From an uncultured virus (IMG/VR IMGVR_UViG_3300022602_000034) (taxonomy: Duplodnaviria > Heunggongvirae > Uroviricota > Caudoviricetes): 32,918 bases of DNA. The stretch lies in the IMG/VR virus record IMGVR_UViG_3300022602_000034. One strand, written 5' to 3'. Both the position numbers and the translations under genes were made by a program. The notes under the pieces were generated by a model that was not told the origin of the DNA, ran no database searches, and saw only the letters and a list, made by a program, of their open reading frames with translations. Below are positions 1 to 32,918 of this stretch, piece after piece; position 1 is the first letter of the stretch, and the number at the start of each line of letters is the position of its first letter.

Positions 1-1
1 T

Positions 2-88
2 AGTTACTGGGTAGACAATACCGAAGTTGGTGAAATCATGTTGTGCAAAGATGAGTTTCTTACTATGTTTCTATTGAGGTGGACATGA
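2..88 (+). CDS. 3' end of a small hypothetical protein (F-x-L-R-W paralog family), truncated by the window edge
   Basis: Manual translation SYWVDNTEVGEIMLCKDEFLTMFLLRWT*; its TGA overlaps the next ATG (ATGA at 85-88). Confidence 0.75.
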   Translation, partial: SYWVDNTEVGEIMLCKDEFLTMFLLRWT

Positions 89-474
89 CACAATACGATC
101 CTAACACAGCCGCTAATGTAACGGCTACGGCACAGCAGATACTCATGCCCATGATTAAAAAATTTACACCCACATTACTGGCAATGGCACATAGTATCTT
201 GGGCGTACAACCTATGACTGGGTCTGTTGGTCAAATCTTTTCCATAGGAGCCAGCTACAAACCACAATCCAAATACAAATTCAGTCGTGCCAAGTGGTAC
301 GAAGCAGACCATCGCTACGAAGACTACGAGGAAGTTATAGCATGGTGTACTGAACATTTTGGCCCACGACCTCGTTATCCTGATGCATGGACACGCTGGG
401 CTGATATTCACATTGATAAAATTCGATTCCGTGACGAAAAAGATTATGCTTGGTTTGTATTACGCTGGTCATGA
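85..474 (+). CDS. Small protein: major capsid (gp23) Gol-like N-terminal segment fused to an F-x-L-R-W family domain
   Basis: ILMPMIKKFTPTLLAMAHSILGVQPMTGSVGQIF resembles the gp23 GVQPM region; C-terminus WCTEHFG...FRDEKDYAWFVLRWS. ATG 85 chosen from the ATGA coupling. Confidence 0.8.
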   Translation: MTQYDPNTAANVTATAQQILMPMIKKFTPTLLAMAHSILGVQPMTGSVGQIFSIGASYKPQSKYKFSRAKWYEADHRYEDYEEVIAWCTEHFGPRPRYPDAWTRWADIHIDKIRFRDEKDYAWFVLRWS

Positions 475-746
475 AATATAATCTCAATAGAAGCATAGGC
501 TGGAACTTAGATATGACCAACATGATAATAACACAACGAATTTATAATGGCGCTGATTGTTATAATTGGACTGAATATTTTGCTATCATTCCTAGACGAA
601 CCGTATCAGGTAAACTAGTATTCTGGCAAAAAGCATATAAGCGTAAGTTCTGGGCAGTGTGGGGTAATGGGTTTCATATGGAACCTGAAGTTGAATACGG
701 GACACTGTTTGATGTTTTGACACATCCCTGTGTCAACGCCCCATAA
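471..746 (+). CDS. Hypothetical protein
   Basis: ATGA overlap with the upstream stop; 91 aa, aromatic-rich; no family recognised. Confidence 0.7.
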   Translation: MKYNLNRSIGWNLDMTNMIITQRIYNGADCYNWTEYFAIIPRRTVSGKLVFWQKAYKRKFWAVWGNGFHMEPEVEYGTLFDVLTHPCVNAP

Positions 747-778
747 GGTTTGTGCGTTATTAGTATACAGGAGTAGAT

Positions 779-973
779 ATGACTTATTCTGAATGCCACA
801 ATAACGCACACTGGACGACCAAAACCGTTGGTCCTTTTTTGAGAAAAATGCATGATAAAGTTGAGAGGTGGTGCGATATCTATTTGGGCAACAATAACTA
901 TTGCAGCGACGGATACCATTATTCTTTCAAATATAAAAAGCATGCGGAAATGTTTGCTTTAAGATGGCTGTAA
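779..973 (+). CDS. Small hypothetical protein (F-x-L-R-W family)
   Basis: AGGAG SD upstream; WCDIYLG...FKYKKHAEMFALRWL. Confidence 0.75.
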   Translation: MTYSECHNNAHWTTKTVGPFLRKMHDKVERWCDIYLGNNNYCSDGYHYSFKYKKHAEMFALRWL

Positions 974-1206
974 CTATAAAATTACCAAAAGGATTAGAAC
1001 CAAAACAAGAACAGTGGCTTATTAAGAATATAGGCCCGAGACTCCATTACATGCACAACTCAATAGGTGGACAAGGTTGGATCGCAAAAAAACAAAAGGT
1101 TATAGTTCAGAATGAGGATGTAGGAACTCACAGTTCTGTAGTTCAATGGGATTTAACTTTCCAAGATGACAAGATGGCAACTTGGTTCACAATTATGTTT
1201 TCATAA
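964..1206 (+). CDS. Small hypothetical protein (F-x-L-R-W family)
   Basis: WLIKNIG...FQDDKMATWFTIMFS; overlaps both neighbours. Confidence 0.75.
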   Translation: MAVTIKLPKGLEPKQEQWLIKNIGPRLHYMHNSIGGQGWIAKKQKVIVQNEDVGTHSSVVQWDLTFQDDKMATWFTIMFS

Positions 1207-1424
1207 TGTTACAAGTTAGATTGATAGACAAGATGCCCAATGAGATTATGGACATTGTTAGAGAACTTAGACAACAGGGGTATACTCAAGGTACTGATTT
1301 TGATTTTGCGTACAATAAACCCAAATATGATGACTTGAGCCATGATGCAGTGTATAATAGACATACTGTGTTTACATTCTACAAAGAAGAATTAGCAACA
1401 TGGTTTAGTCTAAGGTATGAATAA
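1206..1424 (+). CDS. Small hypothetical protein (F-x-L-R-W family)
   Basis: TAATG coupling; ends FYKEELATWFSLRYE. Confidence 0.75.
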   Translation: MLQVRLIDKMPNEIMDIVRELRQQGYTQGTDFDFAYNKPKYDDLSHDAVYNRHTVFTFYKEELATWFSLRYE

Positions 1425-1705
1425 TGGCAATAGCAGGAATTGGTAATAGTACAGGTACATTTGCACCATTGCAACATGTAACTCAACCTGATCGCACCTC
1501 TTACGAAACAACTAGTCGTGGTCGTATTACTCATAAGATTGATTTGAATTATCAAAAGGTTGATCCAAATGATTATATCAAATGGTGTCGTAGAAATTTA
1601 GGTGAGCGCGGTATTGCTTGGGACTTCTGGTTAGCCGGAAACGTGTTATATATTGAAATCTGGGACGACAAGGCAAAGTTTATTTACGAAATGTGGAAGA
1701 ACTAA
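1424..1705 (+). CDS. Small hypothetical protein (divergent member of the same family)
   Basis: TAATG coupling; WCRRNLG...W...WDDKAKFIYEMWKN. Confidence 0.7.
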   Translation: MAIAGIGNSTGTFAPLQHVTQPDRTSYETTSRGRITHKIDLNYQKVDPNDYIKWCRRNLGERGIAWDFWLAGNVLYIEIWDDKAKFIYEMWKN

Positions 1706-2254
1706 ATGGCAGCGGACATTATGATTGACATTGAGAGTTTGTCAACAGACCCTTATTGTGTTATACTTACAATTGGTGCAGTGCGCTTTGATCCAAAAGG
1801 TACTGGCATCGCTGAGAGATTGGAACTCAGACCAACAATCGAAGAACAGACAGACACATACAATAGGATAATTGATGATGATACATTACGTTGGTGGGGT
1901 GAGCAGTCAGCAGCAGCCCAAGAAGAAGCATTGGGGGACAGAGATAGAATCTCATTTAAAGAATGCATGGAAAAGTTATATAGCTTCTGCTGGAATCGCC
2001 GTGCTGTGTGGAGTAACGGTGCTGCTTTTGACTGTGTGGTTATGGAAACAGCATGGAAGCAACTTGACATGCGAATCCCCTGGCCATTCTGGAGTGTGCG
2101 AGATACCCGTACTCTTTACGAAGTGGCTGGGGTCAAACTCAGAGACGGCGGGCATGTTACTTCTCACAAAGCAGTAGAAGATGCGGAACGACAAGCCATT
2201 GTTGTTCAACAAGCATATATGAAAATGATTAAAGCAGGATTAATGACACGATGA
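1706..2254 (+). CDS. DEDDh (DnaQ superfamily) 3'-5' exonuclease
   Basis: ExoI IMIDIESL, ExoII WSNGAAFD, RDTRT, ExoIII HKAVEDA. Confidence 0.9.
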   Translation: MAADIMIDIESLSTDPYCVILTIGAVRFDPKGTGIAERLELRPTIEEQTDTYNRIIDDDTLRWWGEQSAAAQEEALGDRDRISFKECMEKLYSFCWNRRAVWSNGAAFDCVVMETAWKQLDMRIPWPFWSVRDTRTLYEVAGVKLRDGGHVTSHKAVEDAERQAIVVQQAYMKMIKAGLMTR

Positions 2255-2835
2255 AATTTCAATCAGATATTGATATTGATTTTGGTGATAGAGATAAAAT
2301 CTTACAACACATCAAATATATCCCTGCTGCAATGCGTAAGATTCAACCTATGCGTAAACATTCAACAGGGGTACATATCACAGATGTTCCATATGATGCA
2401 ATCAATGACATGGCTAACATTGATTATAGTGATGCAGAGAAACGTGGATACTTTAAACTAGACTTATTGAATGTTCATATCTATAATCATGTTAAGGATG
2501 AACAACATTTAGAACGACTAATGCAGAATCCATTCTGGAGTAAACTAAATGACAAAACATTTGTTGAGAAGTTGATTCATTTAAGCAATCACTATAACTC
2601 TATTCAACGAATGCCTGAACCAATTGATAGTATTCCTAGACTAGCAATGTTTCTTGCTATCATTCGTCCAGGTAAGAAACACTTGATTGGATTACCTTGG
2701 CGTGAAGTAGCGAAAACTGTATGGGATAAAGATATTGATGGGTATGCATTCAAACGTTCTCATTCCTGTGCTTACGCATTATTAGTTGTTGTGCATATGA
2801 ATCTATTATGCGAACAGGAACTCAACGGCTTGTGA
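2251..2835 (+). CDS. dnaE: Miniature DNA polymerase III alpha (DnaE)-like catalytic core
   Basis: DnaE motifs in the correct order: SDIDIDF, KHSTGV, FKLDLL, IIRPG, YAFKRSHSCAY; only 194 aa and no PHP domain. Confidence 0.8.
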   Translation: MKFQSDIDIDFGDRDKILQHIKYIPAAMRKIQPMRKHSTGVHITDVPYDAINDMANIDYSDAEKRGYFKLDLLNVHIYNHVKDEQHLERLMQNPFWSKLNDKTFVEKLIHLSNHYNSIQRMPEPIDSIPRLAMFLAIIRPGKKHLIGLPWREVAKTVWDKDIDGYAFKRSHSCAYALLVVVHMNLLCEQELNGL

Positions 2836-2849
2836 TTTTTTAAAATAGG

Positions 2850-2857
2850 CATAAATA
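2850..2857 (+). promoter_or_regulatory. T4-late-like promoter CATAAATA
   Basis: Matches the recurring intergenic motif; ATG follows after 5 nt. Confidence 0.6.
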
Positions 2858-2862
2858 TTATT

Positions 2863-3528
2863 ATGCCTGCGTCAAAAAATTATAATAAAATTCAATATCC
2901 CAGAAAATGCGAACATTGTGATTATATGTCTAATAATCCGCAAATGTGGCATTATCATAAACAAACACACGAAGTTATAAAACAAGGACAGTTGTGTGAA
3001 CAAGGGTGCGGTAAGCCCGCTATGTTTAAAAACACCGGCGGAAGATATACATGTTGTAAAGTAACACAACATTGTGAAGCATACACAAAGATTCATTCCG
3101 ACCGAATCAAAGAGCAGTGGAAAAGACCTGAATCAGTGGAAAGAAAAATTAAAGCAACACATACTTTATTAAAAACTGCATGTACCCCTGAAGCAGTCAA
3201 TAAAATGAAAGAGACTAAGAGAAAAAAATCAGGTCTGTTAACACCCGAAGATGCTAAAAACTATAGACATTACGCAAGAGCAATAAGACAGCGGGCACAG
3301 ATATGGGCTAAAGAACAGGGTTTTCTATTAGGACAACAAACCTATCACGTGGATCATAAGTTTAGTATACTTGATTCTTGGCATGCAAATCTACCAGCTG
3401 AAATTGTAAATCATCCTGCGAATTTACAAATAATTGAAGCAAAAGAAAATACTAGCAAGGGAAGAAAGAGTAGCATTACCCTTGAAGAATTGAATAACTT
3501 AATTAAGGAAGCCGTTTTACCAGAGTAA
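2863..3528 (+). CDS. HNH endonuclease with N-terminal zinc fingers (homing-endonuclease-like)
   Basis: CEHC...HKQTH, CEQGC, and C-terminal HVDHKFS...NLQII...EN..KG. Confidence 0.8.
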   Translation: MPASKNYNKIQYPRKCEHCDYMSNNPQMWHYHKQTHEVIKQGQLCEQGCGKPAMFKNTGGRYTCCKVTQHCEAYTKIHSDRIKEQWKRPESVERKIKATHTLLKTACTPEAVNKMKETKRKKSGLLTPEDAKNYRHYARAIRQRAQIWAKEQGFLLGQQTYHVDHKFSILDSWHANLPAEIVNHPANLQIIEAKENTSKGRKSSITLEELNNLIKEAVLPE

Positions 3529-3880
3529 TTGATTTACGCTTACTCTTGCGTTTACCAAGTTCTAACATGCTACATGTGGGTCCGTGAATAACAGTTAGAC
3601 TTTTGTTATTGAACGTTCGTAAATAGGGTCTAAACTCGGCCCATTCATTCTTTAAGAACATATTAATGGGGATCAATCTATTTGATTCCCACCACCATTG
3701 ATCTCCGAGGTCTAGAAATTTTTGACGTAGTATTTGATCTACTATCGCACCGTAATCATATATAGTGGTAACAACATCATCACGATTTTGTACGATTCCT
3801 ACATAGTCTTGACCTGCATAGGAGCAAACGGTGATAAATGGATGATTTTCTGATAGTTTTTGAAAGAATTCGCTGTGCAT
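3503..3880 (-). CDS. Hypothetical phage protein
   Basis: Clean 125-aa ORF downstream of a minus-strand GATAAATA box. Confidence 0.75.
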   Translation of the reverse strand: MHSEFFQKLSENHPFITVCSYAGQDYVGIVQNRDDVVTTIYDYGAIVDQILRQKFLDLGDQWWWESNRLIPINMFLKNEWAEFRPYLRTFNNKSLTVIHGPTCSMLELGKRKSKRKSITLVKRLP

Positions 3881-3901
3881 CAAATAAAGTGACTCTAGGA
3901 T

Positions 3902-3948
3902 TATTTATCTGGGCAAATTTACCATTATATTTAATTTCTTACTAAATA
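3902..3948. promoter_or_regulatory. Divergent late promoter pair
   Basis: GATAAATA on the minus strand (3902-3909) and CTAAATA on the plus strand (3942-3948), between divergent genes. Confidence 0.6.
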
Positions 3949-3966
3949 CACTATAGGAGCCAGATC

Positions 3967-4713
3967 GTGTATTCAACAAGTGTTTATTCATATATACCAA
4001 GACAAATCGTAGTGATGATCTATGGCAACTCACCTAGGAGTTACAGTATCGTGTACGCAAAAAATTTAAGATTGCATAAGGGCGTGGATAACAGAATCCA
4101 GTTCAAATTCATTAACCAAGAACAAAAACCAGTAGATATCACCGATGCTGAGATTACCATGCGTATCCTTAACAATGATGGAACTCAGGTACTAATACAG
4201 AAAACATTAACTATTGTTTATGCATTAACCGGGCTAGCTGAACTTCAATTGTTATCATCAGAACTAGATAGTGTTGAATCACAAAAAGGATACTACTCAT
4301 TAGAAATCCCAACAAACAGTTTCAACGTGCCTGTGTTCTTAGACAATGACAGTTCAGCACGTGGTATTATTTGGATTGAGGATAGCGTATTACCAAAACA
4401 TATGCCTAGCATGGATGTTACTATTCCTTCACACCCTGTTCCACAAAACAACACAGTAACATTTACAAGTAGCACAGTTAGTACATCATACAATCCAAAA
4501 CTAACTTTGCAAGCATACTACAATAACTTTTCAGGTACCGTTCAGGTACAAGGATCAACTATACCAGACAATGACTGGTATAACATCAATGATCCAATCA
4601 CTTACATTAATCAAGCAAACACTGATTACTACCAGATAGAAGGATTTCATCCATATATCAGGGTACAATTCAATTGCACTCAGGGCGATGTGACTGACAT
4701 ATTGGCAAGATAA
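3967..4713 (+). CDS. Probable virion structural protein (beta-rich; BppU-N-like signature possible)
   Basis: AGGAG SD before GTG; LHKGVDNRIQFKFINQEQKPVDIT; late promoter upstream. Confidence 0.55.
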   Translation: MYSTSVYSYIPRQIVVMIYGNSPRSYSIVYAKNLRLHKGVDNRIQFKFINQEQKPVDITDAEITMRILNNDGTQVLIQKTLTIVYALTGLAELQLLSSELDSVESQKGYYSLEIPTNSFNVPVFLDNDSSARGIIWIEDSVLPKHMPSMDVTIPSHPVPQNNTVTFTSSTVSTSYNPKLTLQAYYNNFSGTVQVQGSTIPDNDWYNINDPITYINQANTDYYQIEGFHPYIRVQFNCTQGDVTDILAR

Positions 4714-4726
4714 AGTCCCAAGACTC

Positions 4727-4755
4727 TTGCATTCTGATACATACTGTAATATAAT
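4727..4755 (+). promoter_or_regulatory. Sigma70-like promoter for the primase-helicase genes
   Basis: TTGCAT (4727-4732), 17 nt, TATAAT (4750-4755); ATG follows after 6 nt. Confidence 0.7.
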
Positions 4756-4761
4756 TGTAGT

Positions 4762-5745
4762 ATGTTTGATATTACCTCTTTGATTCCCGGTAGAAAGAAA
4801 CAGACCCAAAGTGGTTGGATCAGTTTCAACGCTATCTGTTGTGGTCATAGAGGACATAAACCTGATCGTAGAAGTCGTGGTGGACTTAAACTTGAAGGTA
4901 ACAATTGGGTCATGCATTGCTTCAATTGTAGTTATAGTTGTAACTTCACACTTGGTAAACAAATCGGCCCTAAAACAAAACAATTTTTAAAATGGTGTGG
5001 GTGTGACGAGACACAGATACAACGTTGGAGCTTAGAAAGTCTACAACACAAAGATGCGTTAGACTTGATACAACCACAACACAAAAAAGCACTTAAGTTT
5101 CAAAACAAGGAACTACCTGAAAATAGTGAACGATTAGACAAGAATAACCAAAATCATCAATTGTTCATTAACTACTTAGATAATCGTAGTATTGACCTAA
5201 GTAAATATACATTCTATGTCACACCATATGATAAGGATAACATCCGAAATCAGCAACGCATTATCGTGCCCTATAACTACAAGAACAAACTTGTAGGCTT
5301 TACTAGTAGGTACATTGATGGAAGAATCCCCAAGTACATAAACGAACAACAACCAGGTTACGTTTTCAATATTGACCAGCAGAAATATGATTGGCAATAT
5401 TGCATCGTAACCGAAGGTATCTTTGATGCACTAGCTATTGACGGTGTCGCAGTCATGCATGATGATATCAATATAGATCAGGCTCAACTGATAGCACAAT
5501 TAAACAAAAGAATAATCGTAGTTCCAGACTTTGACAAGACTGGTCTCAAACTAATTGATAAAGCATTAGAATTGGGATACCATGTTAGCTTGCCTAACTG
5601 GGGCCCAGATGTAAAAGATGTGAATGATGCTGTAGTCAAGTACGGAAAATTACCTACTTTACTAGCGATACTTCAAAGTGCTACAATGAGCAAAATAAAA
5701 TTAGAAATGCAGAGGAAGAAAATTGGCAAACAAAACGGATTCTAA
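4762..5745 (+). CDS. gp61: DNA primase (T4 gp61-like)
   Basis: N-terminal Zn-binding CC...HCFNC; TOPRIM motifs VTEGIFDALA, PDFDKTG, KDVND. Confidence 0.92.
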   Translation: MFDITSLIPGRKKQTQSGWISFNAICCGHRGHKPDRRSRGGLKLEGNNWVMHCFNCSYSCNFTLGKQIGPKTKQFLKWCGCDETQIQRWSLESLQHKDALDLIQPQHKKALKFQNKELPENSERLDKNNQNHQLFINYLDNRSIDLSKYTFYVTPYDKDNIRNQQRIIVPYNYKNKLVGFTSRYIDGRIPKYINEQQPGYVFNIDQQKYDWQYCIVTEGIFDALAIDGVAVMHDDINIDQAQLIAQLNKRIIVVPDFDKTGLKLIDKALELGYHVSLPNWGPDVKDVNDAVVKYGKLPTLLAILQSATMSKIKLEMQRKKIGKQNGF

Positions 5746-7180
5746 ACAATTAGAATATACACCAGACGTACAGAAATTATTTTTGCGAATGATGTTAACC
5801 GACGCGGGTTTATATACTCGTGTTATGAACATTATGAACAGTGAGAACTTTGATAAAAGTCTACGACCAGTAGCAGAAATGTTTAAGGAACACACAGACA
5901 AGTATAAAGTACTTCCGGACAATAGTCAAATCAAGGCAATCACTGGTGTAGATATTGATCCTATTGAAGAATTAAGTGATGGTCATCACGAGTGGTTCTT
6001 TGATGCGTTTGAGGCATTCACAAAACGACAAGAATTAGAACGAGCAATTCTTAAAGCAGCCGATTTGTTGGAAAAGGGTGACTTTAGTCCGGTTGAGAAA
6101 CTAATCAAAGATGCAGTACAAATCAGTTTACAAAAAGACATGGGTACTGATTACTTTTATGATCCTAAAACTCGTATCAACAAATACTTTAACGCAGGTG
6201 GACAGGTAAGTACAGGCTGGCCACAAATGGATAAGATTCTTTATGGTGGTATGAGTCGCGGGGAATTGAATATCTTTGCAGGTGGTAGTGGTTCAGGTAA
6301 ATCGTTAGTCATGATGAACTTAGCATTGAACTGGCTACAACAGGGAATGAGCGGTGTCTATATCACATTAGAACTGTCAGAAGAACTAACTAGCTTACGT
6401 ACAGATGCCATGTTGACTAGCATGGGCACAAAAGATATTCGTAGGGATATTGATACAACTCATTTGAAAGTTAAGGCTGTTGGTAGAAATGCAGGTCAAT
6501 ATCGGGTTAAAGCACTGCCTGCACAAAGCAACGTTAACGATATCAGAGCATATTTGAAGGAAGTACAAATTCAAACAGGTATCAAAATTGACTTTGTAAT
6601 GGTTGACTATCTTGATTTAGTTATGCCGGTGTCAGTTAAAGTCAATCCCAACGATCAATTTATTAAGGACAAGTATGTTGCGGAAGAATTACGTAACTTA
6701 GCAAAAGAAATGAGTGTTTTATTGGTAACTGCAAGTCAGTTAAATCGTAGTGCAGTTGATGAAATTGAGTTTGACCACAGTCACATTGCAGGTGGTATCA
6801 GTAAAATTAACACAGCGGATAACGTGTTTGGTATCCTTACAAGTCGTAGTTTGCGTGAGCGTGGTAAATATCAAATGCAATGTATGAAAAGTCGTAGTAG
6901 TACAGGGGTTGGTCAAAAGATTGATTTGGACTATAATATTGAAACTATGCGAATTACTGACGAGGATCCTGATGGGTATGCTGAACAGCAAGCAAAATAT
7001 AAACCAAGTCCTAGCCCAAATGATATTATGAATCAATTAAAACCACATGCTACGTTGGTAAGCACAACCCCTGTAATTGACAATGACACAGGGGAAATAC
7101 TAGAACCTATTCAGAAAAAAGTAGTTGCGGATGTGCAGGGTTCAAAATTGCAAGCAATGTTGAAACAACTTAAAAAGTGA
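5723..7180 (+). CDS. gp41: DnaB-like replicative helicase (T4 gp41-like)
   Basis: Walker A GGSGSGKS, LELSE, Walker B VMVDYLD, TASQLNR, KSR. The TTG start is uncertain. Confidence 0.95.
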   Translation: MANKTDSKQLEYTPDVQKLFLRMMLTDAGLYTRVMNIMNSENFDKSLRPVAEMFKEHTDKYKVLPDNSQIKAITGVDIDPIEELSDGHHEWFFDAFEAFTKRQELERAILKAADLLEKGDFSPVEKLIKDAVQISLQKDMGTDYFYDPKTRINKYFNAGGQVSTGWPQMDKILYGGMSRGELNIFAGGSGSGKSLVMMNLALNWLQQGMSGVYITLELSEELTSLRTDAMLTSMGTKDIRRDIDTTHLKVKAVGRNAGQYRVKALPAQSNVNDIRAYLKEVQIQTGIKIDFVMVDYLDLVMPVSVKVNPNDQFIKDKYVAEELRNLAKEMSVLLVTASQLNRSAVDEIEFDHSHIAGGISKINTADNVFGILTSRSLRERGKYQMQCMKSRSSTGVGQKIDLDYNIETMRITDEDPDGYAEQQAKYKPSPSPNDIMNQLKPHATLVSTTPVIDNDTGEILEPIQKKVVADVQGSKLQAMLKQLKK

Positions 7181-7186
7181 TAAATA
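7179..7186 (+). promoter_or_regulatory. Late promoter GATAAATA
   Basis: Recurring motif, overlapping the helicase stop codon. Confidence 0.6.
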
Positions 7187-7206
7187 ATAATAGGAAATCT
7201 ATTTTT

Positions 7207-7470
7207 ATGCAAAAGAAAACCCGCAGCCTCTTGGAGGAATTAGAGTCTATTGGACAAAACCGTGACACTAAGCACATCATTGAGAGCCGAGCTAATAATA
7301 TCATTACCAGCGCAATTAATTTGTTAGAAATGATTAATAAGCATTATGATACTGAAAAAGCGGCTATATTAGAGCGTAAGTTGTTGAATGCAATTAAAGC
7401 CAGAGATACTGGTAGATTTTCAAAAAGTATTAGGAAAAACGATGAAGATCAACGAAGTGATTCTGAATGA
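7207..7470 (+). CDS. Hypothetical helical protein
   Basis: ATG downstream of the late box and AGGA; 87 aa. Confidence 0.7.
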   Translation: MQKKTRSLLEELESIGQNRDTKHIIESRANNIITSAINLLEMINKHYDTEKAAILERKLLNAIKARDTGRFSKSIRKNDEDQRSDSE

Positions 7471-8170
7471 GGGTGTAGCCGATTCTGATTGGTGGAAAAA
7501 GCAAGCCTATACTAAATTGGGTGGGTTAGGCGGAGATACCTTCAAATCCGCAGCAGTTAGGTCAAGTTTTATAGATAAGTTTGAAAATGACTTTGCACTA
7601 TATTCAAAATCCGCTCAAAAAGGCGGGAGAAGTGCTCCTCTTGTTGGAGATTATATAAAACAATATATCAACAAATACGAGTGGGAAGTCAATCCCCAAG
7701 AGTTGAAGGATATCATTGTCAGTAGCGGCAATGACGTAAATAAGGCTGCAAATAACATGTTTGCGTTAGCTCAACAACAAAAGCAACAATCTAAAGGCGG
7801 AGTATTAAATAGAAGCGCACAAGCTGCGGGTAATGTTAATTCTTTCGGCAATACAGGTGGGAATCCTGCAGTCAAACAAGTAATTAATGTCATTAATAAA
7901 ATGTCAAGTAAAACTGACGGTCCTTCACTTGAGCAGATTGCTAAAGCAGCGATGATGAAAATTTATAAATTGAGTAAAGCAGAATATGCTGAACTAAGGC
8001 AAGAAATTATTACCGGAAGAAGCACTACTCCTACTCAACAAGGAGGTTCAGGCGCATTTGGAAACATAGCATCTAATCTAACTAAACAGGGTGCAGCTCA
8101 AATGTCAGCAGACCATGATCGTCTTGCTACAGGTACTAACGAATCTATCCGTAAAACCAGAAAAATCTGA
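7442..8170 (+). CDS. Probable internal head protein
   Basis: AGGA SD; N-terminus MKINEVILNE resembles a capsid-targeting sequence. Confidence 0.55.
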   Translation: MKINEVILNEGVADSDWWKKQAYTKLGGLGGDTFKSAAVRSSFIDKFENDFALYSKSAQKGGRSAPLVGDYIKQYINKYEWEVNPQELKDIIVSSGNDVNKAANNMFALAQQQKQQSKGGVLNRSAQAAGNVNSFGNTGGNPAVKQVINVINKMSSKTDGPSLEQIAKAAMMKIYKLSKAEYAELRQEIITGRSTTPTQQGGSGAFGNIASNLTKQGAAQMSADHDRLATGTNESIRKTRKI

Positions 8171-8176
8171 AACAGG

Positions 8177-8205
8177 AATAAATAAAAGTAGAGTCTATAT
8201 GACTC
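8177..8205 (+). promoter_or_regulatory. Late promoter AATAAATA plus 5' hairpin
   Basis: AATAAATA at 8177-8184; GAGTC-tatat-GACTC at 8191-8205. Confidence 0.55.
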
Positions 8206-8229
8206 ACAAACTTTAAAAGGAAAAATATC

Positions 8230-8616
8230 ATGGCAGATCAAACAAAAGTCCACGGTGACTTTAAACCGGTAATGAACTTTGACACAGGTTCATACACAGT
8301 AGGTTCATTGAATGACGTTACTACAGGCGTAACCGTTCAACCACAAGGTCCAAAGTTAGACTTCTTCACTATCACTGGTGGCGCTAACTGTAACCTAGCT
8401 ACAACTTCTAACGTTGCAACAGCTATTCAAACTATCCAACAATTGGGTACAGTTTACTTGTACAATGTAAGCACAGCTTCAACAGGTACAATCACTATTG
8501 CTACATACCCAACAGGCGCTTATACAGCAGCAAGTTTGGCATTGGCAATCAACACAGCTATTGCTTCTAACGTTACTAACGGTAACGCAAGTGCATCTAC
8601 TGGCGCATCATTCTAA
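8230..8616 (+). CDS. Small Thr/Ala-rich probable virion protein
   Basis: AAAGGA SD, its own late promoter and terminator, Thr/Ala/Gly-rich. Confidence 0.65.
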   Translation: MADQTKVHGDFKPVMNFDTGSYTVGSLNDVTTGVTVQPQGPKLDFFTITGGANCNLATTSNVATAIQTIQQLGTVYLYNVSTASTGTITIATYPTGAYTAASLALAINTAIASNVTNGNASASTGASF

Positions 8617-8640
8617 TCTAAAACTTAGATTAATAAACAG

Positions 8641-8665
8641 GCCCGAGAATTTCTCGGGCTTTTTT
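8641..8665 (+). terminator. Rho-independent terminator
   Basis: GCCCGAGA-att-TCTCGGGC followed by T6. Confidence 0.85.
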
Positions 8666-8670
8666 ACCTC

Positions 8671-8678
8671 TATAAATA
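8671..8678 (+). promoter_or_regulatory. Late promoter TATAAATA (exact T4 late consensus)
   Basis: TATAAATA; ATG follows after 4 nt. Confidence 0.7.
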
Positions 8679-8682
8679 CTGT

Positions 8683-9141
8683 ATGAGTTACAGAATCAGA
8701 TGCTATACGCTTTTTGACATTACTAAGACCGGTGTACTTAACAGAAAAGCACCGTCAACCTACACAACTGAAGAAATTAAAATTTGGGAACAAAAGCGCA
8801 ATACGCAATTGAATTATGATACTATTCTACAAGTTATTTCTATACGTAGCCAACCGGAAAACAATACATCCACTAAAGAAATTTTAATTAATTTTAAAGA
8901 ATTTGGACATTTTGGATTTTTATTTGAAGACGAAGAAGATCAAAAATGTTGGTACTTTGATTTTGATATTGCACAGGCCAAAGTTTTCTATGATGGTATA
9001 GACGAATTGGGATCATTGTTTACAGATGCTAACGGTGTTCCTATCATCAAAACCAACACAGCTTGGGATAAACTTCCTCAGTTTTTAGATACTAGTCCTG
9101 AACTAAAAAACATTCATTTTGAGATAATAAACGATGAGTAA
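8683..9141 (+). CDS. Hypothetical protein
   Basis: 152-aa ORF after a late box. Confidence 0.75.
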   Translation: MSYRIRCYTLFDITKTGVLNRKAPSTYTTEEIKIWEQKRNTQLNYDTILQVISIRSQPENNTSTKEILINFKEFGHFGFLFEDEEDQKCWYFDFDIAQAKVFYDGIDELGSLFTDANGVPIIKTNTAWDKLPQFLDTSPELKNIHFEIINDE

Positions 9142-9604
9142 AAAGAAAATTGACATGTTGAAAAACATGTTTGACAACAATGATACCCAGTCTTTGATAG
9201 AATCTATTATCTATGAGACAAAAGATGGATATCAATTATTTGGTGAATATCACATTGAAAAAGTAGGTAACAAGTTTATTGTTTCTAAGAACAAAACTGA
9301 CTTAACTGAGATTTTTAGTAATTTAAAAAATGCGATTGTTTGGACTACTATGTACAAACGTGACAAACTTGTAGATGCAAATCGTGTTAAAGACTTAGAT
9401 ATTTTGCTTGAAGGTGCGGTGGTAAGCTATGAAATTCACAAAAAACTAGCTAAAAAAGCAAAAGACTTAGATACAAAAACACTTCATATAGTAAAACTTC
9501 AAGAAGATCAAATGAAACAGCAAGCTATCATTGAAGAACTAGACCGTTTTGTAATTAATGCTAAAAACTGGCAATACCGTCAGTTCAAAGAAGCCGCAAA
9601 ATAA
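9134..9604 (+). CDS. Hypothetical protein
   Basis: 156-aa ORF overlapping the upstream gene. Confidence 0.75.
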   Translation: MSKKKIDMLKNMFDNNDTQSLIESIIYETKDGYQLFGEYHIEKVGNKFIVSKNKTDLTEIFSNLKNAIVWTTMYKRDKLVDANRVKDLDILLEGAVVSYEIHKKLAKKAKDLDTKTLHIVKLQEDQMKQQAIIEELDRFVINAKNWQYRQFKEAAK

Positions 9605-9612
9605 ATAAAGAT

Positions 9613-9620
9613 GATAAATA
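9613..9620 (+). promoter_or_regulatory. Late promoter GATAAATA
   Basis: Recurring intergenic motif. Confidence 0.6.
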
Positions 9621-9646
9621 CAATATAAGTTACTTCGGGAAAAACT

Positions 9647-10360
9647 ATGAAACTAACAGAATTTAATATGAAACCAACGCAAGCAGCTAAGAAAGCTCTT
9701 AAAGAACATTTCAATGCTAACATGGACGTTGACAATTTGGGTCTATACGATACCAATCGTATGCTACGTAAAGTACGTGGTTTTATTGCAGAAATGAAAT
9801 CTGCGGGTAAAGTACATCAAGGTCAACATAATCCAGCATACTTGAAAGCGGTATTCATGGAACAAGCATTAGCAAGTCACTTTGCTACATTGAAGGCTTT
9901 GCCTGTATATAATCAACGAATTGTTGTAGAAAACGAAGAAGTTGAAAAATCACAAGTTATTTTAGCAGCACAAGAAATGGTTGACAGTCTACAAAAGATG
10001 GTTGAGCAAATTTCTGACATGCTAGTTAAAGAACTTCCAGCAGTTGTTGACGGTGTTAACAGCGAAGTTGGTACAAATGAAGGTGATTCTTTTAATCAAC
10101 AAGCAAGTGAAGCATTAAGCTCATTACAAGGTGCATTGACACAAGCTAAAGCAGGTCTACAAGGTGCACTAGGTGTTATCACTGGTCAAGGTGGTAACAT
10201 GGACATGGGCATGGATGACGGCATGGGTGCAGAACCTGAAATGGGTGATGAAGAATTTGGCGGTGATATGAGTGATGACTCTGAAATGGGTGCAGAACCT
10301 GAAATGCCAGAAGAACCAAGCGAGTTACCTGAGCCAAATGTAGGACGTGCAAAGCGTTAA
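9647..10360 (+). CDS. Probable prohead core/scaffold-like protein
   Basis: Starts MKLTEF; helical, Glu-rich, with an acidic low-complexity tail. Confidence 0.5.
   Translation: MKLTEFNMKPTQAAKKALKEHFNANMDVDNLGLYDTNRMLRKVRGFIAEMKSAGKVHQGQHNPAYLKAVFMEQALASHFATLKALPVYNQRIVVENEEVEKSQVILAAQEMVDSLQKMVEQISDMLVKELPAVVDGVNSEVGTNEGDSFNQQASEALSSLQGALTQAKAGLQGALGVITGQGGNMDMGMDDGMGAEPEMGDEEFGGDMSDDSEMGAEPEMPEEPSELPEPNVGRAKR
10223..10306 (+). repeat. 21-bp direct repeat encoding MGAEPEM
   Basis: ATGGGTGCAGAACCTGAAATG at 10223-10243 and 10286-10306. Confidence 0.9.
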
Positions 10361-10361
10361 T

Positions 10362-10706
10362 ATGAGACTATTTGAGTTCGCTGACGATGATCCATTGCGT
10401 GTTAAGCTGGCTAGCGTTGCTATTCAGCTTAAGTCCAAAATGGCTGAGACAGAGGAACCGATGTCAGTTGATGACTTCTTAAACTTATTAAATGACAATG
10501 GAGTAACGATTGACAAGTCAGACATATATGATTTAATTAAAAAAGAACCATTAGTCAACATCATTACAGCAATTGAAGGTGATAAAGTTATCTTCAAAGG
10601 ACAAGGTGATGATGAAGACTTAGAGGGTATGAATGATGAACAGCCCGGGGAGAATGAAAAGATTCTTCAACAGATGGCTAGTAAGCAAACTGCAAAACTA
10701 AGTTAA
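10362..10706 (+). CDS. Acidic hypothetical protein, probably head-related
   Basis: Starts MRLFEF, 1 nt after the upstream stop. Confidence 0.6.
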   Translation: MRLFEFADDDPLRVKLASVAIQLKSKMAETEEPMSVDDFLNLLNDNGVTIDKSDIYDLIKKEPLVNIITAIEGDKVIFKGQGDDEDLEGMNDEQPGENEKILQQMASKQTAKLS

Positions 10707-10714
10707 CCAATAAG

Positions 10715-10744
10715 ATTGTACTACAGAGAAATTTGTAGTACAAT
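10715..10744. promoter_or_regulatory. Palindromic sigma70-like promoter / inverted repeat
   Basis: ATTGTACTACA-8nt-TGTAGTACAAT; reads TTGTAC-17nt-TACAAT on both strands. Confidence 0.65.
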
Positions 10745-10750
10745 TTCCAT

Positions 10751-11437
10751 ATGTACATACCAAATAAATTTATTTACGAACCTATTAGTAGAGTTGATAC
10801 ACCAGAGGGACGTAGATATGCTACACCCGACGGTAACAAACTTCCATCAGTCACTACTATTCTTTCAGCAACTACTCCTGAAGAAAAGAAATTAATTTTA
10901 CAAAACTGGCGTAATCGTGTAGGCCATGCTAAAGCACAAGAGATTACAACAGAAGCCGCAGGTCGCGGTACAAGAATGCACAAGTTCTTGGAAGATTACA
11001 TCAAGACAGGGGTGTTAAATGCATCAGGATCGAATCCCTATAGTATCCAAAGTCACAAAATGGCTGATTCAATTATCAGGCAAGGCTTATCGCAATGCAC
11101 TGAATTTTGGGGTACAGAAGTCCCATTATATTTCCCTGCAGTATACGCTGGAACAACTGACTTGGTTGGTGTCCATGATGGTAGTGAATCTATTATGGAT
11201 CATAAGCAGACTAATAAGCCTAAAAAGCGTGAGTGGATTGACGACTACTTTATACAACTTACGGCTTATGCAACAGCACATAACGAACTTCACGGTACAA
11301 AAATCCGCAAAGGCGTCATTTTTATGTGCGATCCAAACGCTATGTACCAAGAGTTTATCATAGAAGGAAATGAGTTTGACAAGTATCAGCAAGAGTGGTA
11401 CAAAAGACTAGAACAATACTATAGTCAGTTCGTATAA
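10751..11437 (+). CDS. PD-(D/E)XK exonuclease (MGME1/RecB/Cas4-like superfamily)
   Basis: LPSVTTIL, RGTRMH, EVPL, YAGTTDL, IMDHKQ, QLTAYA. Confidence 0.88.
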   Translation: MYIPNKFIYEPISRVDTPEGRRYATPDGNKLPSVTTILSATTPEEKKLILQNWRNRVGHAKAQEITTEAAGRGTRMHKFLEDYIKTGVLNASGSNPYSIQSHKMADSIIRQGLSQCTEFWGTEVPLYFPAVYAGTTDLVGVHDGSESIMDHKQTNKPKKREWIDDYFIQLTAYATAHNELHGTKIRKGVIFMCDPNAMYQEFIIEGNEFDKYQQEWYKRLEQYYSQFV

Positions 11438-11442
11438 GGGGT

Positions 11443-11450
11443 GATAAATA
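11443..11450 (+). promoter_or_regulatory. Late promoter GATAAATA
   Basis: Recurring intergenic motif. Confidence 0.6.
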
Positions 11451-11472
11451 ATATATCGGACGGATATATTAT

Positions 11473-13284
11473 ATGCCAATTGTACAAATTTCAAAAATGC
11501 AACACAGAGTCGGAGCGCTTTCCGACTTACCTCAACTTGATATAGGAGAGTTAGGTTTTGCCACAGATCAGAATCGTTTATTCATTGGTGAGGATTTCGC
11601 TAACGTAGTAGGTAAGTCTAACGCTATTACTGCAAATGCTGGTAATGGTTCTGATATCTACAACACTGAGATTTTCACCAACAGCCCTAATTGTTTAATT
11701 AGTTTTACACAACTTACGGGTACACTTACACTTGCTACTGGAAATCTTAAAATTACAGGGGGTAGTCAAGTTGCCGGTCAAGTATTACAAACTGATGGGG
11801 CAGGAAATCTAAATTGGGTCACTGTTTCCGGAGTGGGAGCAGGACAGCCAGGTGGTTCAAATACATTCATTCAATATAACAACTCCGGTGGGTTTTTAGG
11901 TACTGCAAACTTTACTTACAATGACACTAGCAATACACTAACTGTTGATAACATCATTGGACACGGTAGTATTGGTACTACTGGTAATGTTTCTGCTAGT
12001 AAGTTTTTAGGTAATGGTGCATTATTAACAAATATTACTGGTGCTAATGTAACTGGTACGGTTGCTAATGCAAATATTGCCAACACTGTTGTTGCAAGTT
12101 CCCAGCCTAATATTACTAGTATTGGTACATTATCTAACTTATATGTCACCGGTAATGTCACAAGCGGTGCTAATCTTACAGTAGCAAACGCACTAAGTGC
12201 AAACAATATTAGCTCATACGGTACAGGTGGTAATGGCTTTGTTGTTGGCAACGGAGCACAAAATCAATCAGCACTTGCATTTGTACCAACTGCCGGTGTT
12301 AGTGCAAACATGGCGATTCGTGATTTCTCTACTGTGCCTAGTAATATGTATTTTGACGTATCAGTTGGTGCTAATGCGAACGGTCAGTTTATATTCAGAA
12401 CAGGTAATGGATTTCATACATACGCAACACTTTCAAATTCAGGAACAACATTAAGTAATGGATTGATCGTTACAGGTAATATCTCATCTTCAAGTAACAT
12501 TACCGGTAACTTGATTATTGGTAATGGTTCTAGCTTAACAAGTATTACTGGTGCTAACGTTACTGGATGGGTTGGTAATGCAAATATTGCAAATACTGTT
12601 GTTGCAAGTTCTCAGCCTAACATTACTAGCGTAGGAACTTTAGTTTCATTAAATGTCACTGGTAATGTGCAAGCAAATAAATTCTTAGGTGACGGTGGAT
12701 TCTTAGGTAACATCAACGCCGGTAATGTCATTGGAAATATTCAACGTGCCAACATAGCTAACTTAGCATCTTCTGCTACAACAGTAATCGCACCTAATCA
12801 ACCTAATATTACTAGCGTAGGTCCTCTTGCTAATCTAAGTGTATTAGGTAACATAGCAAGTAACGGATTCTTTGTTGGTAACGGTAGTTTACTAACTGGT
12901 ACATTACCTAGTAGATCCAACATTAGTGTCGTTACTGCCAATATTGCTAATGGTGCATCGGCAAGTGTCACTGCACAAGGGTATAAAGGATATGCATTAT
13001 ATAGTTTACAAACTACTGCACCTGCATGGGTCACAATCTATACGTCAATTGCAGCACAGACCGCAGATGCAAATAGACCAATCACTAGTGATCCATTGCC
13101 CGGATCAGGTGTTATAACTGAGGTGATTACTGCTAATACTAATCCTATTATCTTTGCGCCGGCGTTGATGGGTTTCAGTTCAGAGAATGTGCCTGATGGT
13201 AATATCCAGATGAAGATTAACAATCAAAGTGGTGCACATCAACCTATCACGGTCACAATAACAGTACTACCACTAGAAGATTAA
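11473..13284 (+). CDS. Tail-fibre-like virion protein
   Basis: N-terminal LPQLDIGELGFATDQNRLFIG (Mtd-N/hyaluronidase-N-like); GQVLQTDGAGNLNW; G/N/T-rich repeats containing QPNITSVG. Confidence 0.75.
   Translation: MPIVQISKMQHRVGALSDLPQLDIGELGFATDQNRLFIGEDFANVVGKSNAITANAGNGSDIYNTEIFTNSPNCLISFTQLTGTLTLATGNLKITGGSQVAGQVLQTDGAGNLNWVTVSGVGAGQPGGSNTFIQYNNSGGFLGTANFTYNDTSNTLTVDNIIGHGSIGTTGNVSASKFLGNGALLTNITGANVTGTVANANIANTVVASSQPNITSIGTLSNLYVTGNVTSGANLTVANALSANNISSYGTGGNGFVVGNGAQNQSALAFVPTAGVSANMAIRDFSTVPSNMYFDVSVGANANGQFIFRTGNGFHTYATLSNSGTTLSNGLIVTGNISSSSNITGNLIIGNGSSLTSITGANVTGWVGNANIANTVVASSQPNITSVGTLVSLNVTGNVQANKFLGDGGFLGNINAGNVIGNIQRANIANLASSATTVIAPNQPNITSVGPLANLSVLGNIASNGFFVGNGSLLTGTLPSRSNISVVTANIANGASASVTAQGYKGYALYSLQTTAPAWVTIYTSIAAQTADANRPITSDPLPGSGVITEVITANTNPIIFAPALMGFSSENVPDGNIQMKINNQSGAHQPITVTITVLPLED
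12034..12629 (+). repeat. Internal ~86-bp imperfect repeat in the fibre gene
   Basis: ITGANVTG.V.NANIANTVVASSQPNITS encoded at 12034-12119 and 12544-12629; a third degenerate copy lies near 12750-12820. Confidence 0.85.
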
Positions 13285-13285
13285 T

Positions 13286-14605
13286 ATGTCATTTAGACCA
13301 TTACTTAGTTCATATAAATTTATACCTGAAGCTCTTACTAGCATACCTCTAGCGATACAAAGTGGTGTGTATATTACTCCGGTTGAAGTGACAAAAGCAT
13401 ATAATATACCATCAAGCACTGGGTTTGGAGTTACTATTGGTGTTATTAGTTTAGGCGGCGGATTTTTGCAAAGTGATTTAGATAAATCAATGAGTGATTT
13501 AGGATTGCAATCTCCTTCAATAAATTTTATTTCTATTAGCAGTGCAACTAATAACTTTAACGCTGACTCTAGTAATTTACAAAATCCCGTATCATTCAGT
13601 ATTGAGAATACTCTTGATATTTTCTGCATCGCAAGTATGGTGCCGGATGCTACAATTAACATTTATATCGCTTCTCCTAATTTTTCGGTCAGAGATCAGA
13701 TTGTTTCAGATTTTAATGCCGCTGTACAACAAGCAACCAATGACGGATGTGATATCATTGCCATCAGTTGGGGTACTGATGAATTGGGTGACAATGCACA
13801 ACCCGGCGGTGATGTATTTGACACTGTATTCGCAACTGCCGAAGCATCGGGTATTACTATATTTGTTGCTAGCGGTGATTACGGGTCGTTCAATCCTGTG
13901 GTCGACAATTCTGTGAATAAAAATCTAGCGATTGCCCCTTTATATCCTGCAAGTAGTTCAAGAGTAGTTGCAGTCGGCGGAACTTATCTAACTGTTAATA
14001 GTGATGGTAGTAGAAACACTGAGTATGCTGCTCAAAATTCAGGTGGTGGTATAAGCAGAATAATTCCCGTACCACAATGGCAGAACAATCTAATATATAA
14101 TACCTACCCAGTCACTACTCCAACAACATTAATTCAGTATCAAGTAAATCAAACTACTAGAATTGGCAGAGGAGTTCCTGATCTATCTGCACCATTTTTT
14201 AACTATGTTTTTTATTTTAATGGTTCTTTGATTACTGCTTCAGGTACAAGTGCTAGTTGTCCAGTGATTGCTGGTATGTTTGCTAGATTTATTGCAATGA
14301 ATCATAAACAAAGACCATCATACGGTGCTAGCACCTTTATGTCTAAATTGTATGCTAACATGTCAACTGCATTTTATAATAAAACATTAGATAAAGCAGT
14401 TACCTTGTCTGGACAACCAACTAACAACAACGCTGCAAAGAGTCCTTATGGTGGTTATTTAGCAACAGCAAACAGTTGGAACCCAGTTACTGGATTAGGT
14501 GTGCCAAATGGTAGAATTGTGTATAGGCTTACCGGAATATCAGGGCAAACATTTCCCTACAAAAAATCATCACGCCCAACCTCAGGTATTGCATACCCAA
14601 GATAA
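13286..14605 (+). CDS. S53 (sedolisin/kumamolisin-like) serine-carboxyl peptidase, catalytic domain only
   Basis: ENTLD (Glu/Asp), ISWG, ASGDYG (oxyanion Asp), YPASS, AVGGT, GRGVPD, GTSASCP (Ser nucleophile), WNPVTGLG. Confidence 0.92.
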   Translation: MSFRPLLSSYKFIPEALTSIPLAIQSGVYITPVEVTKAYNIPSSTGFGVTIGVISLGGGFLQSDLDKSMSDLGLQSPSINFISISSATNNFNADSSNLQNPVSFSIENTLDIFCIASMVPDATINIYIASPNFSVRDQIVSDFNAAVQQATNDGCDIIAISWGTDELGDNAQPGGDVFDTVFATAEASGITIFVASGDYGSFNPVVDNSVNKNLAIAPLYPASSSRVVAVGGTYLTVNSDGSRNTEYAAQNSGGGISRIIPVPQWQNNLIYNTYPVTTPTTLIQYQVNQTTRIGRGVPDLSAPFFNYVFYFNGSLITASGTSASCPVIAGMFARFIAMNHKQRPSYGASTFMSKLYANMSTAFYNKTLDKAVTLSGQPTNNNAAKSPYGGYLATANSWNPVTGLGVPNGRIVYRLTGISGQTFPYKKSSRPTSGIAYPR

Positions 14606-14674
14606 ATATATTGTACGATTCACATAGGGTGAATTTTATGCGGAAGTTCAACCGCGTAGTGGGTTAGAACCCAC
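14601..14674 (+). promoter_or_regulatory. Late promoter GATAAATA plus three-hairpin 5' leader
   Basis: Box at 14601-14608; hairpins at 14618-14634, 14637-14658 and 14659-14674; AAGGAG SD at 14681. Confidence 0.7.
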
Positions 14675-14694
14675 ATTTTCAAGGAGAAAACAAA

Positions 14695-15882
14695 ATGGGA
14701 CGTCCTTTAGCAAAAAGATATTTTGGTAACGTTAATACTAACGATACAGGGTACAATCAAGATACGTATCAACGCAATGGTGGCGCTGGTATCGGTGGTC
14801 AAGGTGTGGCAAGTGTAACAATCGGTACTGCCGGCACTTACACATCAGGTTTACCTACAGCAACATTTTCAACACCAGACTTACCAGGTGGCGTACAAGC
14901 TACTGGTGTAGTTCACGGTAACGTGGTGTCAGCAGCTACTACAAGTAACGGTTCAGGATACAACTTTGGTGATGTATTGACTGTAGTAGGTGGAACTTCT
15001 ACTACAGCAGCTACATTTACAGTTGCTTCAACATTGGTAGTATCAGCAGTTAAAAGTGCTGGCGGTACAGGTTATGCTGACGGTGACTTGTTAACATTCA
15101 GTACAGGTTTCTCACCATCATTAATCTTGCGTGTCAATCGTCCAGGTGGCGGTACAGGTTCACCGGACAATTTTACAATTACTCAAGCTGGTCGCCGTAC
15201 TAGTGCTAACCCAACTAACCCTGTGACTTATGATAGTCATACAGGTTCAGGATCAGGATGTACAGTTACTTTAGGTTTTGGCGTTTATAGTTTCAGTACA
15301 GTGGTAGTTCAAGGTGATTATACTGCAATGCCAAGTAACCCAGCTAGCTTCACAGGTGGTAGTGGTACAGGCGCAGCAGCAACAGTCACATTTGGTGTAA
15401 GTGGAATCGTAGTTACTGATCCAGGTTCTGGTTATACATCAGCAAGTGATGCAGGTATCACATTCAGTGGTGGTTCAGCCGCAGCTACATCAGTAATGAC
15501 TACTGATGACGGTAAACCTTATGATCCAGAAGCATTCCCGGCAATTATTGCTTATGGTCAAACAACTTCAGGTGGCTCTAACAAAATTGGTGATATCGTT
15601 CGTCAACGTGGTTCACATCGTTATTACTTCACAACAGCAGATGGTACAGCAGTTTGCGCTTTGAAAACATCTGGTGCAGCAAGTGCGGCAGGTGAGATGA
15701 CTATCAATGCTACTGATACTAATGGTGGCACATATTATATCTCTAAATTAACAGCACATAAAGCAGTTGTAGTTCCTAATACAGGTTCATTATTTGCTGC
15801 TAATACAGCAGTTCACTGGACTTTCAGTTCAAGTGATTCTACATATGATCCAACAACATCAGTTGTTATTGACAACGCTTAA
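14695..15882 (+). CDS. Thr/Gly/Ser-rich virion structural protein
   Basis: Repeated GSGY/GTGY...GD.LT motifs; strong SD; own late promoter and terminator. Confidence 0.7.
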   Translation: MGRPLAKRYFGNVNTNDTGYNQDTYQRNGGAGIGGQGVASVTIGTAGTYTSGLPTATFSTPDLPGGVQATGVVHGNVVSAATTSNGSGYNFGDVLTVVGGTSTTAATFTVASTLVVSAVKSAGGTGYADGDLLTFSTGFSPSLILRVNRPGGGTGSPDNFTITQAGRRTSANPTNPVTYDSHTGSGSGCTVTLGFGVYSFSTVVVQGDYTAMPSNPASFTGGSGTGAAATVTFGVSGIVVTDPGSGYTSASDAGITFSGGSAAATSVMTTDDGKPYDPEAFPAIIAYGQTTSGGSNKIGDIVRQRGSHRYYFTTADGTAVCALKTSGAASAAGEMTINATDTNGGTYYISKLTAHKAVVVPNTGSLFAANTAVHWTFSSSDSTYDPTTSVVIDNA

Positions 15883-15898
15883 TATTTTTAAGCACAAT

Positions 15899-15926
15899 AA
15901 AAAAGCCGCTTTATGCGGCTTTTTTT
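15899..15926. terminator. Bidirectional intrinsic terminator
   Basis: AAAAAAGCCGC-tttat-GCGGCTTTTTTT between convergent genes. Confidence 0.88.
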
Positions 15927-16330
15927 ATTAGTTTCTGTAATTTATCTTGTACAACATCAAAGTTGATTGTGTTAAACAATCCCGGATGTAATGGTTTTGG
16001 ATAATGTTCAAACTCTACCCAAGCATAACCACAATGTTCTTCATTGAGTTTGGGGATAAACTCAGTTTCAACCTGACAAAAGAATGTGTGGTAGGTGAAG
16101 TTGTTGTTTACAAACTTCTGTATTGGAATAAGTTTTGGTTCTTTTGGAAAATAGCCAAGTTCTTCTAAACATTCACGTTCAACACCTTCATACAGTGTTT
16201 CATCTTTTTCAACTTTGCCACCAGGAATGCCCCAGTTGCCTGGGTTTCTTTCGTCATTCCTAAGTAAGTATAAAAATCTATGTGAATCTATAGCGTAGAA
16301 GAAAATGCCTGCGCTAGTATTTGTTATCAT
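15911..16330 (-). CDS. Nudix hydrolase
   Basis: Nudix box GGKVEKDETLYEGVERECLEELG; likely start at 16330, 5 nt after a GATAAATC box. Confidence 0.92.
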   Translation of the reverse strand: MITNTSAGIFFYAIDSHRFLYLLRNDERNPGNWGIPGGKVEKDETLYEGVERECLEELGYFPKEPKLIPIQKFVNNNFTYHTFFCQVETEFIPKLNEEHCGYAWVEFEHYPKPLHPGLFNTINFDVVQDKLQKLIKKAA

Positions 16331-16349
16331 ACTATGATTTATCTCATAG

Positions 16350-17726
16350 TTAAATGACGATAGAATAATCACCTTGATCGTACCAACCTTCGTAACTCTT
16401 CATCCATACACCAGCAGCCCAACGATATTGAACACCAGTGTATGTGTTAGTTACAAATTGTGTATCTGGGTATAGTTGACTGTCAAAGGCTACTTCCCAT
16501 TTACCGGTATTAGAAACATATTGAATAATATCATTAGCATTAGCAGTGACAGTTCCCCAAGCAACACTAGTACCATCTAATCCTTCAACGATTAGATAAC
16601 GTTGTCCGTTACTAGCTTCCGGTAACCCATGCTCAATACCAGAACTTTCATTGGGTCCCGTAGTGTGAGGATTGATAACTCTATCTACCGGCTGTAATGT
16701 ATCTTGCGGTAGTGTGTCATTGTCAAAATTCAACAGCAATACTCTATCATCGGATGGGTTTAATGCAAATGTTGCAACAATTGGATTACTCAAATATTGA
16801 TTGTCTAACCAAATTTGACTGCTTGGTTTTATTGTACCATACACATTTAATAAACTAGTCCAGTATAATTGTGTATTTGGATTTTCTGGTAAGTCAATTG
16901 CTTCATTGTTTGGATATGAAGGTTGGCTACCTGGTACTAACTGTAAACTATTTCCAATCAATAATACTTTGTATCCATATGGTGTGACTTTTTCTCGTGT
17001 ACCCAATAACAACGAATCGTCTTTCATGTCAGTTAATGCATTGCCTTGAAAGATACTATTGATAATCTTATGAATAACACCAAGTTTCTTAATTTTAGCA
17101 CTAGAACTTATCCAGACAGGCATGTAGAATTTCCAAGACATTACATCAATAGGATTACCTGACCCAACCGGAATACTACGACTACTAAATGTTAGTCCAT
17201 CTTGATATACAACACTTAAACTAGTCCAATCAACAAAATTATCAGTAGATTGTAATTCCATTGCAGGGTTGAATAATACACCCAGTTGTTCAATTAACTC
17301 TAATTTTTGATTATAGTTAGTTGTCCAAAAATCTACAGTAATACGTAGTGTATACGGTACTGGCATCAGTCTTTCAACAGTGAATGCCTGTCCTTGGGTG
17401 TTTTCAAACTGTTGAGTATCGGCGTTGTATGTACGACGGCGAACATTTAGTTTATCAACAAAGAAAGGATCCTGTGTGCGCTTTTGATCGTATTCTAATC
17501 CACTTATATAATATGTAATCATTGGTGCGCTAGGCATGCTACTTGCACTATTATTAGCAATAATAGTACTTGCTTGACGACTTGAATCTCCATATTGAAT
17601 TGGCACACGAACAAGTATAGGATTACCTGCAGGGTCATTACCTTTAGTTACTTGCCAATCTGAAAACACCCTCGCGAATTGAATTAAAAAACGACGGATT
17701 TGATTATCGTAGAAGAATGAAGCCAT
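16350..17726 (-). CDS. gp15: Tail terminator / sheath stabiliser (T4 gp15-like) with C-terminal extension
   Basis: FFYDNQIRRFLIQFARVFS...RVPIQYG...PVPYTL...ELIEQL..LFNP; CTAAATA box at 17742-17748 on the minus strand. Confidence 0.75.
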   Translation of the reverse strand: MASFFYDNQIRRFLIQFARVFSDWQVTKGNDPAGNPILVRVPIQYGDSSRQASTIIANNSASSMPSAPMITYYISGLEYDQKRTQDPFFVDKLNVRRRTYNADTQQFENTQGQAFTVERLMPVPYTLRITVDFWTTNYNQKLELIEQLGVLFNPAMELQSTDNFVDWTSLSVVYQDGLTFSSRSIPVGSGNPIDVMSWKFYMPVWISSSAKIKKLGVIHKIINSIFQGNALTDMKDDSLLLGTREKVTPYGYKVLLIGNSLQLVPGSQPSYPNNEAIDLPENPNTQLYWTSLLNVYGTIKPSSQIWLDNQYLSNPIVATFALNPSDDRVLLLNFDNDTLPQDTLQPVDRVINPHTTGPNESSGIEHGLPEASNGQRYLIVEGLDGTSVAWGTVTANANDIIQYVSNTGKWEVAFDSQLYPDTQFVTNTYTGVQYRWAAGVWMKSYEGWYDQGDYSIVI

Positions 17727-17744
17727 ATAGTACCTTTTAACTAT

Positions 17745-17945
17745 TTAGTGTTTATGAAATCTCTTAAATGCAGGAAGAGTAGTTTCCTTATCACACACGG
17801 TACAGTACATTTTTATTTTGTTAGGATCTATTCTATCTGCATTATTAAAAGGGTGTTCTTTGTTAGCTAACATTTTTTGTTGTGCTTCTTTAGCTTTTTG
17901 TTTATTTTCTTCTTGTTGAAAAGCATGGGTACCTTTAGATAACTC
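17745..17945 (-). pseudogene. C-terminal remnant of a homing-endonuclease-like gene
   Basis: 66 open codons: ELSKGTHAFQ...KEHPF...YCTVCDKE...KRFHKH*; no nuclease domain and no start at the 5' end (internal Met codons only). Confidence 0.6.
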
Positions 17946-20003
17946 TTAATCTACTTGTATTTTTAAGATGTTTGAAAGAGGTTGTTGTTGTGGAATTGTT
18001 GTTCCATTAGTCAACGTAGTTGTTGCGGTGTTATTTACAAATGATCCCATCAATGTTTCACTTGATGCGGTACCTGCTTGTGCTCTAACGTTTACACCAA
18101 TGCGTACCCACAATGTACCATCATATCTGTATAAAATATTAGGCAAATAGTCAGTACGTAAGAAATAATCACCTACACTTGGATTAGTTGGGAATGTGAT
18201 TCCTGATCCAGTTGGCAATCCATTTGGAGCAGTACCATCGCCAATCAGGTAACCGTTTGTATAACCAAATCCTTGCGGAGTAAATTGTTTGATATATGTA
18301 AAGTCTGGATCAGCGTCAGCACGATAATCCATAACGTTTTGTTGTATTGGATTGCCCTTAAAACTTGAACCTAATGTAATTGTTGCACCAACCGGAATAT
18401 TTGCAATTGTTGGCTTGCTAATTGAAATCGTATTTGCAACAGAATCATATCCTGCTAGTAATGTGCCCGGAGCAAATGCGTCAATCAGTGTGGTTGTACC
18501 GTCAGTTAATGATAATGAAGCATTGATATCCAAATCCAATGAACCTATTTCATCATAATATGTGTCTAAATTCAATGGATCAATAGCTTGTTGTACATGT
18601 AATGTAGCTGATCCAGTTGGGATAGCTTGTGCTGCTATCAAATAAACACTTGGGTATTGATCGGTATAAGAATAAGTGTTGTCTGCTGTACCGTATGGTT
18701 CAGTAATCACACTTGTTGCTTGAAGTTTTAATACAGGGGTTGATTCAACTAATCCAGAACCAGTATCGGTTCTTTCGGGAAGAATTTCTGCTTGTTGTAG
18801 GTTAACTTTAACAAATTCATGTAATGCAACTATATCATCTTCTGTTAGTTTAAATAATTCTTTACGTGCCGCAGCGCCAATACGTATTGCTGGACTAGGA
18901 TTTTTATATTTAGGATTGTAGACTAATGCTAGTTCTCCCCTAATTGGAGTAGGACTATTTGGATTACTTAAAATTCTAACTGGATTAGCAGGTTGACTTC
19001 CTCGTGCATCAACTGTTGGAACAAGATATAATTGACTTCTATCATATCCATTCTTAGGAACAAGTCTAGCAGCTTCGGCAATTGCAGCATCATTGATAGC
19101 AATGTTTGTGTTGTAGCGACTGATAATGTCTGATAATGCATCGGCAGTGTCTAGTTGCCACATTGGTGTGAAATATGTTGTATTAGTTACCGGTGTTCCT
19201 TCGGGCGGTGTTCCATTTACCATATAAGTAATACCATTTTCAGTGACCATACTACCATTGCTATATGTTGATGTGGTTGAATATGCGGTACCGGTACAAG
19301 GTGTACCTGCTGGAATATTACCTAGAGTAGTGTATGTTTTGTCTCCATATGTAACAGTATAACCCGAAACATAAGTAGAACTACTATTCCAATTACCAAG
19401 ATAGTTATCTTTGTTGATTGGTTGACTTAGTATTGTACTAAATTCTTGACTATCAACTAATGGTTCACATTTGATACGCCATAAATGAGGATACCATGTT
19501 TGTGTAAACCCTTCACTGGCAAAGTTAGAATCTGTTATCTGGTAGTATCTACGTAAACCAATTGGCAACGTATCATTTAACGGATGGTAGTCTATTAAGT
19601 GTGGAAGTTCAAATACGTCACCAACCATTAATTTACGACCCACGGTATCAATCATGTCATTATAATGAACTGTGATAAAGATAATGTCGTTGTTTAAAAA
19701 CAATCCAAATTGACTTAAATCAAAATCTAAGTTTTGTACATTATAATGTCCACGCAATATATAAATGTCAGGTGCGTAGGTTCTATCACGGTTTTCTAAG
19801 AACAACAAATCCTGTATCTTAGTAGGATCAAGATTGGTATTTTGAGGTTGGGTAGAGTCTGTACTTGTTCCCTGATTAGAGGGTCCCAAATATTTGTGAA
19901 TGTATAAATCTGTGGCCCCGACGGTAAACATCTCCTTGATTGATCTATCAAGGAACTTGTAATCGTTAGATTTGGTTGGCCTGTAAAGTGAGAGTCTTGG
20001 CAT
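17946..20003 (-). CDS. gp14: Head closure / neck protein (T4 gp14-like) with long extension
   Basis: IQDLLFLENRDR...DLSQFGLF...GDVFELPH...LWRIKC; CBM5/12-like repeats; CATAAATA at 20024-20031 on the minus strand. Confidence 0.65.
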   Translation of the reverse strand: MPRLSLYRPTKSNDYKFLDRSIKEMFTVGATDLYIHKYLGPSNQGTSTDSTQPQNTNLDPTKIQDLLFLENRDRTYAPDIYILRGHYNVQNLDFDLSQFGLFLNNDIIFITVHYNDMIDTVGRKLMVGDVFELPHLIDYHPLNDTLPIGLRRYYQITDSNFASEGFTQTWYPHLWRIKCEPLVDSQEFSTILSQPINKDNYLGNWNSSSTYVSGYTVTYGDKTYTTLGNIPAGTPCTGTAYSTTSTYSNGSMVTENGITYMVNGTPPEGTPVTNTTYFTPMWQLDTADALSDIISRYNTNIAINDAAIAEAARLVPKNGYDRSQLYLVPTVDARGSQPANPVRILSNPNSPTPIRGELALVYNPKYKNPSPAIRIGAAARKELFKLTEDDIVALHEFVKVNLQQAEILPERTDTGSGLVESTPVLKLQATSVITEPYGTADNTYSYTDQYPSVYLIAAQAIPTGSATLHVQQAIDPLNLDTYYDEIGSLDLDINASLSLTDGTTTLIDAFAPGTLLAGYDSVANTISISKPTIANIPVGATITLGSSFKGNPIQQNVMDYRADADPDFTYIKQFTPQGFGYTNGYLIGDGTAPNGLPTGSGITFPTNPSVGDYFLRTDYLPNILYRYDGTLWVRIGVNVRAQAGTASSETLMGSFVNNTATTTLTNGTTIPQQQPLSNILKIQVD

Positions 20004-20054
20004 AGTTTGATCCAATTATCTTGTATTTATGACTAAAGTATTACCATAAAACAC

Positions 20055-20083
20055 TTGACAACAAATAGATTCTCATATATAAT
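20055..20083 (+). promoter_or_regulatory. Perfect sigma70 consensus (early) promoter
   Basis: TTGACA (20055-20060), 17 nt, TATAAT (20078-20083). Confidence 0.9.
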
Positions 20084-20108
20084 TGATACATTGTTAATAG
20101 GAGCACAC

Positions 20109-21266
20109 ATGGCAACTCGCAAGCCGAAACTTACAGGCGATCACTTTGTTAAAGCACTGAACCCAAAACATGCTGATACAAAATACACAGGGGACGAACC
20201 GTTCTTCCCCCTACAACCTGAGGATTCAGATAGAACAATTGCATTGACTAGGGCATTTACCTGGTATCATCACTTCTATAGCAAAAAAGACGCAAAAGAA
20301 CTATTGTGCCAATATCTAGAATTAAACAATAGAACAGACGAAGCAAAGAAGTTACGCCGTGTGCATGAAAGTGAATTCCTGATGACACTTTGTTGGCTTG
20401 CACGTATGAATTTACGCGGGCTTGAGTTGTCAGATCATGAAGATTTAACCCTAGAAAATGAAATTAGCAGACTGTCTAAACTTATAAACAAGCCTGAGGT
20501 CATTGAAAAAGAAGAAAAACTTATTAATCGTCCCAATATTCAAGAATTATTGCGTGAAAAAGCACGTGAGGCTGCAGGTGAGTTAGAAGGATTGTTTGAC
20601 GAGTTTATCACTTTAGGTAAAGCAAGTCAAAAGCCAATTGATGTTGTTGCCAAACTAAATATTGTCCCCCAACAAATCCCCTACATTGTAGAATTCTGGA
20701 AGCGTAAACAGAATGAATTTGAAGTGTTGAGCGAGGGTAAAGATAGTGATATCAAAGAAGCATATAGTTTCTTGGGTAAGATTCAGGTTCGCAACATTCT
20801 TAAATTTATCGAGAGTGTCATCGGTGACCTGAACAGTTATATTTCTGTCAAAAAAGCAAGTAAAGCTCCTCGTAAACGCAAAGCAGTGCCTGTTGAAAAG
20901 ATTGTTGCTAAACTCAAATACTTGAAGGAATTCAAAGATGCAGTCAATAAACTTGACCTCGTATCAGTACACCCTACTAAATTACACGGAGCTAGTGAAG
21001 CATGGGTTTACGACACAGCAAAGCGTAAACTTCACCACTATATCGCCGATGAATACTCAAAGAGTTTCACGGTCAAAGGCAACGCTTTACTTGGTTTTGA
21101 CACAAATATTTCCGAAATCAAAACTCTTAGAAAGCCAGGTGAGCAAATTAAGGAAGTCATGGGTTCTAAGCCTGCCGCAAGAAAGTATTTCAAAGACATT
21201 AAAGCAGTCAGTGCGACTCCTAATGGCCGATTCAACGAGAATATGCTAATCCTGCGATGTTTTTGA
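20109..21266 (+). CDS. Hypothetical early protein
   Basis: AGGAG SD before ATG 20109; 385 aa with a basic C-terminal domain; no family recognised. Confidence 0.8.
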   Translation: MATRKPKLTGDHFVKALNPKHADTKYTGDEPFFPLQPEDSDRTIALTRAFTWYHHFYSKKDAKELLCQYLELNNRTDEAKKLRRVHESEFLMTLCWLARMNLRGLELSDHEDLTLENEISRLSKLINKPEVIEKEEKLINRPNIQELLREKAREAAGELEGLFDEFITLGKASQKPIDVVAKLNIVPQQIPYIVEFWKRKQNEFEVLSEGKDSDIKEAYSFLGKIQVRNILKFIESVIGDLNSYISVKKASKAPRKRKAVPVEKIVAKLKYLKEFKDAVNKLDLVSVHPTKLHGASEAWVYDTAKRKLHHYIADEYSKSFTVKGNALLGFDTNISEIKTLRKPGEQIKEVMGSKPAARKYFKDIKAVSATPNGRFNENMLILRCF

Positions 21267-21282
21267 TTGACAAGGTGTAATA

Positions 21283-21492
21283 ATGAACGAAGCTGAAAAC
21301 ACTTTTAGGACACTAAAGGAAGAACCACTACTTATTAAAAGTGTGTGGTGCTACTTGGGTTTACATAGGTGGACTCAGTGGAGTAAGCCCATGAATCGTA
21401 TTGAGGGCGCATACAATGTTGACTTGCAAACTAGGACCTGTAGTTGTTGCAATCAGTATAGTGTTAAAGTTTTGAGAAAGACATATAGATGA
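21283..21492 (+). CDS. Small hypothetical protein, possible Zn ribbon
   Basis: CYLGLHRW...RTCSCC; ATGA-coupled to the next gene. Confidence 0.65.
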   Translation: MNEAENTFRTLKEEPLLIKSVWCYLGLHRWTQWSKPMNRIEGAYNVDLQTRTCSCCNQYSVKVLRKTYR

Positions 21493-21776
21493 ACGAACTG
21501 ATTAAAAAACTTGCCGAACAGGCTTCCAATGAATACCTGTCGGAAATGGAACCTGTAACAGATACATTGTCAACCGCAAAGCGTAATGAACTTGCTCAAA
21601 AAGCAAAACAAGCAGGGATTGGTATCATTCCGCATGGCTTTAGTGAAAAGTTCGCCGAGTTGATTGTGCAGGAATGTATGGAGCAGGTTTGGTATACTCG
21701 TGAAGATGGTATCAATGGCAATATTTCCCAAGTTATCAAAGACAGGATTAAAGAACATTTTGGAGTTGAAGAATGA
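21489..21776 (+). CDS. Hypothetical protein
   Basis: MNELIKKLAEQA...EKFAELIVQEC...IKEHFGVE; coupled on both sides. Confidence 0.75.
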   Translation: MNELIKKLAEQASNEYLSEMEPVTDTLSTAKRNELAQKAKQAGIGIIPHGFSEKFAELIVQECMEQVWYTREDGINGNISQVIKDRIKEHFGVEE

Positions 21777-21988
21777 TTGATCCTAGATCACAGGAAGAAA
21801 AATTAGCAAGAATGGATGAGTTGATGAAGCCAATTGAGCAACAACTTATGATGTGTGATGACTATAAAGACCAGTTAATGATGGCTAGTTCTATGATGGT
21901 CACTGCTTGCGACTTATTTACTCAACATATGGGTACAGAAAGTGCGAAGGAAATGTTTACAATTTTTATGGAGAGAAATTTCAAATGA
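21773..21988 (+). CDS. Hypothetical protein
   Basis: GGAG SD; ATGA coupling. Confidence 0.7.
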   Translation: MIDPRSQEEKLARMDELMKPIEQQLMMCDDYKDQLMMASSMMVTACDLFTQHMGTESAKEMFTIFMERNFK

Positions 21989-22422
21989 CAAATCAAGTTG
22001 ATTTAACAAAATATCAGGGGTTCGTTGAGGCAGTTACTAGTCAGGCTAGTAATGACTTAACAACATTTATGAATCGCTTAGATTACCTAGATGGTAACTA
22101 TGTTGAAAACGAGGGACATGGACCTGATATCAATGTCCCGTTGCTTATCACTGCATGTATGGGTCTTGCCGCAGAAAGTGGCGAGTTCATTGAAGTGCCC
22201 AAGAAAATCATTTTTCAGGGTAAGCCGCTTGATGACGCAGCAGTATTTCACATGAAGCGTGAGTTGGGTGATGTAATGTGGTACTGGATCAATGCATGTC
22301 GTGCATTGAATCTTGACCCTAACGAAGTTATTGCAGAGAATGTTAAGAAACTAGAAAGTCGCTATCCAGGTGGCACTTTTGATGTTCACTATTCTGAAAA
22401 TCGTCAACAGGGTGATTTGTAA
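21985..22422 (+). CDS. mazG: MazG-like nucleotide pyrophosphohydrolase
   Basis: GLAAESGEFIEVPKK...KRELGDVMWY...NVKKLESRYP; GGAG SD before ATG 21985. Confidence 0.92.
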   Translation: MTNQVDLTKYQGFVEAVTSQASNDLTTFMNRLDYLDGNYVENEGHGPDINVPLLITACMGLAAESGEFIEVPKKIIFQGKPLDDAAVFHMKRELGDVMWYWINACRALNLDPNEVIAENVKKLESRYPGGTFDVHYSENRQQGDL

Positions 22423-23009
22423 TGGCAAAAATTGATAAAAGTGTCAAAATAAAAAATCTAAAAACAGGATTAAAGTCATCCATAGTACCCTCACAAGCAA
22501 AAGGGAATGAGGGGAACGTGGGTAAATGGTATGAGATCCAGCTTAAGGAGAATGGGTTTCCTATGAATTCAAAACATGGTATAGATATACCTGATTTGGG
22601 ATTAGAAGTTAAAACCAGAAAACTAGGTAGCAAAGCCCATCATACTACAGGTAACATGACGTACAATAATATTGTCAATACGCCTTATAAAGAATCTACT
22701 ATTTTTCAAAAACTACAACAGCAAAATCGTATGGAATACGATAATGATTTAAACACAATTGTAGAAGAAACAGTTTATGATTTTAGAGACCCGGAGATTC
22801 AAAAGAAGATTGAAGAATCTTACGAAAACGGCAGAAGGCTTCTACGTGAAGCCGGCGGTGTCGTTGAGGGTACTGTTGTAGGCGGTGAGTATGGAGTCTT
22901 TGAATACAAAGAAGGCAATAGTTACGCACACCGAATTCCCGATTCAGGGATGAGAAAACTTAAAGGCATGTCAAAATCTGTAGTTAATGACATCTTTAAA
23001 TTTGAATAA
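22422..23009 (+). CDS. PD-(D/E)XK restriction-endonuclease-like protein (MutH/Sau3AI-like signature)
   Basis: GNVGKWYE...GIDIPDLGLEVKT. Confidence 0.65.
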   Translation: MAKIDKSVKIKNLKTGLKSSIVPSQAKGNEGNVGKWYEIQLKENGFPMNSKHGIDIPDLGLEVKTRKLGSKAHHTTGNMTYNNIVNTPYKESTIFQKLQQQNRMEYDNDLNTIVEETVYDFRDPEIQKKIEESYENGRRLLREAGGVVEGTVVGGEYGVFEYKEGNSYAHRIPDSGMRKLKGMSKSVVNDIFKFE

Positions 23010-23029
23010 ACACAATTAAATTTATTAGT

Positions 23030-23400
23030 CTATAGGTGTCCCAGTACCTTGAAATATGGCTATAACCCGTCCTAACCACAGTGACGGTAGAGTGATGACG
23101 ACTAACATCTAATTTATAGGACTACCCATTTGGATGCCTAAACGCCTTGCCGCTGCAAGTAACGTTTCCTATATCTTAACGGTTGAAAGTTTGCCGAGTC
23201 ATGGTAATTGCGATAGAGGGCTCGGGCTGGATAACACTTCCCGATGAATCATGTGTTATCATAACAGCGAATGCAGCAAATTCCCTTTATGGGTTAGTGA
23301 GACATAGACAATCCTCCACTGTAATATTTGAATTCATCGTCGCCTAAGTTCCTCAAGAATGTTTTGGTGTGGTAGGTTTATATCTACTCGCCATTGCCTA
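23030..23400. ncRNA. Candidate large structured non-coding RNA
   Basis: The only long ORF-free gap in the window; visibly richer in G+C than other spacers; several complementary segments, including a possible pseudoknot. Confidence 0.5.
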
Positions 23401-23446
23401 AGAATATATAAAACAACTCCGAATCAAATGAACCCATAGAATTTCC

Positions 23447-23454
23447 GATAAATA
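23447..23454 (+). promoter_or_regulatory. Late promoter GATAAATA
   Basis: Recurring motif upstream of the neck gene. Confidence 0.6.
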
Positions 23455-23472
23455 ATGTATCCGGAGAGTATA

Positions 23473-24225
23473 ATGAACCTACAAGAATTAAAAGATCAAT
23501 TATTTCAAAACCTAAGATATCGTATGGGTGAAGGTATAGTTGATATTGAAGCAGACCCAGAACATTTTGAAGCAGCATATCAATATGCCATTAAGATTTA
23601 CCGTCAAAGAGCACAAAATGCTACTATGGAATCATACACATTAATGAGCCTACAGGAGCATGTTGATACATATACCCTACCACAAGAATTTATCAATGTC
23701 CGTCAAGTTTTCCGTAGAACAATTGGTTTAGAAACTGGACCTAGTTCTAGTAGCTTTGATCCATTCTCCAGTGCTATCTTAAACACATACCTATTGAATT
23801 ATAACTACAGTGGTGGTTTAGCTACATACGATTTCTATGCAGGATATATTGAATTAGCTGCACGTATGTTCGGTGGCTATATGATTTATACCTTTAACCC
23901 TGTCACTAAACAGATTCGTTTAGTTAGAGATACAAAGGGTTCAGGTGAACAGATTCTTGTGTGGGCTGATATACAACGCCCTGAAGCTGAACTATTACAA
24001 GATCCGGGTGCAGGTGTTTGGTTGGGTGACTTTACATTATCAACTATCAAAATGATTATCGGTGAAGCACGTGAAAAATTTGGTTCTATTGCTGGCCCAA
24101 GTGGAGGAACCACATTGAATGGCACCGCACTAAAAGCTGAAGGTCTAGCACAACAAAATCAACTATTAGAAGATTTGAAACGCTATGTTGACTATTCACA
24201 ACCACTAACATGGGTCATTGGATAA
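23473..24225 (+). CDS. gp13: Neck / head-tail adaptor protein (T4 gp13-like)
   Basis: LRYRMGEGIVDIE...GEAREKFGSIAGPSGGTTLNG; GGAG SD before ATG 23473. Confidence 0.8.
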   Translation: MNLQELKDQLFQNLRYRMGEGIVDIEADPEHFEAAYQYAIKIYRQRAQNATMESYTLMSLQEHVDTYTLPQEFINVRQVFRRTIGLETGPSSSSFDPFSSAILNTYLLNYNYSGGLATYDFYAGYIELAARMFGGYMIYTFNPVTKQIRLVRDTKGSGEQILVWADIQRPEAELLQDPGAGVWLGDFTLSTIKMIIGEAREKFGSIAGPSGGTTLNGTALKAEGLAQQNQLLEDLKRYVDYSQPLTWVIG

Positions 24226-24226
24226 T

Positions 24227-25414
24227 ATGAGAGCAAGTGAGTTCATTGTTGAGTATAAGCAATATCCTTTGGAAGAGTTTGAGGGTATCAATATGAAACT
24301 TAAAGTAGACAACCATGAGTTGATTCTGCAGGCTCTTGACGACTGGGGTAACAAAGTACTAGGTCATGTTAGAATGAACATAGGTGATGGTAGTGAATTA
24401 GACCCGCAGGATTTGCAAGTTGACGAACGCTATCGAGGTCAAGGTATAGCAAGAGTGATGTATGATTATCTTAAATCTAAAGGATATGAAATACATCGTA
24501 GCCCAGACCAAACTGATGACGGTAAACATTTTTGGGACAAGAACCGCGGTGAAGAAGGTAATGTTTGGGAAGATGTCTTCGGTTCAAAAGCGCCAAAGCA
24601 ATTTGAACCTCTGAAAGAGTTTGAGGAAAATAATCTAAAACTAGAACCCGAACCGTATGAAGGTTGGACTGGCGAAGGTATTATTGTTCGTGCGTATTTG
24701 AGTGATAAAGAAGTAGGGCATGTAATCTTTGAACCTACAGAAGATGATGAAACACAATGGTATGCAGTTGATGTTGAAGTAGATGACAACTATCAGCGTA
24801 AAGGTATTGCTACATCTATGTATAACTTGGCTAAGAATATTGCTAAAAAGCGTGGTATAATTATTGTTCGTAGTCATGCACAAAGTCAAGCCGGTCAAGG
24901 TCTTTGGCAAGATAAAAAAGTTTGGGAAGATGTACCTAAACCTGGACCAAGTTCAGGAGCGCCAAAGCAATTTGGACCTGACGCAAAGATAGAAACTCGC
25001 CAAATGACTGTAAAGCAATTAATCTCGTCAGTACCAGGCTTGCCCTACTACAACAATGTAGTTGATGATTGGGATGCTAAGGACTACAGTTGGGGAGTTA
25101 CTAAGAAGGTAATAGAATACGCAACTTATCTAAAAGAACATCCAGAGAGTTTGTCAAAGTTGCCACCCATAATAGTATTGAACGGCAAGTTTGAAGATGG
25201 CGCACATAGAGTGTCTGCTATATGGTTGCTACAACAAAGAATGGATCCTAAAAATCCACTGTGGTCAAATGCCAAACTAAATGTTCAATTCGTTACTCAA
25301 AATATCAACGAATCATTTCTAATATTGGTGAGAAAAATGGTTTCTTTGGTAAGAAACACACAGATGAACAACGACAAAGAAAAAGAACCGAAAAACTTTT
25401 ATTTCCTAAAATAA
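24227..25414 (+). CDS. Modular protein: two GNAT acetyltransferase domains plus a ParB/Srx-like domain
   Basis: VDERYRGQGIA and VDDNYQRKGIA (GNAT motif A); PPIIV...DGAHR; N-terminus MRASEFIVE. The last ~32 aa are probably read-through into a remnant. Confidence 0.8.
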   Translation: MRASEFIVEYKQYPLEEFEGINMKLKVDNHELILQALDDWGNKVLGHVRMNIGDGSELDPQDLQVDERYRGQGIARVMYDYLKSKGYEIHRSPDQTDDGKHFWDKNRGEEGNVWEDVFGSKAPKQFEPLKEFEENNLKLEPEPYEGWTGEGIIVRAYLSDKEVGHVIFEPTEDDETQWYAVDVEVDDNYQRKGIATSMYNLAKNIAKKRGIIIVRSHAQSQAGQGLWQDKKVWEDVPKPGPSSGAPKQFGPDAKIETRQMTVKQLISSVPGLPYYNNVVDDWDAKDYSWGVTKKVIEYATYLKEHPESLSKLPPIIVLNGKFEDGAHRVSAIWLLQQRMDPKNPLWSNAKLNVQFVTQNINESFLILVRKMVSLVRNTQMNNDKEKEPKNFYFLK

Positions 25415-25503
25415 AATGTTATCATTGTAGCAAAGAAATTGACAGCATGAACTATGCTAGATGGCATGGGGATAAATGTAAAAATAAAAAGGAAAATATA
25501 TGA
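25312..25503 (+). pseudogene. NUMOD3 / Zn-finger C-terminal remnant of a homing endonuclease
   Basis: GEKNGFFGKKHTDEQR...KIKCYHCSKE...RWHGDKCK; no catalytic domain upstream. Confidence 0.7.
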
Positions 25504-25758
25504 TTGTCGGTGTGTGTGGTTTCATCGGTAGNNNNNNNNNNNNNNNNNNNNNNNNNNNNNNNNNNNNNNNNNNNNNNNNNNNNNNNNNNNNNNNNNNNNN
25601 NNNNNNNNNNNNNNNNNNNNNNNNNNNNNNNCCTAAAATAAAATGTTATCATTGTAGCAAAGAAATTGACAGCATGAACTATGCTAGATGGCATGGGGAT
25701 AAATGTAAAAATAAAAAGGAAAATATATGATTGTCGGTGTGTGTGGTTTCATCGGTAG
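25405..25758. other. Scaffold gap (100 N) flanked by an exact 127-bp duplication
   Basis: 25405-25531 is identical to 25632-25758; Ns at 25532-25631. Confidence 0.9.
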
Positions 25759-26371
25759 TGGTAAAGATACGATTGCAGACTATCTTTGCACACATCATAA
25801 GTTTAAGCGCATTAGTTTTGCAGCCAGTCTTAAAGATGCAGTAGCATCAATCTTTGGTTGGGACAGAGAATTACTAGAGGGAACGACAAAAAGCAGTCGT
25901 CAATGGCGTGAACAAGTAGATCCTTGGTGGAGTGAACGATTAGGTAAAGATATCACGCCCCGTTGGATACTACAATATTGGGGCACAGAAGTCTGTCGTC
26001 AGGGCTTTCACGATGATATCTGGGTAGCAAGCGTGGAGAATAAACTACGCCAAGCAAAGGACGATATTGTCATCACCGACTGTCGTTTTGCTAACGAGAT
26101 TAAAGCCATCAAAGATGCAGGTGGCATTACAGTACGAGTATCTAGGGGAGACGACCCTGAATGGTACAGTTCAGCGGTGGAATATAACAAGGGACCTAAC
26201 GGTAACCCCATGTGGGCGTTGAGCAAAGCTAAACTAGACAAACTAAAAGTACATGCCAGTGAGTATTCTAGTGTTGGATTGAAGTATGATTATTATTTGG
26301 ACAACAACGGAACAATTGATGAACTACACAATCATATTAGTCAACTGTTAGATCACCACGACGCCACGTAA
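25727..26371 (+). CDS. gp1: Deoxynucleoside monophosphate kinase (T4 gp1-like)
   Basis: P-loop GFIGSGKDT, FAASLK, PRWILQYWGTE, ITDCRFANE, HASE. Confidence 0.92.
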   Translation: MIVGVCGFIGSGKDTIADYLCTHHKFKRISFAASLKDAVASIFGWDRELLEGTTKSSRQWREQVDPWWSERLGKDITPRWILQYWGTEVCRQGFHDDIWVASVENKLRQAKDDIVITDCRFANEIKAIKDAGGITVRVSRGDDPEWYSSAVEYNKGPNGNPMWALSKAKLDKLKVHASEYSSVGLKYDYYLDNNGTIDELHNHISQLLDHHDAT

Positions 26372-26678
26372 TTTCCTTACGTTTCACTACTTCTATGCAG
26401 TTTAGACATATAGTTCTTAGATTAGTCATATTAATATTTTCTAAGTCCCCGTCAATATGAAACACAGTTAGTTGACTAGTGAACAGTCCTTTAAAGCCAC
26501 ATAAATCACATGTGGTTTTTTTCTTGTATCCGCCATTTTGCCAAGATGGTTTTCTTGGTTTAAGTTTATTCTTTTTACGACCACATTCATCACATGTACT
26601 GCGATAGTATGTTTTTTCCTTACGGATATAATTAATCGCACATAGGTTCTTGTTACAAGTCTTGCAGATAGGTCTCAT
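26337..26678 (-). CDS. Small Zn-finger / HNH-like protein
   Basis: CKTC, CDEC, CDLC...FHIDGDLEN...NLRTICLNC. Confidence 0.75.
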   Translation of the reverse strand: MRPICKTCNKNLCAINYIRKEKTYYRSTCDECGRKKNKLKPRKPSWQNGGYKKKTTCDLCGFKGLFTSQLTVFHIDGDLENINMTNLRTICLNCIEVVKRKEITWRRGDLTVD

Positions 26679-26683
26679 ACATA

Positions 26684-26744
26684 TATTTAGTAAAGACCTT
26701 TAAAGGCACGCTAATTGAGTCTTTTTAAAAAATTTCGCTAAATA
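26684..26744. promoter_or_regulatory. Divergent late promoter pair
   Basis: CTAAATA on the minus strand (26684-26690) and on the plus strand (26738-26744). Confidence 0.6.
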
Positions 26745-26797
26745 TCTATACGTACTAGGGCGTTAACCCTCATAATCATAACATAAAGGAAATTAAC

Positions 26798-29700
26798 ATG
26801 GCATTATCATCACCAGGCGTAGAAGTAAATATTATTGACCAAAGTCAATATTTACCGGCAGCCTCAAGTTCAGTTCCGCTATTAATTGTAGCAACTGCAC
26901 AGAATAAAGCAAATGCGACAAGCACTACTGGTGCTGTAGCCGCAGGAACATTACAAGCTAACGCTAACAAACTATATCAAGTATCAAGTCAAAAAGATAT
27001 TCTTACATTATTTGGTAGCCCATTCTTCTATAAAACTTCTAACGGTACTCCTATTCAAGGGTATGAGTTAAATGAATACGGTTTACTGGCCGCATACTCA
27101 TTGATGGGTGTTACAAATGGTTGTTATATTCTACGTGCAGACGTTGATTTAGGAACATTAGTAGGTACATTGAATCGTCCTGTTGGTCAACCAGCAGCAG
27201 GTTCATACTGGTTGAATACTACATCTAGCGCATGGGGAATTTTTGAATTCAATGCAACTACTGGATCATTTAATGCAGTAACTCCTATCGTCATCACTGA
27301 TACTGCATATATTGATACAAATACAGGTTATCCTATGCAAAGTGTTGGATCTATTGGATCATATGCTGTGTTGCCTGATCAAATTACATCTGGTAAGGCA
27401 TATAATGCAGGTACTTATTTCTATAAGACTTATACAAATACATGGGAACTTTTAGGGTCACAAGGATGGAAAGCAGGTATTCCAACACTTACATGTTCAG
27501 CAAGCAATCCAGCTTTAACTTCAGGGTCATTTACAATTAACGTAAATGGTCAAGTAACTCGTACTATTACTATTTCGGGTAGTGATAGTGTTACTAGTGT
27601 TGCAGGATATATCAATGGTTTAAGCATTGGTGATTTGTCTGCACGTGTTGATGGTTCAGGCAGATTAGTAATTAGTCTATCAAGTGGTCGTTCTAATGCA
27701 CACATAACTCTAACTGATGTATCAAATACACCTTCAAGTCAATTAGGTTTTGTTTCTGGTCAATACTATTATGGTGCAGATACTGTATTTGCTCCAAGTT
27801 CAGGTATGCCATTATGGACAACTAGTCAAGCAACTCCTCACCCAACTGGTTCTGTTTGGATCAAAACAAGTGCTAGTGGTTCAGGATTGGATACTGTATT
27901 GAGTCAATATAGTTCATCATCTGAATCATTTACTAGCATTGCTGTAAATACATTTGATACATTGAACACTGCTTTGCCAGGATTAGATTTGACCGGTGGA
28001 CAATCAATTCCAGCAGGAACTGTAGTTCAAATTACCGGTGATACTACAATTGGACCTGCAGGATTACTTTACTATGTAAGAAATGCAACTGGGCCTACAG
28101 TTTCTATTGGTACACAAACAGCTTTTAGTGTCTCAGCTCCAGGCAAATCATTGAATGTTGTAGTAACAACACCTGGTGTAAACACATTTGCTCAGTATTA
28201 TACTGTTGCATTAACAGGTAAGAGTTCAGGTAGCTATAGTGCTGAAGATTTTGTAATTGCTTGGCAAGCTGCAAATATTCCTAATACAGCGGCATCATTA
28301 GGTGCTGCTGGTGAAGTTATTCTAACTCACACATTGGGTGGCGATATCATCTTAAGTGACATTGGTTCTACTGGTATTTCTAATGGTTTTATTAATGAAT
28401 TGGGTTATACTTTTGGAACAAATTCTGTACCTCAAGTACAATCATATACAAACAATGCTCCTACACATACTAACTCAACTAGCGGTGGTGCAACTTCTGC
28501 AACATTCGTAATTACAAATAACGGTAGCTACTATTCATATACACTAGTTTCAGGTACAGCGTCAGGTGGTCATAGTTATCAAGTTGGTGATTTATTGACA
28601 TTTAACGGTTCTGAATTAGGTGGGGTAAACACTGTAAATGATTTAGTATTGAGCGTTCAAACAGTTAGCGGTGATAACATCACATCTGTTGCTTACTATT
28701 CAGGTACACCAAAACCTAACTACGCTACAAGATTGAGTAACTGGTCTGAGTTGTATTTTACAGCTAGCCTAGGTGCTCCAGCAACTGCACCAGCAGATGG
28801 AACAACATGGTTCTATTCAACTGCAAGTCAAGTTGATATCATGGTCAATAAGAACGGTGTATGGAAGGGTTATGGTAACGTAGCATTTGACAGCAACGGA
28901 CATCCAGCAGTTTCAGGCTCAACTGGACAAACAAACCCATCAGGTATTATCGTATCAACAGTAGCTCCCGTAACACAACTAAATGGTAACAGTTTAGTTT
29001 GGGGTGATCTATGGTTAGATTCTAGTGATTTAGAAAATTATCCAATGATTAGTCGTTGGCAAGCTGTCAATGGAACAAATCAATGGGTATCAATTGATAA
29101 TACTGACCAAACAAGTCATAGTGGTATTTTGTTTGCAGACGCACGTTGGGGAATAGATGGTAGTGTTAATCCTATCAGTGATCCATATGCATCTATTGCA
29201 AGTCTATGGACAAGTGATTATCTAGACCTAGATGCTCCTGATGCTACATTGTATCCACAGGGTATGTTGTTGTTTAACACACGCCGTTCAGGGTACAATG
29301 TCAAGAAATTTGTTACTAACTATTTCACAAATAGCAACTTCTCTGGCGCTGGTTCATTTGATGCAGGATCTCCTGCAACTATCGGAAATCTACCACAATA
29401 CTCATATACTTGGGTATCAGCAAGTGGATTGAAAGATGACGGATCAGCATATATGGGTCGCAAGGCACAGCGTGTTATGATTGTTAAAGCATTGAAAACT
29501 GCTATTAACACTAACATGAGCATTCGTGAAGAAGATACATTCTTCAACTTGATTGCTTGCCCGGGATATCCTGAATTACAACCAGATATGGTTACATTGA
29601 ACAATGACCGTAACAACACAGCTTACGTCTTGGGCGACACACCTATGCGTTTACCTGACGATGAAACTGCAATCACAAATTGGGCAACCAATGCAATGAC

Positions 29701-30406
29701 AGTTGCTGGTACAGGAGAAGATGGTTTAGTTACACGTGACGAATATATGGGTATCTTCTATCCAAGTGGTTTAACAACAGACTTGACCGGTGCAAGTGTT
29801 GTAGTTCCAGCAAGTCATATGATGTTGCGTACATTCTTACAGAATGATGCTGTATCTTACCCTTGGTTGGCTGCTGCTGGTACACGCCGTGGTACAATCA
29901 CTAATGCAACAGCAATTGGATATATTGATGCTGCAACAGGGGAGTTCATCTCTATCAAGAACCGTCAAACAGTTCGTGATGCGTTGTACACTAACCAAAT
30001 CAACCCATTAGCATACTTTAGCGGTGTTGGTTTGTTGAATTATGGTAACAAGTCTAGTTATGAATCAAACACATCACTAGATCGTACAAACGTAGGTCGT
30101 TTAGTGGCATATATTCGCTACAAACTACAAACTGCAACTCGTCCGTTCGTATTTGAACCAAACGATGCATTAACTCGTAGTCAAGTAGCAGGTGTTGTTC
30201 AATCATTGTTTGTTGACTTAGTTGGCAAGCGTGGTCTATATGACTATATCGTTGTTTGTGATGAAACAAACAATACACCAGCAAGAATTGATGCAAATGA
30301 ACTTTGGATTGATGTTGCGATTGAGCCGGTAAAAGCTGCTGAGTTCATCTATATTCCAGTTAGAATTGTGAATACAGGTGGCATTGCTGGACTAGCAAAA
30401 GCATAA
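26798..30406 (+). CDS. gp18: Contractile tail sheath protein with large insertions
   Basis: MALSSPGVEV N-terminus; C-terminal PWLAAAGTRRG, NQINP, RTNVGRL, FVFEPND, CDETNNT, IEPVKAAEFIYIP. Confidence 0.95.
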   Translation: MALSSPGVEVNIIDQSQYLPAASSSVPLLIVATAQNKANATSTTGAVAAGTLQANANKLYQVSSQKDILTLFGSPFFYKTSNGTPIQGYELNEYGLLAAYSLMGVTNGCYILRADVDLGTLVGTLNRPVGQPAAGSYWLNTTSSAWGIFEFNATTGSFNAVTPIVITDTAYIDTNTGYPMQSVGSIGSYAVLPDQITSGKAYNAGTYFYKTYTNTWELLGSQGWKAGIPTLTCSASNPALTSGSFTINVNGQVTRTITISGSDSVTSVAGYINGLSIGDLSARVDGSGRLVISLSSGRSNAHITLTDVSNTPSSQLGFVSGQYYYGADTVFAPSSGMPLWTTSQATPHPTGSVWIKTSASGSGLDTVLSQYSSSSESFTSIAVNTFDTLNTALPGLDLTGGQSIPAGTVVQITGDTTIGPAGLLYYVRNATGPTVSIGTQTAFSVSAPGKSLNVVVTTPGVNTFAQYYTVALTGKSSGSYSAEDFVIAWQAANIPNTAASLGAAGEVILTHTLGGDIILSDIGSTGISNGFINELGYTFGTNSVPQVQSYTNNAPTHTNSTSGGATSATFVITNNGSYYSYTLVSGTASGGHSYQVGDLLTFNGSELGGVNTVNDLVLSVQTVSGDNITSVAYYSGTPKPNYATRLSNWSELYFTASLGAPATAPADGTTWFYSTASQVDIMVNKNGVWKGYGNVAFDSNGHPAVSGSTGQTNPSGIIVSTVAPVTQLNGNSLVWGDLWLDSSDLENYPMISRWQAVNGTNQWVSIDNTDQTSHSGILFADARWGIDGSVNPISDPYASIASLWTSDYLDLDAPDATLYPQGMLLFNTRRSGYNVKKFVTNYFTNSNFSGAGSFDAGSPATIGNLPQYSYTWVSASGLKDDGSAYMGRKAQRVMIVKALKTAINTNMSIREEDTFFNLIACPGYPELQPDMVTLNNDRNNTAYVLGDTPMRLPDDETAITNWATNAMTVAGTGEDGLVTRDEYMGIFYPSGLTTDLTGASVVVPASHMMLRTFLQNDAVSYPWLAAAGTRRGTITNATAIGYIDAATGEFISIKNRQTVRDALYTNQINPLAYFSGVGLLNYGNKSSYESNTSLDRTNVGRLVAYIRYKLQTATRPFVFEPNDALTRSQVAGVVQSLFVDLVGKRGLYDYIVVCDETNNTPARIDANELWIDVAIEPVKAAEFIYIPVRIVNTGGIAGLAKA

Positions 30407-30412
30407 GTAAAT

Positions 30413-30447
30413 ATCCCCCGGAGACGGGGGATTACTTGAGATAAATA
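30413..30447 (+). promoter_or_regulatory. GNRA hairpin after the sheath gene, followed by late promoter GATAAATA
   Basis: ATCCCCCG-GAGA-CGGGGGAT at 30413-30432; box at 30440-30447. Confidence 0.7.
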
Positions 30448-30466
30448 TATAATAGGAGAATAAAAT

Positions 30467-31096
30467 ATGGCAACAGCCTCACAATCACTGTTCAATATGA
30501 CCGTTGCATCAGATGCGTCTAGCAACAACCAGGGTCTATTGATGCCTAAGTTGCAATTTCGTTTCAGAGCATTGTTCTTAAACTTTGGTACCGGTGGTGC
30601 TACAACAGAATTGACTAAGCAAGTTATGGACATACAACGTCCTCAAGTTCAGTTTGACGAAGTTACATTAGATGTATACAACAGCAAAGTATATCTAGCT
30701 GGTAAACATGCTTGGCAAGAAACTCAAATTAACTTGCGTGACGATGCACAAGGTAATGTAAGTAAACTAATTGGTCAACAACTACAGAAGCAAATGGACT
30801 TTGTTGAGCAAGCTAGTGCTGCTACAGGTCAAGACTACAAGTTCCAAATCAACTATGAAATACTTGACGGTGGTAACGGTACATTGACACCAAACGTATT
30901 AGAAACATGGGAATTGTATGGTTGCTTCATTAAAACAGCTAACTATAACAATATGGACTACAAAACAAGCGATGCAGCAACTATTCAGTTGTCAATTCGT
31001 TTTGATAATGCAATTCAATCTCCACTTGGTTCTGGTCTTGGTACTCAAGTTGGTCGTGCTTTTGGTGGCTCATCAGTTACTGGTATCGGTGCTTAA
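30467..31096 (+). CDS. gp19: Tail tube protein
   Basis: Follows the sheath; PKLQFRFR, YLAGKHAW, WELYGCF, LSIRFDNA; AGGAG SD. Confidence 0.88.
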   Translation: MATASQSLFNMTVASDASSNNQGLLMPKLQFRFRALFLNFGTGGATTELTKQVMDIQRPQVQFDEVTLDVYNSKVYLAGKHAWQETQINLRDDAQGNVSKLIGQQLQKQMDFVEQASAATGQDYKFQINYEILDGGNGTLTPNVLETWELYGCFIKTANYNNMDYKTSDAATIQLSIRFDNAIQSPLGSGLGTQVGRAFGGSSVTGIGA

Positions 31097-31111
31097 TAAA
31101 GCGAGTTATTA

Positions 31112-32272
31112 ATGTCTGGTTTTATTGAAAATTTATTAACTGACACGGGTAAGGCATTTTTTGGTAATGAATACTTGCGTGATTTTCAACACGCAAGTAA
31201 AGTATTCAGAACTAATAACTATGCCTATTCTCCTAAGTTCAAGTTTTTATTTCATGTTTACTTTGATGTAAATCAGTCTATTAAAAACTCATTACTTAAT
31301 TGGCCAGATGATGGTAATTTTGGATTGGCTGTAAAAACTGTACAGCTACCTAAATATACATTTGATCTAACAACACTAAATCAATATAATCGTAAAAGAG
31401 TTGTACAAACAAAAATTAGGTACGACCCGATTAGTATTTCATTCCATGATGATACTGCGAACTACATTCGTAAGTTATGGTTTGCATACTATTCATATTA
31501 CTATAAAGATCCAACACAGATAGGTAATGTACCTACTACTGCATCATATGGTAGTACTACTCAACAACAGTTTGACTTAAATGCACGTAATCTTTATAAC
31601 GGAGATATTACCGGTGATGCTGATTGGGGCTATATAGGTGAATCTCAATCAAATGCTGGAAGTAAAATTCCATTCTTTAACTCTATTAAAATTTACGGTT
31701 TCAACCAACATAACTTTGCGATGTATCAAATTATCAATCCTATGATTGAAAGTTTTTCACATGACACGTATAACTATGCTGAAGGTAATGGAACTATGGA
31801 AAATACTATGACATTGAACTACGAAACTGTCAAGTATTATGAAGGAGCTATTGATGGTAAAACGCCTAATCTACGTGTGCCTGAATTTGGTGAAGACGCA
31901 CACTATGACACTACGTTGAGTCCAATCGCAAGACCTGGATCAAATGCTACTATCTTGGGTCAAGGTGGTTTAGTATCAGCGGTTGGTGGAGTTATGCAAG
32001 ATTTATCTGACGGTAATATTTTTGGTGCAATTCAAAAATCTGGTGCTGCATTACAAACATTTAAGAATCCTCAAAATATTCTAAACATTGCTAAAGGTGA
32101 AGTGCTAAATGCTGCGGCAGGAGCATTACAAAATACACCAAACAGAAACAACATATTTCAATTCCCAACAGCAGATTCAACTGTTATTAAGAACAATGTT
32201 CCTGGATTTGGAGGTGTTCCTCTATCTTCACCTGCAAGAGTAAATACAATTAACGTTCCACCTGCGGTATAA
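31112..32272 (+). CDS. Tail-tube-like baseplate / tube initiator protein (gp48/gp54-like)
   Basis: PKFKFLFHVYF, VKTVQLPK, YDPISISFHDD, MTLNYE parallel the tube fold; position after the tube gene. Confidence 0.6.
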   Translation: MSGFIENLLTDTGKAFFGNEYLRDFQHASKVFRTNNYAYSPKFKFLFHVYFDVNQSIKNSLLNWPDDGNFGLAVKTVQLPKYTFDLTTLNQYNRKRVVQTKIRYDPISISFHDDTANYIRKLWFAYYSYYYKDPTQIGNVPTTASYGSTTQQQFDLNARNLYNGDITGDADWGYIGESQSNAGSKIPFFNSIKIYGFNQHNFAMYQIINPMIESFSHDTYNYAEGNGTMENTMTLNYETVKYYEGAIDGKTPNLRVPEFGEDAHYDTTLSPIARPGSNATILGQGGLVSAVGGVMQDLSDGNIFGAIQKSGAALQTFKNPQNILNIAKGEVLNAAAGALQNTPNRNNIFQFPTADSTVIKNNVPGFGGVPLSSPARVNTINVPPAV

Positions 32273-32274
32273 TT

Positions 32275-32637
32275 ATGGCAACAATTATTGATTCTCCAAG
32301 AACACAACTTGACAACACAGTGAGGTTGTTTGATAATTTTTATAATTTTGATTTGGTAGTTGATGCCAATCAATATGAAATCGTTCATTCATTTTTTTAT
32401 GAAATGACAAAGAACAAAAATTCTACTGATAACTTTACATTATTAATTTTTAGAATTGCTACATTGTCAGGTGAAAATCCATTGAATTTAATTAACTACT
32501 TAAACGGTAAGACAAATTTAGAAATTAACTCAATACTAGCCTATTACTTAAATAGTGCAAAAAGCAAAACAAGTTTGTATGGTGTAAGTTCAACACCGCA
32601 ACCTAATCAAAACGTTCAACGAAATATAGTTTTATAA
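32275..32637 (+). CDS. Hypothetical protein
   Basis: 120-aa ORF in the tail operon. Confidence 0.75.
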   Translation: MATIIDSPRTQLDNTVRLFDNFYNFDLVVDANQYEIVHSFFYEMTKNKNSTDNFTLLIFRIATLSGENPLNLINYLNGKTNLEINSILAYYLNSAKSKTSLYGVSSTPQPNQNVQRNIVL

Positions 32638-32918
32638 TGGCTAAGTATGCACAAGGTCAATTTACGCCTACTAATCCACAAAAATATATAGGCAAAAATA
32701 AGCCTAAATATCGTAGTGGTTGGGAGTTTACCTTTATGCAATTTTGTGACCGAAATGACAGTGTATTGCAATGGGCAAGCGAATCAGTTTCGGTGCCATA
32801 CCGCAGTCCATTAGACGGTAAGATGCACAATTATATACCTGACTTTATCGTAATCTATCAAAACAAGTTTGGCAAGCAAATTGCTGAAATGGTAGAAATC
32901 AAACCAAAGAAACAAAGT
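32637..32918 (+). CDS. gp4: Head completion nuclease (T4 gp4-like, TnsA-type), truncated by the window end
   Basis: Manual translation MAKYAQGQFTPTNPQKYIG...YRSGWE..FM..CD...WASE...PY...YIPDF...EIKPKKQ. Confidence 0.9.
   Translation, partial: MAKYAQGQFTPTNPQKYIGKNKPKYRSGWEFTFMQFCDRNDSVLQWASESVSVPYRSPLDGKMHNYIPDFIVIYQNKFGKQIAEMVEIKPKKQS

What the first reader, a model, noticed from the sequence alone, without database searches (positions are those of the whole stretch)
23010..23446. Candidate ~370-nt structured ncRNA with long-range pairing and a pseudoknot
Seen: a 437-bp gap without a credible ORF in otherwise packed DNA. Complementary pairs include TAGGTG 23033-38 with TGCCTA 23395-400, ATGGC 23056-60 with GCCAT 23390-94, AAATAT 23052-57 with ATATTT 23324-29, ACAGTG 23078-83 with CACTGT 23317-22, and GTGACGGT 23081-88 with ATCGTCGC 23336-43. 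There are hairpins at 23146-59 and 23365-93. Interleaved stems TCGGG/CCCGA (23222-26, 23240-44) and GATAACAC/GTGTTATC (23230-37, 23253-60) form an H-type pseudoknot pattern. Some pairs are mutually exclusive and short ones may be chance. G-U pairs mostly favour the plus strand, but the minus strand has GGAGGATTGTCTATG, loosely like RNase P GAGGAAAGUCC. I cannot assign a known family.
Basis: partly seen in the sequence, partly recalled or inferred. Interest (0 to 1): 0.8.

Follow-up and report, generated by a model that had tools for sequence, protein, structure and literature searches.

The report
New large pseudoknotted jumbo-phage RNA
The gene-free gap holds a real, roughly 385-base, intricately folded noncoding RNA found only in uncultured freshwater giant-phage DNA, matching no described RNA family, and its job is still unknown.

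Summary
The gap is real and holds a plus-strand structured RNA at about 23022-23407. Its single-sequence folding energy is no better than shuffles (z +0.09 and +0.18), but comparative evidence is strong. Homologues occur in 66 IMG/VR loci found with one 19-mer, 27 more found with a second motif, and 34 metagenome contigs. None occur in 185,579 bacterial or archaeal species genomes or in 50,697 isolate phage records.

On a structure-blind alignment of 45 distinct sequences, my model has 81 pairs in 17 helices and four pseudoknots. It is 91.9% paired, against 35-44% for slid controls. Fifty-five pairs change on both sides, against 16-28 for the controls. Rfam 15 gives no hit and ARAGORN finds nothing.

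The RNA is an optional cassette in relatives of Rak2/121Q-like jumbo phages. It usually sits between MazG and the neck-adaptor gene, upstream of that gene's late-promoter-like box. Its 3' end carries two near-identical modules that change in step as direct repeats.

Of nine proposed pairings, three hold, one is plausible and five fail. Function, transcript ends and expression remain untested.

The parts
23022..23407 (+). Whole structured RNA element. The ends are inferred from where conservation and pairing stop, not from a mapped transcript.
   Evidence: nhmmer with the family profile aligns 23017-23418. Conservation in A3 starts at the 5' pseudoknot strand and ends after the B word.
23025..23105 (+). 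Pseudoknot PK-C: the 5' strand 23025-30 (UUAGUC) pairs with the loop of hairpin Hd at 23100-05 (GACUAA). Hd stem is 23094-97/23106-09.
   Evidence: 5 of 6 pairs changed on both sides and 87% of cells paired (helix 1). Found independently by an all-against-all column scan.
23034..23059 (+). 5' H-type pseudoknot: S1 23034-37/23046-49 interleaved with S2 23041-44/23056-59.
   Evidence: S1 is 94% paired with 3 of 4 pairs changed on both sides. S2 is 80% paired with 4 of 4 changed (helices 2 and 3).
23067..23087 (+). Hairpin Hc (CCGUC/GACGG).
   Evidence: 99% paired with 2 pairs changed on both sides. Also predicted by RNAalifold.
23115..23173 (+). Helix He 23115-21/23167-73. It encloses a variable hairpin and the P6/P6a hairpin (23141-44/23163-66 and 23146-49/23156-59).
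   Evidence: He is 100% paired with 5 of 7 pairs changed on both sides (helix 7). Also predicted by RNAalifold.
23194..23225 (+). Hairpin Hf 23194-200/23219-25. Its loop word GCGA (23210-13) pairs at long range.
   Evidence: Hf is 99.7% paired with 6 of 7 pairs changed on both sides (helix 10).
23226..23268 (+). Helices Hg 23226-29/23265-68 and Hh 23230-37/23253-60.
   Evidence: Hg is 100% paired. Hh has 8 of 8 pairs changed on both sides (helices 12 and 13).
23242..23343 (+). Pseudoknots PK-A (Hh loop 23242-48 with 23333-39) and PK-B (Hf loop 23210-13 with 23340-43).
   Evidence: PK-A is 100% paired, with U-A to C-G in 18 sequences at one pair. PK-B is 96% paired (helices 14 and 11).
23277..23330 (+). 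Three-way junction: Hi 23277-81/23326-30, Hj 23283-85/23291-93 and Hk 23295-99/23317-21. The 19-nt stretch 23299-23317 overlaps the inner end of Hk (its first and last bases pair) and fills its loop.
   Evidence: Hi is 91% paired and Hk 96%, each with 4 pairs changed on both sides. The 19-mer is exact in 66 family loci by construction of the search and differs at 1-4 positions in the 27 loci found with another motif.
23351..23361 (+). 'A word' CCUCAAGAAUG, the first copy of the duplicated 3' module.
   Evidence: It changes in step with the B word as a direct repeat.
23366..23392 (+). Terminal hairpin Hl. Its 3' strand is nearly invariant. The UCGC at 23388-91 is an alternative partner for the Hf loop.
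   Evidence: The local fold pairs 8-11 of the 11 nt of the 3' strand in 45 of 45 sequences. Hf loop against 23388-91 gives 180 of 180 cells paired, 5 of them changed on both sides.
23397..23407 (+). 'B word' CCUAAGAAUAU, the second copy of the duplicated 3' module. Conservation ends here.
23447..23475 (+). T4-type late-promoter-like box GATAAATA (23447-54), Shine-Dalgarno GGAGAG (23463-68) and the likely true start ATG 23473 of the neck-adaptor gene.
   Evidence: The box occurs 7 times in the window against 2.4 expected. The same box with an inverted repeat lies upstream of the gene in loci that lack the RNA. The resemblance to the T4 late promoter is recalled, not tested.
23473..24225 (+). 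Head-tail adaptor Ad2 (T4 gp13-like neck protein), the usual downstream neighbour.
   Evidence: phrog_211, E 6.6e-22. It is the next ORF in 58 of 64 element loci.
21907..23009 (+). Upstream neighbours: MazG-like pyrophosphatase (21907-22422) and a 195-aa ORF with no family match (22422-23009).
   Evidence: MazG is the ORF directly upstream in 27 of 74 element loci.

Best explanation
The gap encodes a member of a previously undescribed family of large (about 385 nt), plus-strand, heavily pseudoknotted noncoding RNAs. The family is carried as an optional cassette by uncultured freshwater jumbo myophages distantly related to Rak2/121Q-like phages.

Shown: the sequence family, its strand, at least 16 helices and four pseudoknots, its genomic position, and a duplicated 3' module.

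Inferred: the RNA is made as part of, or processed from, the rightward pre-late transcript that also covers MazG. It acts through its folded shape in trans, as a ribozyme-grade or scaffold RNA in the manner of other large 'ornate' phage-associated RNAs, and not as a leader of the neck gene. Its compact core presents an invariant CCUCC-containing loop. Its 3' tail can dock on the core (the GCGA loop of hairpin Hf) through either of two near-identical modules (UCGCC, linker, CCU-AAGAAU), which gives two alternative states.
For: Conservation:
- 66 of 67 IMG/VR loci found with the 19-mer, and all 56 found with a second motif (27 of them lacking the 19-mer), match the family profile.
- 34 of 41 metagenome hits match the profile.
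- Nucleotide identity to the window averages 75.1% over the RNA against 73.2% over the adjacent neck gene, in 39 loci.

Structure:
- 81 pairs are 91.9% paired, against 34.6-43.8% when the partners are slid.
- 55 pairs change on both sides, against 16-28 for the slid controls.
- 427 cells change on both sides, against 56-127.
- The covariation score is 0.343, against 0.049-0.095 (similar).
- RNAalifold, given no model, recovers 8 of the nested helices, and 28 of its 47 pairs change on both sides.
- Optional hairpins are capped by GUAA loops in 15 of 45 sequences.

Strand: 110 G.U cells against 47 A.C cells.

Acts in trans, not as a leader:
- The late-promoter-like box lies 3' of the RNA.
- Divergent subfamilies have other downstream genes.
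- One 277-kb genome carries two diverged copies 220 kb apart.

Duplicated 3' module:
- The A and B words are identical at 5.38 of 7 positions within an RNA, against 4.42 for shuffled partners (0 of 5000 shuffles reach this).
- They agree at 6-7 of 7 positions in four further subfamilies.
- The Hf loop pairs with both UCRC copies.
Against: - No transcript evidence. No RNA run was listed, so expression, ends and timing are unknown.
- No promoter or terminator of its own was found. In several loci a terminator-like hairpin abuts the 5' end.
- The single-sequence folding energy is no better than shuffles.
- The 3' domain is ambiguous. Two pairing schemes fit equally, and MAFFT aligns the Hl 5' strand poorly (45% paired).
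- No complement to the A/B words was found within 1-1.5 kb of the RNA on either side, so their partner is unknown.
- Homologues were gathered by exact motifs, which inflates the apparent invariance of those motifs.
- The sequences are related, so the shuffle control overstates significance. The slid controls are the fair comparison.
- Catalysis, oligomerisation and a trans target are pure inference.
Confidence: 0.55

Rival explanations
1. It is a cis-acting element of the neighbouring operon. One version is a 3' UTR or processing and stability structure of the MazG-side transcript. Another is a switch that controls read-through or translation into the neck-adaptor and structural genes. In that version the two alternative 3' pairings act as the expression platform, and the CCUCC loop or CCU words mask Shine-Dalgarno sequences.
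For: The element lies 30-125 nt upstream of the adaptor ORF, on the same strand, in 58 of 64 loci. It starts within about 15 nt of the upstream stop codon, leaving no room for its own promoter. Two mutually exclusive pairings of the Hf loop are possible. The loop contains CCUCC, complementary to GGAG-type ribosome sites such as 23463-68.
Against: The late-promoter-like box lies between the RNA and the adaptor gene, so late mRNA would not contain the RNA. 68 of 80 related adaptor loci work without it, with gaps of -20 to 84 nt, or 256 nt in one locus. Divergent members precede unrelated genes. About 385 nt with four pseudoknots is far more than known leaders need. Hl is not followed by a U-run in the main type. 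No extended complement to the loop exists elsewhere in the window.
Confidence: 0.2
2. It is a selfish or mobile RNA element, such as an ORF-less self-splicing intron or another ribozyme-based insertion. It would home into the MazG-adaptor junction, and the direct repeats at its 3' end would be related to its insertion or excision chemistry.
For: There is a presence/absence polymorphism at one site: 8 of 80 adaptor loci carry it. Ancestry is mosaic: in L110 the RNA is 91% identical to the window but the adaptor gene only 75%. Co-varying direct repeats flank hairpin Hl. The architecture is of ribozyme grade.
Against: There is no match to the group I or group II intron models or to any ribozyme family in Rfam 15, even at E up to 10. 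It interrupts no gene: the flanking ORFs are complete both with and without it. There is no homing-endonuclease ORF inside. The 5' helix S1 has no conserved U.G at a putative splice site. The insertion borders are not fixed, because the upstream genes differ.
Confidence: 0.1
3. It acts at the DNA level (a replication origin, packaging site or protein-binding array), or it is a decayed gene. The apparent pairings would be by-products of inverted repeats.
For: The region is ORF-free and AT-rich, and lies at a module boundary. Direct repeats 46 nt apart could be protein sites.
Against: A conserved U.G pair occurs in 31 of 45 sequences, and overall G.U outnumbers A.C 110 to 47, which DNA duplex symmetry would not give. 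Compensatory changes occur in 55 pairs, including long-range pseudoknots. No conserved reading frame exists and there are no protein-family hits.
Confidence: 0.03

Closest known systems
GOLLD, ROOL and OLE ('ornate' large bacterial and phage-associated RNAs)
   Same: It is large, intricately folded and rich in pseudoknots and conserved unpaired nucleotides. Its function is unknown. GOLLD's name marks a lake-derived origin, and phage association of these RNAs is recalled. It is known only from sequence comparison.
   Different: There is no sequence or structure match to their Rfam models. At about 385 nt it is about half the size I recall for GOLLD and ROOL. It is confined to one jumbo-phage lineage. 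Whether it forms oligomers, as the abstract of PMC12286853 reports for those RNAs (I saw only the start of that abstract), is untested.
Group I self-splicing introns of T4-like phages
   Same: It is a phage RNA of a few hundred nt with a pseudoknotted core and GNRA-capped peripheral hairpins. It is optional between related phages.
   Different: There is no hit to the Rfam intron model. It is intergenic, with intact flanking genes. No splice-site signature was seen. Word-level resemblances that I recalled from memory were not testable and are not used as evidence.
Bacterial RNase P RNA
   Same: Similar size, with long-range pseudoknots.
   Different: The GGAGGAUUGUC word lies on the minus strand, whereas the pairing evidence favours the plus strand. 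No RNase P model matches.
freshwater-2 RNA (RF02980), present elsewhere in this window
   Same: It is found in the same phage genome and the same kind of environment, next to a GATAAATA box.
   Different: freshwater-2 is an 80-nt 5'-leader element lying downstream of the box. The new RNA is five times larger and lies upstream of the box.

Membership tests
Structured noncoding RNA (generic) | Base pairs maintained by compensatory changes across homologues, above controls that keep relatedness | tested here: met
   91.9% paired against 35-44% for slid controls. 55 pairs changed on both sides against 16-28. Confirmed independently by RNAalifold.
Any of the 4227 Rfam 15 families | Covariance-model match at or near the gathering score | tested here: not met
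   The gathering scan of the window gives only freshwater-2, elsewhere. At E up to 10 on the gap, and E up to 5 on 15 homologous loci, only scattered chance hits below threshold appear.
Group I intron | Match to the intron covariance model | tested here: not met
   No hit at E up to 10.
Group I intron | Interrupts a gene whose exons join into an intact product | tested here: not met
   The flanking ORFs are complete. Loci without the element have the same ORFs 5-84 nt apart.
Group I intron | P3-P7 pseudoknot with a guanosine-binding site, and a U.G pair at the 5' splice site | tested here: inconclusive
   Pseudoknots exist, but their topology (two hairpin loops pairing with one strand) is not the P3/P7 arrangement as I recall it. 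No conserved U.G was seen in S1. No 3D test was possible.
RNase P RNA | Match to RNase P models, with the conserved P4 region on the transcribed strand | tested here: not met
   No Rfam hit. The motif lies on the minus strand, and the G.U excess favours the plus strand.
tmRNA / tRNA | tRNA-like domain and tag reading frame | tested here: not met
   ARAGORN finds 0 genes in the window.
Large ornate RNAs (GOLLD/ROOL/OLE) | Homology to those families | tested here: not met
   No Rfam hit.
Large ornate RNAs (GOLLD/ROOL/OLE) | Homo-oligomeric RNA-only assembly | not testable with these tools
   This needs size-exclusion chromatography, cryo-EM or native gels.
Cis-regulatory 5' leader (riboswitch-like) | Lies between the promoter and the start codon of the regulated gene | tested here: not met
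   For the late-promoter-like box, the box (23447-54) is 3' of the RNA. An upstream promoter cannot be excluded.

The most novel reading that the evidence does not exclude
This is a new class of ribozyme-grade phage RNA. Its core alternately docks two co-evolving copies of a 3' module (UCGCC, linker, CCU-AAGAAU). That would make it a built-in two-state device, used either for a self-processing or strand-exchange reaction at equivalent sites, or for assembly into a higher-order RNA particle during jumbo-phage infection.
Probability: 0.2. Interest if true: 0.92.

Novelty: new variant of a known kind. Interest (0 to 1): 0.8.

Why it matters
Very few RNA classes this large and this intricately folded are known. 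As I recall, most of those that have been understood turned out to be ribozymes, guide RNAs or self-assembling particles.

This family comes with a ready-made data set. There are about 90 viral contigs, and the sequence variation is enough to define four pseudoknots. It also has an unusual feature: two direct-repeat modules that evolve in step. That feature points to a specific experiment, namely finding which module docks and when.

The finding also shows that jumbo phages from lakes carry optional RNA genes in the variable region ahead of their structural genes. And it shows that a folding-energy z-score would have missed this RNA entirely.

Tried and rejected
- Rfam: gathering scan on the window, E up to 10 on the gap, and E up to 5 on 15 homologous loci. 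Nothing relevant.
- ARAGORN: none.
- MFE z-scores: about 0 on both strands. This test is uninformative here.
- blastn against isolate phages, with the whole gap and with the most conserved 60 nt: only chance hits.
- 19-mer scan of species genomes: 3 hits, all chance.
- Sequencing runs: no RNA holder was listed.
- The search of earlier findings: nothing.
- Literature searches found no description of this RNA.
- In PMC10690425 (a catalogue of more than 10,000 candidate viral RNAs) I read passages. I also searched 6 supplementary files for neck, gp13, head completion and adaptor, with no hit. Files 1, 2 and 4 were not searched, so the motif may sit there unnamed.
One search used a mis-nested string of mine and is void.
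- A cis complement to the A/B words within each locus: none consistent.
- An extended complement to the invariant loop in the window: none.
- J-region AUCUUAA as partner of the A/B words: examined by eye and rejected, because changes in the words are not mirrored there.
- A GGUAG/CUACC helix, and an 11-nt tetraloop-receptor reading of CCUAAG: considered by eye. They are untestable (the columns are invariant) or do not fit.
- Group I resemblances recalled from memory: not used.
- Escherichia phage 121Q: no gap upstream of its adaptor gene.
- No covariance model was built, and no calibrated E-values or R-scape test were obtained.

Full report
**What is at the coordinates.** The window carries a rightward gene row:
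- a MazG-like pyrophosphatase (21907-22422);
- a 195-aa ORF with no family match (22422-23009);
- a gap;
- a head-tail adaptor Ad2 / T4 gp13-like neck gene (phrog_211, E 6.6e-22).

The gap contains only small ORFs with no family match. Just before the adaptor gene lie a GATAAATA box (23447-54), GGAGAG (23463-68) and ATG 23473. The box occurs 7 times in the window against 2.4 expected. It also precedes the adaptor gene in related loci. I read it as a T4-type late promoter; that label is recalled, not tested. On this reading the gene most likely starts at 23473, not 23455.

**Single-sequence tests say nothing.** Rfam finds only freshwater-2, at 14618-14697. Nothing real appears in the gap even at E up to 10. 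ARAGORN finds nothing. The minimum free energy of the 445-nt gap equals that of dinucleotide shuffles on both strands, with z +0.09 and +0.18.

**Homologues.** The gap DNA recurs at 80-100% identity in 9 of the 86 loci first fetched through the flanking proteins. Its 19-nt stretch GAGACAUAGACAAUCCUCC occurs in 67 IMG/VR stretches, and 66 of these are homologues. A second motif, from the Hf loop, finds 56 loci. All 56 match the family, and 27 of them lack the exact 19-mer. The metagenome collection gives 41 hits, of which 34 match the family profile.

The 185,579-species genome collection gives 3 hits, all chance. The 50,697 isolate phage records give none. Over 39 loci, the RNA is on average 75.1% identical to the window. 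The neighbouring adaptor gene is 73.2% identical at the nucleotide level. The gap is therefore as constrained as a structural gene.

**Structure.** I read the helices from the alignment by eye. I then tested them on MAFFT alignments that know nothing of the model (A2, A3; 45 distinct sequences). The final model has 81 pairs in 17 helices.

| Measure | Model | Partners slid 1-3 columns |
|---|---|---|
| Cells paired | 91.9% | 34.6-43.8% |
| Pairs changed on both sides | 55 | 16-28 |
| Cells changed on both sides | 427 | 56-127 |
| Covariation score | 0.343 | 0.049-0.095 |

The shuffle control is never reached for four of the five measures. It ignores relatedness, though, so the slid controls carry the weight. 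RNAalifold, given no model, returns Hc, He, P6, Hf, Hg, Hh, Hj and Hk, and 28 of its 47 pairs change on both sides.

There are four pseudoknots:
- the 5' end with the Hd loop (PK-C);
- S1 interleaved with S2;
- the Hh loop with 23333-39 (PK-A);
- the Hf loop with 23340-43 (PK-B).

An all-against-all column scan recovers the main helices and PK-C with no prior input. Optional hairpins capped by GUAA occur in 15 of 45 sequences, and the terminal hairpin Hl can form in 45 of 45. G.U cells outnumber A.C cells 110 to 47, and one U.G pair is kept in 31 of 45 sequences. The RNA is therefore the plus strand.

Three of the nine are right: GATAACAC/GTGTTATC and the two hairpins. TAGGTG/TGCCTA is 91% paired with some covariation, but it competes with the local helix S1. 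S1 alone explains the compensatory changes in L098 and L104. The other five fail.

**Context.**
- In 58 of the 64 element loci that have a downstream ORF, that ORF is the adaptor gene (68-100% identical). It starts 10-192 nt after the approximate element bound used, except in L102 (377 nt), and lies on the same strand.
- Among 80 adaptor loci, only 8 carry the RNA. Another 68 have at least 500 nt of upstream sequence and lack it. Four are too short to judge.
- Where measured, loci without the RNA have a gap of -20 to 84 nt, or 256 nt in one case. Carriers have 412-501 nt.
- MazG is the ORF directly upstream in 27 of 74 loci. Elsewhere other small genes intervene.
- Divergent subfamilies precede unrelated genes.
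- One 277-kb record holds two diverged copies.
- The nearest isolates for the adaptor protein are Rak2/121Q-like jumbo phages, at 38% identity. Carrier contigs reach 359-364 kb. Phage 121Q has no such gap.

The RNA is thus an optional cassette in the variable region ahead of the structural genes of an uncultured jumbo-phage lineage.

**An unexplained feature.** The 3' end holds two near-identical modules:
- ...UCGCC, linker, CCUC-AAGAAUG (23340-61);
- ...CUCGCC, linker, CCU-AAGAAUAU (23387-407).

These flank hairpin Hl. Across subfamilies the two words change together as direct repeats. Both become AGGAAUG, AGUAAUG, AGAAGAU or AAAAGAU, or both begin AAGCAG. Within A3 they are identical at 5.38 of 7 positions, against 4.42 for shuffled partners, and 0 of 5000 shuffles reach that value.

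The Hf loop GYGA can pair with either UCRC copy. Copy 2 is paired in 180 of 180 cells, with five changed on both sides. Copy 1 is 96% paired. No complement to the words was found within 1-1.5 kb of the RNA on either side. I infer that the two modules dock alternately on the same core site. Nothing shows this directly.

**What it most likely is and does.**
- Shown: a new RNA family with ribozyme-grade architecture.
- Inferred (about 0.55): it works in trans through its fold. It lies upstream of the late-promoter-like box, keeps its structure where the neighbours differ, and can occur twice in one genome.
- Rivals: a cis element of the MazG/adaptor operon (0.2), a mobile intron-like element (0.1), and a DNA-level site or dead gene (0.03).
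- Expression is wholly untested, because no RNA run was listed.

**Novelty.** The RNA is absent from Rfam 15 and from the papers my four searches returned. It may be present, unnamed, in the catalogue of PMC10690425. Three of that paper's supplementary files could not be searched.

Noticed in passing
window 14601-14698: The Rfam freshwater-2 RNA (68.2 bits, gathering score 49.9) sits exactly between a GATAAATA late-promoter-like box (14601-08) and an AGGAG ribosome site with ATG 14696. Here it is therefore a leader of a late gene.
   Followed up: partly
window 25405-25759: A run of 100 N (25533-25632) is flanked by the same stretch of about 125 bp on both sides (25405-25532 and 25633-25759). 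It looks like a scaffolding join of overlapping contig ends, and it creates duplicated ORF fragments.
   Followed up: no
window 23455-23475: The ORF list starts the adaptor gene at ATG 23455, which abuts the GATAAATA box. ATG 23473, behind GGAGAG, is the likelier start, and most homologues align only from residue 5-9.
   Followed up: partly
window 22422-23009: A 195-aa ORF with no Pfam or PHROG match. Relatives of 35-99% identity occur in 6 IMG/VR loci. It is a second optional cassette between MazG and the adaptor gene, and in L002 it is present without the RNA.
   Followed up: partly
L163 1295-1661 (second copy in the 277-kb record behind L141): A diverged paralogue of the RNA (family profile E 1.4e-27) lies in a 770-nt ORF-free gap, 220 kb from the first copy. 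It has compensatory changes in PK-A (CCACAAUGU/ACAUUGUGG) and an altered 19-mer.
   Followed up: partly
L110/L122 versus window: Mosaic ancestry. The RNA is 91% identical to the window, but the adjacent adaptor gene is only 75% identical at the nucleotide level. This suggests the cassette moves by recombination.
   Followed up: no
L008-L086, 40 nt upstream of the adaptor gene: In loci without the RNA, the late-promoter-like box is embedded in an inverted repeat (such as CUCCAGAUAAAUACAAUAUCUGGAG) that overlaps the ribosome site.
   Followed up: no
window 21907-22422 versus 23473-24225: The 3' end of the MazG gene is 73-82% identical at the DNA level to marine cyanomyophage MazG over about 100 nt. 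The adaptor protein's nearest isolates are Asteriusvirus-like jumbo phages at 38%. The gene origins are mosaic.
   Followed up: no
5' flank of the RNA in L096, L102, L119, L138, L168 and others: A GC-rich hairpin followed by a U-run (terminator-like) abuts the 5' pseudoknot strand of the RNA in many loci. This makes it unclear how the RNA is transcribed there.
   Followed up: no
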